The notes beneath the pieces are model-generated. The model was not told the origin of the DNA. It searched no databases and was given only the letters and a program-made list of their open reading frames with translations. The translations under genes and the position numbers were made by a program. DNA of 64,000 bases from an uncultured Acidimicrobiaceae bacterium. Its GTDB lineage: Bacteria > Actinomycetota > Acidimicrobiia > Acidimicrobiales > Palsa-688. Shown here piece after piece: positions 1 through 64,000 of this stretch. The first letter of the stretch is position 1, and each line of letters begins with the position of its first letter. The stretch is from assembly GCA_963749305.1 (NCBI GenBank), contig CAVVMN010000006.1, positions 87,975 through 151,974 on the forward strand. Direction: 5' to 3'.

Positions 1-52
1 CGGAGCGGCGCCCTCCGTCGCCGTTCCAGCTCAGTGGTACTAGACAGGTGCG

Positions 53-2164
53 GTGCCATTCGGCCGACGACGCGGGGACGCAACCGAGACCGGCTCACAG
101 ATAGGGCCGTCGACCGGGGGCGGCATACCGGGCGGCACGACCCGACAGGAGGAGGCGCCCGACGAGGTGGCAACCCCGTCGGGTGAGGAGAAGGATCCCG
201 GCGTTTCTGAAAGCGGGCACAACGAAGCCCGGGCTTCGGGGGATGCGGGCTCTGGCGGTGGGGACAACCGGGCGCCTGCCGCCGCCGCGGGGACCGCTGC
301 GCTCGTTTTAGGGGCGTTGGGCGTCGTCTACGGCGACATCGGCACCAGCCCGCTGTACGCCGTCCAGACGGTCTTTTCCATCGACGGCGGCCGGATCGGG
401 CCCACCACGGGCGACGTGCTCGGGGTCATCTCGATGGTGGTGTGGTCGCTCACCATCATCGTGGCGGTCAAGTACGTCACCGTCGTCCTGCGGGCCGACA
501 ACAACGGCGAGGGCGGCGTGCTGGCCCTTTCGGCATTGGTGCGCCGCGCCCTTGGGACCCGGGCCCGGGCGGCAGGAGCCATCGCCGTGGTCGGCCTGGT
601 CGGGGCCAGCCTGTTCTACGGCGATTCGGTCATTACGCCCGCCATCTCCGTGCTCTCGGCGGTGCAAGGCCTGGAGCTCCCAGACCCGGGCTTGGCCAGT
701 CTGGTCGTCCCGCTGTCGGCTGTCATCCTCGCTGCCCTGTTCGTGGTCCAGGCCCGGGGCACCCAGCGCATCGGGTCCCTGTTCGGCCCGGTGATGGTGT
801 GCTGGTTCGTGGTCATCGGGGTGGCCGGTGCCCGGGGCATCTCGCTCCACCCAGGGGTGTTAGTTGCGCTGTCTCCCACCTACGCCTTCGCCTTCATAGG
901 CGGTCACCCCGACCTGGCGTTCGTGTCCGTGGGCGCCGTGGTGCTCGCCGTCACCGGCGCCGAGGCCCTCTACGCTGACGTTGGGCACTTCGGCAAGGCC
1001 CCGATCCGACTCGCTTGGTTCGCCCTGGTGTTCCCGGCCTTGACGCTCAATTACCTGGGCCAAGCGGGCCTGTTGTTGCGCGACCAGGCCGACAAGTCCA
1101 ACCCCTTCTTCTTGCTGATGCCGCCATGGGCCCGCCTCCCTTCGGTGGTCCTGGCCACGGCCGCCACCATCATCGCCTCGCAGGCAGTGATCTCGGGCAC
1201 CTACTCGATGACCAAGCAGGCCATACAGCTGGGGTTCCTGCCGCCCATGGAGGTCCGGCACACCTCGCGTCGCCAGGCCGGGCAGATCTATATGCCGGGC
1301 GTCAACTGGGCGCTCTTCGTCGGCGTCCTGGTCCTGGTGCTGACCTTCCGCAGCTCGGCCCGGCTGGCCGGCGCCTACGGGATCGCCGTCACGGGGACCT
1401 TCCTGACCACGACCTGCATGCTGGTCGTCCTGGCCCGGGTGAAGTGGCACTGGCGCACCTGGCAGCTCGTCTTGATGACGGTCGTCTTCGGCGGTCTCGA
1501 ATTGGCGTTCTTCGCCGGCAATATTCCGAAGGTCGTCGATGGCGGATGGGTGCCGCTCGGGATCGCCGCCGCCGTGTTCACGGTCATGACCACCTGGCGC
1601 CACGGACGTCAACGGGTGGTGGCCCGCCTGGTCGAGGCTGAAGGCACGCTGGACGACTTGCTCGCCGACCTCGCCCGGCGCGATGTGCTCCGAGTGCCGG
1701 GCACGGCGGTCTTCCCCCACCCTTCGGACGAAACCGTCCCGCTGGCCCTGCGGGCCAATGTCGAGCGGAACAACATCCTGCACGAGCACGTCGTCATCGT
1801 CTCCGCCGGGGCCAGCCGACAGGCCCATGTGGGCCGCGACGACCAGCTTCGGGCCACCGACATCGGTCCCACCGCCGACGGCCTCGTGCACCTGGACCTG
1901 CACTACGGCTTTTTCGACCGGCCCGATATCCCCACCGCCTTAGTGCACGCCGCCAATCATGAGCCGGCACTCGCCCACGCCGACCTCGACGACGCCACCT
2001 ACTTCCTCTCCCACGCCACCCTGGCCCTGGGACGCAGCCGCGGCATGGCGATGTGGCGCAAGCACCTCTTCTTGTTCCTGGCCCACAATGCTGCCAACCC
2101 TGGCCACAGTTTCGCCCTCCCCGCCAAGCGCACCATCGTCATGGGGACCGAGATCGAGATCTGA
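53..2164 (+). CDS. kup: KUP/HAK/KT-family potassium uptake transporter
   Basis: 703-aa ORF with the GDIGTSPLY signature near the first TM segment, many hydrophobic segments and a soluble C-terminal domain. The Gly/Glu-rich leader suggests the real start lies downstream of 53. Confidence 0.9.
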   Translation: MPFGRRRGDATETGSQIGPSTGGGIPGGTTRQEEAPDEVATPSGEEKDPGVSESGHNEARASGDAGSGGGDNRAPAAAAGTAALVLGALGVVYGDIGTSPLYAVQTVFSIDGGRIGPTTGDVLGVISMVVWSLTIIVAVKYVTVVLRADNNGEGGVLALSALVRRALGTRARAAGAIAVVGLVGASLFYGDSVITPAISVLSAVQGLELPDPGLASLVVPLSAVILAALFVVQARGTQRIGSLFGPVMVCWFVVIGVAGARGISLHPGVLVALSPTYAFAFIGGHPDLAFVSVGAVVLAVTGAEALYADVGHFGKAPIRLAWFALVFPALTLNYLGQAGLLLRDQADKSNPFFLLMPPWARLPSVVLATAATIIASQAVISGTYSMTKQAIQLGFLPPMEVRHTSRRQAGQIYMPGVNWALFVGVLVLVLTFRSSARLAGAYGIAVTGTFLTTTCMLVVLARVKWHWRTWQLVLMTVVFGGLELAFFAGNIPKVVDGGWVPLGIAAAVFTVMTTWRHGRQRVVARLVEAEGTLDDLLADLARRDVLRVPGTAVFPHPSDETVPLALRANVERNNILHEHVVIVSAGASRQAHVGRDDQLRATDIGPTADGLVHLDLHYGFFDRPDIPTALVHAANHEPALAHADLDDATYFLSHATLALGRSRGMAMWRKHLFLFLAHNAANPGHSFALPAKRTIVMGTEIEI

Positions 2165-2293
2165 GCTGCCGTCCAGCGCCGAAACGGCTTCCCACAGAGC
2201 ATGAAGTGACCGGGGTTGGCACCCCGTCAAGGTCAAGTCCGTAAGCCGTGTGCGATGATCTCCACATAACTCCCGCTAGTCAAGGAGCCGATA

Positions 2294-3445
2294 ATGAAAG
2301 TCCTCTGTGTGCTCTATGACGACCCAGTCGATGGCTACCCCAAGCAGTACGCCCGCGACTCGGTCCCTGTGATCAAGTCCTATCCGAGCGGCCAGACGGT
2401 GCCGACCCCGGAGTCAATTGACTTCGTGCCGGGCGAGCTGCTCGGAAGTGTCTCGGGGGAGCTGGGCTTGCGGCGGTTCCTCGAGAGTGCTGGGCACACA
2501 CTCGTCGTCACCTCAGACAAAGACGGGCCGGGCTCGGTTTTCGAGCGAGAACTGCCCGATGCCGACGTGGTCATCTCCCAGCCCTTCTGGCCCGCTTACC
2601 TCACCCCAGAGCGCATAGCCAAGGCCAAGAAATTGAAGCTGGCGATCACCGCCGGCATAGGTTCGGACCACGTCGACCTGGGTGCCGCCGCTCAGGCTGG
2701 TGTCACGGTCGCGGAAGTGACGTACTCCAACAGCATCAGCGTCGCCGAGCACGTCGTCATGATGATCCTGTCCCTCGTCCGGAACTACCTGCCGTCGTAC
2801 GGTTGGGTGCTGAGGGGTGGCTGGAACATCGCCGACTGTGTGGAGCGGTCCTACGACCTCGAGGGCATGGTGGTAGGTACCGTGGCGGCTGGACGGATCG
2901 GCGAAGCCGTGCTCAAGCGGCTCAAGCCTTTCGACGTCAAGCTGCAGTACACGGACCCGCATCGGCTGCCCGTTGAGCGCGAGAACGAGCTCGGGGCTAC
3001 GTACCACTCGACCCCCGCCGAGATGGTCCCTCTGTGTGATGTGGTCACCATCAACGCGCCGCTGTACCCGGGGACCGAGGGCCTCTTCAATGACCAGCTC
3101 ATCTCGACCATGAAGCGCGGTGCGTACATCGTCAACACGGCGCGCGGCAAGATCTGCGACCGGGACGCCATCGTGCGGGCGCTGGAAAGCGGGCAACTTG
3201 CCGGTTACGCTGGTGACGTCTGGTTCCCTCAGCCCGCCCCGGCCGACCATCCCTGGCGGACGATGCCCCACCACGGGATGACCCCTCATATTTCGGGTTC
3301 GTCGTTGTCCGCTCAGGCCCGCTACGCCGCCGGCACGCGGGAGATCCTCGAGTGCTGGCTCGAGGGCCGGCCGATCCGCGAAGAATACCTAATAGTCGAC
3401 GGAGGGAACCTCGCCGGGGCAGGAGCGCACTCCTACAAGCTCTGA
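2294..3445 (+). CDS. fdh: NAD-dependent formate dehydrogenase (D-2-hydroxyacid dehydrogenase family)
   Basis: 383 aa. N-terminus MKVLCVLYDDPVDGYPKQYARD, Rossmann motif GTVAAGRIG and C-terminal PHISGSSLSAQARYAAG are typical of NAD-FDH. AAGGAG-like SD lies upstream. Confidence 0.9.
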   Translation: MKVLCVLYDDPVDGYPKQYARDSVPVIKSYPSGQTVPTPESIDFVPGELLGSVSGELGLRRFLESAGHTLVVTSDKDGPGSVFERELPDADVVISQPFWPAYLTPERIAKAKKLKLAITAGIGSDHVDLGAAAQAGVTVAEVTYSNSISVAEHVVMMILSLVRNYLPSYGWVLRGGWNIADCVERSYDLEGMVVGTVAAGRIGEAVLKRLKPFDVKLQYTDPHRLPVERENELGATYHSTPAEMVPLCDVVTINAPLYPGTEGLFNDQLISTMKRGAYIVNTARGKICDRDAIVRALESGQLAGYAGDVWFPQPAPADHPWRTMPHHGMTPHISGSSLSAQARYAAGTREILECWLEGRPIREEYLIVDGGNLAGAGAHSYKL

Positions 3446-3477
3446 CCACTGTTCCCGTGAGGCGCTAACAGGAAGGG

Positions 3478-5175
3478 TCACGGCACCCGGCTCGCATGGC
3501 TATGGGCTAGCCAGTGCGTCACGGTGACCGGGTGGGCTGGGTCGGTCATTTCGCGTAGCCGGTCCAGGCGGTGCTGGTCGCGCTTCGTCACCCGCTCGTG
3601 CTGCCGTAGATGCTCGTCCCACGACGCCACAACGAACTGCTCGAGCACCCGGGCCCTGTTGGCGGCGTCGCTCCAGGCTCGCCATGACGTAGCCCCGGTG
3701 CGCCGCCGACTGAACCTCGTGTCCTGCAGGGCCGTCATTAGCTCGTCTTCAAGGCCGGGCCGTGCCCAGTACTCGACACTAACCAGGACCGGCCCACCCG
3801 GCGCCTGGTCCGAGGCCAAGTGAGGCGCGGGCCAGTCCCCGCCAGGCAGAAGGTCCTCGGGCGGGAGGGGGTGGAAGCGCCACACCAACGCCAGAAGCGG
3901 GCCGAGGGCTAGCCCGGCGGCCGCGATGGTGAGGGTAGTCGACAACCCCGCACGCGAGGCCGCCACGCCCATAACGGCGCTGCCCACCGCGTTCCCACCC
4001 TGAAAGACCATCAGGTAAAAGGACATCCCCCGGGCCTTGACCCATTGCGGGAGTGACAGCTGGTACAGCGAGCTGAGGGTCGATAGCGCCGTGACCCAGC
4101 ACGCCCCGCCCACCGCCAGGGCGACGGCGGCCGCGGCGGTCGAGTGGGCGTAGGCGAGCAGCAGAGTTACTGCTGCGAGCCCAACGGAGCCAAACGCCAA
4201 CATGCCGTCCGGTGAGAGACGGGCGCGCAGCCTTGGCAGCGAGGCCGCCCCAACCACGGCACCTATACCGACGCTGCCGAGCAATAGCCCGTAACCTCCC
4301 GAACCCAAGTGCAGTACTGACTGCGCCGTCAATGGCAGCAAGGCCCATATGGCACTAGCGAAGAAGATGAACAAGGCGGCCCGGGCCAGGACGACGCGCA
4401 ACACGGGGCTGGCGGCGACGTAACGGCCTCCGGCGCGGACTGCCTCACCCACGTGCTCTCGCGGCAGGGCATCCGGAGGGCGGGTGGAGTGCCAGGCCCA
4501 AATAACCGCGATGACGGCGGCAAAGCTGGCCGCGTTGACCAGGAAAACAGTGCCCGCGCTGGTCACGGCCAGGAGGGCACCACCGATGGCCGGTCCTATG
4601 GCTCGGGCCAGGTTTTGGTTTACCGAGCCGAGCGAGATCGCCTGTTGACGCTCGTCCGGGCTGACCAGCTCGGGCTGCAGTGTCTGCCACGTCGGCGCCG
4701 TCAGCGCTTGCCCGGTCCCGACGGCGAACAGCAACGCCAGCAGGACCCATGGCGTCACCAACCCGGCGATGGCCAGTCCGCCTAGAGCTCCCGCCGCTAA
4801 CAGCATGAAGGTCTGGGCCCCGAGCAGGAAGCGGCGACGGTCGGCTAAGTCACCTATCGTCCCGGCCAATATTGCGAACAGTACGACTGGCAGACCGGCC
4901 GCCGTCTGGACCAGAGCGACGTACGTTGCCGAGGTGGTCAGGCTCAGCATGAGCCACTGGGCCGCCACCGTCTGCATCCAGCTGCCGACATTGCTCACGA
5001 ACTGCGCGCCCCACATGGCGGCGAACAGGCGATGTCGGAACGGAGACCACGCCGACGCCGGAGCAGTGGCCGAGCCGGCGGCGGTGACGGCAGCCGGATG
5101 GTTGGGTCGCCTCACGACCCGGTCCCCGCTCGCGTTGGCCACCAGTCGCCGCGAGCCTGGCCGGCCTGGTGCCAA
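3478..5175 (-). CDS. MFS transporter (EntS/MFS_3-like) with soluble C-terminal extension
   Basis: 565-aa ORF with about 12 hydrophobic segments starting at FRHRLFAAMWGAQFVSNVGSWMQ, then a roughly 110-aa soluble tail. The annotated start overlaps the upstream hydrolase ORF, so the true start is uncertain. Confidence 0.75.
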   Translation of the reverse strand: MAPGRPGSRRLVANASGDRVVRRPNHPAAVTAAGSATAPASAWSPFRHRLFAAMWGAQFVSNVGSWMQTVAAQWLMLSLTTSATYVALVQTAAGLPVVLFAILAGTIGDLADRRRFLLGAQTFMLLAAGALGGLAIAGLVTPWVLLALLFAVGTGQALTAPTWQTLQPELVSPDERQQAISLGSVNQNLARAIGPAIGGALLAVTSAGTVFLVNAASFAAVIAVIWAWHSTRPPDALPREHVGEAVRAGGRYVAASPVLRVVLARAALFIFFASAIWALLPLTAQSVLHLGSGGYGLLLGSVGIGAVVGAASLPRLRARLSPDGMLAFGSVGLAAVTLLLAYAHSTAAAAVALAVGGACWVTALSTLSSLYQLSLPQWVKARGMSFYLMVFQGGNAVGSAVMGVAASRAGLSTTLTIAAAGLALGPLLALVWRFHPLPPEDLLPGGDWPAPHLASDQAPGGPVLVSVEYWARPGLEDELMTALQDTRFSRRRTGATSWRAWSDAANRARVLEQFVVASWDEHLRQHERVTKRDQHRLDRLREMTDPAHPVTVTHWLAHSHASRVP

Positions 5176-5690
5176 AACCCAACCAGATTTCCTTGAGAAC
5201 CCACGGTTCCCCGAACGTTTTCTCCGGTCGCTCGAGGGTCCCGGTCGGCATTTTTTGCCGCTTGTTTTTCCGGCAGGTCACCAGCGAACGATTCCGCGAA
5301 CTTCTCCCGGTCAAGGAACAAGAACCCGTCCTTAGGGGGCAGGATCGGCGGCAGCGGCCCTTCGGTCGGAAGGCCCGATATGAGCGTGTTTACTGACTCC
5401 TCTTTATCGGGCGCGAACGCCGATATGTAGACGAGTGCCGGGACCTTGTCGTGCGTTCCGGCCACGGTGATTACCGCGCCACCATAGGAGTGGCCGACGA
5501 GGACCGCCGGTCCGTCCTGGGCGTCGAGCACGATCTTTGTAGCCGCCGCGTCGCCCTCCAGCGAGATGGTCGGGTTCTGCACGATGGTCACCCTGAAGCC
5601 ATCGGCCTTCAGCAGGTCGTAAACGCCCTGCCAACCAGATCCGTCTACGAAGCCACCGTGCATGAGAACGACATTGCGAATGTTACCCAT
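5112..5690 (-). CDS. alpha/beta hydrolase, C-terminus aberrant or truncated
   Basis: N-terminus VVLMHGGFVDGSGW and nucleophile elbow GHSYGG fit the fold. After ...DLPEKQAA (A6 run near 5265) the sequence stops resembling the fold and runs into the MFS gene. The expected last ~50 aa are missing. Confidence 0.55.
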   Translation of the reverse strand: MGNIRNVVLMHGGFVDGSGWQGVYDLLKADGFRVTIVQNPTISLEGDAAATKIVLDAQDGPAVLVGHSYGGAVITVAGTHDKVPALVYISAFAPDKEESVNTLISGLPTEGPLPPILPPKDGFLFLDREKFAESFAGDLPEKQAAKNADRDPRATGENVRGTVGSQGNLVGFWHQAGQARGDWWPTRAGTGS

Positions 5691-5891
5691 GACAACCTCC
5701 GAGTTCGAACTGTCCTATGCCGAAGCGGTCGCTCCGGTGAGGCCATTGTCAACTGGGGTCTTGGTTTGGCGAGTCCCGCCTAACGCGTAGTCTCCGAGTG
5801 GAGGGAGATAGGACGTTGCACTACGCGCCCCAGTTGGGAGCAGCGCCGGTGTGCCCTCTGCTTACGCGGGCTGCTTCCCAGACGGAGGCCA

Positions 5892-6214
5892 TTGTCCGGT
5901 CGCATGCCCCGTGGCCGAAGGCGAGCCAGGGGAGGAAAAGACTACGCGGGTCTGGCCGTCTGGGCCCCAGACGTACGGATCGAGGTCCACCCTCTGCGCG
6001 TCGCCAAGGACAACCTCACCGCCGTAATGGGCGTGATGAAAGGGACCTTCACCCAGCCGATGCCGGACGGCAAGGGTGGCACCGTGGCGCCCACCGGGAG
6101 GGCGTTCGCGATCAATATGTGTACCGTCAGGATCTGGAACCACCAGGGCAGGATGGACGAGGAGTTCCTGTTCTGGGCAACCAGATCTTCTATCAAGAGA
6201 TCGGTTTAACCTGA
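5892..6214 (+). pseudogene. SnoaL-like / ester-cyclase-like protein, spread over more than one frame
   Basis: WAPDVRIEVHPLRV...GTFTQPMPDGKGGTVAPTGRAFAINMCTVRIWNHQGRMDEEFLFW resembles the C-terminal half of SnoaL-like cyclases. The expected tail (NQIFYQEIGL) and the N-terminal part lie in other frames. Confidence 0.35.
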
Positions 6215-6308
6215 GGCCTCTGGCCGCCTCGAGAGCTCTCCCATAACAAAGTCCAGCCCGCGCTCATGGCGTCTACGGTAAGAAGGGAAAAGAGAGGTCG
6301 AGAGTGTC

Positions 6309-7250
6309 ATGAGGATCGATGTACATGCGCATTACTGGACCGACGACTACCTCGATCGGCTGGTGGAGCTGGGCAAGACCGATACTGACGTGCAGCGTGG
6401 CACGGGTGCTGGAGGCGGCGCAGAGTTGGATGCCCGGCTGCGTCTGATGGAGCGGGCTGGGGTAGAGATGCAGGTGCTCTCCGCATCCCCGCAATTGCCG
6501 TATGGTGAGGACCAGGACAAAACGATGAAGCTAGCTCGGTTCGTCAACGACGAGTACGCCGAGCTGGTCGACCAGCGGCGCGATCGCTTCCGGGCCTTCG
6601 CTGCACTTCCGCTGCCGCACATTGATGCATCCATCAAGGAAATGGGCCGCGCGCTGGACGAGTTGGGAATGGTCGGCGTGGTCATGAACACCACGGTCCT
6701 TGGTCGCGCCTTGGTCCAACCTGATTTCGAGCCCATCTTCGCGGCGCTCAACGAGCGCGGTACGACCCTTTACCTGCACCCAGCGGGCAACAGCGCTTGC
6801 TCACCCCTGATCGGCGACTACCACCTGACCTGGATGGTCGGAGCGCCGGTCGAGGACACCATTTCCATAATGCAGCTAATTACGGCGGGTATCCCCACCC
6901 GCTACCCGAACATCACGATCATCAACTCACACCTTGGCGGTGCGCTGCCGATGTTGCTGCAGCGAGCCGACGACCAATATCGCTGGGAGGCGCCCGAAAC
7001 GCCCGAACCCCCAAGCGTGGCTTCGCGTCGGATGTGGTACGACACCGTCGGCCACGGGCACGTCCCCGCACTCAAGTGTGCCATCGAGTCCTTTGGCGCG
7101 GAACGGCTCGTACTCGGGACCGACTTTCCCTACGAAGCGGGCGACACCTTCGTGCGGGCGGTGGAGTACATCAACGATCCCCACGTCGACGCCAGCGCGG
7201 CCCGGGCTATCCTCGACCAGAACGCCGGCACACTGCTCGGGATCGGGTAG
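6309..7250 (+). CDS. amidohydrolase-2 family protein (ACMSD-like decarboxylase/hydratase)
   Basis: 313 aa. Begins MRIDVHAHYW (metal-binding HxH) and ends with the LVLGTDFPYE motif typical of the amidohydrolase_2 family. Confidence 0.8.
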   Translation: MRIDVHAHYWTDDYLDRLVELGKTDTDVQRGTGAGGGAELDARLRLMERAGVEMQVLSASPQLPYGEDQDKTMKLARFVNDEYAELVDQRRDRFRAFAALPLPHIDASIKEMGRALDELGMVGVVMNTTVLGRALVQPDFEPIFAALNERGTTLYLHPAGNSACSPLIGDYHLTWMVGAPVEDTISIMQLITAGIPTRYPNITIINSHLGGALPMLLQRADDQYRWEAPETPEPPSVASRRMWYDTVGHGHVPALKCAIESFGAERLVLGTDFPYEAGDTFVRAVEYINDPHVDASAARAILDQNAGTLLGIG

Positions 7251-7447
7251 CACGATATAGGCTGTTGCCAATGCACCTCGACCCGGGTTGGAGAGCTTGA
7301 ACCCGGCGTCGGCGTGAGGAGCTCGGGTATGTCCCCGGGCCCCGTGTTTGTCGATCGCCTCCACGAGCGCGGCATTCTTGACAGTATGCTTGGCGCCGCC
7401 GAGAAGGGGACGAGCGGGGCGATCGTTGTGTACGGCGATGCTGACTC

Positions 7448-7858
7448 GTGGACATCGTCACCGTCAAGCATCTGACCCTTTTTGCCATGATCGACCTGGG
7501 TCAAGAGGCGCAGATGGTTGGGGTGGAAGTACCCCAAACAGTGCTGGTGATGTTTGGTGAACCCCGTCTTGCTGCTCAGGTCATGACCGCCGCTCCGCTT
7601 GCCGCGCTCGCCCTACCACTAAAGGTACTCGTGTGGTCGGACGGCGGGCAGACGGTGGTCTCTTATGAATCGCCGCGCTCCTTGGCCAGCCGTCATGACC
7701 TGCAACCAAATCGGGCCACCAAGTTGGACGTTCTGAACTCAGTGACCGACGCTTGGTGGCATCCGTCTGAGGGTACGGTCTTCGTCGTTCTGGTGGTCTT
7801 GGCCACGTTCGCGGTAGAACGGTTGACCGTCCGTATCGTCGGGACAGGCCACCCCTAA
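7448..7858 (+). CDS. DUF302 domain protein, N-terminus uncertain
   Basis: LTLFAMIDLGQEAQMVGVEVPQTVLVMFGEPRLAAQVMTAAPLAALALPLKVLVW...VSYESPRSLASRHDL matches the DUF302 core. A stop lies 2 codons upstream of the GTG start. Confidence 0.55.
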   Translation: MDIVTVKHLTLFAMIDLGQEAQMVGVEVPQTVLVMFGEPRLAAQVMTAAPLAALALPLKVLVWSDGGQTVVSYESPRSLASRHDLQPNRATKLDVLNSVTDAWWHPSEGTVFVVLVVLATFAVERLTVRIVGTGHP

Positions 7859-7910
7859 AAGAGGATGATCCCTGTCACAACCGTCAGAGATGAAAGAGAA
7901 GGAGAAAGCG

Positions 7911-8336
7911 ATGCCTGCCAAGGGATCTGCGGAATGGAAGGGTGATCTCCCCACTGGGTCCGGCACCTTCGTCGCCGGCGGCACCATCAGTGGCGGGTAC
8001 ACCTACAAATCCCGCTTCGAGGACGGCCCCGGCTCCAACCCCGAGCAGTTGATCGCGGCCGCTCACGCAGCTTGCTTTTCCATGGCCCTGTCCAACATGC
8101 TGGCCCAGGCCGGGCACCCGCCGGACTCGGTGAAGACGGACGCCACCGTGACATTGAGACCGGTCGACGGCGCGCCGACGATCACCAAGATCGCCCTTGT
8201 CACGGTGGGACAGGTGCCCGGGCTGGACGAGGCTTCGTTCGTCGAGCACGCCAACGCGGCCAAGGTCGGGTGCCCAGTGAGCAGAGCTCTGGCTGGCGTG
8301 CCCGAGATCACCCTTGAAGCGTCCCTGGTGTCCTAG
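7911..8336 (+). CDS. osmC: OsmC-family peroxiredoxin
   Basis: MPAKGSAEWKGDLPTGSGTF...NPEQLIAAAHAACFSMALS... is typical OsmC. AAGGAG at 7898-7903 supports the ATG at 7911 over the ORF-track start at 7890. Confidence 0.85.
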   Translation: MPAKGSAEWKGDLPTGSGTFVAGGTISGGYTYKSRFEDGPGSNPEQLIAAAHAACFSMALSNMLAQAGHPPDSVKTDATVTLRPVDGAPTITKIALVTVGQVPGLDEASFVEHANAAKVGCPVSRALAGVPEITLEASLVS

Positions 8337-8421
8337 CGCTCCGTCGGGCCGCTGTTCCCTGCCGGGGAGACCCTGTCCCGAGGCCGCATCGGCACGGGAG
8401 CAGGCGAGGATTAGCCATAGT

Positions 8422-9291
8422 CTAGGTTGGTACGTCGGCGGGGAACTGCGGCGGGTACGGTTCGCTGAAATCGGCGGAGCGGCTGACTTCCTGCCATTTT
8501 CGGTCGTCGGCCAGGAGATGCTCGTCGAGACGGACCGAAGCTTCGACAGCGTTCACCCCTAGAGGCAAGTGGTAGGGAATGTCGTGGCGCTTGGCGACCC
8601 GGACGACGATCTCGGCGGCGCGTGCTGGGTCACCCGCCGGGCCGGCTGCACTCTGGCGGACGCGACTGTTCATGACGCCCACCGTGGACTCGTAAGCCTC
8701 GGGTATGGCGTGGACGGTCATCGAGGACCCTGCCCAGTCGGTGCGGAACCCGCTCGGCTCGACGACCATCACCTTCACCCCGAATGGCGCCGTCTCGGCT
8801 TGGAGCACCCGGCTGAAACCGTCGATGGCGAACTTGGCGGCTTGGTACGACCCGATCCCCGGTGAGCCGCCGACACGTCCACCCATCGAGGAGATCTGGA
8901 TGACAATCCCGCCGCCCTGTTCTCGCAGGAAGGGGATGGCAGCCTTGGAAACGTTGTAGACACCCCAGAAGTTCGTCTCGAACTGGGCGCGGAAGTCGCC
9001 ATCGTCGGCGCTCTCGATGGGCGAGACGTTGGCATAGCCGGCGTTGTTGACGATGACATCGAGGCGGCCGAAGCGACGGTGGGCTTCGCTGATGGCGTGC
9101 TGGGCGGCTCGACCGTCGGTGACGTCGAGGGCGATGCTATGCAGGCGCTCCCCGTGGTCGGCAACGAGGTCGTCGAGCTGCGCCGGTTGGCGGGCAGTGG
9201 CCGCCACGCGATCGCCGGCGTCAAGGGCAGCTCGGACGAGGGCACGGCCCAGGCCACGAGAAGAGCCGGTGATGAACCAGATCTGTTCCAT
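8422..9291 (-). CDS. SDR-family oxidoreductase
   Basis: 289 aa with TGSSRGLGRAL (TGxxxGxG), NNAG and YxxxK (YQAAK) motifs. Confidence 0.85.
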   Translation of the reverse strand: MEQIWFITGSSRGLGRALVRAALDAGDRVAATARQPAQLDDLVADHGERLHSIALDVTDGRAAQHAISEAHRRFGRLDVIVNNAGYANVSPIESADDGDFRAQFETNFWGVYNVSKAAIPFLREQGGGIVIQISSMGGRVGGSPGIGSYQAAKFAIDGFSRVLQAETAPFGVKVMVVEPSGFRTDWAGSSMTVHAIPEAYESTVGVMNSRVRQSAAGPAGDPARAAEIVVRVAKRHDIPYHLPLGVNAVEASVRLDEHLLADDRKWQEVSRSADFSEPYPPQFPADVPT

Positions 9292-9321
9292 GTTCTTTAG
9301 TAAAACACGATGGTGGGAGCC

Positions 9322-9588
9322 CTACAGGCCAAGCACCAGGCGCAACGCGGCGTCAACACCGCGAAGGTCTGCCAACGTAAGGTCGCCGAGCACCCGCCCA
9401 ATCTCACGATGCTCCAATACAAGCAGGCGGGCGGTCCTGACGACCGACGGCAACAGGAGGCCAACTGTTCTCCAGTCGTCGATCACAAAGTCACCTGGTT
9501 GAGGGAATTGGAGCCGGGTACTACTGCTCGTGATCATGGCGAACACGACATCGCCGTGGGCGTCGTTGTGGGCCCGAGTGGACACCAC
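9322..9588 (-). CDS. MazF/PemK-like type II toxin; annotated start is probably internal
   Basis: The same frame continues upstream as LDRGRVLLVPFTYSDLQGSKRRPACVV, the typical MazF N-terminus, up to about 9660. I found no ATG/GTG/TTG there. The C-terminal part is MazF-like. Confidence 0.55.
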   Translation of the reverse strand: MVSTRAHNDAHGDVVFAMITSSSTRLQFPQPGDFVIDDWRTVGLLLPSVVRTARLLVLEHREIGRVLGDLTLADLRGVDAALRLVLGL

Positions 9589-9659
9589 ACATGCCGGTCG
9601 ACGTTTCGAACCCTGCAGATCTGAGTATGTGAAAGGAACTAACAGGACTCGTCCGCGGT

Positions 9660-10007
9660 CTAAGGCGGCGATGGCTGTCCCGCCTCGGCGGCTTCGTCAT
9701 AGACGGCGTCCTCAGCGGAGAACCAATCAGCGACGTGGGTAGCCCGGGGTGCCCAGGACGGCCGCGGCCAGCCGAGGACCTCTTCACGTATTTGCCAAAG
9801 TTCCCGCTCGGCCGCTTCGACCTCTGCCTGGGCACTTGCCACCTTGTCGAAGTCTTGGACCGGTACCGGTTTACCTGGTTGCAGCGCGTAGCCAAGGATC
9901 CGCTCATATGCAACGACGGCCTCGCGTAATCGCCGATGAGCATTCTCCAGCTTGGCGCGCTCCTGCTCCGTCAGTTCACTGTCCGACTTGGCCGGTGTAG
10001 CGCTCAC
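9660..10007 (-). CDS. hypothetical protein in the antitoxin position upstream of the MazF-like gene
   Basis: 115 aa, acidic and helical, directly abutting the toxin frame. No family recognised. Confidence 0.4.
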   Translation of the reverse strand: MSATPAKSDSELTEQERAKLENAHRRLREAVVAYERILGYALQPGKPVPVQDFDKVASAQAEVEAAERELWQIREEVLGWPRPSWAPRATHVADWFSAEDAVYDEAAEAGQPSPP

Positions 10008-10043
10008 AGTCCAATGGTAACTGCGTACCTGTACTTCACCTGC

Positions 10044-10589
10044 TCAAGCTGTTTCTCGAGCCGCCGACTGAACTTCTGGAGCGATGAGGATCGGGCGTCG
10101 GGTGTGCGACGCCAGGGTGTGAGAAACGCTGCCCAGCAACGCGGAACGTACGGCGCCCCGGCCCCGTTGACCACACACGATCAGGCGGGCTGATAGCTCA
10201 TCGGCTGTTTCAAGGATGGCCTGGGCCACCCCATCGAAGGACTCCTTGGTCATGGCTATGGCTCTGTACCCGTGCTCGTTCGCCCGGAGCGCCCCCTCTT
10301 CCGCCACCGACGTGGCATAGGACGCTTCCTCCCCGTCCAGGTCAGCGCCGGCGGCCGCACTACCGCCTACGAAAGCCCCGGTGCGAGCCAAGCGCGTCGC
10401 CAGGCTTTCCCATACCGTGAGCACGACCGCGTCTACCGGTCGGACGATCAGTTCCGATGCCGCCCGCAAGGCACGTCGTGACCCTTCAGACCCGTCGAAG
10501 CAAAACAACACAGGTAGCTCCGGGCTTCCTCCGGTCATAACGCTCTCCTTTATCCGCACCTGGGCTTTGAATAATCGCTGGTCCGTCAA
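10044..10589 (-). CDS. universal stress protein (UspA family)
   Basis: VLFCFDGSEGSRRALRAA...LIVCGQRGRGAVRSALLGSVSHTLASHTRRPILI is a typical USP. The start is probably MTGGS at about 10538. Confidence 0.8.
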   Translation of the reverse strand: MTDQRLFKAQVRIKESVMTGGSPELPVLFCFDGSEGSRRALRAASELIVRPVDAVVLTVWESLATRLARTGAFVGGSAAAGADLDGEEASYATSVAEEGALRANEHGYRAIAMTKESFDGVAQAILETADELSARLIVCGQRGRGAVRSALLGSVSHTLASHTRRPILIAPEVQSAARETA

Positions 10590-10685
10590 ACGTACCTGGT
10601 GGCCAACTCAGGAGCCCGCCAAACCGTGTGGTGGGTAAGGACGAGACGACCGATGGGTCGATGGGAGCGAGCGTGCCCTTAATGC

Positions 10686-11536
10686 CTAGTCAGCGGTCAA
10701 CATCGTCCAGAAGGCGCGCGCCGCAGGGTTCGAGGGGCCGGGGGCTAAGGCCCGCACGCTGACCCGCCACAGCCACTGCCGGCCACTTACCGTCAGCAAG
10801 TGCAGCCGCGACCTCCTCGGAGCGGCTATGGCCTCGGGGACAATCGCGACACCGAGGCCGGCTTCGACCAGGTCGAGCAATGTGGCGGTGTCGTTGACTT
10901 CGAAGGCATAGCGCGGTTCAATTCCAACCGAACGCAGAGCGAGGTCCGAGAGTGATCGTACTCCCCACCCGGGTGGCTAGCCGGCCAGGGTGACCTCGGC
11001 CAGGGCCAGCAGGCTGACGGCGTCCTTAGTGGCTAGGCCCTGCTCAGGACTGCAGACGACGACCAGGGGCGACCCGGCGATGTCGAACGACACCTGGCCC
11101 GCAGATCCTTCCGCGGAGCCTGCCCTGAAGATGACGTCGAGGTCGTGGGCGCTGAGCAGCCGGCCAAGATCCTCCGAGCTCGCTTGCTGCAGCTTGAGTT
11201 CGACGCCGGGATAGGTGCGACGGTAGCTGGCCAGCAGGCCGGGAAGGTCAAAAAACAGGTCGGTGGCTTGCATTATCCCGATGGACAAGGTGCCTCGCCG
11301 GAGCCCTTCGACGGCGGCGACCGCCTCGGCTGCGGCGCGAGCCGACGCCAGGGTGCGGCGGGCTTCGTCCAGCAAGGCGGCGCCCGCCGCGGTCAGCTCT
11401 ACGTGACGCGTGGTGCGCGAAAAGAGAGCGGCGCCAAGCTCCCTCTCCAGGGACCGGACGGTGGCCGAAAGACCCGACTGGGCGACGAATAGGCGTGTCG
11501 CCGCTGTACGTCCTATACCAGGATCGCGACGGCTTC
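10686..11536 (-). pseudogene. LysR-type transcriptional regulator remnant (5' truncated, in-frame TAG)
   Basis: The HTH begins mid-motif (...GRTAATRLFVAQSGLSATVRSLERELGAALFSRTTRHVELTAAG). The substrate domain is interrupted by an in-frame TAG at 10977-10979 and then continues in the same frame (...EVNDTATLLDLVEAGLGVAIVP). Confidence 0.7.
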
Positions 11537-12613
11537 ACGTCCTTCCTCGTGAGCATTGTTTTTGCCGTTTATGCCGTGAGCGTGATGGTCAGCCTGCTCC
11601 TGGCGGGCCACGTCTCTGACTGGCTGGGGCGCCGGCGCGTCCTCGTGCCGGCTCTGGGGTTCGAGGTGGTCGCGGCCTTCGTGTTCCTGGCGTGGCCGGC
11701 CCTCGCCGGGCTGGTCCTCGGCCGTGTCGTCAGTGGGCTGGGCATCGGCATGATCACAGCCACTGCCACCGCACACTTACGAGATCTCCATGCGCTCGGC
11801 CGGCCCGGCTCTGGTGCTGGCCGGTTCGAGGTCGTCTCCACTGCAGCGAACCTTGGGGGTCTCGGGGTTGGCACCTTGGTCTCGGGAGCGTTGGCTCAAT
11901 TCGTGGCTCCGCCGCTTGTTGTCCCCTACGCGGTCTTTGCTGCTTTGCTGCTCCTGGCCATCGTCGGGCTGGCCTTTGTGCCCGAGACGGTCCGTCCCCC
12001 GACAGTCCGGCCCCGCTACCGGCCTCAGCGCATCACCCTCGGTCACGAGGACCGGGCCACCGCGGTGATGGCCGCGACTGGCGCCTTCGTCGGTTTCGCT
12101 GTGTTCGGCTTGTTCACGTCGCTGGCGCCCAGCTTCGTCGCCGTAACTTTGCACCATCCCAGCCGCCTGTTGGCCGGCGTTGTGCCCTTCATAGTCTTCG
12201 GCGCCGCCGCGCTGGCCCAGACTGCCACCGGACGTCTGGCCAACCACGCCCGGGTTTTGGCCGGCATCGGTTCCCAAGCAATCGGGCTCGTCGTGGTCGC
12301 CGTCGCCATGCAGGACGCCAATTTGGCCTCGTTCTTGGTCGGCGGAGCACTGGCTGGCGCGGGGGCCGGCGTATTATTCAAATCTGCGCTTGCCGCCTAC
12401 GTGGGCCTGGCCGAGCCGGCCCGGAGGGGGGAGGCGGCATCGAGCCTGTTCCTGTTCGCTTATTTGGGGCTTGTCGTCCCGGTCTTGGGTATCGGGGTCA
12501 GCACTCTCTATGTGAGCGCCCAGACTGCCATGTTGCTCTTCACCGGTGCCCTGCTCGTCATCCTGGCCGTCACCGCCGCCCTTGCCCTTCGGCCATCGGC
12601 CGCACATAAATAA
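11495..12613 (+). CDS. MFS transporter lacking the first TM segment
   Basis: 372 aa. Starts at the loop1/TM2 region (PLYVLYQDRDGFTSFLVSIVFAVYAV...GHVSDWLGRRRVL). Its 5' end overlaps the remnant 5' end of the divergent LysR gene. Confidence 0.6.
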   Translation: MSPLYVLYQDRDGFTSFLVSIVFAVYAVSVMVSLLLAGHVSDWLGRRRVLVPALGFEVVAAFVFLAWPALAGLVLGRVVSGLGIGMITATATAHLRDLHALGRPGSGAGRFEVVSTAANLGGLGVGTLVSGALAQFVAPPLVVPYAVFAALLLLAIVGLAFVPETVRPPTVRPRYRPQRITLGHEDRATAVMAATGAFVGFAVFGLFTSLAPSFVAVTLHHPSRLLAGVVPFIVFGAAALAQTATGRLANHARVLAGIGSQAIGLVVVAVAMQDANLASFLVGGALAGAGAGVLFKSALAAYVGLAEPARRGEAASSLFLFAYLGLVVPVLGIGVSTLYVSAQTAMLLFTGALLVILAVTAALALRPSAAHK

Positions 12614-13903
12614 CTGGGGGCTCGGGACCGCGGAGCTCGTTGCCGGCACCGGCGGGGACTGGCGGAAAGCTGATCGTTATCGCCAGCCCGCCCTCGTTCC
12701 GGCTGCTGACATCGACCTCGGCGCCGTGGGATGAAGCGACCGCTTGCACAATCGAGAGACCCAGCCCAATCCCGTCGCCACGGCCGGTACGGTCCCGGGC
12801 CATCCGCTGGAACGGTTGGAACAGACGCTGTACGTGTGCTTGTGGCACCTGTGGCCCGGTGTTCTCGACTGACAGGACCGCCCGCCCAGCCATGGTCATC
12901 GCGGAAACCCTGATCGTTCCACCCGGGACGTTGTAGCGAGCCGCGTTGTTGACCAGGTTCGCCACCATCCGCTCGACCAGGTGGGGATCCCCGACAAGAG
13001 GTGAGGGGGCAAGGGACGGCTCGAGGCGCAGCGCGAACGCTGCGACCTCCCCTGGGGGGTGGCCGAGTACGCCTCGGACGATGGCAGCGAGGTCAAGTGC
13101 CTCTTGGCGGCCCGAGCCCGCCTCTCCCCGGGCGAGGGTTAGGAGGGCGTCGAGCAACCGCTCCTGCTGCGCTCCTGCGGCCAGCACCCGCTCGTGGGCG
13201 GCGCGCAGGCTCTCGGCCGTCGCGTCGGGGTCCGACAGCGCCACTTGGGCGATTGCTCGCTGACGGGCCAGAGGGGTGCGAAGCTCGTGCGACGCGTTAG
13301 CCACGAAGCGCCGATGCGACTCGAAAGACCGCTCCAGCCTGTCGAGCAACTGGTTGAAGGTCGTGCCGAGTTCTTTCAGCTCGTCGTCAGGGCCGTCGAG
13401 GGGCAGGCGGCACTGCAGGTTCGTCGCCGAGATGTTCTGGGCCGACGAGCTGAGAGCGCGCAGCGGGCGAAGGACCCTGCCGGCCACGACCCACCCGAAA
13501 AGCGTGGAGAGAACGACCATGGCCCCGAAGGCGACGAGTGAGTAATCGTAGAGGGTGCGGACGTCGTTGTCCCGCTGGTTGAGGGCCCCGGTCCTTATCT
13601 GGTTGGCCTCGGCCTGGCTCATCTCCCTACCGCGATAGACGACGTCAGACCCCGCTCCCTTGGTGTTCTTGGCCTCGGCCAGGGTCATGTCCCTACCGCG
13701 GTGTACGACGACGACCGAGTTCCCCCCGTAACGCCGGTTGCCCGGTCAACGAGGAAGTTTGTGGCGACCAGCAAGGCGGCGCCCGACACGAGAAAGAGGG
13801 AACCGTACAGGAGGGTGAGCCGCAACCTCACAGTGCGACGGGGGAGGTGCGGACCGGGACCGATCGTTGCCAGGCGTTGAGAGAGGCGTCCGCGGAGGAG
13901 CAT
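12570..13903 (-). CDS. sensor histidine kinase (TM-HAMP-HisKA-HATPase), apparent frameshift
   Basis: ORFs 13685-13903 (TM leader) and 12570-13688 (HAMP, H-box NASHELRTPL, N/G boxes). Adding one base to the C6 run at 13722-13727 fuses them into one ORF. Confidence 0.85.
13605..13712. repeat. imperfect tandem duplication (66-bp period) inside the histidine-kinase gene
   Basis: GGCCTCGGCC(T/A)GG(C/G)TCAT(C/G)TCCCTACCGCG(A/G)T(A/G)(G/T)ACGACG occurs at 13605 and again at 13671. It encodes VV(H/Y)RGR(D/E)M(T/S)(L/Q)AEA twice. Confidence 0.75.
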
Positions 13904-13906
13904 GGC

Positions 13907-14572
13907 TCAGATCCGGTAGCCCGACTTCGGCACGGTCTCAATGACCGGCGGGGCCCCGAGCTTCGCCCGTAGCCTGCTGACGGTGACCTTCACCGCCTGG
14001 GTGAACGGGTCGGCCGCCTCGTCCCACGCCCGCTCCAATAGCTCTTCCGCCGAGACGGAACGGCCCTGAGCGGAAACGAGGAGCTCGAGCACCGCGAACT
14101 CCTTTGGGGTGAGGTCCAGCGGGCGCTCCGCTCGCCAAGCGCGGCGCTGCGAGGTGTCGACGACCAGGTCGCCCTGGCGCAGCACCGGCGGCACCGCCGG
14201 CTGGGAGCGCCGGGCCAGCGCCTGGATCCGGGCGGCCAAGACGGGAAAATCGAACGGCTTAGCGAGGTAGTCATCGGCGCCGATCCCCAGCCCCTCCACC
14301 AGGTCGTCGGCGGTGGCTGCAGCCGTCAGCATCAGGATTCGGCTCCGGCAGCCGTCAGCCACCAGATTGGCGCAGACTTCGTCTCCGTGGAACAGCGGGA
14401 GATCGCGGTCGAGCACGATCACGTCGTAATCATTCACGGACGCCCGCTCCACTGCGGAGAGGCCGTCGTAGACCGCGTCGACCGCCATTTGGTACCGGCG
14501 GAGGCCGAGGGCGACCGTTTCGGCCATCTCCACGTCGTCCTCTACCACCAGCACCCGCAAGGTCGCTCCCAT
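13907..14572 (-). CDS. OmpR/PhoB-family response regulator
   Basis: 221 aa. Receiver (VLVVEDD...VIVLDRDLP) plus winged-helix output (LTPKEFAVLELL...VPKSGYRI). It lies 3 nt upstream of the kinase. Confidence 0.9.
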   Translation of the reverse strand: MGATLRVLVVEDDVEMAETVALGLRRYQMAVDAVYDGLSAVERASVNDYDVIVLDRDLPLFHGDEVCANLVADGCRSRILMLTAAATADDLVEGLGIGADDYLAKPFDFPVLAARIQALARRSQPAVPPVLRQGDLVVDTSQRRAWRAERPLDLTPKEFAVLELLVSAQGRSVSAEELLERAWDEAADPFTQAVKVTVSRLRAKLGAPPVIETVPKSGYRI

Positions 14573-14758
14573 CTGTGGACCAGGTCACGGCTGAGCCCGC
14601 GTCCAGCATGCCTCCAGAACGGTTTCGAGAAGGTTTCACCCCGCCGGTATCGGTCTCACGCCGATCCGTTGGGCGCTTCGAAGACCGAAACCTTCCCGCA
14701 ACCTCCAGGCCTGTACCACTTCTCAAAGATGGTGGGCTTTATACCTCCGGGAGGGACC

Positions 14759-15433
14759 ATGGACCACGGCACGGACAAGCGAGACCACCGGCACAAGAGC
14801 GGGAGGCTCGTGCCCGGGACCAAAGAAAAACGCCCAGCCGGCACGGTGCGGCGATGGCTTGTTGCGCTGGCGCCCCTGGTTGTTGTCGTCTTGGGTTTAG
14901 GTGCATGCGGGCGCGCCTCCCCCAGCTCGGCCGCCCGTATAGCCACGACGGTTTCATACACCAATTCGGTGCCAGCGATCTCGAGGGGCACGACTAAGGG
15001 CCGGTCCCTGTCCAGTAAGCCGGGGTCGACGGGGGAGTCGAGCCAATCGGAGCAGCTGGAGCTCGCGCAGTGCATGCGGTCCCATGGGGTGGCCAACTTC
15101 CCGGACCCCAGCCCCGAAGGCGGGTTCCTCAGCGCGTTGTCGGCCGCGGGCATCGATACGCACTCGCCCAGCTACCAGCGGGCACTGCAGGCCTGTAAGA
15201 GGTACAACCCCGCCGAAGACATGACACCGGCCCAGAGCGCCGCCGAAATGGCCAAGGCACTCGAGTTGTCTGAGTGTATGCGGTCCCATGGGGTGCCCAA
15301 TTTCCCCGATCCGGGCACGGGCCCTGTCGGTGAGCAAGTCATTGACCTACGAGGGCGGGACATCGACGTCAACAGCCCGACGTTTCAAGCTGCCAGTAAA
15401 GCGTGCCAGAAGGTCGTGCCGGGATCGAAGTAA
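14759..15433 (+). CDS. secreted or lipoprotein with duplicated CMRSHGVxNFPDP module
   Basis: Signal/lipobox-like LVVVVLGLGACG. Two copies of (L)xxCMRSHGV(A/P)NFPDP...SP(S/T)(Y/F)Q(R/A)A(L/S)(Q/K)AC(K/Q)(R/K). The ORF-track start at 14387 is antisense to the response regulator and is rejected. Confidence 0.65.
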   Translation: MDHGTDKRDHRHKSGRLVPGTKEKRPAGTVRRWLVALAPLVVVVLGLGACGRASPSSAARIATTVSYTNSVPAISRGTTKGRSLSSKPGSTGESSQSEQLELAQCMRSHGVANFPDPSPEGGFLSALSAAGIDTHSPSYQRALQACKRYNPAEDMTPAQSAAEMAKALELSECMRSHGVPNFPDPGTGPVGEQVIDLRGRDIDVNSPTFQAASKACQKVVPGSK

Positions 15434-15544
15434 GCGCGGCCTCCTCGGTACGGGCAGCGTCTCTCTACCATGTCGCCACATCAAGCCGGGGACCGTCAAT
15501 GACCCGCTGGTCGGTCGGCTCCCGGGATCTATAGCGTTCCTCCT

Positions 15545-15943
15545 ATGAGCGTCACCGCAAGAGGAACCTTTGACATCAGCTTGGCGCCAGGCCCAACTGA
15601 GCTAGATGGGGCTGTAAGCCGCTTCGAGTTCACCAAAACGTTCAAAGGCGATCTCGAAGGCACCAGCACAGGGGTAATGCTTTCCGCCGGTGATCCCCAG
15701 CGTGGTGCGGCCGGCTACGTCGCTGTGGAGAGCGTCCGCGGCAAGCTCAGCGACCGTGAGGGTAGCTTCGCGTTCCAGCAGTTCGGCACGTTGCTTGGCG
15801 GTTCACAGACGCTCCACTATGAAGTCGTCCCCGGATCGGGCGAGCGTGGCCTGAGTGGCATAACCGGCAGGCTTCGGCTCACGATCGACGATGACGGCAC
15901 CCACCATTACGAGCTCGAGTACGACCTCTCACCATCGGAATGA
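15545..15943 (+). CDS. DUF3224 domain protein
   Basis: 132 aa. GTFDISL...FEFTKTFKGDLEGTSTGVML...GYVAVESVRGKLSDREGSF...HHYELEYDL fits DUF3224. Confidence 0.7.
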   Translation: MSVTARGTFDISLAPGPTELDGAVSRFEFTKTFKGDLEGTSTGVMLSAGDPQRGAAGYVAVESVRGKLSDREGSFAFQQFGTLLGGSQTLHYEVVPGSGERGLSGITGRLRLTIDDDGTHHYELEYDLSPSE

Positions 15944-15949
15944 AGCTGA

Positions 15950-17158
15950 CTACGTTGTCAGCTCGATGTCCAGGGCAGCCACGCCGGGCAACGACACATT
16001 GTCCTTGTAAGGCGGGGGATCTTGTACGAGCTCGATCCTCGAAAAGCGTTGACCGACCCTGCCGAATACCTCTTCCCCCTCCATGCGCGAGAGGGGCGCC
16101 CCGATGCAGTGGTGGAGGCCGAACCCGAAGCCCAGATGGCGGTTGTTGGGCCGTGCGATGTCGAAGCTCTGAGGGTCTTCGAATTGGCGCGGGTCGCGGT
16201 TGGCCGCCGCCAGTACGAGGAACAGGTCGGCGTATGCCGGGACTGCACCTGTCGACAGCTCGATGTCCTCGAGCGGCAGGCGGGGCCGCAGGTGCACGGG
16301 AGGGTAGAAGCGCAACACCTCCTCGACTGCACTGCGAACGAGTGATGGGTCTTCCCGGAGTCGCTCGAACTCCGCAGGGTACCTGGCGAAGGCCAAGATC
16401 CCGTTGGCGATCAAGTTGACCGTGGTCTCGTGGCCGGCAAGGAGGAGCAGGATGATATTGACCATTAGCTCTGCCTCGCTCAAACGGTCTCCTTCTTCCT
16501 CGACTTTGAGTAGGGCCGAGAGAAAGTCGTCGCCCGGGTTGCGTCGGCGCGCAGCGATGAGCTCATGGAAATAAGCCCACAGCTCGTTGTAGGCGGTGGC
16601 GTGCTGTTCGATGAGCTCGGGAGTAAGGACAAAGTAGGGGTCAGTCGCCCTGACGACTGAAGACGACCAGGCCTTTAGACTCTCGAGGTCATTGGTGGGT
16701 ACACCAAGCAGGTCGCAGATGATGAGCACGGGCAGGGGGAAAGCGAGCTCAGAAACGACCTCCATAGTGCCCCGCTCAGAGGCCACATCGAGCGCATTGT
16801 CCACGATCTGTCGCATTCGAGGCCGAAGGGTTTCGACCCGACGGGGAGTGAAGGTTCTGCCCAGGAGGCTTCGTACCCTCGTGTGGTCCGGGGGGTCAGC
16901 GTTGAGGATGCTGGGCACGAGGGCGTCATCGCTGAACGCGTGCTCGGCGGACCACTCTGGCGACTTTTGAAAGTCGCTGCTCGCCGCCCGGTGCCTCATA
17001 ACGGCCATGCAGTCTTCATAGCGGGAGACCAGCAACGTCCCGTAGATGCTGTGGTAAATGGGGGCGTGCTCGACGAGGGCTTTGTACGTGGGGTACGGGT
17101 CGGCCCTGAACTTCGGGTCAAACGGCTCCCATGCGATGCTCATGTCACTCGCATCCAA
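15950..17158 (-). CDS. cytochrome P450
   Basis: 402 aa with I-helix LLLAGHETT, ExxR (EEVLRFYPP) and heme loop FGFGLHHCIGAPL. Confidence 0.92.
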   Translation of the reverse strand: MDASDMSIAWEPFDPKFRADPYPTYKALVEHAPIYHSIYGTLLVSRYEDCMAVMRHRAASSDFQKSPEWSAEHAFSDDALVPSILNADPPDHTRVRSLLGRTFTPRRVETLRPRMRQIVDNALDVASERGTMEVVSELAFPLPVLIICDLLGVPTNDLESLKAWSSSVVRATDPYFVLTPELIEQHATAYNELWAYFHELIAARRRNPGDDFLSALLKVEEEGDRLSEAELMVNIILLLLAGHETTVNLIANGILAFARYPAEFERLREDPSLVRSAVEEVLRFYPPVHLRPRLPLEDIELSTGAVPAYADLFLVLAAANRDPRQFEDPQSFDIARPNNRHLGFGFGLHHCIGAPLSRMEGEEVFGRVGQRFSRIELVQDPPPYKDNVSLPGVAALDIELTT

Positions 17159-17397
17159 CGGGATGCCGGATCAGACCGACGAGACGAATACTCGACTGTG
17201 GTGGAACTTGGGTTCGCGGCCGTGGTGATCGTGTGTCCCACTTGCGACCAGAGTGTGACCGGCACGTGCTTGCTGTCATAGCGCGCGCTCAATGATAGAT
17301 GCCGCCCAGCTCGACTGCTCCATGATGGACTGACGAGGGCTGTCACTTGTCCCTCTCGCCGAAACAACTGTGGTGGCGTCGGCAGCGCCTTAACTTT

Positions 17398-17778
17398 TTA
17401 GCTGCGGCTGTTCGCCGTGACGTCCAGGATCCCCGCATCGCTGCCCGGGTTAGGCAGGACAACGCTAAGTTGGCCAAGGCCCTGAACTGGTACTTGGACA
17501 GAGCTGCTACCAGTAACTTCGAGCTGCCAGACGGTCTTGCCCCCGACGCGGAACTCGATTGGGGTATTCCGCGAGCGGAACTGCACCTTTAGTGGGCCAG
17601 AGTTTGCTTGGTCGAGCGCCAGTGTGGCCCTCAGCGTCGAGTAATCGTTGTTCAGCCCCAGGTGAAGGACGTGTCGCAGTTTGTGCCTATCAAAGAGAAG
17701 CCTGAGGTCCACTTCTGTCCCGAGATAGTGGTCATGGGCGAGGTCGGGGTGGCCGCACGGTACGACCCACCGCTGCAT
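17398..17778 (-). CDS. hypothetical beta-rich domain protein, probably the 3' part of a fragmented gene
   Basis: 126-aa ORF in a visibly lower-GC stretch. Upstream minus-strand ORFs (17652-17987, 17905-18123) look like earlier pieces in other frames. No family recognised. Confidence 0.25.
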   Translation of the reverse strand: MQRWVVPCGHPDLAHDHYLGTEVDLRLLFDRHKLRHVLHLGLNNDYSTLRATLALDQANSGPLKVQFRSRNTPIEFRVGGKTVWQLEVTGSSSVQVPVQGLGQLSVVLPNPGSDAGILDVTANSRS

Positions 17779-18410
17779 TTCGCGCTGACGCTGGGCTCGC
17801 CGATCGACTGCAAGTTCGCCGCTTTTGTAGTACCCAACGCCCTGATGCCGGCCACGATATGGAGGGCCTGGGGCAGGGTGAGGAGCGAGGTGTCGATGAA
17901 CATCTCAGTCTGTTTTGCCGGGCTGGTGCCGAACTGGTAGGGCTGTGCCCACTGGAGGACGTAGCCGCTCTTGACCCCGTTGGCCACGGTGCACTACTTG
18001 AGCACCGCGGCAATAGACCGACACCTTCACACTGACCATGTCTTTGGGGATGCCAACGTTCCAGATGCCGACTTGCCACGAAGTGCCCCGAGAACTGTGG
18101 GGCTCGCCCACTTTCAAGCGCATCAGCCACGCTCTCAGCCTGGCCTGGGGGGGTGGCCATCATCGCTATAGGCGCCTCTCGGCTGGTGGCCGAAGTCGTC
18201 CACCGCCAGGGCTCGGGCCGCGCTTTGCCCCAGTTGTTGCTCGGGCTGGCGGTACCCGTGATCATCGTCATCTACATGCTCAGGTTCACCAGGAGCTACG
18301 CCGAACGGGTGGCCCACAGCCCGGCGTGATAGATAATCGGCGTTGTCTTTGAGATTGAGCTGTCGCTTGGCTTTGACCCCAAGCGCGGGGCGTGATCGGA
18401 GGACCAGTAC

Positions 18411-19820
18411 ATGAGCGAGTTCCAGCCGGGAAATGCCATCCCAGAAGTGCGAGCGGCCGCCCTCTTGAAAAAGAGGCGGATGTGGGCCTTTCCGCTCGTA
18501 GTCGGGTCTCTCATGATCGGACTGGTGACCCTCGTCTATTTTGGCTCGATCGTCGACCCGACGGGGCACCTTCACGGGTTGCCGGTGCTGCTCGTGAACC
18601 AGGACCGGGGCGCCCAGACCGCTAGCGGAAAAGTGAACCTGGGCGACGAGGTCACCTCCGCTCTTACTCGCTCGGCTCAGGTCTCTACCAAGCTCGCCCT
18701 CGACGTCACCACGCTCACAAACGCAGAAGCCCAGATGGACAAGAACAACGGGTACGCCACCATCGTCATCCCGGCCGGGTTTACCAGTTCGGTATTGGCT
18801 CTCGCCGCGCCCCCAACGGCGTCTGGGCCGGCCACTCCTACTACCCCTCTCCCCGCCATCGAGCTCCTCGAAAATGACCGGTCAGGGACCCTCGGGGTCA
18901 GTCTCGCCGCTGGTGTCGTACAGCCCGCGATCAGTGCCGTGTCCAAAAAGATCGGTTCCCAGTTGCTGAAGTCCACCGCTACAAGCGGCCAGCCCAGCGC
19001 AGCCCCGAAGGCCCTGCTCGAAGACCCGGTCAGCCTCAGTCCCGTGGATTACCGACCGCTGCCGTCTCATGCCGGGCTCGGGCTCAGCGCCTTTTACGGA
19101 GCTCTTCTAGTCATGATGTGCGGGTTCCTGGGCGCGACGATCATCAACTCGTCGGTCGATGCCGGTCTGGGGTATGCCACCAGTGAAGTAGGGCCCTGGT
19201 GGCGCCAACGGCTCCCTCTCAGCATCACTCGTTGGCAGACGCTGCTGGCCAAATGGGCCGTGGCGGTGCCCGTTATGCTGGTCTTCACCGGCGTGTTGCT
19301 GGGCGTGGCGGCGGGCGTCCTCCGGGTGGACGCGCCGCACTGGGGGTACCTGTGGCTCTACGGCTGGTTTGCCGCGTCAGTCGTCTGTATCGGTACGCTC
19401 GTGCTGTTCGCCGCCCTAGGGGGCCTAGGGCAGCTCATTGCCCTCCTGGTCTTTGTGTACATCGGCTTGGCGTCCTCGGGCGGCACGATACCTCTCGAGG
19501 CGCTGGCCGGTTTTTACAAGTTCGTGGCCAATTTCGAACCGTTGCGCCAGATCCTGTCCGGCGTAAGGGCCATCCTTTATTTCAATTCGGCGCTGAGTGC
19601 CGGCCTGAGCAGGGCACTTATCCTTACATCTATAGGCCTGGTTTTCTGGGTCGTGATCGGCGTGGTGGTTACGACCTGGTACGACCGGCGTGGCTTCGAC
19701 CGCCTGCGGCCCGAAATCCTCGCATACACCTACAGCGCCGTGCACACGTACAAAGAACAGCGCCAACAGCTCAGTACGGTCGACGGGCCGGAGACTACGA
19801 CTAGCGCAGAGGGGCCTTGA
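18411..19820 (+). CDS. YhgE/Pip-domain (DUF3533-like) integral membrane protein
   Basis: 469 aa. An N-terminal TM segment, a large extracytoplasmic domain (VDPTGHLHGLPVLLVNQD...) and then about 5 C-terminal TM segments give YhgE/Pip architecture. Confidence 0.7.
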   Translation: MSEFQPGNAIPEVRAAALLKKRRMWAFPLVVGSLMIGLVTLVYFGSIVDPTGHLHGLPVLLVNQDRGAQTASGKVNLGDEVTSALTRSAQVSTKLALDVTTLTNAEAQMDKNNGYATIVIPAGFTSSVLALAAPPTASGPATPTTPLPAIELLENDRSGTLGVSLAAGVVQPAISAVSKKIGSQLLKSTATSGQPSAAPKALLEDPVSLSPVDYRPLPSHAGLGLSAFYGALLVMMCGFLGATIINSSVDAGLGYATSEVGPWWRQRLPLSITRWQTLLAKWAVAVPVMLVFTGVLLGVAAGVLRVDAPHWGYLWLYGWFAASVVCIGTLVLFAALGGLGQLIALLVFVYIGLASSGGTIPLEALAGFYKFVANFEPLRQILSGVRAILYFNSALSAGLSRALILTSIGLVFWVVIGVVVTTWYDRRGFDRLRPEILAYTYSAVHTYKEQRQQLSTVDGPETTTSAEGP

Positions 19821-20113
19821 GCTCCTTCGGAGAGGCCCGGCCTCGTTGAGGTTGTGGCCGCCTTCGCACCCGGACAGCGCTATCGAAAGAGAAAAGCCTG
19901 CTCATAAGGCCTAAGCGCGTGATCCAACAAAGGAACTGGATAAGTCGGTCCATGTGCTGCTAGACCCGATGTGACCGGAGCAAGCCCCATCGGCAGGCGT
20001 GCGGCTCCGTCTGTCCGACACCAGAAGGAGAACGATGCACGTCCCGCCCCGACTTTCTGCCCCCGGGTCGACACCGCCGCGGCCATGGTGCGCCGTGCCG
20101 GTGTCGGTGTGGC

Positions 20114-21685
20114 GTGTGGCGTCAACCGGCATACTCAACCGTCCTTGCCAGCGGGGCGTATGTGATCTCCCGTAGCCCCGACAGGTCGCGGGCTTTGATA
20201 CGTCAGGGCCCACTCGCCGGGCGGTACCCCGCGGTGGCGGCAATGGTCATGTGCGCTCTGATCCCCTACCTGGCGTTATCTGCTGCGCTCAACCCACTGA
20301 CGCCGATCATCTCCGAGCAGCTCCACACCAGCCTTCAGACCATGAGCCTTGCCGGCGGCCTGGCCAACGCCGCCTATGCGGTGGGCACCGTGCTGGCGGT
20401 CCAGCTTGCCCAACATCTACCACAGCGCAGGATAATGCTCGCCTACGCCGTATTGCTGGTCGTCGGATCGGTGCTCACGGCCGCCGCCCAAAACGCGGGC
20501 ATGTTCATCGTGGGTCGCGTGGTCCAGGGCCTTTGCACCAGCCTGCTGTTGATCGCAGCGGTCCCCCCTCTGGCCCTGGGGTACCCGCGAGACAAGCTCC
20601 GCGACACCGCCGTGATCATGAACCTGTGCATCTTCGGGGCCGTCGCCCTCGGCCCGTTCATCGGCGGCCTACAAGCCGAAGCCAACGCCTGGCGACCCCT
20701 GTTCTGGATCGTCGCCGGGATATCGGTGGCGGCACTGTTACTAGCCGTCCTGACCTTCGATGACGCGCCGCCGGCCAACCTCGACTCGCCTCGGGACGTG
20801 CCGGCGATCGCGCTGGCCACGGTCGGCTGCGTGGCCGCCTTCTTCGGTGCTGCACAACTCACCACCCACCGCCTCTTGGACCCTGTCGTGATAGTGCCGA
20901 TGGTGGGCGGCCTGGCCACGATTGTCGTTCTCGTCGTCTACGAATACCGGGCCAAGCGGCCGCTGCTGACCATCCGCACGATGATGACCAGTTCAATACC
21001 CGTCGCTGGCGTCACTTTGGCGCTGTTTGCCGCGGCCGCGTCGGTATCCGCGACAGCACTCACCGTCGAAGTTCTTACGGGGCACTACAGCCCGCTTCGT
21101 ATTGGGGTGCTCTTCCTCCCCGAGGTCGGGGGCGCGGTGGTCACGGCGATAGTGCTCGGCCTGGTCCTCCAGAGGCGCGCCATCCACTATCTCCCGTTGG
21201 TCGGCATGATCGTGCTCGCTGCCGGCATAGCGGTGTTCCGGGTCGAGGTGCCCCCGAGCCAGGCGCTCACGCTGGTGGGCTCCAGCCTGACCGGGATCGG
21301 CCTCGGGGCCACGGTCGCACCGGCACTCTTCGTGGCCGGCTTTTCACTGGCGTCCGCCAACCTGCAGCGGGTGTTCGCGATTGTCGAACTCCTGCGGGCG
21401 GTGGCCGCGTTCATGCTCGCGCCGATATTCGTCTATTTCGCCTCGACGATCTCCGGCAGTCTCGACGAAGGTACCGGCATAATGCTTTTGGTCGGTATTG
21501 GGCTCGCCATCGCCGGTGCTGCTTTCGGAGTCGCCATCTACGCGCTTAGTGGTGCGCGACCACAGGCGCCCGACCTTGACACCTTCCTTTCAGGCAAAGC
21601 GCCGGCATGGGACTCCCCACCCCTTCTGGCCAGACTCGGCTGGGGCCCGTCCGACCGGGCCCTCGAACCCGAAAGCGTCAACTGA
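20114..21685 (+). CDS. MFS transporter, DHA2-like (about 14 TM)
   Basis: 523-aa hydrophobic ORF with MFS motifs (LPQRRIMLAYAVLLVVGSVL). The start is uncertain, between 20114 and 20250. Confidence 0.8.
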   Translation: MWRQPAYSTVLASGAYVISRSPDRSRALIRQGPLAGRYPAVAAMVMCALIPYLALSAALNPLTPIISEQLHTSLQTMSLAGGLANAAYAVGTVLAVQLAQHLPQRRIMLAYAVLLVVGSVLTAAAQNAGMFIVGRVVQGLCTSLLLIAAVPPLALGYPRDKLRDTAVIMNLCIFGAVALGPFIGGLQAEANAWRPLFWIVAGISVAALLLAVLTFDDAPPANLDSPRDVPAIALATVGCVAAFFGAAQLTTHRLLDPVVIVPMVGGLATIVVLVVYEYRAKRPLLTIRTMMTSSIPVAGVTLALFAAAASVSATALTVEVLTGHYSPLRIGVLFLPEVGGAVVTAIVLGLVLQRRAIHYLPLVGMIVLAAGIAVFRVEVPPSQALTLVGSSLTGIGLGATVAPALFVAGFSLASANLQRVFAIVELLRAVAAFMLAPIFVYFASTISGSLDEGTGIMLLVGIGLAIAGAAFGVAIYALSGARPQAPDLDTFLSGKAPAWDSPPLLARLGWGPSDRALEPESVN

Positions 21686-21689
21686 CGCG

Positions 21690-22157
21690 GTGTCGACTCC
21701 ACCTGGCTCCGCGGAGCCGATCGGTCCGGTGCTGTTCGCCTACGACGGCTCCGATCTCGCTGGGTTCGCCATCGGGCACGCCGCCAGACAGCTGGCCCCC
21801 GGCCGAGATGCGCTGGTGCTGTGCGTGTGGCAGCCGGTAGATGTCGGGTTCGTGCCCGTCAGCGAGCGCCATTTCGACGCGGACCAGGCCAGCGAGGTAC
21901 GAAAGGCGGCGGAGGAGACCGCCGAGCACGGAGCGTCGCTGGCACGCCAGGCCGGCTTCCGGGCGCAGGGAACGACCGTCCAGGCCGCCCCGACTTGGAA
22001 GGGGATCGTCGACGCCGCCGAGCAGCACCAGGTCAGCCTCATAGTCCTGGGCTCCCACCGCCATGGCGGCCTCGTGGGGCACTTCCACGGCAACGTTGCC
22101 GCGGCCGTGATCGCCCGCGGGCGCTTCTCCGTATTGGTGGTCCATCCGCCACCCTGA
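21690..22157 (+). CDS. universal stress protein
   Basis: GTG at 21690, just after the MFS stop. VLFAYDGSDLAGFAIGHAA...LIVLGSHRHGGLVGHFHGNVAAAVIARGRFSVLVV is USP-like. Confidence 0.8.
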   Translation: MSTPPGSAEPIGPVLFAYDGSDLAGFAIGHAARQLAPGRDALVLCVWQPVDVGFVPVSERHFDADQASEVRKAAEETAEHGASLARQAGFRAQGTTVQAAPTWKGIVDAAEQHQVSLIVLGSHRHGGLVGHFHGNVAAAVIARGRFSVLVVHPPP

Positions 22158-22253
22158 ACGGGAACTTCCACCATCGGGCTAAGCGGGGAGGTCCACGGCG
22201 TGACGACTTGGTCCCACCCCGTCCCATTTGTTCTTTAGGGCCGTGGCTCACAC

Positions 22254-23102
22254 CTAGCCTGGCTGGCGCGCCTGCAACGTGTAGCTGAGCGCGAGCCGCT
22301 CGGGGCGAGTTCGTAGGACCGCCGCGCCGTCGGTCCTCCGTTCCATAACGTTGGGCAGGAACAATGAGTCGCAATACCGCAGCTCGTGCAGCGCGGTCAC
22401 GACGAGGCCAGCATCGATCACGGATTGCACAATTTCACCGAGCCCGTGGTTCCATTCACGTGTCGCGGTGTGGGTTATGGACGACGCGTCGCCGTCGGTG
22501 TAGGTCGAAGGCCCCTCGTCGAACGCCAGCGGTTCGGGCGTTTCGAAGTACGGGAACTCGATGACGAACATGTCGTCAGGACGTTGGTCGAGGCACCATA
22601 GGAGCGGGTGGTACTCGTGGAGGTGAAGGACCCCGCTGGACCGCAGTAGCCCGGCGGCGACCTTGGCCCAGCCTGCAATATCAGGTAGCCAGTTAAGAGC
22701 ACCTGTGCCGGTGTAGACGACGTCGAAGCGATGCCGCCCCAGCACGTCGATGGCGTCGTACAGTTCGCCTTCGATGTAAGTGATGTCCGCTTGCGCTTCC
22801 GCGGCGAGCCGGCGGGCTACGTCGAGTGCTGACGGTGAGAAGTCGTACCCGGTCACCGACGCCGCCCCAAGCCGAGAAAGGGACAAGGTATCGGTGCCAA
22901 TGTGGCATTGCAGGTGGACAACGTCTTTCCCGTCAAGTGCGGGTAGCAGCGAACGGTCACGCTCGATAATGCCGGTCAAACGATTTGGGTCAGCCGCCAG
23001 CCCCGGCAAGTCGTAGGTCTTGGACGCGGCATGTACAGGTACTCGGTCCTCCCAGTTGCCGAGGTTGAGCCCTCGGTGGGCGTCGATAGGCATCGCGTTC
23101 AT
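22254..23102 (-). CDS. class I SAM-dependent methyltransferase
   Basis: Real start MNAMPIDAHR at 23102. Motif I-like VVHLQCHIGTDTLSLS and acidic loop VTGYDFS. The Arg-rich 121 aa upstream in the ORF track overlap the STAS gene and are rejected. Confidence 0.75.
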   Translation of the reverse strand: MNAMPIDAHRGLNLGNWEDRVPVHAASKTYDLPGLAADPNRLTGIIERDRSLLPALDGKDVVHLQCHIGTDTLSLSRLGAASVTGYDFSPSALDVARRLAAEAQADITYIEGELYDAIDVLGRHRFDVVYTGTGALNWLPDIAGWAKVAAGLLRSSGVLHLHEYHPLLWCLDQRPDDMFVIEFPYFETPEPLAFDEGPSTYTDGDASSITHTATREWNHGLGEIVQSVIDAGLVVTALHELRYCDSLFLPNVMERRTDGAAVLRTRPERLALSYTLQARQPG

Positions 23103-23197
23103 TCTGCATTGCCCATTCACACGCCGCCTACAGGGGAGGGGAACCTTCTGGGCCAACTCTCGGCGCTCGAGCTCACCCGCTCGTATGCCTCCCCGGG

Positions 23198-23527
23198 TTA
23201 GCGGCGTCGCCGCGGGGCCGTTGCGGGCAGCGATCCAGTCACGAGGGGGTAGACGCCGACGAGCTCCATGAGCCGCTGAACGGGCGGACGGGCATTGCAT
23301 ACCCGAGCCGTGGCCCCGAAGGCTCGCGCCAGCCGCACGGACCCGACAATGGCCTGCATCCCAACGGCGTCGATGAACTCGACCGGGCTCAGGTCGATCA
23401 CAATCTCGACCCCTGGTCCGACCGAGTCCCGTACTTCGTGGCGCAGGGACATGGCGGCGGCCCAATCGAGGTTGCCCAGGGGTTTACAAACGACGTTTGA
23501 CCGGCGACCGGCATCGGTTTCAATCAT
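23198..23527 (-). CDS. STAS-domain protein (anti-sigma-factor antagonist-like)
   Basis: From MIETD at 23527. ...GNLDWAAAMSLRHEV...IVIDLSPVEFIDAVGMQAIV...ARVCNARPPVQRLMELVGV is typical STAS/SpoIIAA. Confidence 0.7.
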   Translation of the reverse strand: MIETDAGRRSNVVCKPLGNLDWAAAMSLRHEVRDSVGPGVEIVIDLSPVEFIDAVGMQAIVGSVRLARAFGATARVCNARPPVQRLMELVGVYPLVTGSLPATAPRRRR

Positions 23528-23788
23528 TGGTCCCCCTTTGTGCGAGCTGGCGTTGGCATTACGGTCGCGCTTCTTCCCGTCGATGGCACTAGGGAAAAAC
23601 CCTGGTTTCACCCCGGGAGCGGCCCGGACCACTGTTGCGTGACAGTCCATGGTCACTTCTATGCCACCGGCGGTAACACGGCCCCAACAACGGTTGTTCG
23701 TCGGTTGTTACCCGGAGGGTCAGGTCAGCGTCCGCCCGGGCCAACCGGTTGAACACACGTATTGGCCGGGTGTCGTAGGGTTGGACTA

Positions 23789-24289
23789 ATGACCCCGACC
23801 GCTGTTACGGCCGTTCAGGCGATGGTGGCGCCTGTCGTGCTCGTCACGACGGCGGCGATCTTCTCAGGTGCCCTCCTGTCGCTATATACCTCCATCGATG
23901 CCCGCATGCGCGCCATGACCAACGAACGTTTGGAGATCTTGACAAACAATGCCGGAGCGCTCCTGTCAAGGGTCGATTTACCGCCTAGTCGTCGGGAACG
24001 GCTCGGTCAGATCGATCATGAACTGCCCTTGCTCCTTCGACGGCACCGGTTATTGCACAATGCAGTCCTCCTCATCTTTGCTGGCGTTTCAGTCTTGGTT
24101 TTGAGCGTGATCGCTATCGGGATTGCCGTCACCAGCGCCTCCGACACGGTCGGTACCGCTGCGCTCGCTCTCGTTTTACTTGGCACTGTCACACTTCTTG
24201 CTGGCCTCGTCCTGGCGGCGCGATCGATCATGATCTCACAGGATGCGATCGACTACGAGGTGGCGCGAGCCCTTTCGCTCGGCTCCTAA
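23789..24289 (+). CDS. DUF2721 membrane protein
   Basis: AMVAPVVLVTTAAIFSGALLSLYTSIDARMRAMTNERLEIL... plus two more TM helices. Confidence 0.65.
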   Translation: MTPTAVTAVQAMVAPVVLVTTAAIFSGALLSLYTSIDARMRAMTNERLEILTNNAGALLSRVDLPPSRRERLGQIDHELPLLLRRHRLLHNAVLLIFAGVSVLVLSVIAIGIAVTSASDTVGTAALALVLLGTVTLLAGLVLAARSIMISQDAIDYEVARALSLGS

Positions 24290-24346
24290 AGGTTGGCGCC
24301 GATCCCATTCCGTGGAAATGGGTACAAGTGCGTTCGTCGAGTTGTT

Positions 24347-24698
24347 TTACTCTTTGGCGAGATTGTCGAGGAAGCCTTCGATGGCCGTAGCGACGAGCGC
24401 TGGCTGGTCGTTGGTGGCGGTGTGGCCTTCACCAGCGAGAATATGCAGCCGGCTGGGTTGCCCATGGGCCTACTGAGACCGCGACCCCGACGGTCCACGA
24501 GGAACACGGTCCGGGTCTCAGCGAGCAAGCTGCCGCGGCCTCATAGTCCGCTGAGGATGTGGCCCCGCCGTGAACAACCAGAAGCCCTGGCAGGTTGCCG
24601 GAGCCCAGGACGCGCCATGCAATTGAGGTCCCGTCACCAACCTCGACCGACCCGGCTCTTCCCACACGGTCCTCCATGCTCCAACTGCGTCGATACAT
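24347..24698 (-). pseudogene. alpha/beta hydrolase remnant with a large internal deletion
   Basis: N-terminal piece (...GLLVVHGGATSSADYEAAAA / LAETRTVFLVDRRGRGLS) is joined almost directly to the C-terminal piece (RLHILAGEGHTATNDQPALVATAIEGFLDNLAKE*). It spans three frames, and the nucleophile-elbow core is absent. Confidence 0.65.
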
Positions 24699-24988
24699 CA
24701 CTGGTCCCTCGGTCGACGACCGGCCGGATGGGCAATTTCGCGTTTTGGAGATAATCGCGGCCCCTCTGGGGCCGCGATATTGCACAGATCGCGCACCCGG
24801 CCAACAAAAGCCCAGCCCTGATGATTTACAGCGAGTTCGAGCGGACGCCTAAGGCGAATGCGAGCGGGGGGACCGACCACAGCTCGGCCAGTGTGGTCAT
24901 CGTTGCTGGCCGCAACCCTAACCCCTTATTTGACCGCGCTTTGGGCTACCCGGTGTTGTAACCCGGACGATGCCGAAATTCCACCCGT

Positions 24989-26668
24989 TCACGGGCTTTC
25001 AGTCCGGTAAATGGGGTCTGGGTCGTTCCCGCCCGGTTGGCCCGAACCCGGCACCACAAGGAACCGCGCCGACGCCCGAAACCCTTTTGCCGTTGCATCG
25101 CGTGGTCCGAGTACGTCTGGTATCAGGATCATGAGAGTCGCCTTTAGTTGGCCTCTCGAGTTCGTTCGGGTCACCACCGATCCCGTCGAAAGCGACCACG
25201 AGATCGTCACGAGGCGGTCCTTGGGGAAACCGTGCCCGGTCACCGCTACCAGCGTGCCCGGTGGGCCTAGAGGAGGATCGAGCTCCAGCGCCGGGACCCT
25301 CGGGTGGTGACCGCGCCCGGCCGTTGTCGTGGTGGTGGTCCTCTTGGTCGCTGTCGTCGGTGTGGTGCGGACAACGGTCGTACCAGTTGTTGCCGCGGCT
25401 GTTGTCGCGGTCCTCGCCGTGCCCGTTGTCACCGTCGCAGTGACAGCGGTCGTCGCCGTCGTCCCGGTGCGGACCGAAGATGTGGTTGCCGTGGTAGTCG
25501 TGGCTCTTGCGGTGGTCCGGGTTCGCGTCGTGACCGTGGCGGTCGTCGTCGTACCTGTTTTCCCGGTGCTGTGCGTGCTGGTCGTGTTAGGGCGAGTCGT
25601 CGCTGTGCTTGTCGTACCCGACGTCGCCGTCGTGGTGGGCCTGGTTGTTGCTGTGGGCCTGGTTGTTACTGTGGTCGTTACCTTCTTTGTCGTTGAAGTC
25701 GTCCCGCTGCTTGTTGTCACCTTCGCCGTTGTCGGGGTTGTTTCGGTGGTAACCGTTGTCGGCGTTGTCGCCGTGGTTGGGTGGCCGGGCACGATTATCG
25801 TGTGGCTCACGCACGGCGACGAGTTCCAATACGGGGTTTGGCCGGGAGTGTCGACCCTAAACGAAGTACCGGGGACGGTGGCGCCAGTACTAACGCCGGC
25901 TGAGTCAGTTTCACATAACTGCACGGTGTAGGTGCCTGTGCTGGTATAGACGTGCGATACATTTTGGCCCGTGCCCGACTTGCCATCACCGAACGACCAG
26001 TTGTACGAGGCGATAGTGCCGAATTGGACGGTCGATGCGGATGCGTCAAACGTTGAGGCCGTACCTACCTGTCCGGCTGCCGCAGTGAACCGGGGCACGG
26101 GAGACTGGTCAGGCGTAATCGCGATACCCTTCGGCCCGGTGGGCCAGCCGAAATGGAGGGTTCGAGACGGAGAAGCCGGCGCCACCATCGATGGCGGACC
26201 GGTTGCGTTCGAAGTGATCCCGACGACATCGAGATCGGTCTCGGTGTCGTCTTGGCCCGCCACGGCGGCAACCAGAGTATGGCCATCCGGTGACACGGCG
26301 ATCGAGTCATCGGCCCGATAGCTGGGTTCAATTCCGGCGTTGGTGGTCGCCAGCGGGACCGATTTGTACTGCAGGGGTTGAGCAACCGGGAAGCCGGTGA
26401 GGTACGGAACGGAGCGCTTGAAGCCCGCAGTACTGGCCACGTAAACGTCGAGGCCGTCCGGGCTTACCGTGATAGACCGGGCGGCGGGGACGGAGGGGTA
26501 GGGGAGCGGTACGATCACGCTCGGGAGGGTCCCCGGCGGTGGTAGTGGTCGCACCACCGTCGGCGGGTGAGGTGAGCGGAAGGGTACCGGGAAGCCAAAC
26601 GCGACGGCGTCTATCAGTATCCGCGCGGATGGGACGTTCGGGACACTCTGCGGGACCGACAGTGCCAC
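24989..26668 (-). CDS. beta-propeller-repeat / PKD / Thr-rich linker / IPT-like protein, possibly continuous with the upstream ORF
   Basis: ITVSPDGLDVYVAS and IAVSPDGHTLVAAV repeats; a PKD domain (FDASAS...YNWSFGDGKSGTGQNVSHVYTSTGTYTVQLCETDSAG); a Thr-rich stretch of about 150 aa; C-terminal LVAVTGHGFPKDRLVTISW. No signal peptide of its own. Confidence 0.7.
   Translation of the reverse strand: MALSVPQSVPNVPSARILIDAVAFGFPVPFRSPHPPTVVRPLPPPGTLPSVIVPLPYPSVPAARSITVSPDGLDVYVASTAGFKRSVPYLTGFPVAQPLQYKSVPLATTNAGIEPSYRADDSIAVSPDGHTLVAAVAGQDDTETDLDVVGITSNATGPPSMVAPASPSRTLHFGWPTGPKGIAITPDQSPVPRFTAAAGQVGTASTFDASASTVQFGTIASYNWSFGDGKSGTGQNVSHVYTSTGTYTVQLCETDSAGVSTGATVPGTSFRVDTPGQTPYWNSSPCVSHTIIVPGHPTTATTPTTVTTETTPTTAKVTTSSGTTSTTKKVTTTVTTRPTATTRPTTTATSGTTSTATTRPNTTSTHSTGKTGTTTTATVTTRTRTTARATTTTATTSSVRTGTTATTAVTATVTTGTARTATTAAATTGTTVVRTTPTTATKRTTTTTTAGRGHHPRVPALELDPPLGPPGTLVAVTGHGFPKDRLVTISWSLSTGSVVTRTNSRGQLKATLMILIPDVLGPRDATAKGFRASARFLVVPGSGQPGGNDPDPIYRTESP
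25319..25780 (-). repeat. low-complexity Thr-rich (mucin-like) coding tract
   Basis: About 150 codons dominated by T with interspersed A/R/P/G/S/V (TTATTPTTVTTETTPTT...TKRTTTTTTAG). The antisense frame reads poly-V. Confidence 0.9.
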
Positions 26669-27972
26669 GGGGGGTGATTCCGGCCCCGAATTATCGGCGA
26701 AGTTGACGGTCGTAGGCCGTGATGCAAGGGATGGACAAATCGATTATTACTGTTCGAGCAATACAGGCTAGACGCACCCAGCCGTTGTCGAACTCTGAGT
26801 GTGGTGGGCCTTGCGTCGAGCCCGTCGTGCCCGAAGCTGGGCGTAGTGGTTGGAGTAGTGGTCGGAATAGTGGTGGGAGTAGTGGTTGGTTGTGTGGAGC
26901 AGTTTGGCTGTATTGTCAGCGGGTTGGACGTCAGTGGTGTGCTCTGGCCCACCGAGTTGACGGCTGAGACCTGCAGCGTCCACGTCCCCCCACCGCAACC
27001 CACGGCCGACGTGTAGCTGGCCGGTCCCGGGATCTTTACCTGGGTCGTCACCACTCCGTTGAGACTAAGAGCCAGGGCCCAATTCGTGATGGGGGAGCCG
27101 TTGTCCTTCGCCGTCCAGTGCCATTGAATTTCGGTGAGGTTCGGAGCAAACCCCGTCACACTGAGCATGGTCGGTACCTTGCCTGCGGTCGTTGTCGTCG
27201 TCGGAGGAGCAACGGTCGACGACAGTGACGAATTGTTTGTTGCGTAAAGGTCTTTGCCGTTGGGGGTTAGGGCGAGGTCGGTGACCTCACCGGTAAAATA
27301 ACGATTGTTGGTGGGGGCCACCCACTCGCTCGTTGTCGGGGTGCCCGTCAACTTAACCTCGAAGATCGCGTTCACCGGAGACCCTGAGCTCGAGTTTTCC
27401 CCGCCCAGGTACGCTCTGGCCCCATTGGGCGAAATGGCTAGAGTACCGAAGGTGGCTTTGGCCGTGCTGGGGAGTGTGTAGACGCTGTGGGGATGGAGCG
27501 TCTGGACATCCGCTGAGTAGAGCGCATTTTCACTGGCCACGAACACCAGGTTTGGGTCACGGGGATCGGCGGCTACTCCGACCAGAGGCAGGCCCGGGAG
27601 GGCTATAGAGCCAACTTTGGCGCCAGTGGCGGGATCGAGCACGAACACCATCGGCGTATGGCTGTTACGGCCGATGGTCACGGTACGGGCGCCGTCAGAT
27701 GTGTCGGCCGCCGCCTTCAGTCCTGCTCCTGGCGGCGATGGCGTTTCAGTGCCAAGGGCGTTGCCGGAAAATGAAAATACGCTCGCCTGCTGGCTGCCAG
27801 TCACGTAAAGGTCTGGGGAGGAACCCTGAGGTATGGCGCCCGCGGGCTGTTGGTGGATAACCAGGACCGAGATGCTAAGCGATGCCAGGGTGGCCGCGAC
27901 CAGGGCTAGCCGTAGGGGGCCATGCCGGTGCCAGCGGTATGGGCTCCAGCGTTTGCGTATCAACGTGACCAA
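26614..27972 (-). CDS. secreted YVTN-type beta-propeller + fibronectin-III protein
   Basis: Signal-like LRLALVAATLASLSISVLV; repeats LAISPNGARAYLGG and LALTPNGKDLYATN; an FN3-like segment (NLTEIQWHWTAKDNGSPITNW...VSAVNSVGQS); then a TTTPTT linker. The last ~70 aa look off-frame. Confidence 0.7.
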   Translation of the reverse strand: MVTLIRKRWSPYRWHRHGPLRLALVAATLASLSISVLVIHQQPAGAIPQGSSPDLYVTGSQQASVFSFSGNALGTETPSPPGAGLKAAADTSDGARTVTIGRNSHTPMVFVLDPATGAKVGSIALPGLPLVGVAADPRDPNLVFVASENALYSADVQTLHPHSVYTLPSTAKATFGTLAISPNGARAYLGGENSSSGSPVNAIFEVKLTGTPTTSEWVAPTNNRYFTGEVTDLALTPNGKDLYATNNSSLSSTVAPPTTTTTAGKVPTMLSVTGFAPNLTEIQWHWTAKDNGSPITNWALALSLNGVVTTQVKIPGPASYTSAVGCGGGTWTLQVSAVNSVGQSTPLTSNPLTIQPNCSTQPTTTPTTIPTTTPTTTPSFGHDGLDARPTTLRVRQRLGASSLYCSNSNNRFVHPLHHGLRPSTSPIIRGRNHPPWHCRSRRVSRTSHPRGY

Positions 27973-27991
27973 TTTGTAGACCTCGCCACAG

Positions 27992-29329
27992 TTACGAGGC
28001 AGATTTCATGTTCCCTGCGAAGTAGAGCGACGGCGTGCAGGTACCGGAGCAGTCTTTTACCACGAACTGGAGTTTGCTGTTGGGGCGGAAATACACCGGC
28101 GTGATCCAGTGGTAGTCGAGGTCCCTGAAGTTCGCCAGCGCCCATGACATGAGCACTTTGCCGCTGTCCTGGAGGAAGACGGTGCCGCTGGCGCCGGCGG
28201 AGTTCTCGAGGAGGATGTCGGTGACATCCAGGCTTTTGTCCTTGGGGATGAAAAAGGCGGCAGTGGTGTTGTTACCGCTCGCCGTCAGGCTGTAGTTGAT
28301 AGGCGTGCCCAAGGCCGCCGCGCTGTTCGCCGCATTGGAGCTGTTCGCGCTGGTAGTCGCCGTCGTGGAACCGGTCACCGAACCATGGCCGGGGCTGGTA
28401 GTGGCCGAAGTGGTGGGGGTTGTGCCCGATCCGGGACTGGAAGTCGCAGCCAGAGAGGAGACGGTGCTGGCTACGCTATTTACGGCGCTGACCACCGGTT
28501 TGATTTGCTTCGCTACTGCGTTCTGCGTCGCTGCCGTGATCTGCGGTTTGACGAGCGTGAACCACAACAGGGCCAAAATGGCAACCAATGCCAGCAGACC
28601 GGCTATGGCCTTCCCGATCCAGCTGGGGAGAAGCGGGTCCCTGAGTATGGCGCCATCGGCATCAAGCTCCGGTGGGTGCGTCCCGGCGGGCAGTTCTGTG
28701 CCGGGCTCGGCGCCGTTTGTGTGGGGTTGCCGAAGGGCAACTTGGTAGGGCTCTGTCGTCGACGGGCCGCGCCAATAGCTGGCTTTCGGGCGCACAGTGA
28801 CCTTCGCGAACGCCACCGAACCGGCGGCGACGTCCATCAGCGGGGGACTGAACGAGTAGTCGAACGCCGAGTCGCTGTCGCTACCCGAGAGCTCAGCCCG
28901 GTAGCTGATATTTGAACGATTGTCGACAGCTACCTGCGACCGTCCCCGCAACCACACACGGGTCGCATGCGGTGTGACCTCCGCCATAACCTCGCTGAAC
29001 TCGGCGACATTGAGGGTCCCTTCTTCGACCACGCTTCCTTCGGGGTCCTCGCGGGACTGCACCCGGATCCCGAACGGTACTGCTCCCGAGGCAGTGTCAG
29101 TCGCCCGCGGAGGAGAAAAGGTAACGCGAATTGTCTCTTCAGCTTGCGGGAACAGCGACACCGTGGGGGGGTCAAATGTAGCCCAACCACCGGCACCTCC
29201 GAGCACTTCGAAGCTGAACTGGTCAACAACCGTCCCGGTATTGCGAACCGTCAGCTCCAGGCTGACGCTGGCGCCGGGTTCGACGTCGGCTATCGGTACC
29301 GGGAGTCGAACTATTGCGCTCATATCCAT
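27992..29329 (-). CDS. bitopic membrane protein: two N-terminal Ig-like (NEW3/CARDB-like) domains, TM, Ser/Thr linker, small C-terminal beta domain
   Basis: Start ATG at 29329 with a GGAAGG SD. VEPGASVSLELTVRNTGTVVDQFSFEVLG...ETIRVTFSPP is an Ig-like module and is repeated once. One TM helix (IAGLLALVAILALLWFTLV). No signal peptide, so the N-terminus is predicted cytoplasmic. Confidence 0.6.
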   Translation of the reverse strand: MDMSAIVRLPVPIADVEPGASVSLELTVRNTGTVVDQFSFEVLGGAGGWATFDPPTVSLFPQAEETIRVTFSPPRATDTASGAVPFGIRVQSREDPEGSVVEEGTLNVAEFSEVMAEVTPHATRVWLRGRSQVAVDNRSNISYRAELSGSDSDSAFDYSFSPPLMDVAAGSVAFAKVTVRPKASYWRGPSTTEPYQVALRQPHTNGAEPGTELPAGTHPPELDADGAILRDPLLPSWIGKAIAGLLALVAILALLWFTLVKPQITAATQNAVAKQIKPVVSAVNSVASTVSSLAATSSPGSGTTPTTSATTSPGHGSVTGSTTATTSANSSNAANSAAALGTPINYSLTASGNNTTAAFFIPKDKSLDVTDILLENSAGASGTVFLQDSGKVLMSWALANFRDLDYHWITPVYFRPNSKLQFVVKDCSGTCTPSLYFAGNMKSAS

Positions 29330-29364
29330 CCTTCCAGGTCTCTTGTCGAGTGCATTCGGGGCAT

Positions 29365-29754
29365 TTAGCCGATCAGAACAGTCGCGCCGCTGGCGGCTAG
29401 CGTCCCCGGCAGACCGCCGCAGGCCGTGCACTGGGAGGCCTGCGTCGCCGCTCCTTGGCCGCCAATGAGGACGTCGACGCTCCCCACCACGACCTGGCCG
29501 ATCTGCATCGCCGGCACCATGTACGGGTCGGCCGGGTAAAGCCCGACGTGTGGCGGGGTGTTGAGACCCGAGGATCCGGCGACGGCGGCGGGCTTGCCAC
29601 CGATAAGGACGGTCTCAACCGTCCCGATGGTGATTGGGGCTGAGAAAGGGAGCGGAGGCGACGGCTGGGGCGCGCCCGTGGCCGGGTTGGGGATGAGGTG
29701 GATGGCGCAGGTGGCGGTGATCTGGTCACCCAGGACAGCCGCGGGAGTACCCAT
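29365..29754 (-). CDS. PAAR-domain spike-tip protein (Afp10-like)
   Basis: 129 aa, Gly/Pro/Ala/Val-rich, with repeated (P)AAV.G motifs (GTPAAVLGDQ, GGKPAAVAGSS, LIGGQGAATQ) typical of PAAR cones. The start lies 3 nt after the upstream gene's stop. Confidence 0.7.
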   Translation of the reverse strand: MGTPAAVLGDQITATCAIHLIPNPATGAPQPSPPLPFSAPITIGTVETVLIGGKPAAVAGSSGLNTPPHVGLYPADPYMVPAMQIGQVVVGSVDVLIGGQGAATQASQCTACGGLPGTLAASGATVLIG

Positions 29755-29756
29755 TC

Positions 29757-30968
29757 TCAGTTTGTCTTTTCGTAAAGGACGACGCCTGTCTCAGCGCACG
29801 TCCCGGCGGCTGCGCCCTGGTCTGTCGTCACCAGCCGAAGCGATACCTCGCTCGGATGCACCACTTTGATATTTTCATGCTGGAAGCTCGGCGGGTTGTT
29901 CAAATTGATTACGGTGCCAGCGCCCGCCGGCGTCGAGCTCAGGACTACTTGTTGCGGATAGGGAGAAGCTTGACCGGCTTGCGGCGCGTGGGTGGCCGGT
30001 TTTAGGGGGGTGAACGCGATCTTCGAGATCGTCCCGGTGAAACTGGAGGCAATGGTCATGGTCAGGAGCTGGGAGCTCCCGCCCCCGGGCCTGGTATACC
30101 AGTACACGGTGTCATTGCCTTGTAATTGAGCTGCTCCGCAGTCGCCCGGGTTGGCGACTTTGACGCTCGCCAGGGGCACCTTGGCGTACGTCGGCACGAA
30201 CACTCCCTCTGCTTTGGTGTACCACTTGGAGACCGTGTGCCTAAGCGATGGGACTACGGCAAAAACGACGACCACCAGCAGGATCGCAATGACGAGCTTC
30301 CCACGAAGCCGGTGGGAGCGGGCCGAGGGCGGGGCCGGCATCCTGACCGGCGCGACCGGACGCGCTGCCGCGTAGTGAGGTGACTGCGGCCTGGCCGGAG
30401 AGGGTGAAGCTGGCGGCCGAGGCGCTGTCGCCTTCGCCGAGGAGCCCCCACCGCCGGCCTTGGCCGCAGGCCCAGCACCGGAGGTGCTAGTGCTGGGCTC
30501 GCCACGGGCTGTTTCTCCTGCTTTCGGCGCCTGCTGGTCTGAGGGGTGTCGTCGGAAGATCCGTTTCCACCAAGGCAGGCGGACGGCGGCCACCTGCTCG
30601 GCCAAGACGCTTCCGCACTTCCGGCAAAACCTGCGCCCAGGCTCATTCGGCTGGCCACACTGGCCACAAAATATGTCACCCGGCTCGGCGCGGCGCGCTT
30701 GGGGGCGCGGCGGCGGGGGTTTCGGCCGTTCGATCGGTGGCGCGGGCTGGACCGCCACCGGTCCCGACGGAGGTGGAGGACGGGGTAGTGACGTCTGGTC
30801 GGAAGGAGGGGGAGAAGATATCGGGGCGGGGCCGTCGTCAACTGCGACGCGCTCGCCCTCCCACTCGAGAAAGGCGCCGCAACCACCGCAGAAGTCCTCG
30901 TCTACCGACGCATGAACACCGCACCGCTTGCAAATGATCTCTTCCACGCAAGGTCCTTGACTTGTCAC
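29757..30968 (-). CDS. double zinc-ribbon bitopic membrane protein with extracytoplasmic beta-sandwich domain
   Basis: Two CxxC...CxxC ribbons (CKRCG...CGGCG; CGQCG...CRKCG), a Pro-rich linker, one TM helix (LVIAILLVVVVFAVV) and a roughly 160-aa C-terminal discoidin-like domain. Confidence 0.6.
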   Translation of the reverse strand: MTSQGPCVEEIICKRCGVHASVDEDFCGGCGAFLEWEGERVAVDDGPAPISSPPPSDQTSLPRPPPPSGPVAVQPAPPIERPKPPPPRPQARRAEPGDIFCGQCGQPNEPGRRFCRKCGSVLAEQVAAVRLPWWKRIFRRHPSDQQAPKAGETARGEPSTSTSGAGPAAKAGGGGSSAKATAPRPPASPSPARPQSPHYAAARPVAPVRMPAPPSARSHRLRGKLVIAILLVVVVFAVVPSLRHTVSKWYTKAEGVFVPTYAKVPLASVKVANPGDCGAAQLQGNDTVYWYTRPGGGSSQLLTMTIASSFTGTISKIAFTPLKPATHAPQAGQASPYPQQVVLSSTPAGAGTVINLNNPPSFQHENIKVVHPSEVSLRLVTTDQGAAAGTCAETGVVLYEKTN

Positions 30969-31313
30969 GGCGAGAAACGAGAGCCCCTAACTGGTCAGAC
31001 GATACTAAAATCTGTTTGTCGCGGCGCCTCCGTATACCGATTGGGTGGCCAGAATTGCCCGCACGGACTTCAGCGGGGCAGGTCAGGGGACCGAGGGAGC
31101 CAATTTGGTCACAGCCTTTGGTGAGGCCACGACGGCGTGTTGCGCGTTTTTCCGCCCGTTGACAGGCCCACCGACGATGAGTTACGGTCCGACTGTTGTA
31201 GCTGGGCCGGCTGCAGTGCCGCGTTTGTCGGCCCATTGATTCGAAACTGACCGCAACCATTCTCAAGTCGCTGCACCGAGCCTGGGAAAGCCGGGTGAGA
31301 TCATTGCGCCCAG

Positions 31314-34273
31314 GTGAAGTCAATGCACGAACCAATCGTTTCGGCGCGGACTCGCGTACCGCCACTAACCGGGCAGCCGCGCACCCGGGTTAACGCGCTC
31401 ATCGAAGCCAGCTGGCGTGTGCCGCTGGCTGTCGTTGTCGCGCCGGCAGGCTCGGGGAAGACGACGACCCTGGCCTTATTCGCTCAGGCGCAACGCGAAG
31501 CGGGCCGAGCCGTGGCCTGGTACCAAGCCGGTATTTCGGAAGCAGACCCGGCGCGTCTCCTTCGTTATCTGGAAGGAGCCGTTCGCCAAGTTGTCCCCAC
31601 CGTCCCGCCCGGTTGGGACACGGTTGATAGGGCCGCGGCTGCGTTCGAAGCGGTACCGTTGCCTCCCCTGATCATCGTTGTCGACGACGCTCACACGCTT
31701 TGGTCGACGGCAGCCGAAGCCACCTTGGAGCGTCTTGTGGCCTACTTGCCGGCTGAAGCCCATTTGGTCCTGGCCGGACGGCACCCTCCGTCGTTCGATT
31801 TACCCAGATGGCGCTTGGCCCGTCAGGTTCTCGAAATAGGCCCTGACGAACTCCGCTTCCGCTCCTGGGAAGTCGAAGAGCTCTTCGCTCAGCACTATGG
31901 AGTGCGATTGGTGCCCGAGGAAGTGGCGGAGCTGGCTCGCCGTACCGGTGGTTGGGCGGCGGGATTGTCACTTTTCCACCTGGCCACGGAAAACCGGTCG
32001 GTGTCAGAGCGCCGGAGGGTGTTGGCTTCGATGTCAAGCCGTCTACTGGATACCCGGGATTACCTGACACACAACGTCCTGGCCACCCTCGAAGCCGATC
32101 AGCAGGAGTTCCTGATCGGGACCTGCGTCCTGGGGCGACTGTCAGGAGCGTGGTGTGACCAGCTCATGAACACCTCGGGGAGTGCCCGCCGGCTCGAGGA
32201 CTTGGCGCGGCGGCACCTCTTCCTGGTCAGTCACGACGGAGGTATTACGTACCAGGAACACGAGGTGCTCCGGTCTTTCCTGGAAGAACTGCTCCTCGAC
32301 CAAGTTGGAGAGGAGGGGATCCGGGCCCTTTACGCCACGGCCGGGCCGATACTCGAAATGGGCGGAGCATACTCAGAAGCCCTCCGTTGCTACTGCCGGG
32401 CACAGGACTGGGATGCCGTAGACCGGCTGTTGGGATTTTCCGGTGACCGTGTTGTCGACCCCCTGGGCCCTGGGGCGACGCCCTTCCGCCCGCCGTTGCC
32501 GACCACGACGCCTGGTATTTGTTGGCGATCGCTCGCCGCCAGGTGCGTTCGGGGCATTGGGCTACGGCACAAGAGAGCTACCGTCGCGCCGAGGATGTGG
32601 CAACGGGCGAGCTCGTCCGCCGGACGTGCGAGAGGGAGCGTATTCAGCTCGTCGGCTGGATGGACCCGGGTACAACCGTTCCTCACGACTGGACGGGCGT
32701 CCTGCGCAGCGCATTGGCCCGCAACCCTCTCGTTGTCGTAGAGGATCTCGACATTCGTTCGGTGGGGAACCAGCTGGCGAGCGGCCTGGGTGCTATGGCC
32801 GCGGGCTGCATGTCACGCGCTCACGCCATATTCGCGGCCGAAGCAGCCGATTCGCCGGCCGCCTCAGTCCTCAGCCGATGGGTGGACGCTTTCCGCCTGT
32901 TCACGGCGCGTTTGAGCGGGTTGCCGTACAGCGAAGCGGCATTTCACTCCACCCTCAACGATATTGACCCCAATCTGCCGCCCTGGCTGGCCCGCCTGTT
33001 GCACGCGTTGGCCGGTCGCCCGAGCGGTCTCCTTGACCAGCTAGAGGCAAGCCGAGGCGAGGCGCTGGCGACCGAGAACGCTTGGGCTGACCTCGTGTTC
33101 GGGCTGATAGACGGCTGTTCTCTGCTGGCCGCCGGGCGGGGCCTAGAGGCGGTCGCCCGCCTTGATGCGGCCGTCGCAACGGCTAGTGCATTGGGCGTGC
33201 AGGTCGTGGCCGCGTGGGCGGCCGCCGGCGCCAGCCTCGGGTTACTGTCCTCGGACCCAACCGGTGCCGCCCGTCGCGCCGTCAATAGCGACCAGTTGGC
33301 TCGTTCGGTGGGGTGCCCCGGCGCGTCCGCCCTTTCTCTTCTCGTCGAAGGGGCTGCCCGGGGCCACCCAAAATGGCGCGACGCCGCCGATCCGCTCGAG
33401 ATCGAAGGAGTGGTCCCGATGGCGGGCGTCGTGGCTCAGTGCCTCGGGACGTTGAGCGAGCGGGTGGGGGACGGGCAGGGTGGCGCACTCGAGAACACCG
33501 CGGGCCGGCTCGACGATGTAATCACGTCCAGGTCAGGAGCGCTCCCAGCGCGGGAGCCCGACGTTCGTTGCCTGGGCACCTTTTCCCTCATTGTTGCCGG
33601 CCGGGCGGTCGACAGCGCTCTGGCCAGGCCCCGGGTCCGGGCGCTGCTGCACTATTTGGCCATGCAGGCCGGCGCCTATGTACACCGGGACACGCTTTGT
33701 ACCGCGCTCTGGCCCAACGACGAGGCCCGAGCCGCCACGCATGGCCTGCAAGTTGCGGTATCTGCTTTGCGGCAACTCCTGGAGGCCCAGGCAGGCAAAG
33801 GTGCTGGGTCTATCATCGCCCGGAAGGGAGAGTCATACGGCCTCGAAGTTGATGTTGCCGTCCACGACCTGGCTCAGTTCGAGGTCAGCCTGGCACAGGC
33901 GCGGGTCGCCCGGAACAGCGGTAATCACGAGCAAGCGGTGGCGGATCTGCGACCTGCCTTGGCTCTTTACCGCGGCGACCTCCTCGAGGACGCGGGTACC
34001 GCCGAGTGGGTGCTTGGGCCACGCGAGCGGTACCGGCTGATGGCCTCCGAGGCCAGCCAGCTCTTAGCTGCGTGCCTACTTGACCTGGGGGAGCCGACAG
34101 AGGCAGCTGCAGTGGCCGGCTGGGGTCTAACCATTGACCGTTACTGCGATGCGCTCTGGAAGCTGATGATCGCCGCTCACGACCAAGGATCCAATCAGGC
34201 CGCCAGCGCCAGGACGCGGAACGACTATCGCCGTGTGCTGGCCGAGCTGGGCGTCGGTCAGGACGTCTCCTGA
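31314..34273 (+). CDS. large regulator: N-terminal STAND/MalT-like P-loop ATPase, helical repeats, C-terminal SARP module (winged helix + BTAD); apparent frameshift
   Basis: Walker A VVVAPAGSGKTT and Walker B LIIVVDDAH. C-terminal RCLGTFSLIVAGRAV...RVRALLHYLAM... and BTAD-like ALALYRGDLLED...RYCDALWKLMIAAH. ORFs 31314-32741 and 32519-34273 join if one base is added near 32465-32470. Confidence 0.75.
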
Positions 34274-35067
34274 CCTTCGTCGTCACCGGGGCTAGCCGGC
34301 GGTGCTGGTGGCTCGTCAGGACCAACCTGGCTCGGCTGGGCCGGCGGGCCGACGGGCCCTTCCGGGCCGTCGTATTGCTCCGTGGGGGCCAGAGGGGGAG
34401 ATGGGGCACGAGTGGGCGGTGGCGGCTCCTGGCTCGCACCTCGGCCAGGAAAGGCAGTTGGGGGCGGTGGCGACCACTTAACCTCGGGACGCCTAACCAC
34501 ATCGATGACGTGGGGCACGTGCGCCGGCTTGACGGATGTGACGATTCCTTCGAGGCGGTTGAGGTCGAGATCGTCCTCAGTCCCGACGGTCAGCTGGACC
34601 CTTAGCTCAGCGACCGAGCTCCCCGGCAGGTTGCCGTCGGGGGTCGTGGACCAGGCCACTCCACCGGAGTCATGCACCTCGGGCACGACGCCGGTAAAAA
34701 GGCGGATGTGCTCGATTATCCCGCGCACTGTCCCGTGCCATCGATAGAGATCGCCGGCCTCTATTACAAGAGTGCGCCGTTGTTCTTCGGGCCAGTTCTG
34801 GTCGAGGCTGAGGCCGACCCATCCAGCCAGCCAATCGAGGTAGTCCGCCGGAGTAAGCCGAGGGTCGAAGTAAGCCTCCATGCAGTCCAGGGTCACGGTC
34901 GCAGGGGTCAGCACGCAGTCGAGGCCGGCGCAAAACCCGCTAACGAACTCGGGCCCGCCCCGTTCCTCCTTTCGGTCCACGGGCTCCAAGAAGACCCCGG
35001 GCAGCAGAGATTCGAGGGTGCGCGGAGGGCCGGTCCCAGGCATAAGACCACGGCCTGAAAACGTCAC
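34258..35067 (-). CDS. CIS baseplate protein, P2 gpI-like (Afp12-like)
   Basis: ...LLPGVFLE...FVSGFCAGLDCVLTPATVTLDCMEAYFDPRLTPADYLDWLAGWVGLSLDQNWPEEQRR...YRWHGTVRG resembles phage tail protein I family proteins. The Pro-rich tail and GTG start overlap the upstream stop. Confidence 0.75.
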   Translation of the reverse strand: MTFSGRGLMPGTGPPRTLESLLPGVFLEPVDRKEERGGPEFVSGFCAGLDCVLTPATVTLDCMEAYFDPRLTPADYLDWLAGWVGLSLDQNWPEEQRRTLVIEAGDLYRWHGTVRGIIEHIRLFTGVVPEVHDSGGVAWSTTPDGNLPGSSVAELRVQLTVGTEDDLDLNRLEGIVTSVKPAHVPHVIDVVRRPEVKWSPPPPTAFPGRGASQEPPPPTRAPSPPLAPTEQYDGPEGPVGPPAQPSQVGPDEPPAPPASPGDDEGQETS

Positions 35068-37030
35068 TAGCGGTCGACCCTGACCAGGTGCTCGTAGCTG
35101 AAAACGACCGAATTAGCGGCCAGCTCGAGGCGCTGGGTGGCTTCCCCGCGTTGGCCTGTGATCGGGTCGGTGGCAAAAAGCCTGACGTCCTCCACGTACT
35201 CCACTCCTTCGACGCGCTGAAGGACGGCATAGACCTCGCCCACGTTTACCGGCCGGCCAAAGGGCCAGCCGTCGCCATCCGGGCCACCGACGATCGGGTC
35301 GAAATATCGGTAAAGCGCCCGGCGGGAGCTTTCTTCGACGGTCGTCAGGCGGGCGTTACGTCGGCCCTGAATCCGGGCTACGACGGTGATGCCCTGGTAA
35401 TGCGGGGGTTCCACGATGATGCGGGCCCCACCACCCGGCGCTCGTCGAGGTAATTGGCAATCCGCTCGAGTAGCTGTCCATCCAGTATGAGCTGTTCGAA
35501 CCGCAGACGCCCGTTCTCATCACCTGCCACTGCCGGGATCACCAGGATGCGCACGCCATCGGCCCCGGCCGCGGGCTCGGAACCACCGCCCGGCGCAGCG
35601 GAGACGCAGCGGACTCGAGCCACGTCAGGAGCAGCCTCCCTGGTTAGCTGCTCATAGTCTTCCGCGGTAACCGCCCGGTTCCGCGTCCGCATTTGCAATG
35701 GGCCCCGTACCTTCGCCTCCTCGACCGTCTCGCCGTCCACCCCACCAGAAGCCGCCCGCCGGTTTTTAACACTGGCTATATAAGAGATGGAGGACCTCAC
35801 CACGCTGATCTGCCCCGCTGCCACATTGCCCCGGCTGCCACCGCCTGTGCGGTACGAGCGGAGCCGCACCGTTGCGGCTTTAGGGGGCACCGCCCCGTAC
35901 TGCTGGACGGAGCCGTCTTGGCACCTGACCGCCGGCCCGAACACAACCTCTCCCGTGCACCGGTCGAACACGAAGTGCCGGTCCGACGAGGCACTGTCGG
36001 CAAAACCCTCAACTTCGGTCCATTCTTCCCAACCCTCGTCGTCGCTCACGTCAATCAGCGAACTTCCTTCACCTGCCAGCACCGGCTTTTCTTTGACTGG
36101 CAACCTCTGACCCGGTGCCCCGTTAGACACACCAAGGACCTCCCCGTCGATGGTCTTGGCGTGAGAGGCATCTATGGTCCCCCCTTTTGTGAACGCCCCG
36201 AGGCCGTCGATTTGGGGCGACGACGAGTAGGAAGGTTGGCCCTCCACTGCTTGGGTCACGACGGCCCGCAACCATCCAGCCCGTTCCTGGTCAACAACGC
36301 TGGCGACATGGGTCGGCGGCACGTGGACAATTACGTCGCCCGGCCGGTTGAGGCCACCTGTCCCGTCGCTGTCGACTTCACAACGCGCCCAATCGGTGCC
36401 GTCGTAGGCCTCCCACCGCAGGGGCGGGTTAAGAGGGTCGACTCCGACGCCCTCGATCCGGCACTGGAACCGCATGACGACCGCGCACCGGGGGACGGGG
36501 TCCGACAGGCCGACATAGAGCGCATCACCGGGCTGGGGCACGGAGGCGAAGCAAGGCTGGCCCGGGCCGCCCTGAAGAGTATCGCTGTGGTCTCGAAAAT
36601 TGCCCCCGGAGGGCTGGCTTCGTAGTGCGGTAAGCGAGCACGGGACAATATCGAGATCTGCGTCGACCGTGAACACCAACGCTTCGTCGACATCGGTCCG
36701 GACCGTCGCCACCTCTGTCCCGGCCGGGATGCGCACAACGTCGGCCTGCGGTGCCGACAACCAGAACGTCATCGGGGCGCGAGCGGCCGAGGGGGCGAAC
36801 AGTCGCACGCCCAACAGGTCGAGGAACTTGACATAATTGCGGTCCGGGACGCGGTTAAGTCGGTAGAGAAGCTGGTCGACCATGAACGCAAACGTCTCGA
36901 TGAGTGTCACGCCCGGGTCGGACACATTGTGGTCGGTCCAATCCGGGCAGCGCTGCTGGACGAGGCGTTTCGCATCGTCCACGAGGTCCTGGAAGCGCCT
37001 GTCGTCAAGGTTGGGCACCGGCAGAGGCAT
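35067..37030 (-). CDS. CIS baseplate J-like protein (Afp11/gp6-like), apparent frameshift
   Basis: MPLPVPNLDDRRFQDLVDDAKRLVQQRCPDWTDHNVSDPGVTLIETFAFMVDQLLYRLNRVPDRNY is the typical N-terminus of putative baseplate assembly proteins. ORFs 35378-37189 and 35067-35414 fuse if one C is added to the run at 35426-35429. Confidence 0.85.
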
Positions 37031-37437
37031 CAGGTCTCCCGCTCTTCCGGGATCACATAAAACGGGAATACCAGGTTGCGGCGGTCGTTTGTGTCCCGTT
37101 CGGAATAGGTGATCGACACGTCCATGCGTCCTCTTTCGGCGTCGCGGTAAGTGACGTCGACCGCCGTCACGTTGATGCGAGGCTCCCACCTCTCCAACGC
37201 GGCACGGACATCGTAAGCGACCCGGCCCGCGGTCGTGGCGTCCATCGGCGAGAAAACCTCATCCCAGATACCGCAGCCAAACTCGGGCCGCATCGGGCGG
37301 TCCCCTTTTGGCGTGCGCAGGATGAGCTCGATGCTTTCGGCCAGTTCACGTTCCCGCGATACGAGCGCGATCCCGCCCGTCTTGTCCGGCCGGACGGGGA
37401 ACGCCCACCCTCTACCGATGAAGTCGTCGCTCATCAC
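37030..37437 (-). CDS. GPW/gp25-family baseplate wedge protein (Afp9-like)
   Basis: 135 aa. FIGRGWAFPV...ESIELILRTPKGDRPMRPEFGCGIWDEVF is canonical gp25. The TGATG overlap couples it to baseplate J. Confidence 0.9.
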   Translation of the reverse strand: MMSDDFIGRGWAFPVRPDKTGGIALVSRERELAESIELILRTPKGDRPMRPEFGCGIWDEVFSPMDATTAGRVAYDVRAALERWEPRINVTAVDVTYRDAERGRMDVSITYSERDTNDRRNLVFPFYVIPEERET

Positions 37438-37452
37438 CGACCTCTTTTCCAG

Positions 37453-39219
37453 TTAGTTGAGCTTGATGGGAGTACCGGTAACCGTGACGTCGGCGGTGCC
37501 GCTGATAGACACGCTGCCTTGGGCATTTATCGACACGCTCTGGCCTTTCAAGTTGAGTTCGTTCTGAGCTTCGACGCTGATCCCGGCCGATGACTTGATA
37601 GATATGTCTTGAGACGCCTCGATTTCGACCTTGCCGGTGCTGCTGACTTTAACCGTCGTCGTCCCTGCGTTTAGTGAGATGCGCAGGTTGTGGTCACCCG
37701 TCATCAACGCGGCTCCGTTTGAGGAGGAGTCGTCGAAAAATATAAGTGCATGACCATTTTTTGATATAAGGCCTCGTCGCCTCACGGCGCCTGAGGAACT
37801 GTCGATCAGGTTGCTTCCTTGCATGGGCTTGTCGACACCGTTGTGGAGTAGCCCCAGGACGTATGGTCGCCGCCAGTCACCTTGCTCGAACGCCACCAGG
37901 ACTTCGTCGTTTACCTCAGGCAAAAATGAGGCACCTCTATTGTTGCCTGCGCCGACCTGGACCATGCGGGCCCAGTCCGATGTAAAACTGTCGGAAAGCC
38001 ACGGGAAGCTAATCTTTACCCGGCCCAGTTGGTTCGGGTCGTTCACGTCAGTGACCAGAGCGGGGACCACACCAGCTATCGGTGGGGCCGACGCCCCCGG
38101 GCCGGCCCCCGGGCTGCCCGCGGACGCCAGGCCCAAGAAGGGACCGCTGGTTGCGACCGCTGACCGTAAAGGCAGTGGTGTACCCGTCCGAGGCGTCGTA
38201 CCGATGGCGCACCGAGGTCAGGGTGTACTTCCCGTCGAAAGGGTCACCGACCAGGCTCAGGCTTATGGCCACACCGGCCCGGAGTTTCGAGTTGCCTCGA
38301 GCCACCCCTTCCAGTTCCGCGAAGGCGCTGCTGATGTGGTCCGCTAAAGCCTTGGCCGCCGTGTCTACCTCGGTCTGGTTGGAGTACGGTACACCGACGC
38401 CGTACAGGGTGGCATTGCCAAATATGCTGGCCAGGTTGGAGGGGCTGGTCCCGACGGATGCCGAACTGGTGCCGGCCGGCGCCGTGCTGACGACCTTTTG
38501 TTTCTGCGACGGGTCCCAACCCCGCACCTCGACCTGGCCGACCTGGTCGGCCGATGTGACAATGCTTCGCAAACGCAGGATGTGAGCGCCCATCGTCAGG
38601 GCCAATGGGTCAGTCGGTATTGGTCAGGCTCCCGGCCGCGGGGCCGGCGCTGGACGAGGCTGGCTGCCGGAAATGGAGTTTGCCGTCTTCCACCAGCACT
38701 TCGTAGCCAATGTCCGCCGCCAGTTTCTTCAGGAACATCCAATCGTTGCTGTTGTTCTGCGAAACATAAGGGAACACGGGGCTGGTCGAGTCGATCTGGC
38801 CCGGCTGCAAATTGGCCCGCTGCGCCACTTTCTGAGCGATGTCGGCCGCGGTCATGTTCTGGTACGTCTCTGTGTAACGGCCGCGGAACAGCAAGTGAGA
38901 CTCGTCATAACCGCGCAATACTGTGAACGTGCCGGCGCCGTCGTGTTCGACCTCGAGGGCGGTGACGTCCCCGGTAAGGAGGAGGTCGCCGGACGGGGCT
39001 GCATTGGAAAAGGCGCTCACCTTTATCTTGGAGCCGATTTTTGCCCCCGTTTTCGACAAGACGGCCCGGTCGGGGTCGCGAAAAGATAACACGAACAGGT
39101 CCGGTTGGTGCAGGTTGCTGTCCACAATCGCGGACGTAAGGAGGTTGTCGACATCTGAGGGGACCTCTGTCCCGTCGACCTCGTAGCTTGAACTTCCCCG
39201 CTGACTCCTGGACGGCCAT
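37453..39219 (-). CDS. VgrG-like spike (late-control gpD + gp5 OB-fold + beta-helix; Afp8-like), three apparent frameshifts
   Basis: Pieces at 38610-39219, 38048-38605 and 37453-38136. gpD-like (...FVLSFRDPD...VEVRGWDPSQKQKVV), OB fold (GVVPALVTDVNDPNQLGRVKISFPWL...NRGASFLPEVNDEVLVAFEQGDWRRPYVLG) and a C-terminal beta-helix repeat. Confidence 0.8.
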
Positions 39220-39237
39220 ATCGTTGATCGCCGGCCT

Positions 39238-39925
39238 TCAGATGGCCTGGTTGAACGCATCGTCCATATCGGGCACCAGGAGCCGGGTACCGACGACCAG
39301 TTTGAACGGGTCATCGATCCCGTTGGCTTCCGCCAGGGGTCGCCACCACGCCGCGTTCCCGTACTCCTTGTAGGCCACGCTGGGCAGCGAGTCACCTTCG
39401 ATCAGGAGGTGCGAGCGCATACTGTTCGGGCTGCCCGAAGTGGGGTTTTGGGCGAACGAGTCGGGGACGGCCTCCTCCATCGTCACCGTGCACGTGGCCC
39501 GCAACGGCGTGCCGTCGTTGCCGAACATGGTCAACTTGACGGCCACGCTCTTTACGATCGCCGTAAGCTGCATGTTGTTGCCCCAGGCGAAAACCACCCA
39601 GGGCGGGCTGGGTTTCTTGGCCTGTATCGAGTTGTCCATCGGTTGGCAGCACGAGTAGAGCGTCTCGATGTCGGCGCTGATGTCTCTGTCCTGCTTCGTA
39701 CCCGTCGAGGAACAACTCCACGCTCAGGGACATGGGGCTTGGCCCCTGGAACTCGGGTTTGGACGCCTTGGTTGCTCCTTTGGCCGGTTTGCGCTGCCAC
39801 TGCGCGGCTTTGTTGAAGCTGAGTTCTTTCGGGTTGTAGCTAAAAGTGACCCGGTCGAGCTCCGGCCCGCCCGACGAGTTCGGGGGAATGAGCGAAATGT
39901 AGGCCTTTGTCGGGGTCTCAGACAT
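39238..39925 (-). CDS. CIS tube-initiator / baseplate hub protein with C-terminal LysM (Afp7-like), apparent frameshift
   Basis: N-terminal tube-like fold (VTFSYNPKELSFNKAAQW...) and C-terminal LysM (HLLIEGDSLPSVAYKEYGNAAWWRPLAEANGIDDPFKLVVGTRLLVP). The frames join near 39688. Confidence 0.75.
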
Positions 39926-40354
39926 TGGACAGGAACCCGTGATGGGCGATCTCGAGTGTTTCTATGGCCACCTTTGGCCCCTCAGCACTGAACTGCGGAC
40001 CGGTCCACTTGACGGGGAAGACGCTTTGTAGTGCCCATTTGCAGACCTCGGTACCGTCGATGGTCAGTGCTCGGATGACCGCGGTGCAGCGTTGCATGCC
40101 CGGGCCGCTATTCGAAATCCAGCTGGCCACCTTGGCGCTGTCGGAGTTGAGGGGTCGGGTGAACTTGACGTTCGTGTACTTCATGGGGCCGGGCAATTGA
40201 TGGACGAAACCGTTATTGCCCCCTTCTTGACGTGACTCGACCGTTATCTCGCACCCAGCCCATCACAGGTCGTGAACAGGCCGAGGTCGTAGCTCGAGTT
40301 GTCTATGGTTACCGCAAAGCACACACTGACGGCCGGGTCATCGACTATGGACAT
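39918..40354 (-). CDS. second CIS tube protein (T4 gp19-like; Afp5-like), apparent frameshift
   Basis: ATG at 40354 with an AAGGAG SD. MSIVDDPAVSVCFAVTIDNSSYDLGLFTTCDGLG / CEITVESRQEGGNNGFVHQLPGPMKYTNVKFTRPL... The frames join near 40258. Confidence 0.75.
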
Positions 40355-40364
40355 TCGGCTCCTT

Positions 40365-58878: not shown

Positions 58879-60099
58879 TCACACGGCAACCGGGTCCCAG
58901 CCGCGGAGGTGCTTGACGGACTCGCGGTACTCCCACTCGATAGCATCTTTGAGCAGGTGAGCCATACGCCCACCGGTGGTGGTGCCGGCGATGTCCGCCA
59001 CCCCACGGCGGTTCCCGACCGATACTACGAAACCCTTGTCGTGGAAGGTGAACGCCTTGAGCGGCTTGCCCCGCAGTTCAGCCTCCAGGTTTCGGGCCAC
59101 CGCCTCACCCTGTTCGATGGCCACCTGCGCCAGCGCAGGCAGGACATGCCCGGTCCGCGGGTCGACGACCGAAGCTAGGTCGCCGGCGACGTAGATGTCT
59201 GGATGGTCCAGCACGCGGAGGTACTGGTCGACTTTGACGCGGCCGTTGTAGCCGGTCGGCAACCCCGAACCGGCCACCAGTTCTGGTGCTTTCAGCCCGC
59301 CTGCCCACACGAACACGCTTCCCTCCACCAGCTGGCCGTCCTTCAGCTGGAAGCCGTCCTCGGTGGCGGCGGCGATGGCTGCGTTGGTGCGCACCTGGAC
59401 CCCAAGCTCGGACAGGATCTTGGCCGCCTTATCGATCAGCTGCGGGGAAGAGCCGGCCAGGATGGTTGGGCCGGCCTCGACAAGTACTACGGCCGGGCGG
59501 TCAGTTGCCAGGCCGAGGTGGCTGGCCACTTCGGGCATCATCTCAGCCAGTTCGCCGGCCAGCTCGACGCCGGTGGCCCCGGCCCCGCCAATGACGACGG
59601 TAGCCAGCCGGCGCTGCCGTTCAGGGTCGTCGGTGGCTGCCGCAGCCGCCAGGGCTTTCTTGACCGCCGCCCACACTTGCTCGGCGTCGTCTGCCGAATA
59701 CAGAGACATCGTCCGCTCGGCCAGGCCGGGGATGGCGAAGTCGTTGGGCCGGCTGCCTAGCGCCAGGACCAGCCGGCTCCAGCCGATCGGCCCCGCTGCC
59801 GTTAGCAACCGTTGCCCAGGGAGGTCGAAACCGCTGATCTCGGTCTGGACGAAGCGCACCCCCTTGGCCAGGACGTCCTGGAGCGGGATGAGGACCGAGT
59901 CCGCGGCGCGGGTGCCGCCCGCGACCCGGGGCAGCTCGGTGGTCGCCTGGTGATAGTCGTGCCGGTCCACGAGGGTAAGTCCTGGACTGGGCTTCTTATG
60001 CAACTTGGTCGAAAGCCGCAAGGCTACGTGCAGCCCGGCGTAGCCCACGCCGGCGATCACGATCTGACCGGTACTTGGCTGGTTCATGACGCTCTCCAT
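58879..60099 (-). CDS. ndh: type II NADH dehydrogenase / FAD-dependent pyridine nucleotide-disulfide oxidoreductase
   Basis: Two dinucleotide-binding motifs (IVIAGVGYAG; VVIGGAGATGVE). The length and C-terminus are typical of NDH-2. Confidence 0.8.
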   Translation of the reverse strand: MESVMNQPSTGQIVIAGVGYAGLHVALRLSTKLHKKPSPGLTLVDRHDYHQATTELPRVAGGTRAADSVLIPLQDVLAKGVRFVQTEISGFDLPGQRLLTAAGPIGWSRLVLALGSRPNDFAIPGLAERTMSLYSADDAEQVWAAVKKALAAAAATDDPERQRRLATVVIGGAGATGVELAGELAEMMPEVASHLGLATDRPAVVLVEAGPTILAGSSPQLIDKAAKILSELGVQVRTNAAIAAATEDGFQLKDGQLVEGSVFVWAGGLKAPELVAGSGLPTGYNGRVKVDQYLRVLDHPDIYVAGDLASVVDPRTGHVLPALAQVAIEQGEAVARNLEAELRGKPLKAFTFHDKGFVVSVGNRRGVADIAGTTTGGRMAHLLKDAIEWEYRESVKHLRGWDPVAV

Positions 60100-60221
60100 A
60101 TATCTATTGCCTCGTATCTATTGCCACGCATAATTCGAGATGAACGCGATGGCGGTTTATAGGCCCCTTGTAGCCCACGCGTTGGCGCGGTGTGTAGAAC
60201 CCGGCTTCGCCATGTGATCGT

Positions 60222-61094
60222 TCAGTCGGAGAGTGCTCGAGTGACTACGGTGACATCTTCCCCCCCGAGCCCACGGCCCACTATGGCCGCCCACTCGGCG
60301 GCCAAGGAGGCGAGCACGGGCAGCCGGTCCGGGCCCACTTCCGATAGAGCGAGTTGGACGTCCTTCAACGCCAGGGCGAGCGCGAACTCCTCGGAGTAGT
60401 CGCCCTGTGCGATACGGCGGAACTTGCCCGACTCCCATGCGGAAACCAGCGGGCCTCCGTCGAACGCCTCGATGACCGAAGCGGCCTCCAACCCGAGCCG
60501 GTGAGCGAGGGCGAACGAATTAGCCACTCCTTCGGCGGTAAAAGCGAGCAGGACGTTGTTCACCAGCTTCATGCGGGAACCAAGTCCGGCTGGGCCGAGC
60601 CACAATGTCCGTTGCCCGATGGCGTCGAACACGGGCGCCACTCGGGGCCGGGCGTCGTCTGGACCGGAGGCAAAGATCAAAAGCTTGCCCTGCTCGGCCG
60701 GTACTTTGCTACCCGACACCGGGGCGTCGACAAAGTACGTGTCCGGCCGCTGACGCTCCGCCATGGCCGCCACTTGCTCTGTCCCCTCAAGGCCTATGGT
60801 GCTCATCTGAGCCCACACGGCCCCTGGCCGCAGCGCGTCGAGGAGGCCCTGCTCGGTGGCTAACGCCCTTACGGCGTCGGCGTTAGTGACCATGGTGATC
60901 ACCACATCTGCGCCGGCAGCGGCTTCGGCCACCGACGGGGCGACCTGAACGCCTTGGGCCAGAAAATCGGCCGCCGCACCAGGTCTCCGGTCCCACACCA
61001 CGAGCGGGATGCCCGAGCGGTGCGCCGTGCCTGCCATCGCCGTTCCCATGGTGCCCAGGCCGAGTACGGCCAGCTTTGGTGGTTGTGATGTCAT
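60222..61094 (-). CDS. NAD(P)-dependent oxidoreductase (3-hydroxyisobutyrate / 6-phosphogluconate dehydrogenase-like)
   Basis: LAVLGLGTMGTAMA Rossmann motif, DAPVSGS, and a helical C-terminal domain. Confidence 0.8.
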   Translation of the reverse strand: MTSQPPKLAVLGLGTMGTAMAGTAHRSGIPLVVWDRRPGAAADFLAQGVQVAPSVAEAAAGADVVITMVTNADAVRALATEQGLLDALRPGAVWAQMSTIGLEGTEQVAAMAERQRPDTYFVDAPVSGSKVPAEQGKLLIFASGPDDARPRVAPVFDAIGQRTLWLGPAGLGSRMKLVNNVLLAFTAEGVANSFALAHRLGLEAASVIEAFDGGPLVSAWESGKFRRIAQGDYSEEFALALALKDVQLALSEVGPDRLPVLASLAAEWAAIVGRGLGGEDVTVVTRALSD

Positions 61095-61133
61095 GTCTCT
61101 ATCCTCCCCACTGGTACGGGGTACCTGACCCCT

Positions 61134-62461
61134 TTAGGCGAAAGCGCGACGAAGCGTTTGGCACAGGGCCTCGAGTGCTCCCCGCCAGGCATGCGCCGGC
61201 GGTTTGCTGTACCCGACGATGACGCCTTTGAGCTTGGGAGGCGTCTGCCAACTGGGCCCGAGCCTGGCAATTCTCAACGAGAGGCGGACCGCTTCTTCTC
61301 GCACGGATGTTTCGTCTGGCCCCTCGGGCGGGAGGGCAACGACCGCGTGCAGACCGGCCGCCACCCCGAGGACGTCGAGCCCGAGGTCGAGGTCCGCTAT
61401 GGCGGCCAATAGGTCGTCCCGACGGTGCCGGTAAAGCGTGCGACAACGGCGCAAATGACGCTCGAAGCTGCCGTCGTCAATGAGCTCCGCCAACGCTCTC
61501 TGGTCGAAAGAGGCCACGGTACGGCGCCAGCGCCGGGCGGTCGCGAACGCATCGACGAAGCGGGGTGGCACCACCGCCCAGGCAATTCGCAAGCCCGGGG
61601 CCAGTGATTTGCTGGCTGTGCCGATATAAAGGACGTCGTCGGGGCCCGGCCTTGCATGGCGCCGATGGGCTCGCGGTCGAAGCGGAACTCGCCGTCATAG
61701 TCATCTTCTATTATCAGGCCGCCACTTTTCCGTGCCCACACGATGAGAGCGTCGCGCCGCTCAGCTGAGCAACTCATGCCGAGAGGAAATTGGTGGGCCG
61801 GGGTGAGAAGTGCGGCGGCTACATCACCCGGCTCGGCCGAGGCGCCCTCGGCATCAACCGGCAGGGGGACTATGGACGCGCCCGCGGAGGTGACGAGTTC
61901 GCAGTGGTAAGACAGGCCGGGGTCCTCGATAGCCATCCTGCCCGGCGCAATTACCTTGGCGATGGTGGCCAGCGCGTCAGCGGAGCCACTACAAATGAAG
62001 ATCTGTTCTGGGCCCGCCGCCACCCCTCTAGCGCGTTCGAGGTACCTGGCCAGGGCGCGTCGCAGGTCGATGCTGCCTTCGTCAGCGTCGTAACTCAGAG
62101 CCTGCACGAGGCCTCTCGCCGCCACTTTGCGCAAGGCCCCGAGCCACCTGGACATCGGGAAGATGGAGACGTCCGGTTCCCCGGGGAACAAGTCGTACTT
62201 ATACGTCCTCGCCTGCCTGGGAACAGGCGGGCGAAGAGGGGCAGGTAGCCAAACCGAAGGCGCCACTGTGGTCGGCGCGCCTTGCCTCGTGCGTAGCCAG
62301 CCTTCCGCCGCCAGCTGTGCGTACGCTTCCACCACCGTCCCCCGGGCGACGCCAAGCTGGCTGGCGAGAGTTCTGGTCGACGGGACCGTGGCGCCAGGCG
62401 CCAGCCGGCCTTCGCGAATAGCTGCCCGGATAGTCGACTCGATAGAGCGTCTTCCTTCCAC
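61134..62461 (-). CDS. MocR/PdxR-type regulator (GntR HTH + aminotransferase-like domain), apparent frameshift(s)
   Basis: VPSTRTLASQLGVARGTVVEAYAQLAAEGWL HTH and a fold-type-I domain. ...GRAP/DDVLYIGTASKSLAPGLRIAWAVVPP joins near 61650. The N-terminus may extend to 62514 in another frame. Confidence 0.75.
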
Positions 62462-62644
62462 TGGTCCAGATTATTGCCCTTCGACTGGTCTAGCAAAGTA
62501 GTCCAGTTCGTCATGCTGGCCTTCTAGGTTTGGGCTATCGGCGCGGAGTAGTGCCAGGCCTCACTACCGCCCCCGGTGCCCCCCAGTCAGCATCGTCAAT
62601 TAAGGGCCATTCAACACAGGCCCCGGTCAACATTGCGAGGAGAA

Positions 62645-63436
62645 ATGGCGCTCAAATCGGATAGTTCTATTGGCAAATCTACCAACGACCTTCAGTCTGC
62701 CCCGGCGGCGGAGGCCATCAATCTGCGCAGGACATATGGCAGCGGGCAGGCGGCGGTCCACGCTCTCGACGGGGTCAACGTCACCTTCGAGCGGGGCTGG
62801 TTCACCGCGGTTATGGGCCCGTCAGGCTCAGGCAAGTCCACCCTTATGCACTGCATGGCCGGGCTGGACCGGCCGACCCTGGGCCAGTCGTTCATAGGGG
62901 GCCTGGATATCAGCACCCTGGACGACACCAAGTTGACGCAGTTACGACGGGACCGAATGGGGTTTGTGTTCCAGTCTTTCAACCTCGTCCCGACGCTCAC
63001 GGCGGCCGAGAACATCACGCTCCCGGCCGATCTCGCCGGCACCAAGGTCGACAAGGACTGGTTCGACTTCCTGGTCGGCAAGCTCGGCCTAACGGCCCGG
63101 CTGTCGCACCGCCCAGGCGAACTATCTGGCGGTCAACAGCAGCGCGTCGCCTGCGCCCGGGCGTTGATCAACAAGCCAGACATAGTCTTCGCCGACGAGC
63201 CAACGGGCAATCTCGACTCGAATTCTTCGGCTGAAGTGCTGGCCTTTTTTTGCTGGTCGGTGACGGAGCTCGCTCAGTCGATCGTCATGGTCACCCACGA
63301 CCCCCACGGGGCCGCCTACGCCGACAGGGTCGTTTTCCTGGCTGATGGCAAAGTGGTGGACCAGCTCGATGCACCCACTCCGGCTTCGGTCCTTCAGCGC
63401 ATGCAGGCGATCGGGGCTAAAGGGAGTTTGACGTGA
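62645..63436 (+). CDS. ABC transporter ATP-binding protein (MacB/LolD-like)
   Basis: Walker A GPSGSGKST, signature LSGGQQQR, Walker B IVFADEPTGNLD and H-loop VTHD. Confidence 0.9.
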   Translation: MALKSDSSIGKSTNDLQSAPAAEAINLRRTYGSGQAAVHALDGVNVTFERGWFTAVMGPSGSGKSTLMHCMAGLDRPTLGQSFIGGLDISTLDDTKLTQLRRDRMGFVFQSFNLVPTLTAAENITLPADLAGTKVDKDWFDFLVGKLGLTARLSHRPGELSGGQQQRVACARALINKPDIVFADEPTGNLDSNSSAEVLAFFCWSVTELAQSIVMVTHDPHGAAYADRVVFLADGKVVDQLDAPTPASVLQRMQAIGAKGSLT

Positions 63437-64000
63437 AAAACGTAACCATAAAGGGCCTCCTGGCTCACAAGCTCCGCCTGGCGCTCACATCACTGGCGAT
63501 CGTGCTCGGCGTCACCTTTATCGCCGGGACGTTCGTGCTCACCGACACGCTCCACAACACATTCTCCAGCCTGTTCGGCAATATTTACCAAAAGATCGAC
63601 TTCCAGGTCCGGGGAGTGGCCCAGTTCCAAGGTAACGCGGGCACCGCGGTGCGCAACCCGTTGCCCGAGTCCGTCGTCGGTACCGTGCGCCACGTCCCGG
63701 GCGTGGCGGTGGCCTTCGGTCAGGTCCAGGGATATGCCCAGTTCGTGGCCCCGGACGGGACCCCTATCCCGAACAACTCGGCCCCCACTTATGGCATCGC
63801 TTTCGACCCCGACCGTCAGATTTCCGAGCTCCGCCTCATCGAAGGAAAGCCGCCGACGACCTCGCACGATGTTGTAATGGACGCCGGCACGGCGGCGAAG
63901 TACCACTTCAGGCCGGGCCAAACCGTCCGCATCCTGTCGGCCGGGCCGCCGAAAACGTACACAATCACCGGCATCGCCCAGTTCGGCAACGCCCCCAACC
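63433..64000 (+). CDS. ABC transporter permease (FtsX/MacB-type), 5' partial at the window edge
   Basis: GTG overlaps the ATPase stop. VKNVTIKGLLAHKLRLALTSLAIVLGVTFIAGTFVLTDT, then a periplasmic domain. It runs off the window. Confidence 0.8.
   Translation, partial: MKNVTIKGLLAHKLRLALTSLAIVLGVTFIAGTFVLTDTLHNTFSSLFGNIYQKIDFQVRGVAQFQGNAGTAVRNPLPESVVGTVRHVPGVAVAFGQVQGYAQFVAPDGTPIPNNSAPTYGIAFDPDRQISELRLIEGKPPTTSHDVVMDAGTAAKYHFRPGQTVRILSAGPPKTYTITGIAQFGNAPN

Follow-up and report, generated by a model that had tools for sequence, protein, structure and literature searches.

A probable accessory operon of a Streptomyces-type cytoplasmic CIS in Acidimicrobiia encodes CisA-like, PAAR and Sco4256-like proteins

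In Streptomyces coelicolor, the bitopic membrane protein CisA (SCO4242) is required for contraction of the cytoplasmic contractile injection system (CIS), and its N-in/C-out topology was determined experimentally (PMC12237407). It is the protein that a preliminary description of the present locus correctly named as needed for CIS firing. CisA is predicted to bind Cis11 (PMC12237407). A second group of CIS-linked proteins, Sco4256-4258, has been called 'putative toxin / CIS-associated effector' (PMC10066040, PMC10020575). Sco4256-type protein is reported to be toxic on expression, loaded into the particle, required for cell death, and a tube-lumen cargo or effector (PMC10066040). On the other hand, Sco4256 is an O-glycosylated membrane protein, in which the glycosylated residue Ser317 lies C-terminal to the TM helix. 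Whether the Sco4256-type proteins act as lumen cargo or as glycosylated membrane proteins is thus unsettled in the literature. Members are also known from class IId loci outside Streptomyces, both in other Actinobacteria such as Ilumatobacter and in Cyanobacteria and Chloroflexi (PMC10066040, PMC10020575).

The window, a stretch of 64,000 nucleotides from an uncultured Acidimicrobiaceae bacterium, contains a CIS gene cluster and, beyond the baseplate genes, three co-oriented minus-strand ORFs, which are designated here gene A, PAAR and gene C (the trio). The features are listed below with the evidence in brackets.

24989..27972, minus strand: surface-protein gene downstream of the trio, encoding a signal-anchor, a region resembling a beta-propeller, a Thr/Pro linker and PKD (Pfam PKD, tblastn, synteny)
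27992..29329, minus strand: gene C, Sco4256-family ('hydrolytic protein') gene (AF2, Foldseek, tblastn, BLASTP)
29365..29754, minus strand: PAAR spike-tip gene, the Cis10 equivalent, 129 aa (Pfam, BLASTP, junction sequence)
29757..30968, minus strand: gene A, cisA-like gene (Pfam, family alignment, BLASTP, hhalign, AF2/Foldseek)
31314..34273, plus strand: STAND/SARP-type regulator (AAA_16, Trans_reg_C and BTAD), divergent, between the baseplate genes and the trio (Pfam, synteny)
34258-35067, minus strand: Cis12 (Pfam Tail_P2_I)
35070-37189, minus strand: Cis11, with one frame change (Pfam Baseplate_J, tblastn against locus L006)
37030-37437, minus strand: gp25/Cis9 (Pfam GPW_gp25)
37453-39395, minus strand: fused Cis7/Cis8 spike, with two frame changes (Pfam Phage_base_V and Phage_GPD, tblastn against L006)
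39392..55001, minus strand: rest of the CIS cluster, with tube genes, a 1017-aa protein, the split sheath, eCIS_core/Cis16, the AAA ATPase Cis15, Pvc16_N, a LuxR regulator and a 930-aa protein with a deaminase-like C-terminus (Pfam; sheath frame change by tblastn)

The genes of the trio are tightly packed. At the junction of gene A and PAAR, the stop codon TGA is followed by 'GA' and then by the ATG of PAAR, giving a gap of 2 nt instead of the 3 nt reported before. The second gap, from the PAAR stop to the ATG of gene C, is 35 nt as reported, or 41 nt if the second ATG, which has GGAAGG ahead of it, is the real start. A consensus scan of the trio region found nothing promoter-like, and no terminator-like site separates the three genes; its single minus-strand terminator-like site falls within gene A, and the total number of sites was not above chance. 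With 63% GC, the GC3 plot had too much noise to define reading frames, and NCBIfam gave no informative name for any of the three proteins. The distance from the end of the Cis12 gene (34258) to the start of gene A (30968) is 3,289 nt. In the window, the spike and gp25 genes have no PAAR gene between them, and no other PAAR-like ORF was found at E<=10 when a PAAR/DUF4280 profile from related loci was run against all stop-to-stop ORFs. The only PAAR gene of the window is thus located about 3.3 kb beyond the baseplate genes, as the preliminary description stated.

The product of gene A is composed of Zn-ribbon 1, a Pro-rich linker, Zn-ribbon 2, the sequence RLPWWKRIF, a disordered linker, a TM helix and a discoidin-fold ectodomain (aa ~260-403). 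Family alignment indicates that its true start is likely the GTG at 30947 ('VEEIICK...'). Zn_Ribbon_1/DZR matches in Pfam, a single hydrophobic segment at residues 224-242 and an AF2 model of the C-terminal beta-sandwich with pLDDT of ~90 agree with the double zinc ribbon, single TM helix and beta-sandwich noticed earlier. The best Foldseek matches of the C-terminal domain (CTD) model were F5/8 type C (3nng) and CBM32 (2v72). BLASTP gave collinear matches between gene A and CisA, one over Zn-ribbon 1 (E 6e-5) and the other over Zn-ribbon 2 and the PWW motif (E 3e-9). In hhalign, the gene A family matched the CisA family from Zn-ribbon 2 to the C-terminus (E 8e-21, probability 99.3%, 237 columns), and the best-conserved part was Zn-ribbon 2 with the PWW motif (E 7e-18 over 43 columns in the N-terminal-only alignment). 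The S. lividans CisA ORF matched the gene A family HMM with E 3e-11, and the motif PWW(K/R)R(I/L)F is common to CisA, the L086 and L087 loci and the gene A family. A Kitasatospora plasmid protein, which is encoded directly between Cis12 and a gene C homolog, matched the gene A HMM in its N-terminal part (E 1e-30) and NADase_discoid in its C-terminal part (E 9e-18). Judged from its two halves, this protein links gene A and CisA. We conclude from these alignments that gene A is a distant homolog of CisA.

Both proteins are CIS-linked and share a Zn-ribbon, a long Pro/Ala-rich linker, a second Zn-ribbon with PWW(R/K)R(L/I)F and one TM helix. After the helix, each has a beta-sandwich of ~150 aa, which in gene A is predicted from the model to have the discoidin (F5/8 type C) fold as in CisA. 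However, no sequence similarity could be detected between this ectodomain of gene A and the NADase-type glycan-binding domain of CisA. CisA has domain matches to PF13240, PF12773 and PF25302/NF047619 (the discoidin-type glycan-binding domain), whereas gene A had no HMM match to PF25302 or NF047619. When only the CTDs were compared in hhalign, the match was not significant (E 0.027, probability 1.8%), so that homology of the ectodomains is not claimed and only the fold class agrees. Gene A further differs from CisA in an extra disordered stretch of ~85 aa between the PWW motif and the TM helix. In position, the CisA gene directly follows Cis12, whereas gene A is 3.3 kb from Cis12 beyond a divergent regulator and is translationally coupled to PAAR, in a host belonging to the Acidimicrobiia rather than to Streptomyces.

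The PAAR protein matched the Pfam PAAR_motif at 27.7 bits, which is borderline against the cut-off of 27. Its family alignment contains repeated PAAV/GAAT motifs, and PAAR motifs are likewise present in the Streptomyces IId PAAR and Cis10/Afp10. In BLASTP it matched the PAAR domain-containing protein of a canonical Streptomyces IId cluster (L088), on a plasmid of Streptomyces sp. NBC_01324, with E 1e-7 and 48% identity over 73 aa. The gene of that Streptomyces protein is located between those of VgrG and gp25. Comparison of its sequence with solved structures gave no close relative and nothing useful. It is longer than the Streptomyces IId PAAR (129 aa versus 105 aa) by an extra N-terminal segment, and its gene, unlike that of the Streptomyces protein, is not part of the baseplate operon but lies between the genes of two membrane proteins.

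Gene C was modeled by AF2 with mean pLDDT of 85.7. In the model, residues 1-230 form two PapD/ASH-like Ig sandwiches, a helix at 236-286 contains the single TM segment (242-260), residues 284-338 are a disordered Ser/Thr linker, and residues 340-445 form a small beta-sandwich with the motif FRDLDYHW; no N-terminal hydrophobic segment or signal peptide was found. This agrees with the preliminary description of two Ig-like domains without signal peptide, one TM helix, a Ser/Thr linker and a small C-terminal domain. Foldseek matched the model to CEP192 SPD-2, RbmA, CsuC/FimC, 2qsv and protein 4.2 (entries 7ptb, 4kkq/4kkr, 6fq0_C, 9fxb_C, 2qsv and 7sqc_T0). The published HHpred table for Sco4256 lists CEP192 SPD-2, RbmA, CsuC, FimC, 2QSV, FAP47 and protein 4.2 (PMC10066040, PMC10020575), so the structural neighbours of gene C are the same entries or proteins. 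Gene C also matched the 'hydrolytic protein' of L088, a canonical Streptomyces IId plasmid cluster, over its full length (BLASTP E 1e-50, 29% identity, 431 aa). By tblastn, matches were found in 20 Streptomyces plasmid records including megaplasmids, on which they are annotated as hydrolytic protein, RICIN-domain protein or hydrolase. The BLASTP match to the Streptomyces member takes in the C-terminal domain with FR(D/N)xDYHW, and gene C has its C-terminal domain in common with the Streptomyces and Kitasatospora plasmid members. The link between gene C and Sco4256 runs via these plasmid-borne homologs and the published descriptions of Sco4256. At the S. lividans CisA locus, the 10-kb flank ends at the tube genes.

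On this evidence from sequence and modeled fold, gene C is a member of the family published around Sco4256-4258. The likeness extends to the N-terminal tandem PapD-like Ig module, the central TM helix and a variable C-terminal domain. In contrast to Sco4256/4257/4258, gene C has no ricin or pore-forming-lectin C-terminal domain, and while their genes are near the sheath/ATPase end, gene C is in an operon with cisA-like and PAAR genes and is followed by a PKD surface-protein gene.

The preliminary description predicted that both membrane proteins are N-in/C-out. For gene A, this topology remains a prediction, with good support from homology to the experimentally mapped CisA, and the charge bias around its TM helix (K+R 3.9 before the helix and 2.95 after it) agrees with it. 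For gene C, N-in/C-out topology is only indirectly supported. On average, its family has a K+R count of 1.3 before the TM helix and of 2.8 after it, so the positive-inside rule does not favour N-in. The N-out orientation is nevertheless less likely, because gene C has no signal peptide, its N-terminal module of 230 aa is folded, and the O-glycosylated Ser317 of Sco4256 is C-terminal to the TM helix.

The trio was previously regarded as a different, undescribed solution to the triggering of a cytoplasmic CIS, that is, as a novel membrane anchor or trigger evolutionarily and mechanistically distinct from CisA. The ectodomain of gene A, which fails the CisA-type domain models, the unusual position of PAAR, and the three-gene order, which PMC12237407, PMC10066040 and PMC10020575 do not describe, would fit such a novelty. 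However, gene A belongs to the CisA family with the conserved cytoplasmic module of CisA, Zn-ribbon 2 and PWW, as its best-conserved part, gene C is of Sco4256 type, and PAAR is a homolog of the Streptomyces cluster protein. Since each of the three proteins has a homolog in the IId clusters of Streptomyces, the proposal of an undescribed solution is already contradicted, and we consider it highly improbable. The T6SS membrane complex (TssJLM) represents another way of fixing a contractile system to the membrane. The CIS of Anabaena is thylakoid-anchored (PMC10020575). In these systems, too, a TM-containing protein links the baseplate to the membrane; however, their anchors are baseplate/fibre extensions or TssJLM and not Zn-ribbon/discoidin bitopic proteins, and homology to them was neither found nor to be expected.

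Among 34 species-representative loci with a relative of gene C and flanks of 8 kb or more on both sides, 33 have CIS core genes no further than 10 kb away. When 8 kb or more upstream is the sole requirement, CIS core genes are found at 41 of 46 loci. L067 and the paralog loci L004, L005 and L012 depart from this linkage. Every informative trio-bearing locus adjoins CIS genes. The earlier view of the trio as a CIS-linked membrane module thus holds, and gene C resembles the Sco4256/4257/4258 family in being almost always beside class IId CIS genes. The 33/34 linkage led us to reject a generic surface-glycan operon unrelated to the CIS. About ten Acidimicrobiia loci carry exactly this trio: the order gene A-PAAR-gene C(-PKD) is kept in L001, L002, L006-L011, L016 and L036 with gene C identity of 45-93%. 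The regulator and the Cis12-side arrangement of the window are also seen in L001, L006-L008 and L016, and gene A adjoins Cis15/Pvc16N in L010, L011 and L036. In 21 related loci, the gene right after gene C encodes a homologous PKD protein.

At least six neighbouring genes are frame-shifted relative to L006, to which they are 87-96% identical. The changes affect the sheath, the spike (two), Cis11, the regulator, which is split into two overlapping ORFs versus a single 987-aa ORF in L006, and the PKD gene. In the PKD gene, a frame change from -2 to -1 detected by tblastn divides the coding sequence into two ORFs (26614-27972 and 24989-26668). These frame changes may mean either that the system has decayed in this organism or that the assembly contains indel errors. 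If the former were the case, the locus would be a non-functional CIS remnant, and the trio would have been kept for another cell-envelope role or would not yet be degraded. However, none of the three trio genes is broken or shortened in comparison with its homologs, and synteny with intact loci is perfect. In addition, L016, a related locus from a nanopore-type MAG, has the same kind of fragmentation, which suggests assembly indels. Decay is therefore an improbable explanation.

The conserved adjacency of PAAR and gene C raises a further question, namely whether the two products are in contact. T6SS has PAAR-effector gene pairs. By comparison, the Sco4256-like protein could be a cargo mounted on the spike via PAAR, with the PapD-like domains binding PAAR or the spike, so that the membrane would not be where the protein normally resides. 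The operon would in that case code for a pair of spike tip and effector beside the CisA adaptor. In about ten Acidimicrobiia loci, the gene just before gene C is PAAR, and DUF4280 (PAAR-like) genes are found near gene C paralogs at L004 and L005, which have no structural CIS genes within 10 kb. Moreover, Sco4256 co-purifies with the particles, and the triple deletion empties the tube lumen (PMC10066040, PMC10020575). However, the canonical Streptomyces clusters keep PAAR and the Sco4256-type gene at opposite ends, S. coelicolor has no PAAR at all (PMC10066040), and no PAAR was detected beside gene C in the Chloroflexota loci. Glycosylation of Ser317 in Sco4256 also implies membrane insertion. 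Spike-mounted cargo is thus an improbable role for gene C. With a similarly small chance, the conserved coupled order may reflect a physical membrane complex, in which the PapD-like domains and/or the Zn-ribbon tail dock the PAAR-capped spike tip. If such docking were true, the Sco4256 family would be a membrane-resident receptor/trigger or spike-mounted cargo and not a tube-lumen effector, and the Streptomyces 'effectors' would be re-interpreted.

The region is most probably an accessory operon of a Streptomyces-type (class IId) cytoplasmic CIS in Acidimicrobiia, which encodes CisA-like, PAAR, Sco4256-like and PKD proteins. The analysis shows the homology of all three trio proteins to Streptomyces components, their domain architecture and the tight linkage of their genes to CIS loci. 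By analogy with S. coelicolor, the CIS particles would assemble free in the cytoplasm, where PAAR would cap the VgrG-like spike. The CisA-like protein may then use its cytoplasmic Zn-ribbon/PWW part to recruit or trigger the baseplate at the membrane, and a cell-envelope glycan or stress signal may be what its discoidin-fold ectodomain detects. We infer likewise that the Sco4256-like protein would be a membrane-associated factor needed for the lethal outcome. The fourth gene product would be a secreted PKD/beta-propeller protein. All physical contacts and the roles in firing and cell death in this scheme are predicted from the described systems.

In conclusion, we found that a PAAR gene is embedded between cisA-like and Sco4256-like genes beside a CIS cluster of Acidimicrobiia. 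Only the grouping of the three genes in one operon, the lineage and the divergent CisA ectodomain are new here, so the novelty is modest. Taken alone, the finding is an annotation-level refinement and not a new mechanism. The adjacency of PAAR may serve as a cheap comparative clue on contact of Sco4256-type proteins with the spike. The model of CisA-dependent firing with Sco4256-type factors would be extended from Streptomyces to Acidimicrobiia. Conservation of CisA lies in the cytoplasmic Zn-ribbon/PWW module, and the ectodomain appears interchangeable, which points to the cytoplasmic module as the putative baseplate-binding element.

In the window (GC ~63-67%), whose closest protein matches are in Acidimicrobiales/Acidimicrobiaceae metagenome-assembled genomes, a trio composed of gene A, a PAAR gene and gene C lies near a contractile injection system (CIS) cluster:

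~34258-55001, minus strand, CIS cluster (Cis12, Cis11, gp25, spike, tube, sheath, eCIS_core/Cis16, Cis15, Pvc16_N)
31314-34273, plus strand, divergent STAND/SARP-type regulator between the trio and Cis12
29757-30968, minus strand, gene A
29365-29754, minus strand, PAAR gene
27992-29329, minus strand, gene C

Cis12 was assigned to Pfam Tail_P2_I, Cis11 to Baseplate_J and the VgrG-like spike to Phage_GPD and Phage_base_V; Cis15 is an AAA+ ATPase with a winged-helix domain. The large regulator has STAND NTPase, Trans_reg_C and BTAD domains (SARP/AfsR-like), and its position, with baseplate genes on one side and the trio on the other, is also kept in the related loci L001, L006-L008 and L016. The preliminary description of the trio is correct in its descriptive part, because the junctions, distance, PAAR gene, gene A and gene C agree with it. 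Gene A starts (30968) 3,289 nt beyond the stop of Cis12 (34258), close to the 3.3 kb described. As to the gaps of 3 nt and 35 nt, the latter was found at the PAAR-gene C junction ('TAA...(35 nt)...ATG', with a GGAAGG ribosome-binding site), whereas the gene A-PAAR gap is 2 nt ('...TGA ga ATG...'), which suggests that these two genes are co-translated. The PAAR protein barely clears the Pfam gathering score (27.7 vs 27 bits). It had been described as the only one, and a PAAR/DUF4280 profile from 17 related sequences matched no other stop-to-stop ORF of the window; no PAAR gene is present in the 15 nt that separate the spike from gp25. Gene A has zinc-ribbon matches, one hydrophobic segment and a confidently modelled C-terminal beta-sandwich. 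Gene C (model mean pLDDT 85.7) has two Ig-like sandwiches, a single TM in a long helix and, after a disordered Ser/Thr linker, a small beta-sandwich at the C-terminus; an N-terminal hydrophobic segment was not found, in agreement with the described lack of a signal peptide.

CisA (SCO4242) of Streptomyces coelicolor is membrane-bound with an experimentally determined N-in/C-out topology and is needed for contraction in situ, and its cytoplasmic part is predicted to bind Cis11 (PMC12237407). It is composed of a zinc-ribbon, a long Pro/Ala-rich linker, a second zinc-ribbon, 'APWWRRLF' and a TM helix. In gene A the parts follow in the same order, the motif being 'LPWWKRIF'. With CisA residues 1-310, taken from a model file that accompanies the CisA paper (PMC12237407), BLASTP gave collinear matches to gene A at the second zinc-ribbon plus PWW motif (E 3e-9) and at the first zinc-ribbon (E 6e-5). 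In hhalign, 19 gene A relatives aligned with 16 Streptomyces CisA sequences over 237 columns (probability 99.3%, E 8e-21), and the gene A family HMM matched the S. lividans CisA ORF (E 3e-11). Judged by sequence, gene A is a CisA-family protein, with significant similarity confined to the cytoplasmic zinc-ribbon/PWW module. Full-length CisA bears PF25302/NF047619, a 'NADase-type glycan-binding' discoidin domain; the gene A C-terminal domain did not match either model, and profile comparison of the C-terminal domains alone was not significant (E 0.027). The best Foldseek matches of the AF2 model of this domain were F5/8-type-C (3nng), CBM32 (2v72) and the lectinolysin lectin domain. As modelled, the gene A ectodomain is in the fold class of the CisA ectodomain, the agreement being at the predicted fold only. 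A Kitasatospora plasmid protein bridges gene A and CisA: it is gene A-like at its N-terminus (E 1e-30) and NADase_discoid at its C-terminus (E 9e-18), and its gene immediately follows Cis12 and immediately precedes a gene C homolog.

The CisA paper calls the cytoplasmic N-terminus 'largely unstructured' and never mentions zinc (PMC12237407). In the CisA sequence this region contains two Cys4 zinc-ribbons and the PWWRRLF motif, conserved as far as Acidimicrobiia. The zinc-ribbons and PWW motif are obvious candidates for the baseplate-binding element because they are the sole parts with significant similarity.

In Foldseek, the N-terminal half of gene C matched PapD/ASH/MSP-like Ig modules, including CEP192 SPD-2 (7ptb), ciliary ASH-domain proteins, RbmA, CsuC/FimC chaperones, 2qsv and protein 4.2; the same proteins are found in the published HHpred table for Sco4256 domain 1. 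In the Sco4256 family, a PapD-like N-domain is followed by a TM helix and then by a C-terminal domain that varies between members; ~90% of class IId clusters in Streptomyces encode the family, which is also reported from Cyanobacteria, Chloroflexi and further Actinobacteria, Ilumatobacter among them (PMC10066040, PMC10020575). Casu et al. described Sco4256-4258 as CIS-associated effectors, the triple deletion of which emptied the tube lumen and phenocopied CIS loss (PMC10066040). A tblastn search of plasmids with gene C found 20 Streptomyces records as well as Kitasatospora, Streptantibioticus (pSCATT) and Deinococcus; the Streptomyces genes under the matches are annotated as 'hydrolytic protein', 'RICIN domain-containing protein' or 'hydrolase'. 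On the plasmid of Streptomyces sp. NBC_01324, the match is the 'hydrolytic protein' with which a canonical cluster ends (CisA-type zinc-ribbon protein, Cis12, Cis11, gp25, PAAR, VgrG, ..., sheath, ATPase, DUF4255, LuxR). BLASTP aligned it with gene C over 431 residues (E 1e-50, 29% identity), taking in the C-terminal 'FRNQDYHW' domain. Gene C is assigned to the Sco4256-type 'hydrolytic protein' family through these near relatives in Streptomyces and through what has been published on the family. The gene C family is large, with 7,528 representatives (50% identity) at E<=1e-3 and 1,355 at E<=1e-30; GTDB species genomes gave 363 matches. In gene C itself, the first Ig-like domain (residues ~12-140) also matches regions of four Deinococcus plasmid genes (E 4e-7 to 4e-4); two of these genes carry protein kinase annotations (an FHA-domain Ser/Thr kinase in one case) and two are annotated as hypothetical proteins.

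We infer an N-in/C-out topology for gene A because of its CisA homology and charge bias (K+R 3.9 vs 2.95). In the gene C family the charge bias is opposite to N-in (K+R 1.3 vs 2.8). Sco4256, found in membranes as an O-glycoprotein, carries its glycan at Ser317, on the C-terminal side of the TM helix (residues ~219-255). N-in/C-out is still the likelier prediction for gene C, because it has no signal peptide, its N-terminal module of 230 residues is folded, and the Sco4256 glycan site is so placed.

The window PAAR protein is a homolog of the NBC_01324 PAAR, encoded between VgrG and gp25, with 48% identity over 73 aa (E 1e-7); the two differ in position but not in kind of protein. S. coelicolor has no PAAR, and Cis10 was reported only in S. 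venezuelae (PMC10066040).

Linkage was assessed by phmmer with the window's own CIS proteins in 79 species-representative loci around gene C relatives (flanks <=10 kb). The preliminary description would have been refuted by a lack of association with CIS; it was not, because CIS core genes were found in 33/34 loci with >=8 kb on both sides and in 41/46 loci with >=8 kb upstream, local counts that, with 10-kb flanks, fall short of proving genome-wide co-occurrence. The exact gene A-PAAR-gene C order was found in L001, L002, L006-L011, L016 and L036 (gene C identity 45-93%), usually with a PKD protein next. The trio is placed either after the baseplate genes and regulator, as in the window, or adjoining Cis15/Pvc16N. 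Further Acidimicrobiia loci, L003, L013 and L015, combine a DUF4280 (PAAR-like) gene with a zinc-ribbon/NADase-type protein, gene C and a PKD protein.

Two loci with gene C paralogs, L004 and L005, have DUF4280 genes nearby although no sheath, tube or baseplate gene of a CIS was called within 10 kb; L004 additionally has a DUF4157/eCIS_core protein and a zinc-ribbon/NADase-type protein, and L005 a SARP/AfsR-like regulator. They are possibly orphan cargo islands. In Chloroflexota CIS loci (L039, 9809-14533; also L032, L041, L043, L046, L049, L051, L054, L061, L075, L077, L081 and others), the genes after a gene C homolog encode first a secreted beta-propeller protein (~700 aa) and then a protein with two zinc-ribbons, one TM helix and, in several loci, a NADase/discoidin-type ectodomain; in L039 the gene of this last protein begins 5 nt past the preceding stop. 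This protein resembles CisA in architecture but lacks the PWW motif. Roseiflexus has no close cisA homologues according to a 2026 paper (PMC12998442).

Compared with the close relatives L006/L011 (87-96% identical), the spike gene (37453-39395) has two frame changes, and Cis11 (35067-37189), the sheath gene (44501-46040), the regulator and the PKD surface-protein gene (24989-27972) have one each, whereas the frames of the trio are intact. Such changes could be real decay or pseudogenisation. They look like long-read assembly indels, because L016 shows a like pattern.

Between the sheath and eCIS_core/Cis16 is a 930-aa ORF (46268-49060, minus strand) with a homolog in the CIS locus L035. Its C-terminus weakly matches cytidine/APOBEC-like deaminase families (E ~3e-4, below cut-offs), making it a candidate toxin cargo. 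A 1017-aa protein without a Pfam match is encoded between the tube genes (40365-43418, minus strand); Streptomyces clusters have a hypothetical protein of ~1020 aa at the equivalent position, from which tape-measure-related effectors (Sle1/Tme) are also known (PMC13277306).

Most likely, the region is an accessory operon of a Streptomyces-type cytoplasmic CIS. Gene A, as a CisA-type adaptor, would bring the baseplate to the membrane or trigger it there, PAAR would be the tip, gene C would be a membrane factor of the Sco4256 type required for the lethal effect, and the fourth product would be the secreted PKD protein. It is improbable that PAAR contacts the cytoplasmic PapD-like domains of gene C or the CisA-like tail. 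The proposed membrane module is CIS-linked and membrane-associated; it is not the different, undescribed solution that had been suggested, since relatives of the trio are known from Streptomyces. What is new here is the rearranged gene order and the divergent CisA ectodomain.
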